Of a DNA stretch of 64,000 bases, positions 1 to 64,000 are shown one piece after another. The translations under genes and the position numbers were made by a program. Every line of letters begins with the position of its first letter. The first letter of the stretch is position 1. The notes under the pieces were generated by a model that was not told the origin of the DNA, ran no database searches, and was given only the letters and a program-made list of their open reading frames with translations. Location of the stretch: NCBI GenBank assembly GCA_051313645.2, contig JBNRSN020000014.1:34410001-34474000 (forward strand), written 5' to 3'. This DNA comes from Centroscyllium fabricii (lineage: Eukaryota).

Positions 1-1105
1 CGATGCAGATCACGGTGTGCAAGTGTGTGTGTGATTCTGCGTAACATGGGGAGAAAGGAATTGTGACTGAACTCGTAAAGGGGTGGCACTTGTATTGATC
101 GAGTGTGCTGCAGACAGTTCATGGGATTGTCTCCCTGTTCCAGTGCTGATATTAAGCTGCCTCTGGTTCACGTACTGTCTTTGGGCTAGCTGCACATGAG
201 CTCCTTGCTAAGGCCATCAGGTTTCAGGTGTGAAATTTCATACTGCTTAATGGTCAAATCAGCATTTTGAACCCAGGCATTAAGCTTCATGTAATAGCTC
301 CAGTCTCCATACTGAAATATTGCTGTGACTCTGCGCTGTAGACCCTAGTCTGTGCAGAGTGTGTGGATTTCCCCACCCCGCCAGATTAGGGAGGGGGGAA
401 TTTCCCGTCTGTTCTTGCTTAAAGCGGCCTGTGTGGGGTTATGGCTGAAGACAGGATCAGACTTGGCGGTGGTATTTAAGAGAGCTCATGGTGATTGGCC
501 ATTTGAGCAAGGTGCCTGTGGGACCTGAGGCCAGGGAGAGCTGGTGCTGTTGGGAGAGGCGGGGAGAAAATTGCTGCGTGCGTGGTGCTATTTAACCTGT
601 CTCATCCACTGACTTTTTAAAACCTATATAACAAAGGGTTGCAGTGTTTCAATGTGGCAAGAGGAAATGAAAGGTCTGTTCTAATTATACTCTGCGACAT
701 CAACATTGTGGAAAAGATCCACTCCAGAAGGTTTCTGATCAGTTTGATTTGGTTTTAAATGCTGCAGCTGGGAATTCAAAATGTGAAGTAGATTTTTTTT
801 TTGTTGGCTACCATTTACTATTGTGGTATTTACAAGGTGCAGACTTGGGATGGGTTTCAGTGAACCCGAGACTAATTGTATCCTAGATGCTCTTTCCCCC
901 CCCCCCCCCCCCCCCCCCAAATCTAGTCCACAATATGTTCCCTGACTAGTATTGTGGCAGGAGGTACTTTGGACCACTGGCTGTCAGGATATTGAAGCAC
1001 TCCAGAGTACGGAGATCTGGTCAGAAATAAACCCTTGGAAATGGTCACATTAAATTGGAAGGAGACCTTATAGGTAGGGGATGATGAGCAAGTATTGTCC
1101 TGTTC

Positions 1106-1136
<31 letters not shown>

Positions 1137-2121
1137 TATTTTTACTGAACTTAAATTAAAGGCCAAGGCCCATAATGCAGGACATGATGAGCTTGTGAAG
1201 AGTAAAGGAGGAGACCAGCTCTCTACCTTGTGTGCTAGCAGTACCCCAGCTGGGTGTTGGCGTAATGCTGGGATTGTGATGCAGCTAATCTTCATGCAGT
1301 GGTGCCTGGTGGGAAGGGAGGTGTTTGATTGGTGGGATCGAGAATTACTCTGTTGCCGTAGCTAGTGTATGCTAATGAGGAAGGTAGACCGAGCAGAGTC
1401 CCAAATTCCGGCTGTCATTCAAGGCAGCAATGACCCAAAGCTGGGTGGCTATTGGGGGGTGTAAGGTGGCATCTGGGGAATGATTTTTCGCATGTTCTAC
1501 CTGATGGATTACTGGTAGACCAGAGCTCTGAGTATCAACCACATGTGATATGAGCTGATTTCATTAGATGTGGAATGTTGAACGTGTTGTCCTGTCAACA
1601 ATTGAACTGCCAGGTTGTGTGACCTTGCACCTGAATGCCTTTTTAAAGAAGCACTACTGTGAAACCTCACTGCAGCAGGACAGACTTACCATGAGGAAAG
1701 TTGGGTATGGTGTCGTGCTTCTGAGGGACTGTAATGTCCAGTTTTAGAATAGTTAGGTTCTGTGCGCAGAAGTACCTAATTGAGACTGGGTGAAATGAAC
1801 CGGCTGTGGCCAGGATAGTTGGTCCTAATATCCTTATTAGTTGGTGATTTATTTGTTTGCATGCCGTCCCGCTTGTTCGGTTACGTGTCGGCAGGTATTC
1901 AGTGAATCACTGGGTGAATACATGTGTCTGTTGGTAGCTACATCATTGCCTCTGCTTCAGGACTCCCTATTGATTTGATGTGCACTGCCACTGCCTGGGT
2001 TTAAACTACACTTAAATCACATCTATTTAGAAATGCAAGTTCCTCCAACTTGCTCCTACAGTGTCTCTAAATCTCTCGTTGCTGTCACTGTTTTCTTGTG
2101 TTATGGTTCATGCACTGGTTT

Positions 2122-2135
2122 GTTGCCATGGTGAT
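2122..2135. promoter_or_regulatory. RFX X-box-like motif in RAB11FIP3 intron
   Basis: GTTGCCATGGTGAT, 55 bp upstream of the 2191 acceptor. Fits the RTHNYYWTRRNRAC consensus on the - strand. Confidence 0.5.
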
Positions 2136-2190
2136 CTTAGACTTTGGAACACAAAGTTTAGTGTACTAACATGCCATCTTCCATTTTCAG

Positions 2191-2402
2191 ACTAACGAGG
2201 TGACAGACAGCGCTTACATGGGCTCGGAGAGCACCTACAGTGAGTGTGAGACATTCACAGACGAGGACACTGGCACACTGGTTCACCATGGAACACCGGA
2301 TGAGTTAGAGACTGACAGCGCTATTGATGCCACGCTGAACTCTGAGTTCACAGATACACTTGAAGAACCAGAAAATAGTGTCCTGTTTAATGGGGAAATT
2401 AA
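2191..2402 (+). CDS. RAB11FIP3: RAB11FIP3 internal coding exon (first in window; upstream exons lie outside)
   Basis: ttttcag|ACT...AA|gtaagt. Encodes TNEVTDSAYMGSESTYSECETFTDEDT..., the conserved FIP3 motif. Confidence 0.95.
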
Positions 2403-3419
2403 GTAAGTTCTGTTGTTGGATAACTTGGGACCTGTCCCCATAACTCTAACAGGGGGCTCTCTCTGCTTCTGTTGGACAACACCAACTGGCTGTTGTGCTC
2501 AATTAGCACCATAATATACCTTGTCTCTGGCACCGAATGTTCTGAATCTAGCACAGACTAAAGGGATGGAAGTCCTCACGCTACTGGTTATAGAAACAGT
2601 ACAGGCTTGGTGCAATCTGTTCTGTGGGTATGAATGAACACCACATTGCCCATGATCTGTGTGTCTGTCTGTGCCACTTCATACACTCTCCCTCCATGTC
2701 TTGACCTATTGAAGGGTGTGTTGATTTTAAATCCGATACTGAACTGAATCCCATGTTGGATGCAGTGCACCAGTAACTCGGCAAATTCCACTTACTTTTG
2801 CTGGGGACAAAAGGAATATTGTCAGCACAGGCTGCCTAATTGGGCGGCGCCAAGCACCCACTTATCTTTTGAACATTCCACCCAAAATAAAGGTTGGTTT
2901 AATCCAACTCTTACTTTAATACAGCCAGCAGAGAGGACTCATTAAATGTACGGGTGATTCAGAAACTGAATAGAATCTTTCTAAAAGCATTCAGGTTGAG
3001 TGGAATTGAGCAAATAAACTCTCCATGCAGTAGGGTGGGATCTGCTGTCCGCTGTGCTGCAACAGGCAGAGTGAGGAGAGACCGCTGCCTGATTGGGCAG
3101 GAGGGGATGGCTGTTCAGTCACCAAAGGGTGATTTAAAATGAGTGAAGCCTCTGGCAGTTGTACACCGGACACTGTGGCACTGTACGCACGAGTTTCACT
3201 AGTGTTGAATATTCCAATGGGTTTTCAGGAAAGATCAGGCTAAAATCTGTCCCAGAATGGCTTTGCTCTCCAGCAGCCACTGGAGCCTGAAGCAGTGTAG
3301 CAGCTAAAGCAAAGGGACCAGTGCGCCTGTCCAGGATTGGTCATGTACGCCCCTGTTTATTGGGGGTGGGTAGGTGCTTGCGTTACTGCCGACAGTGAAA
3401 GGGAAGCTTAACTTTTATC

Positions 3420-4532
3420 CATGGGGGCAGGGTATTGACGTGGATAGAGAACTGGTTGGCAGATAGAGTTGGGATAAACGGGTCGTTTTCTGATTGGCGG
3501 GCAGTAACTAGTGGGGTACCGCAGGGGTGTGTACTGGGACCCCAGCTGTTCACAATATATATTAATGACCTGGATGAGGGAATTGGATGTAACCTCTCCA
3601 AATTCGCAGACGCCACTAAGCTTGGAGGGGGCGTATGCTCTGAGGAGGATGTCGGGAAGCTCCAGTGCGATTTGGACAGATTGGGGGATTGGGCGAATAC
3701 ATGGCAAATGCACTATAATGTGGATAAATGTGAGGTTATCCACTTTGGCAGCAAAAACAGGAAGGCAGATTATTATTTGAACGGCAGTAGATTGGGAGAT
3801 GGGGAAGTGCAAAGAGATCTGGGTGTTCTTGTGCACCAGTCACTGAAGGTGAGCATGCAGGTGCAGCAGGCGGTTAAAAAGGCAAATGGTATGTTGGCCT
3901 TTATATCAAGAGGGTTTGAGTATAGGAATAGGGATGTCTTGCTGCAGCTGTACAGGGCGTTGGTGAGGCCACACCTTGAGTATTGTGTGCAGTTTTGGTC
4001 GCCTCATCTGAGGAAAGATGTTCTTGCCATGGAGGGAGTGCAGCGACGATTCACCAGGCTGATACCTGGGATGGCAGGAATGACTTATGAGGAGAGATTG
4101 TGTAGGCTGGGCTTATACTCGCTGGTGTGTAGAAGATTAAGAGGAGATCTCATCGAGACTTATAAAATTCTGTCAGGCCTGGACAGGTTAGATGCAGAAA
4201 GGATGTTCCCGATGGCGGGGGAGTCGAGAACCAGGGGGCATAGTCTAAGGATAAGGGGTAAGCCATTTGGGACTGAGATGAGGAGGAAATTCTTCAGAGC
4301 GTGGTGAACCTGTGGAATTCTTTGCCACAGAGGGCGGTGGAGGCCGGTTCATTGAATATATTCAAGAGGGAACTGGATATATTTCTTCAGGCTAAAGGGA
4401 TTAAGGGATATGGGGAGAAGGCAGGGACGGGGTACTGAACTTGTAAGATCAGCCATGATCTCGTTGAATGGCGGAGCAGGCTCGAAGGGCCAAATGGCCT
4501 ACTCCTGCTCCTATCTTCTATGTTTCTATGTT
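3420..4532 (+). mobile_element. CR1 (HER1-like) LINE, 5'-truncated
   Basis: Open 290-aa RT C-terminus ([31 protein letters not shown]). 3' UTR ends in (ctatgttt)n. Confidence 0.93.
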
Positions 4533-4739
4533 TATCAAGCCCAGTTTGTCGCATGGTTCTTCTCATTACGAGGTTTAACAAGAAGTAATAATGTGAAAAG
4601 TCGCTTTGTCTGCTTGCACACATTGTACAACGCACAGGCTATAAAAAAACAGAACATCCTGTAACCAAAACTAATAACTAACTCACTTCCAGAGCTGGTA
4701 ATGTATTCCCTTCGACAGAGGTAAACCACAGGTTTGTAG

Positions 4740-5830
4740 AGAACATAAGAAATAGGAGCATGAAGTAAGATCACGGCTGATCTCCCTCATCTCCACTTTC
4801 CTGCACTATCCCCATATCCCTTGATTCCCTTAATATTCAAAAATCTATCGATCTCTGTCTTGAATATACTCAATGACTGAACCTCCACAGTCCTCTGAGG
4901 CAGAGAATTCCAAAGATTCACCACCCTCTGAGTGAAGAAATTTCTCATCTCAGTCTTAAATGGCCGACCCCTTATTCTGAGACTGTGACCCCCTGGTTCT
5001 AGACTTCCCAGCCAGGGGAAACATCCTCCCTGCATCTACCCTGTCAAGTCCTGTAAGAATGTTGTATGTTTCAATGAGATCACCTCTCATTCTTCTAAAC
5101 TCCAGAGAATATAGGCCTAGTCTACTCAATCTCTCCTCATAGGACAATCCCCCCACCCCAGGAACCAGTCTGGTGAACCTTCATTGCACTCCCTCGATGG
5201 CAAGTATATCCTTCCTTAGGTAAGGAGACCAAAACTGTACACAATACTCCAGGTGTGGTCTCACCAGGGCCCTATAATTGCAGTAAGACGCCTTTACTCT
5301 TGTACTCAAATCCTCTTGTAATAAAGGCCAACATACCATTTGCTTTCCTAATTACTTGCTGTATCTGCATGTTAACTTTCAGGTGATTTGTGTACAAGGA
5401 CACCCAGGTCCCTCTGAACACCAACATTTCCCAATCTCTCACCTTGTGGACGTGAGGCTTGGTTCAGATCGGCCATGTGATGATCTGGACCAGTTTTCGA
5501 TCGCCTCGATGGGTCAGAGAGGAATTTCCCAGATTTTTTCTCCCAAATTGGCCACTGGGTTTTTTATCTGGTTTTTCGCCTCACGGGTGATCACATGGGT
5601 TCAGGCGGGATGGAGAGTAAAAGTAAAATTGAGGTTAGGATCAGATCAGCCATGATCTTGTTGAATGGCGGAGCAGGCTTGAGGGGCCGATTGGCCTACT
5701 CCTGCTATTTTTTAATGTTATTTTAAAAATACTCTCTTTTTTTTTTTCTACTGCACATTATATTCCATTTGCCAGGTTCTTGCCCACTCATTTAGCCTGT
5801 TTAGATCCCCTTGAAGACCCCTTGCATTAT
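4740..5830 (-). mobile_element. CR1 LINE fragment, interrupted by a + strand CR1-type 3' UTR piece at ~5445-5710
   Basis: ORF remnants EERLSRLGLYSLEFRRMRGDLIE and FFTQRVVNLWNSLP. The inserted piece recurs at 16330-16600. Confidence 0.85.
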
Positions 5831-6009
5831 ACACTCAGTATAATGCATTTAGTACTTGGGTACCTTCCTCTGATAGTTTGATTTTAGTATAGTCAGGCCT
5901 CTCCTTCCCATCTCTGCATTATCCATTCTCCAACACTGGAGCTTTTGGTGGTCTACCTGATGGTTGTTTACTGCTGTGAAGAATCCCTGAACCCCCCTCT
6001 GACTGTAGT

Positions 6010-6780
6010 TTGGTTCAACTTGCAGACTGGCTAGTTAAGTGGCATGTGGACTTTAACATAGATACATGTGCGGTGATGCACTTTGTTAGAAAAAACCAAA
6101 CATTAGCAAATAAGAAACTGAATGAGGTAGAAAGGGATTTAGGGATACAGGTGAACAAATCATTAAAAGCAGCATCGTAGGTCAGCAAAGCAATTAAAAA
6201 TGGTGGTAAAGCACTGGGATTTATTTCATGGGGTATAGAATTCAAAAGTAGTGAAGTTATCTTAAACTACTATAAAAGGGACAGAAGCACTGGAGACGGT
6301 GCAAAAAAGATTTACAAGTATGGTTCGAGAATGGAGAGATTACCGCTACTGGAGAAAGATTGCACAAGTTGAGGCTTTAACTTGGAGGAGACCTGATAGA
6401 GGCCTTTAAAATTATGAGTGGGTTGAACAGGGTAGATGTGGAGAGAATGTTTCCACTTGTGGGAGAATCCAAAACCAACGGCCATAAATACAAGATAATT
6501 ACAAATAAATCCAGTAGGGAAATGAGGAGAAATTTCTTTACTCTGAGTGTGGTTAGAATCTGGAACTCGCTACCACAGGAAGTGGTTGAGGCAAATAGCG
6601 TCGATGCTTTCAAAAGGAAATTTAGATGAGTACACGAGAGAAAAGGGAATAGAAAGATGTGCTGAAAGGCTGAGATGAGATCAATGAAATGGCAGGAGAC
6701 TCGGACTCTAAACACCAGCACAGCTGGTTGGGCTGAATGGCTTGTTTCTGTGCTGTATGTTCGAAGTAATTCTATATAAC
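6010..6780 (+). mobile_element. Degenerate CR1 LINE 3' fragment
   Basis: Remnant VERMFPLVGESKTNGHKYKI...VVRIWNSLPQEVVEA. Confidence 0.85.
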
Positions 6781-6804
6781 AGAGGCTTGTTATGACAGTG
6801 CAGA

Positions 6805-7060
6805 AGCCAGTTAAGAGTCAACCATGTTGATGTGGGTCTGGAGTCACCTGTAGGCCAGACCGAGTCAGCACAGCAGCTTTCCTTCCCTAAAGGACATTCG
6901 TGCACTTTTTAAAATTATTTTTTTTACCACAATCTGACCGCTTCATGGTCGCTCTTATTGATGCCAGTTTTAATTTTTTTTATTTCCAAATTTAAAAAAA
7001 ATAATCATTCTTGAACTGTCCTGGTGGAATTTGAACTAGTCCAGTAACCTAAGCACTACC
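6805..7060 (-). mobile_element. tRNA-derived SINE fragment (same family as 51836-52320)
   Basis: Shares ttaagagtcaacca...gtgggtctggagtcac.tgtaggccagacc with the 52030 copy. Confidence 0.75.
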
Positions 7061-7087
7061 ATAGCCCAGATGCTTCATGATGATGTT

Positions 7088-7397
7088 GGGCGGCACAGTG
7101 GCATAGTGGTTCGCACTGTTACCTCACAACGCTAGGGGCCTGGGTTCAAATCCGGCCTCGGGTGACTATCTGTGTGGAGTTTGCACATTTTCCCTGTGTC
7201 TGCGTGGGTTTCCTCCGGGTGCTCCGGTTTCCTCCCACAGTCCAAAGATGTGCGGGTTAAGTTGATTGGCCATGATAAATTGACCCTTCGTGTTAGGGGG
7301 ATTAAATATGTGGGGTTACGGGGATAGGGTGGGATATGTGTCCCTGCAGGCTCGATAGGCTGAAATGGCCTCTATCTGCACTGTAGGGATTCTATGA
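7088..7397 (+). mobile_element. HE1-type V-SINE
   Basis: tRNA head gggcggcacagtggcatagtgg with B box gggttcaaatcc. V domain gtgggtttcctccgggtgctccggtttcctcccaca. Confidence 0.9.
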
Positions 7398-7502
7398 TGT
7401 GCTTGAAGCTGGCCTGAAGATGTTGGTCTGCCAGTTTGGGGGGTTGAACAAGTGAATATCTCCAATATTCCTCGTCCTGTGAAGTTCAGTCTTCATGTAA
7501 AA

Positions 7503-7791
7503 ATAATAATAATAATAATTCAACTTTATTGTCATTATACAATGTACAAGTACATGAACAACGAAATGTGATCTTGCAAGCTCCCAAGAGTCCAGCAAAG
7601 CCGCTGCGTCTGTGTGCGCCGCCATTCCATCTTTCCATCATTCCGACAATCTTCAGCCAACCGCCCCTCCCTGGGGCTCCTTTCGTGACCTTCTGCACCT
7701 GGTATTCCCTGGTGGTCACCCATCCAAGTACTGAACGAGCTGACAGCCAGCCTGCCACGCCCTCCCTCCTCTCTCCTGGTATGGCTCTGCT
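7503..7791 (-). mobile_element. 5S rRNA-headed SINE with Rex1-like leader and tail
   Basis: On the - strand: gccatacca (5S 5' end), then agtacttggatgggtgaccaccagggaataccaggtgc (5S internal/C-box region), then ggaatggcggcg..., gggagcttgcaa...gacaataaa and (tta)n. Confidence 0.75.
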
Positions 7792-8080
7792 GGGTGATGC
7801 TGATTCATTGCTTCGGTTCCGAGACCTTTTACTGTTGGTCCAAATGCAATAACTTTTATATGTAAGCCAGTGAAGATCATGTGTCCTTGGATTCAGTTTT
7901 CTCTAGCACAGTGCCCAGAAAGTGATATTGAATGTATAAGTGACCGCATCGTGCAGGAACCACCAAGTGGATAGGTAACACAACTTTTTTTAAAGGGTGT
8001 AAAAAGTTTTAAATGTTCTTGCTACTTGATATCTCTCTCTCTCTCTCTCTCTCTCTCCCTGGTGTATATCCTGTTGCTAG

Positions 8081-8254
8081 GACCCATCAACATAGCCTCT
8101 CGATGAGCTCCAACATTTCTCTCCTTAGCACCGAGGAACACTTTGAAGATTACGGAGAGAGTAATGAAATTGACTTTGCATCCAGCAGTCTCTGTCAGGA
8201 CGGAGGCACAAGTATCAATGGTCACTTCAATCGCTCGTCGCTGCTCTCTCCCAG
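8081..8254 (+). CDS. RAB11FIP3: RAB11FIP3 coding exon
   Basis: gctag|G...AG|gtaagg, phase 2-2. Encodes ...EEHFEDYGE..., conserved in FIP3/FIP4. Confidence 0.92.
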
Positions 8255-8738
8255 GTAAGGTCATCACTGGTGAATATTGGCAGGTCTCGATGCTGGGGAA
8301 AGGACCCGATCATCGAGAAACCTGAACTTGCAGTCACCTCATCCCCACCGTCCAGTTAGCTCAACGCTGACCTGTGAAAACCTTATTGTTCCTGATGCTG
8401 GAGATCAATTTCATGAGAATGTGGTCTGTGTGACAGAGTCTGGTCTCTGATAGCTGTCAGCCACAGAGAGATGGCTTGCTTTCTTGAAATTGTCTTCCTG
8501 GTGCAGAATTGGATGTGTTTCTAAAGGAAAATGTTGCAAAGTTCTTTTGCTGGGGCCAGAAAGTAGGGGAAAAATGTGCATCTGTATCCTGTAAACACTC
8601 CCCTCAGGACTGCAACGAATTGCACGTTTCTTCTGAAAACCTTTACTGTGTAACATCTGCAATCCAATCACTTTCTGAATTGTGTCCTTATGATCAATAA
8701 TTTCTCTAATCTTCCAATTGACACTTCTGATTTTCCAG

Positions 8739-8870
8739 TGATCATTTCACTTCAACTTTGCAAAGTGTCATTGGGGAAGAGATGCTGGAGTTTTACTGCA
8801 CCCAATGTCATAAGCAAATCAATCGCCTGGAAGATTTATCTGCCCGCATCAACAGTCTTGAAATGAATAG
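8739..8870 (+). CDS. RAB11FIP3: RAB11FIP3 132-nt cassette-type exon (CxxC), absent from ORF track
   Basis: ttttccag|T...AG|gtaact, phase 2-2. Encodes DHFTSTLQSVIGEEMLEFYCTQCHKQINRLEDLSARINSLEMN, matching the FIP3 alternative segment FYCSQCHKQINRLEDLSARL. Confidence 0.9.
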
Positions 8871-10974
8871 GTAACTGCATGATTCTGCCTGGCTTATGAT
8901 TGGGCTTTTTCCTTGTGATTTGTGTGTATCGCTTTTGTTGTTGCTTAGGCAAAGTTTCACTGTACAGGCTTGAGCTTGAAATGGAAACTCTCGAAGCAGC
9001 ATGTCAGCTCCAGTAGTTACACTTTCTAAGAACTTGGTGATCGCTTGAAAGCTACGTTGTGTATTTTCCCATTCCAGTTCCCAAAGTCTCTGCGCTGGGT
9101 CTGTGCTGTTCCAGCACATCAGTGTTGGAGTTATACAACTGTTCGAACTCTTTCTTTGTAATACTTTATCGTCTGTATACCAACAGTTAAACACATGCAG
9201 TTTATTTAAACGCTCCGAGTTACATACTCTGGGCCAACACACAGATTACAAAGGACGTTTGCCACAGAAGATGCACACATCAGTAGTTTGTGGTCTCCTT
9301 TCATCCCCAACCTCACGTTACAATTTTGCCACTTTTATATCTTTCCATAACTACATTATTTCACATGATCTTGATGTGTGGTGAAAGCTGGTGCAAAGTT
9401 CAAGAAATTCCTGTTGTTCCAAACGTTTATCTCTATCTGACGTCTGTGGTCCCAAGACTAGCGGACTGCTGTTGAGGGTTAGCAAGGCAGAGAATGTATT
9501 CTTGTGGTTAGTTACAGATAAAATAAGACCCAACTGTGAACAATGTGTGACCTAACCCAGAAAGCACACAGCTTATGACCTCTATACACACATGCCTTGT
9601 ACTGTATGTAGGCTACGGAACGAATATAAAATGGAAGCAAATATGTGATTCTTTTGTGTAAAATGTATTCCCTCACTACTTCTCGATCTGACTCGCTAAT
9701 GCATCGCTCTTGTACAATCTGGCTCTGCTGATGCTGATAATCAGACCCACTGTCCCCTTGGCCGTACAGGTGTGGTGCTTCACACACTCTCCTCGATGTT
9801 TTATTTGGACTCGTACATGTGTGCACAGCACTGATGGCCTGCGTGTAGGCACTGTAAGGGGGGGGGGGGAGGAGGGTTGTGTTTAGGTGGTGTAGGAAGG
9901 GCATTCAAGCAGTTGCCAGTGAAGCCAAATTGTATGTGTGTTTTTGTGACTATTGGGTAACTGAAGACTAGTCAATCTGGGCCACTGGGTGCAGGGAGCG
10001 GGGTGGGTGAGCAGGGCTGAATGGCCACTGGGCACATTACGGATGAGTGGGCATGTTCGTATTGGGAAAGAATCAGGCTAACTTGATTTTAATACATTTT
10101 TCAACTAAAATACCCACACTGAAGGCTGCTTTGTATTGGTAAAGTCTCTGAGCAAACTCGCCCCCTTGTGGGAATGATTGTGAAGTGCTGACACAGGACC
10201 ATTTAATGAACTGTTGAGTGAGCTACTCCATACAGTCAATGCTAGTCTGTGAGCAGTGCAGTTGGAGATGCACACTCAATTTTCTCAAAGCGCACATTAA
10301 AGTCTGATATATTTTGCTGCCCCCCTCCCCTCCCCTTTTTACAGTCTGAATGGGAATTTAAAAAAATAAAACACCCACACGCAACCATTTAAGCTGGATC
10401 GTGGGACTACCTTATCGAGTGTGGAGGTCTTGGCTACTGTCATTGACTCCTGGAGCTATTACTGAAGCTGTAAATATTTTATCTCCAAGCAAGGAGCAGG
10501 ATAGATTGAGGTCCCTGATATGTAACCAATAAATAGAGTAAACCAATAAATAGAGTAAACCAGAACAGGCATCCCAAGTCATAGCTCTGCTGCCCTGGGG
10601 GCCACATTTGCTTTTGAGGTTGTTGCCTTCATGTTCGCCAGCATAGGAATCGGTGAACAAAACAGACTTAAACTGGACCAGATTCAACCGGCGTCTGGTG
10701 TAGTTCCAAAGTGAAGTTTGGTGCAATTCTTGTGTTACATTCAGAAGGAATTGAGCAGTGGGATAAACAAGAAGGGAACACAAGCTTCTTACACCACTGG
10801 TAATCACTGAGGGTTGGTGCTCACATCTATTGGGGGGGGTTCCTGATCTCAAGCTGCTGATGGGGGAGGGTCTTCGGAACCACTGCTCTGCAGGGCTGCT
10901 CTGCTGGAAATGCTGACTGCACCAGCTGGGCTCCTGCCTGACTGCAGCGAAGGTGGTTAAATTCCCACCTCCCT

Positions 10975-11880
10975 TTGATCAAGGTAGCATCTCCGCCCCA
11001 GGACATCGCTGCACGAGTTCCTCGGGGCAGTGTCCTAGGCCCAACCATCTTCAGCTGCTTCATCAATAATCTTCCCTCCATCATAAGGTCAGAGGTGGGG
11101 ATGTTCGCTGATGACTGCGCAGTGTTCAGTGCCATTCGCCACTCCAGATAATGAAGCATGCGGCAAGACCTGGATGACGTTCAGGCTTGGGCTGATAAGT
11201 GGCAAGTAATATTCACCAGGCAATGACCATCTCCAACAAGAGAGTGTAACCACCTCCCCATGACATTCAATGCATTGCCATCATCTAATCCCCCACCATC
11301 ATCCTGGGGGTCACCATTGACCAGAAACTTAACTGGACCAGCCACACACATACTGTGGCTACAAGAGTGGGTCAGAGGCTGGATATTCTGTGGCGAGTGT
11401 CTCACCTCCTGACTCCCCAAAGTCTTTCCACCATCAACAAGGCACAAGTCAGGAGTGTAATGGAATACTCTCCACTTGCCTGGATGAGTGCAGCTCCAAC
11501 AACACTTAAACACTCTCTCCCTTCACCACCGGAGTGCTGTGTATACCGACTACAAGATGCACTGCAGCACTTTACCAAGGCTTCTTTGCCAGCACCTCCC
11601 AAACCCATGACCTCTGTCATGGAAGAGAAGGACAAGGGCAGCAGTGCATAGGAACACCATCACCTCCAAGTCACACCATTCTGACTTGGAAATATATCGC
11701 CATTCCTTTGTCACTGGGTCAAAATCCTGGAACTTCCTCCCGAACAGCACTGTGGGAGAACCTTCACCTCACGGATTGCAGCAGTTCAGGAAGATGGCTC
11801 ACCGCCACCTTCTCGAGGGCAATTGGGGCTGGGCAATGAACGCTGGCCTTGCCAGCCATCCTGTGAATGAATATACAAAA
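10975..11880 (+). mobile_element. Non-LTR retrotransposon (CR1/L2 group) 3' part
   Basis: RT remnant (gttcctcggggcagtgtcctaggccca..., MFADDC, QVRSVMEYSPLAW). Another fragment lies on the - strand at ~16610-17050. Confidence 0.8.
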
Positions 11881-12658
11881 AAACAATTCCTGGTGCAGTG
11901 CTGGCAAAGTCACCAGAGGGGAAAATGAGTTAAACTGTGGTACTTCCAGGGCAGCACCCATCTGACGCACAATTTTGCACTGGAGTGGTGAGAGCAGATT
12001 CATGGTCCATGCATAGAAATCCAATTTATTGTCTCCACCCCATCCTAATCCCGCTGTACCGTGGATCCCAGCAAGTGAAGAGTGGCTGCAATTTGTGTGC
12101 TTGTGTATTTTTCGGTGTGCGAGTTTAAGCATTTCCAGATGAGTTTGGTGCATGTTGATGGCCTGTGTGTGTAAGTTTACTGTTGACTAATTTCAACCAG
12201 CTGTGGCTCATTGAGTAACTGAGCCATACAGGGTGCGGAAGGTTGCGGGGTTGAGTTAGCGGAGGTCAGTTGCTGCAACAGTAGAAGAATAATCTCCCTT
12301 CTCACTCTCTGGAAAGGAAGGTCCTCAAATATTGACTAACATGTAAGTCGTCTGCTACACTGAGTCAGGGCCCCCCTCCCCACTAACTTATGACCTCCCA
12401 GGGTGGGCCATGCTGAGGTTATGACCTCCCAATATTTGCCCTCCATGAGAGGTAAAAGTATTCTTTAAACAATGGACACACGGAGGAAGAATGAATTCCT
12501 TAAGTGGTGGCCGGAAGCTAAGTGGTGTTTCCATATGAAGTGCTTGATTAGGAGTGCTGCAGGGGAGCGGGACCGTCTGAATTTCCCAATCCTCAGTTTC
12601 CTGCTTCCGATGCTTCAGTCTCATTTTCCTGACTGCATCCTGTTTTTCTGCTTTTTAG

Positions 12659-12694
12659 CTCCATCATGAGACTCAGCAGTAAGAAGGTGGCGTG
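12659..12694 (+). CDS. RAB11FIP3: RAB11FIP3 36-nt small exon
   Basis: ctttttag|C...TG|gtaagt. Encodes SIMRLSSKKVA(W), compared with mammalian PTKRLSSKKVAR. Confidence 0.9.
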
Positions 12695-13876
12695 GTAAGT
12701 GGAGACTGTGGCTCGTGTCTGTAAACTTATGAAGTTGTGAGTAAAAGTTTCTGGTGGTTTCAGTAGGAGAGATGTGACTGTGGGATGGTGAACAGGAGAA
12801 GCGTGCGCTGGAGAAAGGTGACCCCAGTAAACTCCGCCGCCTCCCCGGCACATGCTCGCTGTCGTGCGTAATGAGTATGTTGGGAAGGAGTTGTGAAGAG
12901 GAATAGCGCAGCTTCTATCTTCTGGGACTGCTCAGAATGTGCCATAGCTTATGGGAGAGTATGGAAGCGTTTTTGCTAGCTTCACACATCCAGTAAACTT
13001 TCACAACTCTAGCTGGCATTGATAAGAAAATTGCAGGTCAATTAGCATCTGAAAGAGACTGACCGATTGGTGTTTCGGATGTAACTGCTTTAATAATGGT
13101 AATAGTTCTGTCTCGAGTCTCGTGCTGTTCTTCTGTTGCTGCTCGATCTGGTTTGTAGCATTTTCTGTCTTTGCAAATACAGATGTTTCTCTGTTGCACA
13201 GAAATGTTGAACAGCAGCTGGATTGTAAGAGCCTTTTTTTCCTCCTGTTGGTTTTTAAGGCACTGGGGTCTCATCAACTAGTCTGGGTACACAGATGAGT
13301 TGGGGAGGAGGGGGGCAAAGTTAGCTGCATTGGGAGAGGAAGGGGTGTTATCTGGCTGCCCTGATGTGGTGGTGGTGGTAGATTGGGGGGAGGGGGAGGT
13401 AGTTTGTGATGTATGGATGGTCTCCAGATGTAAATGGTGGTTGTGCGACTCCCCGATGTGATGTAACAATTCTAATGTGCACGGAATCTTCTGTTGTGCT
13501 CGGATGTGTACAGTGTCGAAGTGGACAGTTTGATGCTCTGAGATTGGAGCAGGAGGCTGGAAACCAACTGCTGGGCAGGAATCCATTCCCTCAGAATGTT
13601 GATCAATACACAAGTTTGTTTCTTTAAAGTGCCAGCGCAGTGGGAGCTGGACTCTTGCAGGATATGCTGAAATGTGTGACTCGTTGTATCAAACTGTGGA
13701 AGTTGTATTTGAGTCGATGGCGAATCAGACTTTGAGCTGCTTTGCTGTGAAGCGCCTGGCACTGCTTGTCCGAGCAGTCACTCTGAGCATCTCTGGCACA
13801 AAGAGGGCTTGCACTGTGCTGTCAGCTGTGAAAATGGGCTTTGTCTCTCAATACTGAACACATTGTCTAATTGCAG

Positions 13877-13970
13877 GCACCTCCAGCAGAACAGTGCAGT
13901 CAGCACTGACGGTATGGAGAATCTGCCGAAGGATACACTGGGCTTCATCCCCTCGGATCTCACTGATCAG
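13877..13970 (+). CDS. RAB11FIP3: RAB11FIP3 coding exon
   Basis: ttgcag|G...CAG|gtcaga, 94 nt, phase 2-0. Encodes HLQQNSAVSTDGMENLPKDTLGFIPSDLTDQ and links the flanking exons in frame. Confidence 0.85.
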
Positions 13971-14184
13971 GTCAGAGTTTGAATTTGGCAAAAGCTTGGA
14001 GTTCCTTTGAACATTTAACTTTGTTTGAAGGCTGCTAGTGTTTGGTATTTTTTTAAACAAACTTTGCCTTCAGCTCACTTCTGAAAGCTTAGTCTGAGGT
14101 AATTGTTTTGGTGTCGGCAGCTGCAGCTCTGCTCAAAGTGTCTTTGCACAAATTCTCCTCCCCACACAGTTTTCACCAGCTCAT

Positions 14185-14562
14185 GGGCAGCACGGTGGCA
14201 CAGTGGTTAGCACTGTTGCCTCACAGCTCTGGAGACCCGGGTACTATCTGTGTGGAGTTTGCACATTCTCCCCGTGTCTGCGTGGGTTTCCTCCGGGTGC
14301 TCCGGTTTCCTCCCACAGTCCAAAGATGTGCGGGTTAGGTTGATTGGCCAGGATAAATTGACCCTTAGTGTTAGGGGGGGTTGAATATGTGGGGTTACGG
14401 GGATAGGTTGGGATATGTGTCGGTGCAGGCTCGATAGCAATATGGGGGGAGGGCAGGGGCGGGGTGCTGGGTTTGGATGATCAGCCATGATCTCATTGAA
14501 TGGCGGAGCAGGCTCGAAGGGCCGAATGGCCTACTCCTGCTCCTATCTTCTATGTTTCTATG
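14185..14562 (+). mobile_element. HE1-type V-SINE with CR1 3' tail
   Basis: V domain plus tail gatcagccatgatc...ggcctactcctgctcctatcttctatgtttctatg, near-identical to CR1 3' ends. Confidence 0.9.
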
Positions 14563-14650
14563 AGTGACGCAACTGAGTGTAGGAACTGGAGTGAGGGGGG
14601 TACCAAATACTGGTCCTTCACCATGCTGTCTGTCTTCTGATGATGTGCAG

Positions 14651-14754
14651 GTGATATTCCTGGAGAAGCGAGTCGCTGAGCTGGAGCAGGACAATACGAC
14701 CAACGGAGAAGTCCACAGCCGCCTGAGGCAGGAGAACCTGCAGCTGGTGCACAG
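14651..14754 (+). CDS. RAB11FIP3: RAB11FIP3 coding exon (coiled coil)
   Basis: gtgcag|GTG...AG|gtaggg. Encodes VIFLEKRVAELEQDNTTNGEVHSRLRQENLQLVH. Confidence 0.95.
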
Positions 14755-15598
14755 GTAGGGCTCTCGGTACTCGTTTCCCTCCCTCACCGCCCCGAGTGAA
14801 GGTTTTACCCATCCCCGGAACATGCCTGAACTCTGCTCAGCACCGTGCAATTATCTGGGACTCTCGTGCAGCACAATCAGACTCTTTGGATATTGATATT
14901 CAAACCAAAAATAGACTACATATGGACTGCAATGTGCTTTAAATTATGTATTTATATTTTTTTAATGTCACTTTTGGAGGAGGAACTGATTGGATTTACA
15001 TTGGTGCTTGAGTTTCATAAATGCCTGATTGTCCTATTGAACCAGTTTAATTAAAACGATCCAATCACACAATTTGACCATGAGCAGGAATTCAGTAGTT
15101 GAAGTGCCATTTAACTCCCGGTCTCCCGCTGATGTCCAGAACTGACTCGACACAGTTGGGTGTACTGTATTAACTAGAAAGAAAGCAGTTGCATTTATTA
15201 GAAAGCAGTTGCATTTATTAGAATGTCTTTGCGTCGTCGAGCCTTCAAAGTGCTTCATATCCAACAATGTTTTTGACCTGTAAACAAACACAGCAGCTAA
15301 CTTGCACACACGATCTCCCTGAACAGTAAACTCGATGAATGATCTGTTTATTGTCCGTGTTCTTCCCTGGTAACTTATTCCACAACTCTGTTGTGCTTTG
15401 GCTAGTTCAGATAGTATGTGATGCAGAGATTGCGCCTCTCGAGTTCTGGCACATCAGTTAACAGTCCATACAAGGATTGCTGAAGGCTGATGCTGAAAAA
15501 AGATGTCTGTGCTGCATAAGATTAGTAAAAGCAGAGACCCTAGCCATCAGTGTTGTGAAGGCAGTGTTGGTGCTCATTCCCTGCCCCTCCCTGAACAG

Positions 15599-15739
15599 GG
15601 CCAATGCACTGGAGGAACAGCTCAAGGAGCAGGAGACGAAGTCTGAACAGATGTTACTGGAGGAAATGAGAAAACAGAAAGACGCTCTGAACAAAGTGGA
15701 TCGCGAGCAGGTCATTGCGATTGAAAATCTGCATACCAG
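15599..15739 (+). CDS. RAB11FIP3: RAB11FIP3 coding exon
   Basis: aacag|G...AG|gtaagt. Encodes ANALEEQLKEQE...IENLHT. Confidence 0.95.
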
Positions 15740-16234
15740 GTAAGTGTGCATCTGTCATCGTGCATGTGTACCTGTGCTAATCCCCACCTCCAACTACATC
15801 TCGGCAGAGGCAGGATAACTTGGAACCTGGCCAAGGATAGGAGCAGGGTGGTCTTCAGTTCTAGGTTGGAGATCAGTGGTCAGTGACAGTAGCCATTGTT
15901 TTCTGTCTAGAAGGTTAAGGTCCCATGTGAAGTGTGCTGGTACTTTGTCTTTGAGTTTGTGAAAGTGTGTTCATATGTTGCTGACACTACTGCATGAAAA
16001 TGTGTGAAGTTGGATGGGTCCACAGAAAGGAGGAATTTGTTCTGGTTTAGGAGCAGGAATCTGTCTCGCCTCTGATTCGAATTTTTACCTTCCGCACTGA
16101 TCAGAAATGGGCACTGTGGTCTCAAACTCAATTACCCGACCAGAGAGAGACAGAGTCCATGCATCAGTAATTCGCAGCTTTAATTATTGCAGTAGTATAG
16201 GTCGTAGGGGAGGGAGGTACAGTCAAAGTGACCT

Positions 16235-16610
16235 TGTGAGTTGCTGCACTACATTGAATAAATTTAAAACCGAGAGATAGTTTCCTGGAAGTAAAGGGAA
16301 TTAGGGGTTATGGCGAGCGGGCAGGTAAGTGGACGTGAGGCTAGGTTCAGATCGGCCATGTGATCTCCTGGACCAGTTTTCGATCGCCTAGATGGGTCGG
16401 AGAGGAATTTCCCAGATTTTTTCTCACAAATTGGCCACTGGGTTTTTGTCTGGTTTTTCGCCTCTCCCGGGTGATCACATGGGTTTGGGCGGGATGGAGA
16501 GTAAAAATAAAATTGAGGTTAGGATCAGATCAGCCATGATCTTGTTGAATGGCGGAGCAGGCTTGAGGGGCCGATTGGCCTACTCCTGCTCCTATTTCTT
16601 ATGTTCTTAT
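16235..16610 (+). mobile_element. CR1-type 3' end fragment
   Basis: Near-identical to 5445-5710 and ends in the CR1 terminal stem-loop/tail. Confidence 0.75.
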
Positions 16611-17692
16611 CCTGCAGATCGTATGTACTACAGCCACAGTGCACCAATGGTGGAGGGAGTGTGGGTATTGAGTCTAGCGGCAGGGAAGTTGATCAAGCGG
16701 TTTATTCTATCCTAGATGGTGTTGAGTTTTTTCAGTGCTGTTGCAGCTGCCCCATCCAGATGAATGGTGTGTATCTGTCACACTCCTGACCCAGAGACTT
16801 ATAGATGGAGCGATTGGGGGTGAGCCACTTTTTGAGGAGTATCCAGTCTTTGTTTGGCCCATGCAGGCAAGTTGTAGATGTGGTTGTTCCACTTAAGCCT
16901 ATGATCAATGCTGACCTCCTATTGTGGGACTTAGCAATGGTGATGGCGATGAAGGTCAGGGGGAGCTGGTTGGGCATTTTCTTGTTGATGGTCATTGCTT
17001 GGCATGGATGTTACCAGCCACTTGTCAGTCCAAGTCTGAATGTTGTCGGAGTCCTATAGATAGCTGGCCTGGGTTAAGGTAGCTGCCCTGATGATCTCCT
17101 AGAGTGATGTTCTGGCAAAAGGATGGCTAGAGTAGGATCATAAGGCCACTAATGTGGGGAAGGAACTGAGCCTTTGGAAGCCTGACTTGATGGAAACCCA
17201 ACAAGAATAACACAGGATAATTTCAAAGGTAACCAGATAGTCAGCACATAAATTTTGCAGGTATGTTGTGACAGAGACTGTGGAAGGTTTGGGAGGTGTC
17301 CAGGGCGCTGACTGATGAAGCACATTAATTAGTGAATAGGCTGGGCTGCAGTGAAAACAAATGTGCAGCGAACTCGATCAATTGGAGCCTCGACTCATCA
17401 ATGCCAAAGACAAATCATGCCTGAGGGCTTTGAAAAGCCGTTGGATTATTTTATCTTGAATGGTTTGAAGAAGCTTTGTTTGGCCTCTAACCAGTGATGG
17501 TGGCTGTAGGTCAATAACCATGTACATTTTGTGGGTTTGCATGGAGTCCAGGGCCAAGAGTTTTGGGATTAAATAGCCTCCTTAACACCCACATCAGACC
17601 TTAACATGACCACATGAGGCATCCAGCTAATCTCACTGCATAGTAACACTGGACGATATTTATTCCTGTGGTAGTCTTCTGTTTAAATCATT

Positions 17693-18811
17693 GGCTTGGA
17701 ATTTGCAATGGGTAATAACAGCGAGCGAACAGCGTTCGCTGCTGTTACCCCTTTGAAATTGACTGCAACTCTTAGGGGCGGCACGGTGGCAAGCACTGTT
17801 GCCTTACAGCACTAGAGACCCGGGTTCAAATTCAGCCTCGGGTACTATCTCTGGAGTTTGCACACTCTCCCCGTGTCTGCGTGAGTTTCCTCCGGGTGCT
17901 CCGGTTTCCTCCCACAGTCCAAAGATGTGCGGGTTAGGTTGATTGACCATGATAAATTGACCCTTGGTGTTAGGGGGGTTGAATGTGTCGGGTTACGGGG
18001 ATGGGGTGGGATGTGTGTCGGTGCAGGCTCGATGGGGATGTGGGGACAAGGCAGGGACAGGGTGCTGGGTTTGGATGATCAGCCATGATCGCATTGAATG
18101 GCGGAGCAGGCTCGAAGGGCCGAATGGCCTACTCCTGCTCCTATCTTCTATGTTTCAGGATTAAGCGCAAGCGCATCCTAACGCGAGATCCTGAAGTTCA
18201 CTGCACAGACACTGGCTGCACTCTTGGGGGCCCCCCACCCAAAATAGCCAGCAGTCGGTGTAATGTGGAAAAATCAATAAAACTGACTCGCTTTTCCGCA
18301 GTAATATCACTGTTAAATACCCCATTAAATGTTGAGCCTTGTTGGATTAGGTGTAACTGGGGTTTTAACAGCATATTGACTGCTAAACAAACGTGTGGCC
18401 CCCCAAAAAAACTAATTTTAATTTTGTGCAGTGTCAAATTTCTCATGATTTAAAAATGATAATTTACAAGAAACTTTAAAAGAAAATATTTTTTTCTTCT
18501 TTTTTTTCAGGTTTGCCTTTTCCCCATGTGAGAGCCCCAATCTTTGTTTTACACTAACATTTTTTAAAAAGTCAGAATAAAAGCAACTGCACTTCCTAGC
18601 TCCCTGTCTGCAAATTCTGCATTGTGATTGGCTGCTTAGACAGCTTGTTGACACCACAGCAGCTATGGGATTCTCAATAAACTGCACTGATCTCAACTGC
18701 ACGTCGAAAATGCCGAACTTCTTGCCACAGAGATCGTGAGCTATCTGGGAAGCTTTGTTCAGGGCCAGCGGTGAACGCCTTCGCTTTGCCGCTGACTGCA
18801 AATTAAGGGCC
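17693..18811. mobile_element. Harbinger-like MITE containing a nested HE1 SINE (17775-18155)
   Basis: Imperfect TIRs ggcttggaatttgcaat / actgcaaattaagggcc. AT-rich centre, no ORF. Confidence 0.65.
17775..18155 (+). mobile_element. HE1-type V-SINE with CR1 tail
   Basis: tRNA head, V domain and CR1 tail. Confidence 0.9.
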
Positions 18812-19132
18812 TTTGACTTTAACTCCTTGCCATTGAATGTACAAGCCCGCACCATGGCGCTTGTTTGTGACCAGATGTTACCACAGATGTCTTCCTCCCG
18901 CCCCGTACACTGTTGTTTTCCACGACATCAAAATTTGTTGGGACTTGCCCATTGTTGCATGCTGTGTGATTTGGATCAGGTGTTAGGCATCACATGGTTG
19001 CCAAGTGTGCCGATTCTTCTCATTTGACCATCTCCAACAAGACCTTCAGCAGAGGCATGGGGATCGATTTACCATTTTGGGGGGGGGATAAAAAGTTCAA
19101 ACCTTAAACTCAAGCTGGATTTTCTGTTTCTT

Positions 19133-19851
19133 GCCCAGAAATTCGAGTTGGAGGCTTCCCGCAGGTGCAAGCCTCCAACCTGCACTTGCCTGCCGGGCAT
19201 TGAGCGGTGGGCCCGCGTGTAATTCCATTCCTGAACCTGCTCCAACTGCCGGCGCGCTGTGCTTGCGTGTCCCAGGGGCGCAGTTAGTGCGATGTGTCCC
19301 CTGGGATCACGTGGGCCACGGAGAGCCAATGGGAGCAGAGAATTGCCCATTCACAAGTTTGACAGGAAGAGCTGTCAAAACTATCAATACTATAAGCCCC
19401 AAACATCTCCAAAAAAAAATGTAAATCAAAATTTTAAAATAACTATAAATTACATGAAATAACTATTTTAAACAATTTAAATTTTTGAAAAAATTATTTA
19501 CATTTTCTAAAGGGGCTAAAAATAAACTTGGCTTTCTTTAAAGTATTTAAAAATAATAAACCTGTGGAAAAAAGGTTTACATTTTAATTAATTCACCACT
19601 TGTTAAAAGGCCTTTTGTCTGCTTTTTACATGTGTAACATCTGCAGACTTACCCGCAGGGAAAAACCTGTTTACAAAAAAACGTATGTGCAACGCGCTGC
19701 TGCTCCTGCGCATGTGCTCCACCTCTTAACCCCTTCGTTCAGGGGAACGGAAGTGCCGGTTTCCCGCGCATGCACAAAATCAGCACTTTAGTTGGGCCTA
19801 CGGGTGAGTACCCCGTCTGTACTCATGCGTTGGGTCCCAAATTCCTGGGCC
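19133..19851. mobile_element. Harbinger-like MITE
   Basis: TIRs gcccagaaattcg / ccaaattcctgggcc. GC-rich ends with an AT-rich core. Confidence 0.65.
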
Positions 19852-19942
19852 ATGGTGTTTCACCCTTTGCAGTTGAGCGACTGATTGTATGTGTTTAACT
19901 GGTGGGTGAATGTTGAGATTGGTTCTGTTCCTCCTTTAGTGG

Positions 19943-20345
19943 TCTTATACTCGCTGGAGTTTAGAAGAATGAGAGGGGACCTCATAGAAACTTATAAAAT
20001 TCCGACAGGTCTGGACAAACTAGATGCAGGAAGAATGTTCCCGATGATCGGAGAGTCCAGAACCAAGGGTCATAGTTTAAGGATAAGGGGTAAGCCATTT
20101 AGGACAGATGAGGAAGAATTTCTTCACCCAGAGAGTGGTGAACCTGTGGAATTCTCTATCACAGAATGTAGTTGAGGCCAAGTCATTAAATATATTCAAG
20201 GAGGTAGATATATCTCTTAGAGCTAAAAGGATATGGGGAGAAGGCAGGTACGGGGTACTGAGTTTGGATGATCAGCCATGATCTCATCAAATGGCGGAGC
20301 AGGCTCGAGGGGCCGATTGGCCTACTCCTATCTTCTATGTTTCTC
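19943..20345 (+). mobile_element. CR1 3' fragment
   Basis: LYSLEFRRMRGDLIETYKI followed by the CR1 tail. Confidence 0.88.
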
Positions 20346-20507
20346 TGTTTAGTGAGTCCTCAGTAGTTGGTTCAAGCTTGCTACCTGATCAGTTGAGGTG
20401 GTCACGCTGCACAATATAGTTTGTACGCTATGAAGACAGTTGCAGGATAGGCAGCCTTTGGCAATTAATCGAAAAGGTGTTACATTTGTGCATCTGTCTA
20501 AACACAG

Positions 20508-20589
20508 GTTACAGCAGCTGGATGAGGAGAATGGGGAATTGCGAGCATGCATTCCATGCCTTCGGGCTAATGTCGAGAGACTGGAGGAA
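20508..20589 (+). CDS. RAB11FIP3: RAB11FIP3 coding exon
   Basis: acacag|G...GAA|gtacgt. Encodes LQQLDEENGELRACIPCLRANVERLEE. Confidence 0.95.
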
Positions 20590-20754
20590 GTACGTTCACA
20601 TTTTCTTTGATTGGTTTGTTGGATGCCACTTTTAAATACAAGCCTGCGACTTCCATCTACTGTCAGCATCACTCGCTGTTCCTTGTAATGTAGCAGGTCC
20701 CGACTACTCTGTCCCCTTTATCACTTCGGCTCTGTATTTAAGGATATAATGAAT

Positions 20755-21210
20755 CCCTTTACCCATTCCCACTCTCGCGGTGGTTGGGGGGGAGCCTTTT
20801 ACACTCTCTATTTGCGAGGGGAGGGGGAGAGGCATTTACACACTCGCTCCTGGGGGGAGGGGGGGAATGTTTACACACTCGCTCCATGGGGGGATGTTTA
20901 CACTCTCGCTCTGGTGGGGGATGGGGGGGGGCGTTTACACTGGCTCGATCTGTTGGGGGGCATTTACACTCTCGCACCGTGGGGGGGGGGGGGCGTTTAC
21001 ACACTCGCTCCGGTGTGGGGGGTGTTTGCACACTTGCTCCGTGTTGGGGGGGTGCGTTTACACTCGCTCCGTTGGGAGGGGGTCGTTTATACTCGCTCCG
21101 TTGGGGGGGGGGTGCGTTTCCACTCCCACTCCGGTGGGGGGCGTTTACACTCTCGCTCCGTTGGGGGGGGGGGCGTTTACACTCGCTCCGTTAGGGGGAC
21201 ATTTACACTT
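20755..21210. repeat. G-rich minisatellite (~28-30 bp unit, G(n)cgtttacacactcgctccgtt)
   Basis: About 15 degenerate units, each with a G run of 5-14 nt. Confidence 0.9.
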
Positions 21211-21243
21211 GACGCGCTCACTCTCGGGTGTTTGCCCTTTCAG

Positions 21244-21381
21244 GAGAAGCAGAAACTGCTGGATGAAGTGGAAGATCTGACACAGAAACTGAAGGAAAAA
21301 CAGGAGAGTAACCAGAAGATGTCGGATAAACTCTTACACAAGCAATACCAGTTTCAGAAAGAAAAGGAAGCTACTCAAGAG
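21244..21381 (+). CDS. RAB11FIP3: RAB11FIP3 coding exon
   Basis: ctttcag|GAG...GAG|gtgaga. Encodes EKQKLLDEVEDL...FQKEKEATQE. Confidence 0.95.
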
Positions 21382-21452
21382 GTGAGACGTTTTGTGCCTT
21401 CTCTTCCCCCTCCCCAGCCCAAAGAAGCCGAGATCTGTCCCCATCTCTAATA

Positions 21453-21789
21453 CAGGTTGAGCACAGTTAATCCGGCACCCTCTGGACCAGGCCGGTGCCG
21501 GACCACTGAAAATTCCGAACTACTGAAGGTTCGGGGGAGTGCGCGGGTAGAACACTCCCTGGGGCCCGGAGCACGCGGTGGAACACTCCTGGGAGGGAGC
21601 CCGGTGATAGAACACTTAGAAGACCTAAAAAAACAGAAACCCAAACGCACGACTCCTTCGCCGCTCGCCCACCCTTCATTGGAAACAGTGGCGCCGCCGA
21701 GCGGCTGCTCCAAGACCGCCGGCTTCAATTCGTGCCGGACCACTGAAGGTGCTGGACCATCGGGTGCTGGATTACCGGTGCTCAACCTG
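21453..21789. mobile_element. pogo/Tigger-like (Tc1/mariner) MITE
   Basis: TA|CAGGTTGAGCACAGTTAATCCGGCACC ... GGTGCTGGATTACCGGTGCTCAACCTG|TA, with TA target duplication. Confidence 0.85.
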
Positions 21790-21976
21790 TACTGTCCTTC
21801 ACTGAAAGACCCAGCAAGTTTCAGGTTCAAACAACAAATCATCTGAAAGTTGATGTGATGGTTCTTGAGTTGAGTTTGGAATAATTCCTTGTTGCTATGT
21901 GACTGCCAACAGAATCCTGCCACCCCTACCTGGCCCAGCCTAGATGTGATTGATTTTTTTTCCCTGTGGTCTCTAG

Positions 21977-22132
21977 CTCATTGAAGACCTGCGGAAGCAA
22001 TTAGAGCAGCTGCAACTCTTCAAACTGGAAGCAGAAAGGTTGCGTGGGCGGTCGAGCAGTGTTGGGCTGCAGGAATACAACAGCCGCAATCGAGAGACGG
22101 AATTGGAGCAAGAGATTAAACGGCTCAAACAG
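21977..22132 (+). CDS. RAB11FIP3: RAB11FIP3 coding exon
   Basis: ctctag|CTC...CAG|gtacaa. Encodes LIEDLRKQLEQLQLFKLEAE...RGRSSSVGLQEYNSR...RLKQ. Confidence 0.95.
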
Positions 22133-22245
22133 GTACAAGTGATTGGGGTCTCTCACCCCACCCTTCCTGCTTGTAAGGCTGAGGCTCTTGTGTACATGCC
22201 AGTGGGACAGCCAGTATATAACCCCTTGCCTCTCGCTTTCACTAG

Positions 22246-22386
22246 GATAACCGAAACTTGAAGGAGCAGAACGACGAGCTGAATGGACAGATCATTAACC
22301 TGAGTATCCAGGGAGCAAAGAGCCTTTTCACAACCTCTATTGCAGATTCTCTGGCTGCAGAAATCAGCTCTGTTTCCAGGGATGAA
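22246..22386 (+). CDS. RAB11FIP3: RAB11FIP3 coding exon (start of Rab11-binding region)
   Basis: cactag|GAT...GAA|gtgagt. Encodes DNRNLKEQNDELNGQIINLSIQGAKSLF...SLAAEISSVSRDE. Confidence 0.95.
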
Positions 22387-22663
22387 GTGAGTTACAGAGT
22401 TTGGACTTTGCTTCTGCACTTAAAAATCTATTAGCCTTTTATTTTTTTTAAAAAGCGCAATAATTTACAGGCACAAGAGTTTGGTCAGTGGTGCCCACAG
22501 CCCAAGTGGCATTGCTGGAGGCCTGACCGCAGGTTAATTGTCAGTTGGTGGGGTCAGATGAGTTTGGGTGTGTGTGGAATGTGCGCACCTGGAGCTGTCT
22601 CTCAGTCCTGATGTTTAAATGCACTGTAACTGCCTCAATGCTGTTTTTCTGTCTTGATCGCAG

Positions 22664-22795
22664 CTTATGGACGCTATTAAAAAACAGGAAGAGATCAACT
22701 ACAGGCTGCAGGATTACATCGACCGAATTGTTGTAGCGATCATGGAGACCAACCCTGCAATTCTCGAGATCAAACAGACTGAGGCACACTCCTAG
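22664..22795 (+). CDS. RAB11FIP3: RAB11FIP3 last coding exon (FIP-RBD), stop TAG 22793-22795
   Basis: atcgcag|CTT. Encodes LMDAIKKQEEINYRLQDYIDRIVVAIMETNPAILEIKQTEAHS*, containing the YID signature of the FIP Rab11-binding domain. Confidence 0.95.
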   Translation, partial: LMDAIKKQEEINYRLQDYIDRIVVAIMETNPAILEIKQTEAHS

Positions 22796-25500
22796 CCTTT
22801 CTCAGGACCAGTGTACAAACAGTAGTTCTTCTGTCGTTTGTGTAAATCGTGAGGCAACTTGGCTGCAGCAATCTTTGTCCTAACTCTCTGAACCACGGAC
22901 CTGTGTAAATCCTGTCCACGTGCCAAGGTACGAAAGGCAGTTGTCATTTTCTGCAGGTTTTCTGTTCCCCTTTCACAGGTGGGCTTGAGGATCGCCGTAT
23001 GGAAGCCTGCTGTACCAGCCTGGACTGCCCAGGTTACACCCAGTAATACTACAGCACATCATTAAAATGCAGTTAAGCAAGGTGACGCATTATTAATAGT
23101 TTGGGTGGGTGGGTGTAGGGGGGGGGGGGCAGCGGAGAACCGCGCCATGACTGAAGGCATAACTTAAGGAGCTTTTGGGGTTTGGGGGTGATGTTCGTGC
23201 AGTCCTGTCCCACCCACTCTGGGCTTGTGTTTCTGGGCATGTCACCAAGTGAGTGCTCATAGGATCCTCTGCAATACTGGGTCGGGTTTGTGATCAGTAC
23301 AGTGGGACCTGCTGTTTTTCCTCAGACTCTGCCCACTTATCTTTCCTGTTGTGGCATCGTGACTGAGTGTTCACACCTTGGATCTAAGATCTGACTCCCA
23401 CATTTTGTTCAGGGTCATGGATCTACCATTTGCCCAACCAAGGACCATCTTCCCAGCACAGCTCTCTGTCTCCTATACAGACTTGTTCTATCGAGCACAC
23501 ACCAGACGACTTCTTATGATGACTTTGACTTCACACCAGTTTCAGGTCAGTTAGTAAATTTCAGGTGATGGGACAGGTCGATGGTACAGTGGAAACACTT
23601 CAGCCGTACCTCGATCGCCGTCTTTAGGTGAGTGTGGGTGAGGGTTCCAATTGGCACTGTCAACTCTTAGTTACTTTTACCTCAAAGATCACTTATCACA
23701 GATTGCACACTAACTGCACACCCACAAGTATGTAACACTACACTGCTCACTGTGGCACACCTGTAACACTAACTCTGCTGTGCACCAAGTACGTGGCGAT
23801 GGCACTGTTGCAACTGCCACCAGTTTGATTGCACACTCGCTCACTGTTCTTTGTCCTGCTGTTGTGTTGCACTGATGCTGGCTATATGGTGATGCTCACA
23901 TTGTTCCTCTGGTTCTTGTACATTACTCCCCAGCTAAGAGGATGATTGGGCAGCTGACCCCCCATCTGTTGTGAGACCAACTCATCAGCATGCCTGAGAT
24001 CTGTGCAAATAAGGACAACATTTACATAGCATTTATCATTTTTGGTCCCTTCTCTCCAATCTTTGAAAGATTATATCTCACCTGCGCACACTGAGACCCA
24101 CTGAGGATTCAAGACATCTTGCTGGTTGCTGTAAAGGATCTGAGTGCATCATCCAGGTCTGCATGTTGAGGCATAGGGAGGGAGAGCTAGAGACGGAGTT
24201 GCCACTGCTAGAGGATTGTGACTGGGGACTGTCATGTATACATTGCTGCATAGTCCCAGTTCTTACTCCCTTCACTAGACCCTAACCCATCGTCCTGTCC
24301 TGCTTTGCTGGTGCATGTGAAGCACCATCTGGCCAGTCTTGCTGTGCTATATGGGGGGTTAATTTTCCCACAGGAATGTCCTGGTGGTTTGGAACTTTGT
24401 GTTCTCCACTCATGGAGACATGTGCTCTGGCCCTTGCCGATATGTAGATTCCTCTATTTGGCCTCTCTGCCCCTCTCCATGAGAAATCACTGATATGGGA
24501 GTTTCCTCCAACTCATGCTCTGTCTCGGAAAAGGGAAAAGTGCAGTGAGATTGCAGGGAATGCTCACTCCTCTGAATGCCCAGATACCCTGCGTATTGCA
24601 GTCTTGTGCTTGAGGATTGGTTATCAGGTTGTAGCCCTTATCTGCTGGGCAGCAATGGCTGGTAATGGTGCAGGGAGTCTCCCTTCAGTCCGTGTTCTGT
24701 TTAACCTACGGTCGGAAGGTGTTACTGTGACACGACAGGGTGCATGTGGGTTTCAGTTTGGGGAGCGTTCTGGTGCCTCTTGTGCCTTTTGCATGAGCTC
24801 TGTTGATATAAGGTGCTGCTGTGCGCTTGTAAACTTTTCTGCATAGTCTGGTGTAAATCGATGTACATTTTGAATTTTCTATCCTTACACAGTAGAAAGT
24901 TATTTTTTATAGAATGAAGGCAGATTTATACTGGTGTCGGATAACTAGTGGATTCATTAGTATCACTTGACAGCTTCTCAATTTTGTAAAGTCAATAGGT
25001 TGTGTCTGTATATAGTTGGAAACTGACCGAGGGAGCAGGTTAAATGTTGATTTCTTTATGGGCAACGCATTAACTTGCACTTGCTAACCATGAAGAAGAT
25101 GATACTGTTAATGTATAAATGAAATGTCTTGAATGCAAATATTTTGTCTTATCAACGTACTGTCCCTACAATTGGAGAAAACCAATGTAACTTGAGTGTG
25201 AGATTTAGCTCATCTTAAATTGTTTTTAAACAAAGTTCTGATACTGGTTTGTGCACTGCTTCATCACCAGAGCTGTTCTGAGCATCAATACTTGCTGTTT
25301 ATACAGAGCCTGCCCATCAACCAGAAAATAACATTACATTGATCATCCATAGTGAACTGTGATTGTACAGAAATATTGGGTTTGCAATCCTGTATAAACT
25401 GGCTTTTCTTGATGCTGAGATATGGAATGAATGGTGATGTGTGGCTACTGTAAGCATCCAGACAGATTTACTAATTAAAATCTACAGCAACAAATCCCTG
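22796..25500 (+). other. RAB11FIP3: Probable RAB11FIP3 3' UTR
   Basis: About 2.7 kb with no recognisable repeats after the stop codon. AU-rich distal part, Pumilio-type TGTATATA at 25007-25014, ATTAAA near 25474. The end point is inferred. Confidence 0.5.
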
Positions 25501-25794
25501 TCTCTGCAAAGTTATTTGTGCAACGATCACCACCAGCCGCTCCATAAACCAAACCCTGCTGTGGTATTGAACAGCATTACTCTGAAGATACAAGGGTGGG
25601 GGGAGGGGATTAGTACAAATCCACTGCAGGCTGCTCCATTTCTCTGTACCGGTTATGTATCTGGGCAAGTATGAGGAAACTCGCTCACCAAATGTACATG
25701 GGTATGCAAAGATGACTTGTGTTGGCACATCATTCCATTGGGACTAGCCTCAGGGCAGTACTTCCAATGTTCCCTTGAATTTGTTTTTACCAAA

Positions 25795-28700
25795 ATCAAA
25801 TCAAGTTTATTGGTCACATACATCATTATACTTGTACAAAGTGCAGTGAAATGCTTGATTGCAAGCTCCCTTGCCTGTGCTTGTCCAAATAACAATAAAT
25901 ACAGAGAATAGTTAAAAGAAGAAATAATAAAAATAATAAGTTATCTGTAAAATAACCAATTCCTTACAACTATGTGCATATAACCAGGTAATATATACTA
26001 TATGGACAAAGATACAGATGAGCAGATATACGAGTATGCATATATACAAATATAAATTACAAGATGTACAGGATGCTCATGGCAATACTAGATGCTCATG
26101 GCAATAGTGCAGTTATTGGCAGGCAATGTATGCTCTTATTCAGTTCAGGTGTATTCATATATCCTGCGAAGATTGGCCGTATCATTTTTGTTGTCATCGC
26201 CATCATCAGGGAGCAGCGTGCAGACCCTTGGCAGCGTCCTCATTCAGGATCCGGATGGCTTGGGGATAGTAGCTCCTCCTGAGCCTCTGTTGGGCTTAAT
26301 GCTGCAGTAAAATTTTCCTGACCGCAGCGGTGAGAAGAGGCCGTTGTTCGGGTGGCTAGGATCCTTGATGACCACCTTAGCCTTAGTCCTGCTCCGTCTG
26401 ATGTAGATATCCTGCAGGTTATGGGAGTGCACCCCCGGTGGTACGCTCTGCCAACCGTGCTACCCTCTGCAGGGCCTTACGGTCCTGTTTAGTGCTGTTC
26501 CCGTACCAGGCGGTGATGCTCCCCGACAGGATACTCTCAATAGTGCCTGTATAAAAGTTCTTTTGTACTTGGGGGAACATTCTAAACTTCCTCAGACGTC
26601 TGAGATGGTAAAGACGCTGCCGTGCCATCTTCACCAAGGTGTCTGTGTAGGGACCCTGTCCGGTCCTCTAAGATGGACACCGAGGTACCTGAAATTACTC
26701 ACCCTCTCTACTGGGATCCCATCGAACCTGAGAGTTATAGTTCCTCTCCTGCTTCCTCCCAAAGTCCACTATCAGCTCCTTTGTCTTGCTGACGTTCAGG
26801 AAGAGGTTGTTGTCCTGGCACCACAGTGACAGGTTCTCCACCTCCTTCAGGTAGGCCTTCTCGTCAATGTTGGTGATCAGGCCCACCACAGCTGTGTCGT
26901 GAGCAAACTTCTTGATGGTGTTGGAGTCCTGCGTGGCCACAGTCATGTGTACAGGGAGTACAGGAGGGGACTCGGGATGGAACTTTGGGGGGGGGGCGGC
27001 CCTGTGTTGAAGATGAGGGTCGATGAGGTGTAGCTGCCTACTCTCACCACCTGGGGTCTGCCCGTCAGGAAGTCGAGGACCCAGTTACACGGAGATGTTC
27101 AGTCCCAGGTCCCTGAGCTTGGGGCCGAGCTTGGAGGGGACTATGGTATTGAAAGCTGAACTGTAGTCAATGAGCAGCATCCTGTTGTCCAGGTGGGATA
27201 GTGTGTTATGCATAACGTGGGCAATGGCATTGTCCTTGGATCTATTGGGGCGGTCGGCAAACTGCAGTGGGTCCAGGGTGCCGGGTAGTGAGGAGCAGAT
27301 ATAATCCTTGACTAGCCTCTCAAAGCACTTCATGGCTACAGAGGTGAGTGCTACAGCGCGATGGTCATTCAGGCAGGCTGGGTGTGCGATCTTTGGCACC
27401 GGGACTATAGTGGACATTTTAAAACATGGGTATAACAGACTGGGTCAGGGATAGATTGAGTATCACCGTGAACACCGGTGCTAGCTGGTCAGCGCAGGCC
27501 TTGAGGATGCGCCCGGGTATGCCGTCCGGTCCTGCTGCCCTCCGGGTGTTCACCCTCCTAAAGGTCCTCCTCACGGCATGCTCTGAAATAGTGAACGTAC
27601 ACTCCTCTCCGGCAGGGGCTCTCGCTTCAGGTGCGTTAGCCCGTGGGCTAATGCTGTCGCCGTTAACCTCGAAGCGTGCATAAAATGAGTTTAATTCTTC
27701 TGCCAGAGGTGTGTCGGCGCTCACCATGGTGGAGGGTTTCCCTTTATGGTCTGTGATTGTCCTTAATCCTTGCCACATGCGTCTTGTTGGAATTGGGTTT
27801 CCACTTTGTCACTGTACCGTCTCTTTGCCTCCTTCACCACTCTCCGTAGGTCGTATGCAGCTGTTTTGTACTCGTCCATGTTCTCGGACACTAGCCCTGA
27901 ATTATAGGCAGCGGTGCGTGTGCTCAGAGCTTCGCAGATGGTTTTATCCACCCACGGTTTCTGATTGTTCCTTCGGTTACCATCAGGACATTTCCCAATC
28001 TCCTCTACCAGTTTACCAACGAACCCCACAACTGCTTCCGTAAACATGTTGATATCATCAGAGCTGGCCAGGAACATGCCCCAGTCGACGTCACTCAGTG
28101 CGTCCTGTAGCGTGTCTTCTGATTGGTCAGTCCAACGTTTAACCTCCCTTGTCACCGGAGCTTCCTGCTTAAGCCTTTGTTTATATCTCAGCATGAGAAA
28201 AATGGTGGCATGGTCTGATTTGCCAAATGGAGGGAGAGATTGAGCTTTATAACCGTCTTTGAACAATGACTACCAGTGATCCAGTGTCCTTTCCCCTCTG
28301 GTAGGGCATATGATGTGCTGACAAAATTTGGGCATTACCTTTTTGAGGTTCGCCCTATTAAAGTCCCCAGCCACGATGAGGGCTGCATCCAGGTGTGCGA
28401 TTCTGATATTTGTTGAGTACCTCATGCAACTCTGTACAATGTCGGTATCTGCTTGAGGTGGAATATAAACAGCTGTGATGATGACCGAGGTGAACTCCCG
28501 GGGAAGGTAGAACGGGCGGCATTTGATCGTCAGATATTCCAGGTTGGGCGAGCAGTAGCATGATAGAGTTACTACATTCTTACTGTCGCACCAGTTGCTG
28601 TTAACCATGAGATACACGCCTCCTCCCTTTAACTTACTGGACTCTCCTGTTCTGTCCATACGATGGACAGAGAAGGACCCAGCTGGCTGGATCGCCTGAT

Positions 28701-29126
28701 CCGGCACCGAGGGACTCAGCCATGTTTCGGTCAGACATAGAATGTTGCAGTCCCTAACATCCCGCTGGTATTTGATCCTTGCCCTGATGTCGTCCAACTT
28801 GTTCTCCAAGGACTGGACATTGGCTAGCAGGATACTGGGCAGAGGTAGACAGTGTGCACGGGTCCTCAGCCTATTCCGAACGCTGGCCCGTCTCCCCGTT
28901 GCTGTTGTGGCCCCCATCGCCATTCCAAAGAATCTCTCTCGGCCAGGATGAACCAATGAATGGAAAGTCGGAAAAACGATGAGTAGTCTGTAATCCAATG
29001 TTTTGAGTATCTGGCGGTCATATGTGGTAAATGCCACAACGGTAGATGAAAAAACATAAAAGACTAAATAAAAGCAATTTAATTAGAGCTGGCAGGACAG
29101 CATCTGAACATAGCAGTGCCATTTCC
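25795..29126 (-). mobile_element. Near full-length Rex1/Babar-like LINE, frameshifted (APE + RT)
   Basis: LANVQSLENK, LCLTETWL, GDFN (endonuclease). [22 protein letters not shown] (RT). 3' end aataaac(ttgat)n. Confidence 0.88.
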
Positions 29127-29688
29127 AATGGTCTGTGGCAACCATGGGTGGTTCCATTAAATTTGTTGCATGCACTGTTATCTTTGTGGCAACAGCTTGT
29201 GAGCGGCCTGCGGGGGAACCTCCAGATTGATGCGCAGCCCGTGTGCTTTAGGGGGAATGTTGAGCACTTCCACCTGCAGGATTCCCGGTTAATCCCATTC
29301 CCTTGGGCTCTCCTGCAGGCCTTTTTTCAAGCGTTTGGTTAAATACTCAAACTTGTCTGTTGCTATTTCTTGTAACTTGTGAATCACTGGAGCCACTGGT
29401 GAAATGGTACAGAAAAATGTGTAATGTGGATTGAAAAGAAGACCCACTTCACAGGGCACCAGATAAAATGATTTAATCAACAAACTGAGTAGCAAACAGA
29501 CTGAACTCCCTGAAGTGGAATCGGGTGTATCTATTGTTTTAGCGACTGCACACATTGCAGCAGTTGGCTATTCACTTTCACCATGTAATACAGCGTGGAT
29601 ACAGGTTAGAAGAGCTGGAGGAAGGCCAGGGAGCAGCGGAACATGAGCATCTTGCACAACTGAGTGCATCCGCTGCTCCGGATTGGGA

Positions 29689-29850
29689 CTAGAAGTCATT
29701 GTCACTTTCATCAAGCTGTTCCTGCTTGTGGATTCTGCTCGAGGGCTGTTCTGGCTGAATATCTATACTTTCATCATCATCTTCAGCAATTTCATATTCA
29801 TCCTCCTCCTCCTCTTCATCAACATCAATCTCGCTGTCATCAGAGTCCTC
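29689..29850 (-). CDS. CLUAP1: CLUAP1 last coding exon 12
   Basis: cttcag|GAG. Acidic tail ending LDESDNDF*, the conserved C-terminus. Total CDS is 1257 nt (418 aa). Confidence 0.96.
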   Translation of the reverse strand, partial: EDSDDSEIDVDEEEEEDEYEIAEDDDESIDIQPEQPSSRIHKQEQLDESDNDF

Positions 29851-29907
29851 CTGAAGAGCAAGAGAATTCAGCAAGCTGTTAACTGTCTGCTTCCAACAGT
29901 GCATGGA

Positions 29908-31515
29908 GCATAGAAAAGGACATAGAAACATAGAAAAGGACATAGAAACATAGAAAATAGGTGCAGGAGTAGACCATTCAGTCCTTCGAGCCTGCACCGC
30001 CATTTAATGTGTTCATGGCTGAACATGCTACCTCAGTACCCCATTCCTGCTTTCTCACCATACCCCTTGATCCCCCTAGTTGTGAGTATTATATCTAACT
30101 CCCTTTTGAATATATTTAGCGAACTGGCCTCAACAACCTTCTGTGGCAGAGAATTCCACAGATTCACCACTCTCTGGGTGAAGAAGTTCCTCCTCAACTC
30201 AGTCTTAAATGGCTTATCCCTTATCCTTCGACTGTGACCCCTGGTTCTAGTCTTCCCTAACATTGGAAACATTCTGCCCGCATCTAACTTGTCTAAACCA
30301 GTCAGGATTTTAAACGTCTCTAAGATCCCCCCTCATTCTTCTGAACTCCAGAGGATACAAGTTCAGTTGATCCAGTCTTTCTTGATATGTCAGTCCGGCC
30401 ATCCCAGGAATCAATCTAGTGAACCTTCGCTGCACTCCCTCAATAGCAAGAATGTCCTTCCTCAAGTTAGGAGACCAAAACTGCACACAATACTCCAGGT
30501 GTGGCCTCACCAAGGCCCTGTACAACTGTAGCATCACCTCCCTATTCCTGTACTCAAATCCCCTCCCTGTGAAGGCCATCATGCCATTTGCTTTCTTGAC
30601 CGCCTGCTGCACTTGCATTCCCACCTTCAGTGACTGATGTACCATAACGCCCAGGTCTTGTTGCACCTCCCCTTTCCCTAATCTGCCACCATTCAGATAA
30701 TAGTCTGCCTCTCTATTTTTACCACCAAAGTGGATAACCTCACATTTATCTACATTGGGCAAATGTATGGCAGATGAAGTACATTCACCCAACCTGTCCA
30801 AGTCACTCTGTAGCCTCCTAGCATCCTCATTGTTCACACTGCCTCCCAATTTAGTGTCATCTGCAAATTTGGAGATACTACAATTAATCCCTTCGTCCAA
30901 ATCATTAATATATAATGTAAACAGCTGGGGCCCCAGCACCGAACCCTGCGGTACCCCGCTGGTCACTGCCTGCCATTCTGAAAAGTACCCATTTACTCCT
31001 ACTCTTTGTTTGCCAACCAGTTCTCAATCCACTTCAACACATTACCCCCAATCCCATGTGCTTTAACTTTGCACACCAATCTCTTGTGTGGGACCTTGTC
31101 AAAAGCCTTCTGAAAGTCCAAATACACCACATCTACTGGTTCCCCCCCCGTCCACCCTATTGGAAACATCCTCAAAAAATTCCAGAAGATTTGTCAAACA
31201 TGATTTCCCTTTCACAAATCCATGCTGACTTGGACCTCATGCTGACTTGGATCTATCATGTCGCCACTTTCCAAATGGTCTGCTATGACATCCTTAATAA
31301 TTGATTCCATCATTTTACCCACCACCGATGTCAGGCTGACTGGTCTATAATTCCCTGTTTTCTCCCTCTTTTAAAAAGAGGGGTTACATTAGCCACCCTC
31401 CACTCCATCGGAACTGATCCAGAGTCTAAGGAATGTTGGAAAATGATCGTCAATGCATCCACTATTTCCAAGGCCACCTCCTTAAGTACTCTGGGATGCA
31501 GGCCATCAGGACGGG
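29908..31515 (-). mobile_element. CR1 LINE, 5'-truncated, in the last CLUAP1 intron
   Basis: SGVPQGSVLGPQLFTLYINDL, FADDTKL. Tail repeats at 29908-29958. Confidence 0.92.
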
Positions 31516-33070
31516 GAGGTACTGGCCAGACAGTTAATGAAAAAGGACTAAAGTGAGTGTGATCACCACCTCTAAATAAGTTTTAGGATTGTTTATACAC
31601 AAAATAGTAAGTTACAGGCTGGCATATAATTGAGGGATTCCGATTATTCTGAAAGATAACTGCTCCAGACTTCTGCATTGCCCTACAGGAGCTGTGGGCA
31701 GTGTTAGCTCTGAAAAATGTGACCACCTTAAACCTCTCCGTGGTACATTTTGGTTATGTGAGGACAACATACCACCCAATCTGCACCACTGGGCGAGTGA
31801 ATGTTAATTGAACACCTAGCAGTATAGTTACAGATTCTGTTCTTCCAGACTTGCCTGGTGTCTGAAGAGAGCACTTTGAACTGTATAACACCAGCGTGAA
31901 GTTCTGGCGGTTGCAGGTCTGTGTAGTACTGGGAACAATCTGGAGGCGATGAATGAGGAACATCACAGTATAATGTCAAGTGCAATGTTCACCATAGCAC
32001 ACTGGTGTTAATGGTGATCGCAGTGCTGGATATCATGATTCACTGCTCGTGATGGCACTAAGGGCTTGTGCCGGCAGAAGGAGTAATTGTATATTTAACG
32101 CCGTACATTGTGATAATGGCTAAAGAAACAGCGATACAATTGGAGAATGAGCAACAGATTGAAATGTCAAGTCTCATGTCATGTCTGAACCAACCTTGCT
32201 ACTGCTGGAATTCTTGGCTTCCTTTCCCTGAGCAGATAATGTTTGGAGCTTTATGAAAGCAATAATGGAAATCAACAGAAGAGAGAAAAGCAGATTTAAA
32301 CTCAAAAGGAAACAGTCTGATAAAAGCAGCAAGCCTGGGACCTAGTTATGTATGTTTGTTTCTACACAACAGTCTACAGTTATTACTGATTGGCATGATT
32401 AGCAAACACATTTCACAGCCCAAGGTATCCCAGCTCCTGCACCCCGTCTCCTGTTTGGAGTCAATAAAGGCGGAAGCAGGTGCAGTCATCTGCAGTTGCA
32501 GAAATCTGCCTGTTGGTGTCTTCAAAAAAACACTGACTACCCAATCACCAGAGAGAACGAGGCAGTATTAAAAGCTGAGACAAGCTATCACAGCAAAGGG
32601 AAAACCAACCGGGAGAAACTGTCCTCTTAGAAACCGCTACAAAACTGCCACCAGCAAAGCTAGGTGTAGTCAATGGGTGAAAGTGAAGCCATCAACAGAG
32701 TACCACTGCTGGAAGACTGGACCTGGGTCATCCAAACATCACCCTAATAATAACTCAGTCACACATTTCTGAACAGATTGCTGAAAGTGACAGGACATGC
32801 ACGCAAATACAAGTTTGTATGTCTGATTGGAGGCTCTTCGTCCCAAGAAAGCATTCTCCAGGCTCCCCGCCTGTCCATTTCCCTTGCGTCTCTGAAGGAC
32901 CTTGGGGCTGTTATTTACATTGGAGGCACTAGTCATTGGGGGACAACCTTGATCCGTTCTAAAGGGTAGGAGGCAGCTCGAATACACAATCAAAATCGAG
33001 CTAATGCGAAACCATCCAAACTTACTACAGTATCACTAAACAGGGTTCTGAAGCAGCTGATGTCTCTTAC

Positions 33071-33126
33071 CTCATCCTCGGTGTCGCCTCCATGCATTGT
33101 TCCAATGACGCGACCTGCAACTCTGC
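33071..33126 (-). CDS. CLUAP1: CLUAP1 coding exon 11
   Basis: cacag|GC...GAG|gtaaga. Encodes RVAGRVIGTMHGGDTEDE, compared with mammalian RIVGTMQGGDSDD. Confidence 0.92.
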
Positions 33127-34657
33127 CTGTGAACATTAATCGATTTATTAAAACTGGTACGTCCAGACATCATTGTTATAGACGCAAACCAATGTTAAAA
33201 TGCTGGGTGTTGAGCTGCAGCCTGAAACTGGTGAGCACATTCCAAGCGGCAAAGTTTACTGACCAAACAAGGATTGAGGTTTGGAATCAATAATGAAAGC
33301 AGATGCAGTTTACAGCTGTGCAAGAGGAGGCAGCAGCAAATTTGATCACCCGTCCCCTGATCAATGTGCAACAAGGAGGATTATTAAAATGTTGCTGATC
33401 ATGGTTTATGTAATTTACCAAGAGTTTAAAGTTTAATTTCAATTTGTCCTTGTACAGAGGCTGCATCTTAACTGACTCGAGATCGGAAAGGTCTTGTACC
33501 TCAAATCCGGACTGTCGGAGAGCAGAACCCAAACCAGCATGTTTGATGTTTCTAAAACCTGGGGAGGGGGAGTACAAGGGGAGCGGGGTCACCCTCCAGG
33601 CAGTGGGTCCTATTTACTCACTAAGGTGGAGCTGGGTTCGAGCACCAGCCTTCAAGTCCTGATTGCTCAAACTGGATTAACTCTTGTCCACACAAAGGCC
33701 AGTGTCTGTGCTGCTGTTTACATCCCATAATAAAGCTAAAGGCTCCGTGCATGACCTGCCAGTGAGGTCCTGACAAAGCCACCATACCACAAGCCAATGT
33801 ACTTAGTAATGTGTCATCATGGGACACAGCATTTAGACCATTCCTAATGGAATCACTGATGGGACAATTCCTTACAGCTATGGGATGATAAAAAATTTTT
33901 TTTTTAATTTCTATTTGATATTCTTGGGTTAAAAACAGGTAAGCTATCAGATCTCCAATTTAAATGATTTTGAACCAATATGGTCTAAGGGCAGTGACCC
34001 ACCACATCATCATTGACCCAGCCCCACCTGGAGTACTGTGCATTATTCTGGGCGCTGGCACTCACTGGGTTCTGGAGAGGGTGAGATAACGGCAACCAAC
34101 CTGATAACGAGGATAAAGCACCCGAGCTCGGAGGAGAGATTAAGGAAGATGGAAATTGTTACACCAGAGACAAGGCAGCTCGAGATCTCATCAATGTGTT
34201 CAGGATTCCAAGGGGTACAGAAACCAGATCTGAATAAAGTGAATCATGGTTTATGTAATTTACCAAGAGTTTAAAGTTTAATTTCAATTTGTCCTTGTAC
34301 AGAGGCTGCAGCTTAACAGACTCAAGCATGGACTCTAGATTTGAAGTGGGATTGTGTCAACATATACCAAGAGTGAACTGGATAGTCTTTTGCTGAAGGA
34401 AGTGGTTGAGGGTTGTGGGAGGTAAAGAATGTAGAATAGCTGTTTTTGTACTTTGGCACTGGCCTTTGCTGGTTCTGCACATTCCCATTTACCAGGCATC
34501 ACAGGCTGCAGGACGGCTCGCCAGCAGCTTCATCAACCCTTAATGCATGCCCCGTGCGTTACAGTTCTCTCCCACTGTCCCCATTAGAAGCCTTCATGTT
34601 AAGCATATTTAGTAAAGCCACATTAATAAAGCCTCCTTGAAACGAGATGCCACGTAC

Positions 34658-34768
34658 CTTGAATGGGCAGCTCCCTGGTAAGCCGTGGTTTCAGTGGTCT
34701 TCTGTCTTCCAGATCACTATCCGAGCCCTCGTCTTCCTGTATCTCATTGTCAGAATCATCATCCCTCC
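34658..34768 (-). CDS. CLUAP1: CLUAP1 coding exon 10
   Basis: aaacag|GG...G|gtacgt, phase 1-1. Encodes RDDDSDNEIQEDEGSDSDLEDRRPLKPRLTRELPIQ. Confidence 0.92.
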
Positions 34769-34794
34769 CTGTTTCAAGATACAAGAGTTTGTCA

Positions 34795-35785
34795 GAATCA
34801 ACAGCAATTTGCTAGCATAGTAAAGCGTACCATGGTGCTTCACAGGATCATAATCAAACAAAATCCAGGAGTGCGTTGGAATAGTCGCGTCTCGAGGTAA
34901 CCAGGGCATGGATGAGTGTTTCAGCAGCAGATGAGCTGAGGCACGGGCAGAGTCGGGCGATGTTAGAGCTGGAAGTAGGTGGTCTTTGTGATGGTACAGA
35001 TATGTGGTCAGATGCTCATCTCAATCTGGTTCAGCCTCAGACAGGTGCCAGGGAAAGGGGATGGAGTTGGTGGTTAGGGAATGGAGTTTGTGGCAGGGAC
35101 CAAAGACAATGGCTTCAGTTTTCCCAATATTTGGAGGAAATTTCTGCTCCTGCAGTACTGGATGTTGTACAAGCAGTCTTGACAATTTAGAGGCGGTGGA
35201 GGGGTTGAGAGAGCTGGGTGTCGCAGCGTACCTATAACCTGATGTGTTTTCAGATGGTATTGCCGAGGGGCAGCATGTAGATGAGAAATAGGAGGAGGCC
35301 AAGGATAGATCCTCAGGGGCTACCAAAGGAAACCGTGCAGGATCGGAAAGAGAAGCCATTACAGGTAATTCTCTGGCAACGACTGGAAAGAGAAGAATGG
35401 AACCAGGCGAGTGCCATTCCACCCAGCTGGATGTCGGAGTGACGTTGGAGGAGGATAATGTGGTCAACTGTGTCAAAGGCGGCAGAAGGACGAGGAGGGA
35501 TAGTTTACCACAGTCACACAGGATGTCATTTGTGACTTTGATAAGAGCCATTTCGGTCCTGTGGCAGGGGTGGAAAGCTGATTGAATCTCTCCAATCAGA
35601 GTTCTCAAAGATGGCGCGGATTTGGGAGGCGACGGCATGTTCAAGGACTTGAGAGGAAAGGGAGGTTGGAGGTGGGGCAGCAGTTTGCAAGGACAGAAGG
35701 GTCATAGGTTTTTTTTTTGAAGATGGGGGTGATGACATCAGATTTGAAGGAGAGAGAGATGGTACCTGAGGGGAGAGAACCATTA
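34795..35785 (-). mobile_element. L2-like LINE fragment
   Basis: QSAFHPCHRTEMALIKVTNDIL and NIGKTEAIVFG, typical of L2 RT. Confidence 0.8.
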
Positions 35786-36238
35786 AGCTTTGAAGCTGCT
35801 TTTATGTTACAGGCTGGGTAGAAGGAGAGCCATGTGTCTCGCTCTACTGAATCGAGGTTCCAATAAGTCAGCCGGCCAATGTTTGTGAACTGACTGCAAA
35901 GGGGATCCCAATACACAGACCGGCTGTGACAGCTGGATCAGTGCACCAAGATATGGCGCCATAATGTCATCACAATGAAAGATCGTTCACATCTTGTGTT
36001 GCCCTTATTTTACATGTCGGAATCCTGGGAGAGACGAGGCTGGGGTTGGAACTGCCACCTCACTAAGCCCCGGGAGGGCAGCACCAGTCTGTGTTTCGTG
36101 GCTGACAGACTTTATATTAACAAAATTGTGGCTGAGTCTAGCTCTCCCCTCCAGAGCTGGGGATATAAAGAACTTGCATTTCTATGTCTCCTTTCACAAT
36201 CTCAGGACGTCCCAAAGCACTTCACGGCCAATGAAGTA

Positions 36239-36745
36239 CAGGTTGAACACCGTTAATCCGTTACCCGAAAAGCCGGCAACTTCGAACATCCGGCACAAAT
36301 CGTCCTGACTGCCCTGCGCATGCGCAAAATGGCCGTCGCGATTGATGCTTCGGCGAATGATCTGCGCATGCGCCGCCGAACGGCGAGCGCATGCGCAGAT
36401 CATTCACAATGGCCGAGCCGATCACGAGCCTCCGTGAGCCGCCCCGAGCCGGGGCTCTGCGAGTCGCCCTAAGCCTCCGCGAGCCACCCCCCCTAGCCGG
36501 GGCTCTGCGAGTTGCCGCGAGCCGCCCCCGAGTCGGGGCTCCGCGAACCAGCCCCAGCCGGGGCTCTGCGAGTCTCTCCGAACGACAAGCGCATGCGCAG
36601 ACCACTCAAAATAGCCGCCGGCCTTTCGCAGCGGCCATTTTGAGTGGTCTGCGCATGCGCTCGCCGAAGCTTCAATCGTTTGGGATTTTCGCTTTCCCGG
36701 CACAGGCCTGGTCCCGCCTGTGCCGGATTAATGGTGCTCAACCTG
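36239..36745. mobile_element. pogo-like MITE with internal GC-rich tandem repeats, inserted in an older SINE remnant (~36165-36795)
   Basis: TA|CAGGTTGAACACCGTTAATCC ... GGATTAATGGTGCTCAACCTG|TA. Repeated gccggggctctgcgagt. Confidence 0.85.
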
Positions 36746-36829
36746 TACGTTGTACTTTTGAAGTGTCACAGTTGTAATGTAGGGAAACACGACCAATACG
36801 TACACTATGCACTGTATACTATACATATA

Positions 36830-37434
36830 CAGGTTGAAGTTCGTTAATCCGGCACCCGAAAAAACCAACAGCTTCAGTCGTTCGGCATAGATTTTCCCGA
36901 TTGCCCAGCGCATGCGCAGACAATTCAAAATGGCCACCGTCAGGGCTGGGCTTCTCTTTCACATAACATATACTCGCTGGATCCCGGCTTAGTGACCACC
37001 CTGATGCCAATGGTGAATCCCAGACCCAGAAAATGAGCTGTTGCCGCCTTTCGCAGGACGCAATATAGCCAAAACGCGGTGCCCGGCTCCCCATCGCTGC
37101 TGGAGGCTGCTGCGTTCCGAAGCTGGCGTGCGGTGGCGTCACGTGAGCCGGGCTTTAGCCACGCATTGGGCCTCAGGCCCGCTGGAGCCGTGCAGCCCGC
37201 TCCCTGATCCACCAGGGGCAGCAGAATCAAGTGCGTCCTGTGAGTTCCACCCGACCCTAGGGCCGAATATTAGCTTCCAGGTACCGGCGAGCACATGTGC
37301 AGAGCATCAAAAATTTCGCGGTGGCCATTTTGAATGCTCTGCGCATGCGCCGCCGAAGCTTCAATCATTCGGCGTTTTCAATAATTCGGCAGGGTGCTGG
37401 TCCCGACCCTGCTGGATTAACGAACTTCAACCTG
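36830..37434. mobile_element. pogo-like MITE
   Basis: TA|CAGGTTGAAGTTCGTTAATCC ... GGATTAACGAACTTCAACCTG|TA, a 21-bp perfect TIR. Confidence 0.88.
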
Positions 37435-37653
37435 TACCATACATGCACACATTATACACTGCATTCTCTGAATTATAGCAGTCTACTCGATTCCATCCAA
37501 GTCCTCAAAACAAACAGCGGCTTATCAGTCAGCAGGCTACACAGGATTCCGCTCCTGTCCAACAGCCAGTTATTGCTGGTCTTTCTGCTGGAGAAAAAAT
37601 GTTAACACTTGACATTATGAATAATAGAAAAACACAGGAGAGCTTCACTTTAC

Positions 37654-37726
37654 CTGAACTTTTCATCAACCTTTTTTCCTCCTCCTTCAGTTTATTCTGC
37701 ATCAGGCGCAATGTGTTTTCGGTTTC
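37654..37726 (-). CDS. CLUAP1: CLUAP1 coding exon 9
   Basis: ttcctag|GAA...G|gtaaag. Encodes ETENTLRLMQNKLKEEEKRLMKSS. Confidence 0.93.
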
Positions 37727-40700
37727 CTAGGAAACAGGAGAAATGCCCGTGTATCGGTTACAACTACAGCCACTTGATAGAGAGCTAAAGACTGAACAAT
37801 CATTATAACCAATAATTCAGTTTTGAAATTACAGAATACATTTCTAAATTAAATATCTACTGAAGGGTGAGTGATCATCAAACACTACACTGAGTCGGAG
37901 AGAAGTGTTGCGACTGCAGTATGTGGGAGCTACTGGACACCAGTGTGATCCAGGACGAACACGTCTGCGGTAAGTGTCTGCGGCTTGAGGCGCTCCGGCT
38001 CAGAGTTGATGAGCTGGAGGCCGAGCTGCGGACTCTGTGATGCATCAGGGAGGGGGAAAGTTACCTGGACACTTTATTCCAGGAGGCAGTCACACCCTTT
38101 ATTCCAGGAGGCAGTCACACCCCTTAGGATAAGGTCTTCTGATTAGGTCTGGGACAGGAAGGTGTGACTGCGAGCGAAGCAGGTATGGGGACCCAGGAGG
38201 TGGCGGAGCCTCAGCCTTTGCAAATGTCCAACAGGTTTGAGGTTCTTGCAGCCTGTATGGATGAAAGCGGTGGCTTCAGGGTGGATGAGTAAACTGACCA
38301 TGGCACCGAGGTACAGGAAGCCATTCAAGCGGGGTGAGTTAATAGGAATGTAGTGGTAATTGGGGATGGAATGTAGTGGTAATTGGGGACAGCATAGTCA
38401 GGGGGATAGATACAGTTCTCTGCGGCCAAGAGCAAGAGTGCAGACGGCTGTGTTGCCTGCCTGGTGCCATGGTTCAGGTCATCTTCTCTGGACTAGAGAG
38501 GAACTTGCAGTGGAAGGGGGAGGAGCCAGTGGTCGTGGTCCATGTAGGTACCAACGACATAGGTAGAACTCGGAAAGAGGTTCTGCTGAGAGAGTATGAG
38601 CAGTTAGGGGCTAAATTTAAAAAGTAGAACCTCAAGGGTAATAATGTCTGCACTATTACCTGAGCTACGAGCAAATTGGCATCAGGTAAATAAAATTAGA
38701 GAGATGAATGCGTGGCTCAAAGACTGGTGTGGGAGAAATGGGTTTCAATTCCTAGGGCACTGGCACCAGTACTGGGGAAAGTGGGATCTGTATCGTTGGG
38801 ATGGTCTTCACCTGAACCGTGCTGGGACCAGTGTTCTGGCGAGTCGTATAACTAGGGCGGTAGAGAGGGCTTTAAACTAAATATTGGGGGCATGGGATCA
38901 AATTTGGGAAGATGTGGTAATTCAAAGATTAGAGACAAGGCAATAGAGAAAGGTATTAATATGGGAAATGATAAACAGACCGTGCCAGGAAGGGATAGAG
39001 AATATAATTCAAAGAGTAAATCAACAGATAAGGCTAGAGGTTACAAAAATAATAAGACAAAACTAAAGGCTCTGCATCTGAATGCACGTAGCATTCAAAA
39101 CAAAACAGATGAACTGATAGCGCAAATAGAAATAAATAAATATGATCTGATAGCCATTACAGAAACATGGCTGCAGGATGACCTAGATTGGGACCTGAAT
39201 ATTGACGGGTACATGACATTTAGGAAGGACAGGAAGGTGGGAAAAGGTGATGGGGTGGCTCTGTTAATTAATGCTGGTATTAGCACAATAGAGAGGAATG
39301 ACCTAAGTTCAGGAAACCAGGATGTAGAAGCAGTTTGGGTAGAGATGAGAAATAATAAAGGCAAGAAGTCACTTGTGGGAGTGGTGTACAGGACTCCAAA
39401 ATGGTAACCACATGGTAGGATGGAGTATAAAGGAAGAAATAATGGGAGCTTGTCAGAAGGGTACGGCAATAATCATGGGGGATTTTAATCTGCATTTTGA
39501 CTGGAAAAATCAGATGGGCAAAGGTAGCATAGATGAGGCATTCATGGAATGTTTTCAGGATAGTTTCTTACAACAGCACGTTCTGTAGTCCACCAGAGAG
39601 CAGGCTATACTAGATCTAGTATTGTGCAACGAGATAGGATTAATTAATGATCTCATAGTGAGGCGCCGCAGGTAGCAGCGATCATAATAGGATTGAATTT
39701 TACATTCAATTTGAGAGAGAAAAGAGTGGGTCTAAGACTATTATTTTAAACTTAAATAAGGGCAATTATGAGGGCATGAAAGCAGAGCTAGTTAAAGTGA
39801 ACTGGCAAATTAGGTTAAGGGATAGGTCAATAGAGTTGCAGTGGCAGACATTTAAGGAGATATTTCAAAATACACGGAATATATACATTCCAACAAGAAA
39901 GAAAAATTCCAAGGGGAGGACCTACCATCCGTTGTTAACTAAGTTTAATATAATCTTTAACTTTTTAAAAGAAAAAGCATATAATTTGCGCAAAGATGGG
40001 TGGCAGGTCAGAAGACTGGACAGAATATTTAAAAAAACCAAAGAATGACAAAGATTAATAAGGAGAGAAAAATTAGAGTACAAGAGAAAGCTAGCTCGAA
40101 ATATATAAACATAGTTAGAGCTTCTATAGATATACAAAAAACGAGTTAACAAAGTGAGTGTTGGTCCAAAAAAAGTGAGTCTGGGGAATTAATAATGGAA
40201 AATAAGGAGATGGCAGTTGAATTGAACAGGTATTTTGCATCTGTCTTCACTATAGAGGATACAAGTAACATCCCAGAAATAGCTGTAAATCAGGAAATGG
40301 AAGGGAGGAAGGAACTCAAGAAAATGATAATCGCCAGGGAAGTGGCACTGAGCAAATTGTTGGAGCTGCGGGCTGACAAGTCCCCGGGTCCTGATGGACT
40401 TCATCCTAGGATCTTAAAAGAAGTGGCTAGTGAGAGAGTTGATGTGTTGGTTTTAATTTTCCAAAATTCCCTAGATTCAGGGAAGGTTCCCTTAGATTGG
40501 AGAATAGTGAATGTAACTCCTTTATTCAAAAAGGGAGGGAGACGGCAAGCAGGAAACTACAGGCCAGTTAGCTTAACATCTGTCATAGGGAAGATGTTAG
40601 AAGCTATTATTAAAGATGTCATAGCAGGGCACTTAGAAAAGTTCAAAGTAATTAGACAGAATCAATATGGTTTTGTGCCAGGGAAATCATGTTTAACCAA

Positions 40701-40912
40701 TTTACTGGAGTTCTTTGAGGAAGTAACATGTGCTGTGGATAAAGGGGAACCGGTGGATGTACTGTACTTAGATTTCCAGAAGGCATTTGATAAGGTGCCA
40801 CATCAAAGGTTATTGTGGAAAATAAAAGCTCATGATGTTGGGGGTAGCATATTGGCATGGATAGAAGATTGGCTAGCTAACAGGAAACAGAGAATAGGCA
40901 TAAATGGGTCAT

Positions 40913-41834
40913 GGTTCTGACAAAGGGTCTTCGACCTGAAACATTGGGCCCTGTTTTCCTGTGCTCCAGAGGAGCTGCACACTCACGAAGGGGGGTCAGA
41001 AATGCCCCGTGGGTGTGCAGCACGGGGGATGCCCACGAATGGTAATTTCCTGTGCTGATGGGCAAGGCCCGTCAGCTTCCAACGCAGGAAGACCTTGCAC
41101 TGACTATTTCCTGTCAGAACGGTGATTTTTGGAGAGTGATTCCGTGTGCAACTGGCTCACAAGCTGCACACAGAAAAAACAGTAGTAAGAGGGAGAAGAT
41201 TTAGTTACTGAAGCAGGTAAGTTAATTTTTTTAACTTTAATTTTAATTTTTTACAGTTTTTGGGAGTAGTGTGGCCAGATCGGTAGCGTTAAATTTTTAA
41301 GTTAAAGTTTTAAAAAAAATTTTACAAATCCGATTTTAAGTTAATTTACCTGTTTCAAATCGCTAATTTTTAAAGTTAAATTTCTGAAATTTTTAACTCT
41401 CTAGCTATTAAAAAATCTAAGAGGACAAAATGGGAGACTTACCTTCCGTTTCTTCCTCTGAGAAGCTGCTGTGCCCGCGCTGCTCCTCTGCCGAGTCTGT
41501 GAGTGCAGCTCCGCACTTCCCTGCTCTCACAAAGGTCCGACTCGGGATCTGTTTATTTAAATTAGGGATCTGGGGGGCGTTTTTTATTTAAATTTGGGAT
41601 CTGTGGGCGGGGCTTACACTGCGCACCTAGCGTGGCTGGACTGCCACGCAGCGCAGGAACGGGGAGGAAATTGACGTTGAAACTTCTGTGCAATGTTGGT
41701 GCGTGAGATTAGGAGTCCCCAGGGTCCTAGCGCACGCACTAACCGGCACACAGGAAAACAGGGCCCAATAACTCTGTTTCTCTCTCCACGGATGTTGCCT
41801 GGCCTGCTGAGTTTTTCCAACGTTTTCTGTTATT
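40913..41834. mobile_element. Short Penelope-like pLTR fragment with 13-bp TSD, itself split by a MITE
   Basis: TSD ataaatgggtcat at 40900-40912 and 41835-41847. ctgacaaagggtcttcgacctgaaac...aactctgtttctctctccac also occurs at 44569-44691 and ~51350-51465. Confidence 0.75.
40946..41766. mobile_element. Harbinger-like MITE
   Basis: Perfect 18-bp TIR gggccctgttttcctgtg / cacaggaaaacagggccc. 3-bp flanks ATT/AAT. Confidence 0.85.
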
Positions 41835-43060
41835 ATAAATGGGTCATTTTCTGGTTGGCATGATGTAACGAGTGGTGTGCCACAGGGAGCAGTGCTGGGG
41901 CCTCAACTTTTTCCAATTTATATAAATGACTTGGATGAAGGAACCAAAGGTATGGTTGCTAAATTTGCTGATGACGCAAAGATAGATAGGAAAGTAAATT
42001 GTGAAGAGGACATAAGGATGCTACAATAGGTTAAGTGAGTGGGCAAAGATCTGGCAAATGGAGTATAATGTGGGAGAATGTGAAGTTGTCCATTTTGGCA
42101 GGAAGAATAAAAAAGCAGCATATTATCTAAATGGTGAGAGATTGCAGAGCTCTGAGGTACAGAGGGATCTGGGTGTCCTAGTGATGAATCACAAAAGGTT
42201 AGTATGCAGGTACAGCAAGTAATTAGGAAAGCTAATAGAATGTTATCGTTTATTGCGAAGGAAATATGAATACAAAAGTAAGGAGATTATGCTTCAGTTA
42301 TACAGGGCATTGGTGAGACCACATCTGGAGTACCATGTACAGTATTGGTCTCCTTATTTAAGGAAAGATGTAAATGCATTGGAAGCAGTTCAGAGAAGGT
42401 TTACTAGACTAATACCTGGAATGGGCAGGTTGTCTTATGAGGAAAGGTTGGACAGGCTGGGCTTGTATCCGCTGGAGTTTAGAAAAGTAAGAGGTGACTT
42501 GACTGAAGCATATAAGATCCTGAGGGGTCTGGACAGGGTGGATGTGGAGAGGATGTTTCCTCTTGTGGGAGAATCTAGAACTAGGGGTCACTGTTTAAAA
42601 TAAAGGGGTCGCCCATTTAAGACAGAGATGAGGAGAAATTTTCTCTCACAGAGGGTTGAGTCTTTGGAACGCTCTTCCTCAGAGGGCGGTGGAAGCAGAG
42701 TCTTTGAATATTTTTAAGGCAGAGGTAGATAGATTCTTGATAAGCAAGGGGGTGAAAGGTTATTGGAGGTAGGCAGGAATGTGGAGTAATCGGATCAGCC
42801 ATGATCTTATTGAAAGGCGGAGCAGGCTCGAGTGGCCTACTCCTGCTCCTAGTACGTATGTTCGAGAAGCTGGACCCTTTGAGGATACTGCTGAATCTCA
42901 CTGTACTGCAGAAACTTCTTCAATACTTGTGATTCTTGTGATGGGGTGAGGTCAGGAATGAACCCTTTTGTCACCTCGGAGAATCGCCTGTTCTGAGGCA
43001 GACTGGCTCTTGGATTTCTGATTGTCCTTCCTAAGTTGGTTACCCGCCCTCATCACTTAC

Positions 43061-43202
43061 CTCAAACCTCTCCTGTTCCATCCTGTGCAGGTCTTCAAGC
43101 TGCTGCTCCAGGTAGCACAAGTTACGGAACTTATCCACATAGGTCTCGTACTGTTTCTGGAGCTCCTCCTCAATCTTCTCGTATTCATCCATGAAGGCCG
43201 GC
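43061..43202 (-). CDS. CLUAP1: CLUAP1 coding exon 8
   Basis: cctcag|G...GAG|gtaagt. Encodes [37 protein letters not shown]...ERFE. Confidence 0.96.
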
Positions 43203-44568
43203 CTGAGGATGCAACAAAACAAAGAGATTTGATGTTCAGTAATCAGCTCTAACCATCTCACTGCCCTAATAAATGGCGGTCTAGGCATTCAGATCCAGTT
43301 GGGTGGCATTTTTGCTGGTTTGTAATTCCTCATGTGGTTTAGCGTGGTAGCAAATCTTCAATGGCAGCTGATTAAAATGATCAACTTTGCCAATTATTTG
43401 GAAGTGTATCCAATTATGTAGGGTCACTGAAAACTCTGAACAGTTCCATAGCTTGCTCAGACCAGGCCTTAAACACCAGTCTAACAGTCAATGCGACTGA
43501 ACCCTGTTTTTAAACCTCTATTAAAATGCGTCACTTGAAGTGAGTGGCATAGATTTAAAATGAATGGGTCACCAGAGTTACGATCGGAAAACAGAGGCCA
43601 GTGTGTATACCCTACTGAGGCATCATGCATTACTACTGGTGTGTTTTGCCCAAACTAGTGTGCACAATGAATTGCTGTACGTCGCATCATATTTGTGCAT
43701 AGCTCTGAACTAACACATGTTAATGGTTCCTCACAGCCATGTCCCGTGGAGCAAATTATTTCTCTGTTCCAATCTGCACAAGTCACAGTCTGCACCAAAT
43801 TGCGAGGGAGCTTGCTACTCAGCAGACTTATGGAATCAAACTCAAGTCCTCTCACTACTGTGATGTTGAGTGTGTCACAGCGGGAATGTTTCTCTGTTAC
43901 CTACTCCTTATAGGGGTATGTTTCTTGGGCTGCGCTTGCAGTGCTGCTGGGCACAACTGAAGCAGATTAATGGTGAATGATTCTGATTAACACCTCAAAC
44001 ACCCCAATTATATTACAGTGCTGCCCCCAGCCAGTGTAATATAACTGATCAGTGCACGTGCTTCCACCACACTACTGGGCTACCTTTGGTTCCCTGCCTG
44101 AAGGCAAAGCACTGTCTGCTGTGATAGTGTTTAAGCAGGATATGCAGGGACATCATGCAGGGAGTGTTCTGCCATTTATTGTCAAGGCAGCCAGTTCATT
44201 CAGGGCAAAACCTTCATAAAGAACCCCACCCCACCACCCCAAGCAAAGCTATTTGGATACACTCATGGGACAGGTCCCATTAAGTGAGTGTCTTTTTCGA
44301 GTATTTACGTGGCTCGTCCACAGGTCAAGTCCTAGCGAATCATCACAGGCCAAGGAGGGCAGCAGATTCTGGGGTGTTAAGGCGGGCCGAGTAGATTTCG
44401 TGAATACGGGCGACCAGCACAGGTCTGTCAAGCATGGGAGCCTCCATAAAAGGTAGAAGTGAAACTGAGTCAGTGTCGTAAGGTTCAAGTTAGTCGCCCC
44501 AAGTCATCATTTGATGTGTACGGAGAGAGTACAACAGACGTGGGGTTGTAACAAACAATACATCAATG

Positions 44569-44691
44569 ATGGAAATACTCAGCAGGTCAGGCAGCATCTG
44601 TGGAGAGAGAAACAGAGTTAACGTTTCAGGTCGATGATCCTTTTACTTCCGATTTCCAGCATCTGCATTATTTTGCTTTTGTAATACCCTG
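44569..44691. mobile_element. Short Penelope-like pLTR fragment with 10-bp TSD
   Basis: TSD tacatcaatg at 44559-44568 and 44692-44701. Reverse complement of the 40913/41770 pieces. Confidence 0.75.
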
Positions 44692-45545
44692 TACATCAAT
44701 GGACAAAAAAAAATAACCAGGTACGACAACAACAATTATGTACACTCACACCCGTGTGGAGTCCACCCTGGGTCCATACCCACTGTTTGGGGCTCTGGAG
44801 GTCACATCTTGGACATCGTCAACTTTGGAGAATCTTCTCAAGGCCCCTGATCCTTTGGAATGGCGGCGGCTTCCTATCCAGGGTAACCTGAGTTGATTAA
44901 CCGCAGTTGGTAGTGTTCAAATCATCAGTACTCTTGCCTCGTCGCAATCTTAATTGGCAGAGTCTTGTTCCGTCAGCCCTGTAGGAGCGAGTCTGACATG
45001 AGGTTTTATTCTGTGGCCTCTTCTCAGTTTGAATCCCAGAGGGTGTCAAAAGCATCGTGTTTCTTGGGTTTCTAGTCCCCTCCTACAAGAAGGAATGATC
45101 GCCGCCAATCATCTTTTGAGTTACTCGGCTAGTCAGTTTGGCTGCCGCTGACAGGACTGCATAAGGTGTGACTCGCTGTGGTTTGGAACTCAAAAGATTG
45201 CCACAGCTATAACGTAACACCGGCACCCCAACATTAGGAAGAAAGACTTACAGGCTTGACGATTCTCGAAAGCCCTGGGGTAACCTCTTAAGCGGTTGAG
45301 GAGGTTTGGTTACCCGGCCTACTTGTGGAGTTACTCGACCAGGCATTTCGCCAGCACCGAAGTGCTGCACGGCGAAACCTCGGGGAAGTACGACTCACTG
45401 TGACTTTGAACCCCACGAGACCGTACGACATTCCCCTGCTATCATGAAAGGTCCGTGAGCACAACAGCAGGGTTGCGACTGGTACCTTGTCACAACAGGC
45501 CGTGCACAGATCACGGGACAGCACCGAGCGGATTCAGAGTCTGAC

Positions 45546-45679
45546 CTGACACTTTGCAGGGTCTGCAGTCGCTTCTTGCTCCTCTCCAGCTCTATTTTCT
45601 TCTTCTCAATCTTCGCCTCCAGGTTTGCTTCATCAGAGGCGACATTGTTCAGCATATCCTTTGTGTTTTGCACTTGCTC
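45546..45679 (-). CDS. CLUAP1: CLUAP1 coding exon 7
   Basis: ttccag|GAG...AG|gtcaga. Encodes [44 protein letters not shown]. Confidence 0.96.
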
Positions 45680-46270
45680 CTGGAACAGAAACAGCAGCAA
45701 AATATTGTGCGTCGCCCATCGGGGGAACATTTACCCCAAGCAACCAATCCACGGTCATAAAATATCCCCCTGGTTAAATGCGGCGATTGCCCCCAGGAGG
45801 GAAGAGGACAAAAATCAGGGTGCGGGAATTACCTGCCCACTGGAAGCTTTGCGCCATTGAAAGCTGAGCCCAGCCTTTACTCACAAGACCCCGGACAACA
45901 GCTTGAATCAAAAATGCATACTCAAAAAAAAAAAGACAAATAAAGCAAGATCAACGTTGGATATTTCCGCAATTTGTTTTATAACTAAAAAGAAAAGTGT
46001 CCCTGTGATCTCGCAGTACAGCAGATCTGTGGAGGAAAGGCAAGTGCTTCTGACCCCCATATACTGCAACTTACCATTCCCTGGACACCAGGGGGGAAGA
46101 GAAGAGAAATATTTTGAAGGAAGCCACTGGAAAATTATCAAAATTAGCCACTGGTAGTAATGAATAATCGAGTTACCAAATAAATACCAAAACATGGACT
46201 CTTGTGTTTTCAGTCCTCACGTACTCTACCCACCCCTTACACTCCCGATATAACCAGCAACCTCATGGAC

Positions 46271-48938
46271 ACAATTGAAAGAAAGGATATTAACTCTGAT
46301 GATGCGGAATCTGTATGGGTAGAACTGAGAAATAGCAAGGGGCAGAAAACGTTAGTGGGAGTGGTATATAGACCTCCAAACAGTAATACGGAGGTTGGGG
46401 AAGGCATAAAAAGGGAAATTAGAGAAGCATGCAGTAAGGGCACAGCTGTCATCATGGGTGACTTTAATTTACATATAGATTGGGCTAGCCAAATTAGTAA
46501 AAATACTGTGGAGGAGGAATTCATTGAGTGTATACGAGATGGTTTCCTGGACCAATAAGTCGAGGAACCAACTCGGGATCAGGCCATCTTAGACTGAGTA
46601 TTATGCAATGAGAAAGGATTAATTAGCAATCTTGTTGTACGAGGCCCCTTGGGTCGGAGCGATCATAATATGATCGAATTCTCACTTAAGATGGAGAGTG
46701 AAGAAATTGACTCAGAGGCTAAGGCCCTGAATTTAAGTAAAGGGAACTATGATGGTATGAGACACGAGTTGGGTAGGATTGATTGGGTGATGTCTCTCGG
46801 GGGGTTGACGGTGGATGGACAATGGTAAACATTCAAAGATTTGAATGGAAGAATTACAGAGCTTGTTTATACCAGATTGGCATAAAAATAAACCAAAGGT
46901 GACTCAACCGTGGATAACAAGGGAAATTAGAGATAACATAAAATCCAAAGAGAGGGCATATAAATTGGCCAAAAAGAGCCACAGACCTGAGGATTGGGAG
47001 CAGTTTAGGATACAGCAAAGGAGGACAAAGGAATTAATTAAGAGGGGGAAAATAGATTATGAAAGTAAGCTTGCAGCGAACATAAAAACTGGCTGCAAAA
47101 GCTTTTATAGATACATTAAGAGGAAAAGATTGGTGAAATCAAGCGTCAGTCCCTTGCAGTCCAAATCAGGGAAATATATAATGGGGAACAAGGAAATGGC
47201 AGGCCAATTAAATACATATTTTGGTTTTGTCTTCACAAAGGAGGACACAAATAACTTCCCGGAGATGTCGGGGAACCTAGGGACTAATGAGAGGGAGGAA
47301 CTGATAGAAATCAGTATTTGTCGGGATATGGTGTTGGGGAAGTTGAAGGGATTAAAGGCCGACAAATCCCCAGGGCCTGATAATCTACATCCTAGGGTAC
47401 TTAAGGAAGTGGCCCTGGAGATAGCAGATGCATTGCTGATCATCTTCCAGAACTCGATAGACTCGAACAGTACCCATGGATTGGAGGGTAGCTAACGTTA
47501 CCCCACTATTCAAAAAAGGGGATTGAGAAAAAGCGGGAAATTATAGACCAGTAAGCCTGACATCGGTAGTGGGGAAAATGCTCGAGTCCATTATTAAAGA
47601 TGTAATAGCAGTACACTTGAAAAACAGTGACAGGATCGGACAGAGTCAACATGGATTTACAAAAGGTAAATCGTGCTTGACTAATCTACTGGAATTTTTT
47701 TGAGGATGTAACTGGTAAAATAGATAGGGGAGAACCGGTAGACGCGGTGCATTTGGACTTTCAGAAAGCTTTCGATAAGGTCCCTCATAAGAGATTAGTG
47801 TGCAAAATTAAGGCTCATGGGATTGGGGGCAAGGTATTGACTTGGATAGAGAACTGGTTGGCAGATAGAAAACAGAGAGTTGGAATAAACGGGTCGTTTT
47901 CCAAGTGGCAGGCAGTGACTAGTGGGGTACCGCAAGGATCGGTCCTAGGACCCCAGCTTTTCACAATATATATTCATGATCTGGACGAGGAAATTGGATG
48001 TAATATCTCCAAATTTGCAGACGACACAAAGCTGGGTGGGAGGGTATGCTGTGAGGAGGATGTCGAAAAACTCCAATGCGATTTGGACAGGTTGGGGAAT
48101 TGGGCAGATACATGGCAAATGCACTATAATGTGGATAAATGAGGTTATCCACTTTGGTGGCAGAAACAGGAGGGCAGATTATTATTTGAATGGCAGTAGA
48201 TTGGGAGATGGGGAAGTGCAAAGAGACCTGGGTGTTCTTGTGCACCAGTCACTGAAGGTAAGCATGCAGGTGCAACAGGCGGTTAAGAAGGCAAATGGTA
48301 TGTTGGCTTTCGTAACAAGAGGGTTCGAATATAAGAACAAGGATGTCTTGCTGCAGCTCTACAGGACCTTGGTGAGACCACACCTTGAGTATTGTGTGCA
48401 GTTTTGGTCACCTCATCTGAGGAAGGACGTTCTTGCCATTGAAGGAGTGCAGCGAAGATTCACTAGGCTGATACCTGGGATGGCAGGAATGATGTATGGG
48501 GAGAGTTGATGGGGCTTATACTCACTGGAGTTCAGACGATTGAGAGGGGATCTCATTGAAACCTATAAATTTGTGTCAGGCCTGGACAGACTGGAGGCAG
48601 GAATGATGTTCCCGATGGTCGGGGAGTCCAGAAACAGGGGCCATAGTCTAAAGATAAGGGGAAAGCCATTTAGGACTCAGATGAGGGGCAATTTCTTCAC
48701 CCAGAGTGTGGTGAACCTGTGGAATTCTCTGCCAGAGGGCGGTTGAGGCCAGTTCATTAAATATATTCAAGAAAGAGTTGGATATATTTCTTCAGGCTGA
48801 AGGGATCAAGGGATATGGGGAGAAGGCAGGGACAGGATACTGAATCTGAAGGATCAGTCATGATCTAATTGAATGGCGGAGCAGGCTCGAAGGGCCGAAT
48901 GGCCTACTCCTGCTCCTATCTTCTATGTTTCTATGTTT
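46271..48938 (+). mobile_element. CR1 LINE ORF2 (5'-truncated), same subfamily as 3420-4532
   Basis: VGVVYRPP, MGDFN, KSPGPD, LDFQKAFDKVPH, FADDTKL, and a (ctatgttt)n tail. Confidence 0.93.
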
Positions 48939-49910
48939 CTACCCACTCCTTACACTCCCGATATAACCAGCAACCTCATGGACTCTACCCACCCCTTACA
49001 CTCCCGATATGACCAGCAGCTCATGGACTGTACCCACCCCTTACACTCCCGATATAACCAGCAGCTCATGGAATCTACCCACCCCTTACACTCCCGATAT
49101 AACCAGCAGCTCATGGACTCTACCCACCCCTTACACTCCCGATATAACCAGCAGCTCATGGACTCTACCCACCCCTTACAGTCCCAATATGACCAGCAGC
49201 TCATGGACTCTACCCACCCCTTACACTCCCGATATAACCAGCAACCTCTCGGACTCTACCCACTCCTTACACTCCCGATATAATCAGCAGCTCATGGAAT
49301 CTACCCACCCCTTACAGTCCCAATATAACCAGCAGCTCATGGACTCTACCCACCCCTTACACTCCCGATATAACCAGCAACCTCTCGGACTCTACCCACT
49401 CCTTACACTCCCGATATAACCAGCAACCTGATGGACTCTACCCACTCCTTACACTCCCGATATAACCAGCAGTTCATGGACTCTATCCACCCCTTACACT
49501 CCCGATATAACCAGCAACCTCTCGGAATCTACCCACCCCTTACAGTCCCAATATAACCAGCAGCTCATGGAATCTACCCACCCCTTACACTCCCGATATA
49601 ACCAGCAACCTGATGGACTCTACCCACTCCTTACACTCCCGATATAACCAGCAACCTCTCGGACTCTACCCACCCCTTCCACTCCCGATATAAACAGCTG
49701 TTCATGGACTCTATCCACCCCTTACACTCCCGATATAACCAGCAACCTCTCGGAATCTACCCACCCCTTCCACTCCCGATATAAACAGCTGTTCATGGAC
49801 TCTATCCACCCCTTACACTCCCGATATAACCAGCAACCTCTCGGAATCTACCCACCCCTTACACTCCCGATATAACCAGCAGCTCATGGACTCTACCCAC
49901 TCCTTACAGT
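48939..49910. repeat. 45-bp minisatellite (~21 units; one more unit at 46223-46270)
   Basis: Unit gactctacccaccccttacactcccgatataaccagcagctcatg. Confidence 0.95.
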
Positions 49911-50006
49911 CCAGAGGAAAACAGCCAGTAACCGGTAAATGTCCAAATTAAATAGCTAAAGTTTCTCCCGACTTCCCGTTTGCTTTGAAGAGATGAAGCC
50001 ACTCAC

Positions 50007-50090
50007 TATAATCTCTTTAATTCCAGCTCTTAGTGCCTTCTCGGTCTCATTGATTTCCAGAGGCCTCGCAATTGCTGCTGTTCTCATCTC
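50007..50090 (-). CDS. CLUAP1: CLUAP1 coding exon 6
   Basis: ttacag|GAG...ATA|gtgagt. Encodes [28 protein letters not shown]. Confidence 0.95.
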
Positions 50091-50104
50091 CTGTAAAACA
50101 AGCA

Positions 50105-50570
50105 GAATAACTGATTACACACTATATAAAACATCCAGAAACAAAGGACTGGTAAAGACCAGCTGGTCCATCGGGCCGGTCCGATACTGTCACCACCCAA
50201 CTCCCGAGAGAGAGAGAGAGGGGAAGCCAATTTAGGAAAAAAAGCTTTGGACAATTCCTCTCTGACCTCCAAAGGTGAGTAAACAAGCTCCTGGTCCCCA
50301 GTGACCCCAAAACCCACCAACCTATATGAGGTTATGTCGGTCACACTCAGGAACTCGACCAGCTCCCTCTGGAATATTTGCAGAGAATCCGCACTCACTA
50401 TATGAGCTGGCAACTAGTTGCCAGGATTGCTTGACTCTCTGTGAAAAGTAGTTCCTGCTGACATCTAAGCTAGTTCTGTGCTTACATACCTTATCCTCAT
50501 GTCCCCTGGTCCTCTCTGACCTGTCTAAGGGTAGTGGAGTAAGGACACTGAAGTAGACAGTGTCAGTGGA
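50105..50570 (-). mobile_element. CR1-type 3' fragment
   Basis: RTRGHEDKVCKH...RNYFSQRV. The UTR resembles 16330-16460. Confidence 0.7.
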
Positions 50571-51687
50571 GTCAAGAGGCAATTGGAATCATTCCTGGAA
50601 AGAGCAGGGATTTAGGGATATGGTGATCGGAGTAGGGAGGGGTTGATTGATGGTAGAATGGAGGGGCTTCTCTGGGCATTTGCTGCTCTGAAATGTTTTT
50701 ACAGATGTGCAAGGAATCTAAACTTACTAGTTAAATGGTCTTTGCAGTCACAACCATCTATGATGCTATACCTTCACTGCATGTTAATTTCTCACCTTGC
50801 AGCAGACCAGTGGAATGCATCAGCGCAAATATAAAAACTATACGTTTATTACATGCTTAGTTAAAGCTAAAAATAGCTTGCTTGACGGTATTGTTCCCTT
50901 TGATAAGCCTGCACTGCAGTGGGACCATATTTGGAATAGACAACTGTGTTACCCCAGTTAACTGGAGCCCTGTAACACTAATAGCTGCTTTTATACTGCG
51001 CTGGGACCCTTTGTTACTGGGTCTGCCTGTTCGCCAGCTTTAGCAAATCCCAGCAAGTTTAGTTCCGGGCTGCTGCCGGCTGGGTCAGACCCATAAGTTG
51101 GGAGCTCTGTGCCACTACCACCCACCTCAGCTCAATACAAAAAGTAACTAAGAGGCCACTCCATCGATGCATTTAAGGGGAAGCTAGACAAGTGCATGAG
51201 GGAGAAAGGAATAGAAGGATATGTTGATAGGGTGATGAAGAAAATAGAGTGGGAGGAGGTTTGTGCGGAGCATAAACACCAGCATAGACCAGTGGTCCGA
51301 ATGGCCTGTTTCTGTGCTGTAAATTCGATGTAATTCTCTAAAGCCAGTTACCATTGACCTGAAACACTAACTCTGTTTCTCTGCAGATGCTGCCTGACCT
51401 GTTTTCCAGTAGTTCCAGTATTTTCTGTTTTTATTTCAGATTACCAGCATCCGCAGGATTTTGTTTTGAGTTGCCAATGCATCATTGATTTGATATTCAA
51501 AGTTCAGAAGAAAATCCGCTTAACCACGGGCACACGTTACTGCAGCAAGGTCTTTGACACTGTACAAGGACAGCGGGAATGGTTTGTTGTGCTGGTGCTG
51601 TGCATTCATAATGAACAAAGTAAAACAATCTGGGAAATCTTCCTCTATCTTGTCAGTTATGTGTTGATCAGGATTCTGCCAACTCAC

Positions 51688-51783
51688 CCTCAGATCCACT
51701 TCTTTTCCCAGTAAATCAAACACTGTCGCTCCTTTGGCGGTAATCTCAGAGGCTAGTTGTCTTGCAATTTTTAAATCTGAAAT
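51688..51783 (-). CDS. CLUAP1: CLUAP1 coding exon 5
   Basis: cacag|ATT...AGG|gtgagt. Encodes [32 protein letters not shown]. Confidence 0.96.
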
Positions 51784-51835
51784 CTGTGAGAAGATGCAAA
51801 ATATTGAAGCTGCAATATATCTCTTATAGAACATT

Positions 51836-52320
51836 TTTTTTTTATTCATTGATGGGATGTGGGCGTTGCTGGCTGGCTAGGCCTGCATTTAGTGCCCATC
51901 CCTAATTGCCCTCGAGATGGTGGTGAGCTGCCTTCTTGAACCGCTGCAGTCCATATGGTGTAGGTACACCCACAATGTTGCGTAGCTGTTGTTTACAACT
52001 GAGTGACTTGCTAAGCCATTTCAGAGGGCATTAAGAGTCAACCACATTGCTGTGGGTCTGGAGTCACATGTAGGCCAGACCAGGTAAGGATGGCAGATTT
52101 CCTTCCCTAAAGGACATTAGTGAACCAGATGGATTTTTGCAACAATCGACAATGGTATCATGGTCATCATTACTAAGACTAACATTTAATTCCAGAATTA
52201 AATTGAATTGAATTTAAATTCCACCAGCTGCGGTGGGATTTGAACCCATATCCTCAGAGCATTTGACTGAGCCTCTGGCTTACTAGTCTAGTGACATAAC
52301 CACTACGCCACCACCTCCCC
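51836..52320 (-). mobile_element. tRNA-derived SINE with LINE-derived tail
   Basis: On the - strand: gggaggtggtggcgtagtgg (A box) and gggttcaaatccc (B box). The 3' ~120 bp match the LINE end at 11750-11875. Confidence 0.8.
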
Positions 52321-52418
52321 ATTATTATAGGCTTTGTTTACATGGTGAAAGCAAGGACTCTAAGTCAGCACTGAAATCCCCCATCGGTGCTATACTAGGG
52401 TTTATTTATGTATTTATA

Positions 52419-53181
52419 AGCCCAGAAATTGCAGTGGAGCTTTCGTGCGGGTGCAGTACCTGCTTAACGCACTTGAACTGCCCATATTCAGGTTTGCTTT
52501 TTTGCACTGAGAAATTCCCGTTAGCCCAGCCTGTCAGAGCTCCGTGCGAGTTTCATGGGCATCTGAAGGGCGTAATTAGTGCGAGATGGCTTTTGAGACC
52601 ACCTGATTGGCAGGGAGCCAATCAGTGGAACCAATTCTCCATTCAAAACTTCCACTGAGAAATCTGTGCAAGTTCTGAAAGGAGAGATTGCCCAAAAGAC
52701 ATCTAAACACAAAAATAAAATTTTACAAACACCACATTTTTTTAACATTACCCCAACTAACACAAATAACCTATTTTAAAGAAAAAATAAAAATTTACAG
52801 AAACATTTTTCAACTTCCAACAGCTCTAAAAAAAACTTACCTGTCTTTAAAATTATCAACAATTAAAAACCTGAAAAAACAACAATTAAAATCAATAAAA
52901 TACACTTACCAGATAAAAACGGCTACTTACGACTGCTTTTTCCCAGCGTAGAATATCCTGGTCTTGGTCCGTAGAAAAACTTTTAAAAAACAAAACGGAA
53001 TGTCTGGACGCAACCCTAGTTCGATGCTTCCTGCGCTGGACCTCGCAGGAACTCCAACCCCCCCGCTGGCCGGCATAGGAAAACCCGAAGCTGCGCTACC
53101 GGCTGATTCCTGCGGGTTTAAGCTCTGGTGCACTCGCACCAGAGCTTAAACCCGATATGGGCAGACTGGAATTTCTGGCCC
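52419..53181 (+). mobile_element. Harbinger-like MITE copy A (CLUAP1 intron 4)
   Basis: TIRs gcccagaaattgcag / ctggaatttctggccc. Highly similar over its whole length to the reverse complement of 55668-56442. Confidence 0.88.
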
Positions 53182-53700
53182 ATTGTATCCATGGATCCAT
53201 AGCAAATCACTTGAGATTGCTGCAGGTGTAGAGCCCACATTTACCCTGTGGTCAGGATTAAAACCTCCACTGCTGCAGACTAGGAGGGAGGTTTCACTTT
53301 TCAGTTCCCAGCGCAGTGGGAAGTCAGAGCACCAATTTGACCTTGTGTCAACACTTCACTGTAACAGTGAGGCTACTGTATTAAATGTATCCTTTCAGTC
53401 TAAATACAGCGCAAATTCAGCAAGGTTGAGACTCCTGGAGAATATAGTCTCACGAGACAGGGGTGTGAGTCGGAGATAGAGCTAGAAAACTATAGCTGCG
53501 ATCATCTGAGGGGTGCTCCCAACTAGTGAGAATCTGCTTCGGTAGCAGAGGAGTGTTACTGAATTTGCCCCCAGATTCTCGTGTTTAGCATCACTAATTA
53601 AACAAAACAATGGCATAAAATGCTATTGGCCACACTGTGAAAAATGCCTGCTATTCCTCTCCTAAATGAGGAATCGTTTTACACTGCCCAAGTGGCTCAC

Positions 53701-53880
53701 CTTTGAGCCCAAATCAAATTTGAATTTGGAACTCTCTTCTTCAGCGTCCTCACTTCTGTCCATTCGCTTTGTCTTCATGGCATTGTAGAGAACGGCAGTA
53801 ATCTTCAACAGCTCTTTCACCGCGTAACCATCAGCCTGGTACAGCTTCTTGGTGTTGAGCTTAATATGAGCTTTAGTAGC
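53701..53880 (-). CDS. CLUAP1: CLUAP1 coding exon 4
   Basis: ttgcag|GCT...AAG|gtgagc. Encodes [28 protein letters not shown]...FKFDLGSK. Confidence 0.96.
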
Positions 53881-54010
53881 CTGCAATACAGCACAGTGTC
53901 AACACACACAATATACTGAAGTCCTCAATGAAGCTCCTATCTCATCCCCGGGTTCATGCTGTCCTACAGGTTACACGTACTGGGCGGAGGAAGAGCTGTT
54001 TGATGCTTAC

Positions 54011-54095
54011 CATGAACTGTGCCACAGCTTTGATGAAAAAAACTCGGTCCTGTTCTGTATCCACATCTGTGGGGATATCTGTCTGGGGCTCATAT
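54011..54095 (-). CDS. CLUAP1: CLUAP1 coding exon 3
   Basis: accag|A...ATG|gtaagc. Encodes [28 protein letters not shown]. Confidence 0.96.
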
Positions 54096-54504
54096 CTGGT
54101 AACAAAATCCAAGCAACATTAGTTACTTTCCCCACGTACCTCTTTTCCCAACCTCTCTCACTTCTCGTTGGATTCAGAAGACTCAAGGGTGTCTCAAGGA
54201 CACATTCAAATGGTCACCTTTCCCCTCTTGTAGGGTCATAGTAAACCATGACAACCACTACGAATGTGGTGGAGCAGATCCAAAACCTTACACCTTCGAG
54301 TGAGAATAAACAGCATTTACCTCAAACCTCAGCAAATCAGTGATCAGAATTATCTGCTCTGCCCTTTCTTTTTAAAGCTGACCACATTTTTAAAAAGAGA
54401 GATCTAAAACCCCCTCCTGTCCTGAAGGTGCTGACCCTTGGCTGGGGTCTGGTTCCACAGGCTGCCTTTCAGTAATTACCTGCATCGAGACAGTGAGCAG
54501 CAGT

Positions 54505-54790
54505 AAGAAAGAATTTGTCTCAGGATATCCCAAACACTTCACAGCCATTCAACTATTTTTAATGTGTAGTCACTGTTGTGTAGACAAATGCTGCAGCCAA
54601 TTCATGCACAGCAAGGTCCAACAAAGAGCAACAAGATGAGTGACCAGATAAATAGTGATACCTCCAACAAGGAGCACTCCCTGCACTGGTGAACCAGCTT
54701 AGATTATGGGCTCAGATACCGGAGTGGATTTGACCCCACAACCTTCGGACTTAGTACCACAACTGGTGGTACATTTATCGACTGAGCTAT
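54505..54790 (-). mobile_element. Old Deu-domain-like SINE remnant
   Basis: gtgtagtcactgttgt...gcagccaatt.tgcacagcaagg and gcactccct...cactg motifs. Related pieces at ~15180-15350 and ~36165-36795. Confidence 0.55.
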
Positions 54791-54882
54791 TCAGAGCACT
54801 TTTTAAAAGAATGCTTGGCTGTCCTTTAGCTTAGCCATGATGTATGTGCTTTACAGCTTTGTACACTTGTTAAGTCACAAAC

Positions 54883-54994
54883 CTTTTGACAAGCCAAATC
54901 AGAATCTCTGCTACCAAAGGGAAGTTTGGAGTCCGGAAGTTTTCCATGGAGATTAGCCGAGGGTATCCCAGAGCCCTCATCATCTCGGTGAAGT
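54883..54994 (-). CDS. CLUAP1: CLUAP1 coding exon 2
   Basis: ccag|AC...AG|gtttgt. Encodes [37 protein letters not shown]. Confidence 0.96.
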
Positions 54995-55527
54995 CTGGTG
55001 CGGGGGCAAGGGGAAGATAACAGATAATCAGTGTTTATGCAAAAAAGGGTCAATTATCAGCTTGGGGCAGGTGCTGTAACACATCTCCCCGTGGTAGGGG
55101 AGACTATTTCTGGAACTTGCCCAACATTGCACTTCTCACAAGGACACTCTGAAAACACGGAATATCAAACTGGAGGTGTGGTTGATGGGTTTCCACAAGG
55201 GTCACTACTTGGATTCCTAAAGCTACAATTCGGAATATGTTTTGAGGATAGAATATCGATAAGTCTAAGAAAACACCAGTAACTAAGGGCATCGGCACTT
55301 AACCTAGAACTAAAGGCAAATTACTGGGCCCTGCTGAGACCTGATCCTGCCTCAAATCATCCAGCACTCTGGAACAGATAAAGGTGAGAGGAGGGTGTAA
55401 GGAACGATGCATGCACTGATTGAGTTGATTCAAAGAGAAGTAAATCCTGTGCTCATTACTGCCCACAGACATTAGCCCTGGACAAGTGGTACAAGACCAA
55501 GTGTGTGATCAAAGATAGGTCATGTCT

Positions 55528-55667
55528 GATGGCGCCGTAGAATGGCTGACGTCTTGCGGGCTCCATGCGTGCCGGGCAGTTTTTTTTTTGCTTTTCTACA
55601 TTTATAATTCTGGGAGTGAATGGGGAGTAAGCATTCCATTGTACGCGTTACACGTGACAGTAACATT
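55528..55667 (+). mobile_element. Short bipartite Rex1-like non-autonomous element (leader + tail); second tail continues at 56443-56530
   Basis: Leader is near-identical to 58942-58988. Tail is near-identical to the 3' end of the LINE at 61554-61632. Confidence 0.7.
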
Positions 55668-56442
55668 GGGCCAGAAATTCCAGTCTGCCCATATCGCGTT
55701 TGAGCTCTGGTGCGAGCGCACCAGAGCTTAATCGCGCAGGAAGCAGCCGTTTGCGCTGCTTCAGTCATTCCTGTGCCGGCCAGCGGGGAGGGGGGGGGGG
55801 GCGGGGGTAGAGTTCCTGCGAGGGCTAGCGCAGGAACCATCGAACTACGGGGTACGTCCAGTCATTCCAGTTTTTTTAAAACTTTTTCTACGGACCAAGA
55901 CCAGGAGATTCTACGCTGGAAAAAAGGAGTCGTAAGAAGCCGTTTTTATCTGGTAAGTGTGTATTTTATTGATTTTAATTGTTGTTTTTTCAGGTTTTTA
56001 ATTGTTGATAACTTTAAAGACAGGTAAGTATTTTTTTAGACCTGTTAGAAGCTGAAAAAAATTTCTGTAAATTTTTATTTTTTCTTTAAAATAGGTTATT
56101 GGTGTTAGTTGGGGTAATGTTAAAAAAATGTGGTTTTTAAAATTTTATTTTTGAGTTTAGATGTCTTTTGGGTAATCTCTCCTTTCAAAACTTGCAGAGT
56201 TCTCAGTGGAAGTTTTGAACGGAGGATTGGTTCCACTGATTGGCTCCCTGCCAATCACGTGGTCTCAAAAGCCATCTCGCACTAATTATGCCCTTCAGAT
56301 GCTCATGAAGCTCGCACGGAGCTCTGACAAGCTGGGCTAACAGGAATTACTGAGTGCAAAAAAGCAAACCTGAATATGGGCAGTGCAAGTGCGTTAAGCA
56401 GGTACTGCACCCGCACAAAGGCTCCACTGCAATTTCTGGGCC
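55668..56442 (-). mobile_element. Harbinger-like MITE copy B (CLUAP1 intron 1), inverted relative to copy A
   Basis: TIRs gggccagaaattccag / ctgcaatttctgggcc. Confidence 0.88.
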
Positions 56443-56696
56443 AATGTCCTTGTTGCGCAGTGCGTTCGGATCGCAATAAGCATTTCACTGTCTAGATTGT
56501 ATTTAGTACATGTGACAATGAACTTTAACTGTGCGTATCATGGAGTTTAAAACTGAAGCCTCTTTCTGGAGATCAATAATATTTACAAGTTTAAAATGAA
56601 TTCTACTGACACCGATCCCTTCCAAACCCAATTCTCGGCGGCTGCCTCTGCACCACAGCCCAGCCCCGGGTAGAAACAATCTCTACAATCTCTTAC

Positions 56697-56718
56697 TCCT
56701 CAGGTCCCTGAACGACAT
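56697..56718 (-). CDS. CLUAP1: CLUAP1 (IFT38) coding exon 1
   Basis: ATG TCG TTC AGG GAC CTG AGG A|gtaaga = MSFRDLR, the conserved CLUAP1 N-terminus. Confidence 0.95.
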
Positions 56719-56849
56719 CCTGCTGCAGGCTGGGCTCCAGGAATCCGCAACCGCCTCTCTGCAAAGATGGGCTGTGGTCCTTCAGCCCGTGGCCCTGGTC
56801 TCACAGCCTTTCCCTCCTTTACCCGATATCTTGCTCAATTAGCCTAACA

Positions 56850-57270
56850 CAGACTCTGTATACACCGTGTGCCCGCCACTGCCCCGGCCCGATCCCCCGG
56901 TCGTGCCCCGATCCCCAGCCTCCGACCCCCGCCCCGATCCCCAGCCCCCGGTCCTGCTCCTCGCCCGGTCTCTCCTAGTCCCTGTGCCGCGGGCTCGCTC
57001 CGTGTTTGTCGCTCCAATCCCGGTTTCTCTTGGACCCGCTGCCGCTCTCTCCCCGACCCGGCCTCTGCTCCTGCCCGCAAATCCGCGCTCGGTCTCTGGC
57101 CCTGTCTCTCTGCCTAACCGTGCGCTGGGCAGGCCCTTAGGCCTGGTTTCTATGGAGATTCGAAGGACACTTCCGACCGAAAGGCATTCTGGGAGGGACT
57201 CAACTCAGACATTGCAAATGACCTCACTCCGGAAACGATGTCACACTCTGACACGTGATTCATGGGAGAT
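56850..57270 (-). promoter_or_regulatory. CLUAP1 CpG-rich promoter with RFX X-box, ZNF143/Staf site, ETS and E-box
   Basis: GC/CpG-rich. X-box ATCTCCATAGAAAC (57146-57159, -). SBS-like CTCCCAGAATGCCTTTCG (57178-57195, -). CCGGAA near 57229. CACGTG at 57252-57257. Confidence 0.75.
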
Positions 57271-57400
57271 GTCACTCTGATACAGCTGTGCAATGAGCTG
57301 ATGTCACACTGTGACGGCAGTGCAATGAGCTGATGTCATACTGTGACACGGCAGTGCAATAAGGTGACATCATACTGATACCACTGCATAATGAGATGGT

Positions 57401-57610
57401 CATGATGTGGAGGTGCTGGTGTTGCACTGGGGTGGACAAATGCAAGAAGTCACACAACACCAGGTTATAGTCCAACAGTTTTATTTGCAATCACAAGCTT
57501 TCGGAGCGCTGCTCCTTCGTCAGGTGAAAGGAAGGAGCAGCGCTCCGAAAGCTTGTGATTGCAAATAAAACTGTTGGACTATAACCTGGTGTTGTGTGAC
57601 TTCTTGCATT
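57401..57610. mobile_element. Palindromic Penelope-like pLTR insertion
   Basis: Perfect 80-bp inverted arms at 57439-57518 and 57531-57610. TSD aatgagatggt at 57390-57400 and 57611-57621. Confidence 0.8.
57491..57527 (-). ncRNA. Minimal type I hammerhead ribozyme motif
   Basis: On the - strand: UCAC-CUGACGA-A-GGAGC(AGC)GCUCC-GAA-AGCU-U-GUGA, giving stem I, the conserved core, stem II and a palindromic stem III. Confidence 0.7.
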
Positions 57611-57842
57611 AATGAGATGGTGTCATACTGATACCATTGTGCAATAAGATGATGTCACACCGATACCACTGTGCAATTAGATGATGCCACAGACACACTG
57701 TGCAATGAGATGTGACACCGCTGCACAATGAGATGATGTCACACTGTTACCACTGTGAAATGAGATGATGTGACACTGACACCACTATGCAATGAGATGA
57801 TATCACACTGTTACAGCTATACAATTAGATAATGTCACACTA

Positions 57843-59126
57843 GGGGGTGCTGTACTCCGGCTGGAGCGGTCGCTATTATGGTGTACTGCTCCGAAGTTCA
57901 TTTGTTAATTAAATTTTACTCATTTTTTAAAAATTTAAAACATTGGCCCTATGGGAAAGATGGAAGAGAGTCCGGCCGATGTTTTAAATTTAAGTTTGAG
58001 TTTGTATTTTTCTTTAATTCGGAGGATTTCGATGGTTTCGGGAGGATGTCAGTAGAGTAGGCCCCGATCTCCTCAGACCAACTGTCAGGGTGTGAGAGCT
58101 TTTTTCGTCCGTTTCTGGATGTTGTTGGGGAGGCCGTGGGTGGAGAACAAGCCCAGGACGTCTTCAACCTCACTCCCGAAGTTCAGGAACGGCCCGAGAT
58201 TTTTCAGATGGCAATATTTTCGCTCTCAAGGGGCGGGAGACTTTCGACGGTTTCTGAGGTGTCGTCGGGAGGGCCGGTGATGAGGGAATAGCCCCGGATC
58301 TATTCAACTTCGCTTCGGAGGTGCGGGAGACTTTCGGCCGTTTCTAGGGTGCCGTCGGGAGGGCCGTGGATTCAGATCCGGCCAGGGATTTCTCGGATGA
58401 TAATATCTTCGCTCCAAAAATGCGGGAGTGTACGGCTCTGGATCGCTTCAGCTTCGCTCCAAAGGTGCGGTAGAGTTTCAGCAGTTTTTGATGTGCCGTC
58501 AGGAGGGCCATGTATTCGGGACCGTCCCCAGTTTTCTGTGATGTTTATATCTTCGCTTCCGAGGTGCGGGAGACTTTCGGCAATCTTTGAAGTGTCATCA
58601 GGAAGTTCGTGTAAGAAATAATGGGCATTGATCTGTTCGGCTTCGCTCCTGAGGCGTGAAAGACTTTCGGTAGTTTTTATGGTGTGGTCTGAGGGGCCGT
58701 GGATGATGGAAAGAAGAGGGGACCATGGATTGAGGACAGAGGGCTTGTAGATTCGCAGGTTCTGTATGGAGCCGTGGGTGGGAATCTGGCGTTTATTAAA
58801 GCCTGTCTCCAGTCTTCATTCCAATCTTCAATTCAGTATGGACTCCCGTTAACATCGAATAATTTTGAATGAGTAGTTAAAGTTATGGTTGAAAGTTAAT
58901 AAAGTAGAACTTAAGAGCCGGAGCACAAGCGGACCCTCAGCGATGGCGCCGGAGAATGGCTTGACGTCTTGCGGGTTCCGAGCGTGCTATGTATCTTGTG
59001 TTCTTTATTGTTAATTGTTAATTATTAATTGTTAATTGTTATGTAGTATGCTTGTGAATAGCAATAGGCATTTCACTATTTGAACTATTGTTCTTTTATG
59101 TGACAATAACATTTTACTTACTTACC
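57843..59126 (+). mobile_element. Composite 1.3-kb insertion: inverted-repeat-bounded module + Rex1-like leader/tail
   Basis: Sits at one site of the satellite unit (cacacta|tgacactgg). Has ~90-100-bp internal repeats and ends gtgacaataacatt(ttac)n. Confidence 0.65.
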
Positions 59127-59726
59127 ATGACACTGGTGTGCAATGAGCTGATGTCACACAGATACCGCTGTGCAATGAGGTGATGTCACACTGTTACCAC
59201 TGTGAAATGAGATGATGTGACACTGTAACACCACAACGCTTGAGATGATGTCACACTGTAACAGCTTTACAATGAGATGATGTCACACTATGACACTGGT
59301 GTGCAATGAGCTGATGTCACACTGTGACATCATTGTGCAATGAGATGATGTCACACAGATACCGCTGTGCAATGAGGTGATGTCACACTGATACCGCTGT
59401 GCAATGAGATGATGTCGCATACGCCACTGTGCAATCAGATGGTGTTGCACCACCGTGCAATGAGATGATGCTGTGCAATGAGATTATTTCACACTGATTT
59501 CACTGTGGAATGAGCTGATTTCACACTGTGATACTACTGTGCATTGAGATGATGTCACACAGATACTGCTGTGCATGGAGATGATGTCACACTGATACCA
59601 CTGTGCAATGAGGTGATGTCACACTGTTACCACTATGAAATGAGATGATGTGACACTGTGACACCGCTGTGCAATGAGATGATGTTACATTGTTACTGCT
59701 GTACAATGAGATGATGTCACACTATG

Positions 59727-60100
59727 ACGACACGGTGGCGCAGTGGTTAGCACTGCTGCCTTGCAATAAGGAGCTCCTGGGTTCGAATCCTGCTTGGCCC
59801 GGGACCTCTCTGCGTAGAGTTTGCATGTTCTCCCCGTGTTCATGTGGGTTTCCTCCAGGTACTCCGGTTTCCTCCCACCAAACAAAGACATGCTGGTTAG
59901 ATGAATTGGAGATACTAAAAATAATTTCCTATGAATATGTGTGTGAGATATAGTTCTTAGAGTTGGTGGTGTCAGGGGAATATGAGGAGAGGGTAGGAGG
60001 GGGGCACTGGGTTTGGATGATCAGCCATGATCTCATCAAAATGGCGGAGCATGCTCGAAGGGCCGAATGGCCTACTCCTGCTCCTGTCTTCTGTGTTTCT
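59727..60100 (+). mobile_element. HE1-type V-SINE variant with CR1 tail
   Basis: A box tggcgcagtgg, B box ggttcgaatcc, V domain and CR1 tail. Confidence 0.88.
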
Positions 60101-60892
60101 GTGACACTGGTGTGCAATGAGCTGACTGTGACACCACTGTACAATGAGATGATGTCACACAGATACCGCGGTGCAATGAGGTGATGTCACACTGATACCG
60201 TTGTGAAATGAGATGATGTCGCACACACCACTGTGCAATCAGATGGTGTCGCACCACTGTGCAATGAGATGATGCTGTGCAATGAGATTATTTACCACTG
60301 ATTTCACTGTGGAATTAGCTGATTTCACACTGTGATACTACTGTGCATTGAGATGATGTCACACAGATGCTGCTGTGCATGGGGATGATGTCACATTTGT
60401 GTTACTGCTGTGCAACACCACTGTGCAATGAGATGATGTCACACCACTGTGCTACGAGATGATGTCACACTGATAAAGCTGAGCAATGAGATGAACAGCG
60501 TTGTGCAATGAAATGATACACTGCTGTGCAAAGAGATGACTTCACAGACACCACCGTATGCAATGAGATGATGTGTGACAATAATGTGCAATGAGATGAT
60601 GTCTCACTGTGACACTGCTGTGCAATCAGATGTCACACTGTTACCACTGTGCAATGAGATGATGTCAGACTGATACAACAGTGCAATGAGATGATGTCTC
60701 GCAGATACCACTGTGCAATGACATGATGTCACAGACACCGCTGTGCAATCAGATGATGCGCTGTGAAATGAGATGGTGTCACTGATACCGCTGTGCAATT
60801 AGATGAAGTCACAGACACCTTGTACAATGAGATGTCACACTGCTGTGCAATGAGATGGTGTCATGTGACTCTGCTGTGCAATGAAATGGTGT

Positions 60893-61199
60893 CATAGAAT
60901 CAGTCCAGTGCAGATAGAGGCCATTTCGGCCCATCGAGCCTGCACCGACACATATCCCACCAATCCCCGTAACCCCACATATTTAATCCCCCGAACACTA
61001 AGGGTCAATTTATCCTGGCTAATCAACCTAACCCGCACATCTTTGGACTGTGGGAGGAAACCGGAGCACCCGGAGGAAACCCACACAGACACGGGGAGAA
61101 TGTGCAAACTCCACACAGATAGTACCCAAAGCCGGATTTGAACCTGGGCCCCTAGCGCTGCGAGGCAACAGTGCTCACCACTATGCCACCGTGCCGCCC
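60893..61199 (-). mobile_element. HE1-type V-SINE
   Basis: Reverse complement of the 7088-7397 type. Confidence 0.9.
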
Positions 61200-61553
61200 T
61201 CTGTGATACTGCTGTGCAATGAGATGGTGTCACTCTGATACCGCTGTGCAATGAGATGAAATCAAAGACACCTCATGCAATGAGATGTCACACCGCTGTG
61301 CAATGAGATGATTTCACACTGTGACACCACTGTGCAATGTGATGATGCCACACTGATACTGCTGTGCAATTAGATGATGTCATGTAACACTGCTGTGCAA
61401 TGAGATGGTGTCATGTGACACTGCTGTGCAATGAGATAGTGTCACTCTGATACCGCTGTGCAATTAGATGAAATCAAAGACACCTCGTGCAATGAGATGT
61501 CGCACCGCTGTGCAATGAGATGATGTCACACTGATACCGCTGTGGAATGAGAT

Positions 61554-63020
61554 TCAAGATAATTTTATTGCCATGTGTAACTCGTACAATGGAATGCTTA
61601 CTCCCCATTCACGCCCACAATTATAAATGTAGCAGTTAAGTAGGCACACTGCCTGTGGGTAGAAACTGTTTTTGAACCTGCTGGTCCTGGTTTGGATGCT
61701 GCAGTACCGACGGCCGGACCGCAGGAGGGAGAACAGATCGTGCCCAGGGTGATTGGGGTCCTTGATGATGGAGCGGACCTTGTTCCGACACCTGGTCTGG
61801 AAGATCTCCTCGATGGATGGAAGTGCACACCCGATGATTTTTTCTGCCGTCATCACGACCCTCTGAGCAGTGTCCTGAGCAGTGGTGTTGCCATACCACA
61901 CAGTGACGCCACCCAACAAGACGCTCTCTATGGTGCCGCGGTAAAAGTTCACAAGCCGTTGCGTGCTTATGCCGCATTTCCTCAGGCACCGTAGAGGGTA
62001 GAGGCGCTGGTGTGCCTTCTTCAGCATTGGCTCGGTGTTATAGTTCCAGGTCAGATCGTCAGAGATCTGCAGACCTAGGAATTGGAAGCAACTGACTATT
62101 TCTACTGATGTCCCGTCTATGATAATTGGTCGGTGGTTGCCTTGATGGCATCTGAAGTCCACGATGAGTTCCTTAGTCTTGATGATGTTCAGGGCAAGGT
62201 TGTTATCATTACACCATCTCATCAGCTGAACTATCTCATCCCTGTACTCCGTCTCATCCTCGTTGCTAATCAGGGCAATTACTGTGGTGTCATCGGCAAA
62301 CTTTATTATCCAGTTGTTGCTGTGTCGGTCTGTTCAATCGTTTGTAAACAGAGAATACAACCGAGGACTGAGGCAGCAGCCTTGTGGCGCTCCGGTATTG
62401 AGGACTAGTGTGGATGAGGTGTTGTTCCCTATTTTCACCTCTTGAGGCCTACCAGTCAGGAAGTCCAGAATCCAGTTGCAGATGGGGATGCCCAGACCTA
62501 GGACCTTCAGTTTCAGGATCAGCTTGAAGGGAACAATGGTGTTAAATGCAGAGCTGTAGTCAATGAACAACATTCTGACGTAAGTGTCCCTTCTGTCTAG
62601 GTGTTCTAGGACAGTGTGCAGTGTTAGGGAGATGGCGTCACCCACAGACCTGTTTGCCCTGTATGCGAACTGGAATGGATCCAAGGAATCGGGGATGATG
62701 CTGTTTATGTGTGTCATGACCAGCTTTTCAAGGCACTTCATAGCTATGGATGTTAGAGCTACCGGTCGATAGTCATTGAGACCTGTTACCTTGGTCTTCT
62801 TAGGTAACGGCACAATGGTTGTCTCCTTGAAGCACACTGGTACGACAGACTGCTGCAGTGAGATGTTAAAGATGTCTGTGAACACAGGAGCCAGCTGGTC
62901 TGCACATGTCTTGAAGACGCGGGGTGGAACTCCGTCTGGACCGGCTGCCTTTCATGCCTTCACCCTCCTGAAGGTTCTCCAGACCTCGGACTCGGTCACT
63001 TGTAGTATGTAATCCTCTGG
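61554..63020 (-). mobile_element. Rex1/Babar-like LINE, 5'-truncated
   Basis: [57 protein letters not shown]. Confidence 0.9.
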
Positions 63021-63362
63021 GTGAACCGCTGTGCAATGTGATGTCACACTGTGACGCCGCTCCGTAATGAGATGTCACACTGTGACACTGCTGTCACACT
63101 GTGACACTGCTGTGTAATGAGATTATGTCACACTGTGACAATACTGTGTAATGAGATGATGTCACATCACTGTGATTATAGTAATCAAAATATGGCTTTG
63201 TGATGTCATATCCTCTCTACCCAGCAATGGTAATCGAAGGCTCCTTGCATGGATAAGCTGACTTTACTCCTTCTCCTGCAAACTCCATCGTACATGTTTA
63301 ATCAGTTTGGTGTATTGGTCCCAACAGGCAGCCATTTGCAGCCAGCTTGATACAGAGTTGGG

Positions 63363-63560
63363 ATGGAACATTTTCTCAAGGATTTACTGGGCATCAGCTC
63401 AAACCCCAAGCCTCAGTACTGCCTGCCATACCCTCTGAACAAAGTGTGCTTCGCAAATGAGGCTGAGGCCCAGGAATGGTTGTATTTCATTGGGTTTCTC
63501 GGATTTGTACCTCTGGCCTTGGGTCTCCATTTCCTGATGAGAAGACTGAAACCAGTGGAG
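63363..63560 (+). CDS. Candidate first coding exon of an unidentified single-pass membrane protein
   Basis: Acceptor ccaacag at 63327, strong Kozak gggATGG, 66 open codons with hydrophobic WLYFIGFLGFVPLALGLHFLM then RRLK, donor GAG|gtatgg. No homologue recognised. Confidence 0.35.
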
Positions 63561-63799
63561 GTATGGAGCATATCACGCCCCCCCCCCGCTCCCTAACTTA
63601 CTGATGCCCCCCATCCAATGTACTGCTGAATGCCATTTACCTCACAGCAGGGTGGGAGGAAATTCAGAGGTAGTGTCTCCCTGGATTTGTGAGTCAGTTA
63701 CCCCCAGAACTCTCAGGTGTTGATGGCATCTGGGAGACCAAAAGAGATTGAAGGGGAATGCAGTCTCGGGGGAAACAAATTCTCATCTTCCCCCTGGTT

Positions 63800-64000
63800 C
63801 TTTTGGTCATTTATTCATTTACTGTTTTATCTGCCATCTCCATTTCTCTGCTCCCCTCACTCACTCCAACCTACCTCCCTCTGAACTTGCAGCACTCCAT
63901 TCTCTCAGATCCAACCCCAACATTGTCATTAAACCTGCTGACAAGGATGGTACTGTTGTTGTTTGGCGAACCGACCTCTACCTAGCAGAAGCTGAACACC
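63800..64000 (+). mobile_element. Penelope-like element RT fragment (runs off window)
   Basis: SNLPPSELAALHSLRSNPNIVIKPADKDGTVVVWRTDLYLAEAEH contains the PLE IKPADKG motif. Confidence 0.85.

Follow-up and report, generated by a model that had tools for sequence, protein, structure and literature searches.

The closest described systems to the element reported here are bipartite SINEs with a 5S rRNA-derived head and an RTE body, represented by CoeSINE5 of the coelacanth, SINE-1_Pmo of the python, and HaSE3 of a moth (Kojima 2018, PMC5786205). In the cited passages of that paper, RTE and Vingi are the sole sources of SINE middles, bipartite LINEs lacking ORFs come solely from RTE, Ingi, Vingi, and R2, and why so few clades yield two-ended derivatives is left unexplained. 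In excerpts of a second source, OS-SINE1 of salmonids is composed of a 5S head, a Deu body, and an RSg-1 tail, SINE2-5_NV of a sea anemone carries a Rex1-derived 3' tail and has Rex1-24_NV as its partner, and stringent LINEs are stated to recognize the 3' end (PMC3747384). SINEs known from cartilaginous fishes include HE1 (a V-SINE with the partner HER1), SacSINE1 (Deu), and the CmiSINEs (CORE), according to portions of PMC3747384 and PMC5499810. Vertebrate SINE3 elements have been assigned to CR1-clade partners, with Rex going unmentioned in the excerpts of PMC7245038; the excerpts of PMC5499810 and PMC3531059 do not mention Rex either, and the terms sought for an element of the present kind were absent from PMC3472496.

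The locus studied here lies in a stretch of 64,000 nucleotides (64 kb, hereafter the window) and holds an element of about 235 bases on the - strand (Table 1). We consider it probable that this is a 5'-truncated copy of a high-copy SINE, made of a 5S head, a spacer, and fused Rex1 termini, that is likely read by Pol III and copied by Rex1. The parts follow one another in this order, the family is abundant in four organisms, and its leader and tail are homologous to Rex1-type termini. The initial annotation had drawn a tripartite SINE of 5S head, Rex1-like leader, and Rex1-like tail from 7791 down to 7503; the letters it quoted are found on the - strand where it placed them, and the 68-base spacer between the 5S part and the leader was absent from its scheme.

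Table 1. Features of the 5S-headed element and of the Rex1-type LINEs in the window
Feature	Coordinates	Strand	Evidence or remark
3' part of the 5S rRNA-derived head	7694..7735	-	Rfam RF00001, 5S primer match, depth border
Spacer, with a GATGGAA-type unit varying in number among copies	7627..7693 (to 7694)	-	68 bases, no match in LINE upstream regions
Leader, 5'-terminal motif of a Rex1-type LINE	7587..7626	-	LINE 5'-end matches, profiles
Tail, Rex1-type LINE 3' terminus with predicted terminal stem and AATAAA box	7518..7586	-	BLAST, alignment
(ATT)n microsatellite end, then T5	7499..7519	-	Sequence, T-run scan
Single-copy flank holding GCCATACCAG (7785-7776), outside the repeat family	7736..7791	-	Depth
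Rex1-type LINE, full length but decayed; stops and frameshifts interrupt its single APE-RT frame	25790..29126	-	tblastn 28896-26233
Second Rex1-type LINE, 5'-truncated	61550..63050	-	RVT_1, PF09004, tblastn

In keeping with the SINEBase definition of a SINE (PMC3531059), the element is short (<1 kb) and interspersed rather than tandem, since BLAST of the window found no second copy in its 64 kb and the 5' flank is single-copy. Part of the region 7480-7900 was present in 20 of 22 listed runs, nine of which held half the words or more. Contigs were mapped from X1, X6, X9, and X11, which represent organisms A-D and come from four studies, X1 possibly being the source of the window itself (runs X17-X20, with shares of at most 0.10, were left out), and the family covered only 7526-7735, with 5327, 1321, 932, and 262 contigs, respectively. 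In X1 the summed depth amounted to 1.74-2.02 million in each of eight bins across 7547-7714, the spacer being as deep as the rest of the element. The upstream DNA (7736-8000) was single-copy in that run (record 8, no differences), with a depth of 10 on 7757-8000, and the flank at 7736-7791 reached a depth of 10-36 in X1 and 0 in X6, X9, and X11. The ratio of element to flank depth was near 1.9e5 in X1, a rough figure because summed depth is not copy number; the family is far larger than 100 copies, probably of the order of 100,000. The lack of cover on 7400-7525 is a filter effect and proves nothing.

Single contigs bridged the joint between the 5S part and the leader (X1 records 3 and 5; X9 record 32) as well as that between leader and tail (X6 record 18; X9 records 25 and 26; X11 records 10 and 12), each reaching at least 31 bases to both sides of the joint (32 of 7845 pieces shown). 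Given the even depth and the contigs bridging each joint, 5S part, spacer, leader, and tail form one unit, and the high copy number that the initial annotation had set as a test of its claim is borne out, as is its direct fusion of leader to tail at 7587/7586. At the 5' side, high depth ended in the bin 7715-7735. Loose ends at 7732/7734 ran on in all four runs into 5S box A-like sequence, and there the letters of the window are unrelated. The window copy is therefore 5'-truncated and starts at about 7732-7735, not at 7791. The stretch formerly drawn as the family head, gccatacca followed by a purine-rich replacement of the 5S middle, is single-copy DNA (X1 depth 10), and a 5S-derived head survives only as the 3' part of 5S.

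That part matched positions 68-108 of RF00001 at 7739-7699; its 23.5 bits stay under the gathering score of 38, and the E value is 0.073 in 2.3 kb and 0.0077 in 241 bases. Of the internal promoter it covers the intermediate element together with the region of box C. A published primer for the 3' end of 5S matched 13 of 13 bases at 7707-7695 (PMC4635592). A SINE3 is expected to begin with 60 bases or more that share at least 60% of their letters with 5S rRNA; the window copy holds about 40 bases of 5S sequence, to which the loose ends of other contigs add at most 30 box A-like bases. Box A is joined to the family only through these loose ends, and other 5S repeats could account for part of them. 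Such repeats were clearly present in X9 and X11, where the depth of the 5S part (7693-7735) was roughly threefold that of the body and 5S sequence gave way to a (CAA)n run in loose ends at 7693; this likely marks another 5S-derived repeat family in organisms C and D. No run of T4 follows the 5S part or interrupts the body, the T5 behind the microsatellite being the only run of at least four T from 7735 downwards; this is compatible with Pol III transcription, weakly so. An exact-pattern scan with the 5S part gave 0 matches in viral contigs, and ARAGORN found no tRNA in the 64-kb window. Rfam matches to PART1_3, mir-145, and mir-1249 scored far under threshold and were dismissed as chance, and no target-site duplication longer than 5 bases was seen.

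In the single-copy flank, the 10-mer GCCATACCAG matches a published primer for the 5' end of 5S and occurs once in the window, where any 10-mer of the two 5S primers is found in 2 of 1280 tiles of 100 bases. It stands 53 bases before the AGTACTTGG motif, closer than in 5S, in which the two motifs are about 67 bases apart, and it is possibly a copy-specific remnant of the 5S 5' end, or chance. A box A-like stretch recognized by eye at about 7826-7809 (-) lies upstream of GCCATACCAG, in the wrong order, and is presumably a remnant or chance as well.

For the parts downstream of the head, an alignment of 11 homologs led to 85 loci with Rex1-type LINEs (80 on metagenome contigs and 5 on genome contigs), which were searched with the SINE by BLAST. 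The leader agreed in 24 of 27 bases with L013, L014, and L052 and in 23 of 26 with L009, with weaker matches in L010 and L075. This 27-base motif precedes the first protein match of its locus by about 190-460 bases. L013 and L014 are two insertions of one family whose sequences diverge a few bases upstream of the motif, which therefore marks the 5' terminus of the LINE. In a positional test, which left out 20 loci with short upstream and 55 with short downstream sequence and in which near-identical loci (L002/L003, L013/L014) count twice, the leader scored at least 24 upstream of Rex1-type frames in 6 of 65 regions and in 0 of 65 antisense. These six regions represent five distinct families, L013 and L014 being one; the other 59 had no leader match (other lineages, or truncated or decayed copies). 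A profile built from 13 LINE 5' ends returned the leader as the top match in the 64-kb window (E 3.7e-5), and one built from the 8 ends that the SINE BLAST had not retrieved still ranked it first (E 0.0079), followed by the 5' end of the window LINE (E 0.45); the training ends were picked by eye after the motif was known, which makes the test only partly independent. Exact-pattern scans for the leader gave 0 matches in viral and metagenome contigs. Upstream of the LINEs the spacer had no match (a score of 24 in one region out of 65, at most 20 in all others), and it had no unusual fold (z -0.16), and loose ends and gaps of 8-9 bases in the run contigs fell within it at 7633-7645.

The tail matched L008 (3541-3591) in 45 of 52 bases (E 1.7e-9, BLAST against the 85 loci), and in the positional test it reached a score of at least 24 in 12 of 30 downstream regions and in 0 of 30 antisense. 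The predicted terminal stem of seven pairs stands in the same register as in L008. Its folding was no stronger than that of shuffled sequence (z -0.58, 88 of 500 shuffles; L052 z -0.46), and among 14 ends only L013 (z -4.06, 1 of 500), L018 (8), and L017 (23) stood out. Best leader match (L052, L013) and best tail match (L008) are different LINEs, and L008, L009, L013, and L052, which each carry both a related 5' and a related 3' end, all come from other hosts. The first 12 tail bases agree better with the LINE of the window than with L008, from which it follows that leader and tail may stem from two lineages, the element possibly being a mosaic of two Rex1 lineages.

The window LINEs encode an AP endonuclease, a reverse transcriptase, and PF09004, with a weak PF03372 match in the copy at 25790-29126. 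Rex1/Babar elements are described, in the parts of the sources at hand, as having the AP endonuclease upstream of the reverse transcriptase in one frame, a conserved 3' UTR, and short oligonucleotide repeats (PMC6274825, PMC13343379), with no ORF1 (PMC13343379). The LINE group studied here shows these published features: a single frame, no ORF1, a conserved 3' UTR, and short terminal repeats. When translated, the published Rex1 primers give two peptides (FSSAFNT and an xRLFxLR-like motif) that also occur in its members, about 185 residues apart, which fits the 550-base product of these primers (PMC4635592); as DNA the primers had no good match at any locus (best 4/21 and 7/24 mismatches). None of the homologs bears the name Rex1. 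Judged by these published features and the primer peptides, the group fits the Rex1 type, and in the tree it lies far from the CR1-like pieces of the window. The LINE at 25790-29126 is 63-72% identical to teleost elements among its best 120 matches, one at 45%; in its endonuclease region the identity to proteins of catfish and carp is about 70%, in line with Rex1 transfers between rays and teleosts reported in the available part of PMC13343379. No Rex1 relatives were detected in viral contigs. Loci L081-L085 place Rex1-type LINE sequence in five bacterial genome records, most likely as host contamination, and an extended degenerate tandem repeat occupies 57.2-61.6 kb and 63.0-63.2 kb of the window, around the second Rex1 copy and a SINE.

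The initial annotation had likened both termini to the ends of the window LINE. Among 30 selected endonuclease regions placed in a tree, the 8 LINEs of this leader type all fell into one 14-row clade (100/99) that excludes the window LINE, and forcing the latter into the clade was rejected (p-AU 2.7e-39, the group having been named after an earlier tree). The window LINE carries a different version of the 5' motif and was rejected as donor of the leader, with which it agrees in 23 of 48 aligned columns and L052 in 31 of 43. Against the 630 bases around the LINE 5' end the leader scored 20, a value reached by 30 of 1000 shuffles, and its best site there lies near 28927 and not at the proposed 29085-29126. 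For the tail, the 12-base identity to the window LINE had an E value of only 3.2 in BLAST of the window, and the tail scored 24, a value reached by 13 of 1000 shuffles. Both termini are thus Rex1-like as had been proposed, with their matches in LINEs of other hosts.

Mechanistically, the element may go back to a Rex1 LINE of the lineage whose 5' end is of the ATGGCGGCGCG type, of which an internal deletion left about 110 bases, 40 of them at the 5' and 70 at the 3' end. A 5S-derived head with the spacer would then have been added in front; the probable route is template switching, which Kojima's model proposes for RTE (PMC5786205). Full-length copies are likely transcribed by Pol III, which would use the internal 5S promoter and meet no T4 stop in the body. 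Mobilization by a Rex1 protein is likely too: the APE-RT protein of the partner would bind the 3' stem and the (ATT)n end, and the cDNA would be inserted by target-primed reverse transcription. In the window copy reverse transcription would have stopped early, leaving no box A, so that this copy would not be transcribed. The leader most likely persists because the founding deletion product already contained it and because it would help recognition by the Rex1 protein, the latter being a guess to which we give somewhat less than an even chance.

The alternative that fares best concerns this last point. The leader could be a functionless relic of the founding deletion, or leader and tail could come from two Rex1 lineages after tail exchange, with only the tail mattering for mobilization; this differs from the SINE origin proposed above solely in the role of the leader, the two are not mutually exclusive, and we give it an even chance. 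Recognition of the 3' end by stringent LINEs, as stated in the accessible part of PMC3747384, speaks for such a relic, and so do 5'-truncated Rex1 copies such as that at 61.5-63 kb, which show that integration can do without the 5' end in the product. The leader, moreover, does not fold (z +0.76), and the start of the tail resembles the window LINE while the leader belongs to another clade. On the other side stand the 24 of 27 leader bases kept relative to LINEs of other hosts, next to a spacer without a match, and a second short element that retains the same 26 bases. This element, at the start of L045 (1-175, +) from another host, contains a stretch like the V-SINE-type repeats of the window (27 of 29 bases), a leader at 61-86 (25 of 26 bases to L052), and a Rex1-type end at 132-151 (19 of 20 bases to the tail of this SINE) with (TTACCA)-like repeats, so that leader and Rex1-type end lie within 150 bases behind a different, V-domain-like body. 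Of the 18 leader-core matches in the loci and the window, only those of L045 and of the present SINE have a tail box within 220 bases. To judge from this one copy, cut by the contig start, L045 may represent another SINE of independent origin that carries both Rex1 ends. A further-reaching model, which we regard as rather doubtful, would have the Rex1 protein recognize a 30-base 5'-terminal motif together with the 3' stem-loop, and Pol III heads would repeatedly have captured two-ended mini-Rex1 units (the 5S head here, the V-SINE body in the L045 host), possibly via a 5S-headed LINE.

Other short elements were seen in passing. An apparently full-length, tRNA-headed V-SINE-like element in L067 (4350-4700, +) has an end that resembles, by eye, the 3' end of the Rex1-type LINE of the window; the profile from LINE 5' ends found no significant leader match in it, and a related piece occurs in L054 (8700-8900). 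The window itself holds a second SINE family, presumably HE1/V-SINE-like, in five copies (7088-7397, 14184-14437, 17776-18036, 59728-59900, and 60892-61199), the first of which lies 100 bases from the 5S-headed element on the opposite strand; the other repeats of the window resemble HE1 and CR1 elements, and this likeness makes a shark or ray the likely host.

A parent in the form of an autonomous Rex1 LINE with its own 5S head and spacer, of which the SINE would be a version lacking the middle, would account for a LINE 5' terminus lying in the middle of the SINE. Against it, no loose end was found at the leader-tail joint among the 24 best supported of 159, and the related LINEs of other hosts begin at the leader, with neither spacer nor 5S upstream. 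Rare LINE copies in the present host would escape both observations, and we consider such a parent unlikely. It is very improbable that the sequence is a variant 5S rDNA unit or a satellite with scraps of Rex1 in its spacer, of which the window would hold a stray copy. The 5S sequence does lead the unit, and the 3' flank is uncovered in all runs, so that the dispersal of other copies is not directly visible, but no T4 terminator follows the 5S part, the contig variants number in the thousands, the unit closes with an exact LINE 3' terminus and a microsatellite end, and the copy stands alone in 64 kb and is 5'-truncated. That a 5S pseudogene and a LINE tail came together by chance, for which a single copy in the window and an Rfam score under the gathering threshold might speak, is refuted by the evenly high depth and by the contigs spanning the joints in four organisms, and this reading retains practically no credence.

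No description of such an element was found in the openly accessible papers searched; the claim of an undescribed family holds for those papers only, and the family may well be deposited in a repeat library (Repbase, Dfam, or SINEBase) under a SINE3 name. In the same papers, the two-ended LINE-derived layout is confined to other retrotransposon groups. The present SINE, high in copy number and carrying both Rex1 termini, brings a CR1-group clade into the sources of two-ended derivatives, explains a SINE body that would otherwise be counted as of unknown origin, provides a large family of insertion markers common to at least four organisms, and pins down a directly testable candidate cis-element of 27 bases at the Rex1 5' end. 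If recognition of both ends were true, the rule would no longer be confined to RTE, Ingi/Vingi, and R2 but would include the CR1-group clade with the greatest horizontal mobility.

Among the known systems, HE1, SacSINE1, and the CmiSINEs likely come from the same host group and differ in their tRNA heads and CR1- or L2-type tails, and SINE2-5_NV shares a Rex1-derived tail and differs in its tRNA head and in that only its tail is reported as Rex1-derived. OS-SINE1, compared by description only, resembles the present element in its 5S head and in a tail common to a fish LINE, RSg-1, which probably belongs to Rex/Babar; it differs in that it has a Deu domain and no LINE 5' piece is listed for it. 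The likeness is greatest to CoeSINE5, SINE-1_Pmo, and HaSE3, in which the two untranslated ends (5' and 3') of a single LINE type are likewise fused behind a 5S head and for which the same origin from an internally deleted LINE has been proposed; here, too, the LINE 5' segment stands directly upstream of the LINE 3' end, as in Kojima's bipartite SINEs. Because its LINE pieces are Rex1-type (CR1 group) rather than RTE, the element falls outside the group of CoeSINE5 and SINE-1_Pmo, and its 5' piece is the very terminus of the LINE and measures only about 40 bases. According to the portion of PMC13343379 consulted, Rex1, like RTE, has no ORF1; this suggests a link between the two-ended layout and LINEs with a single frame.
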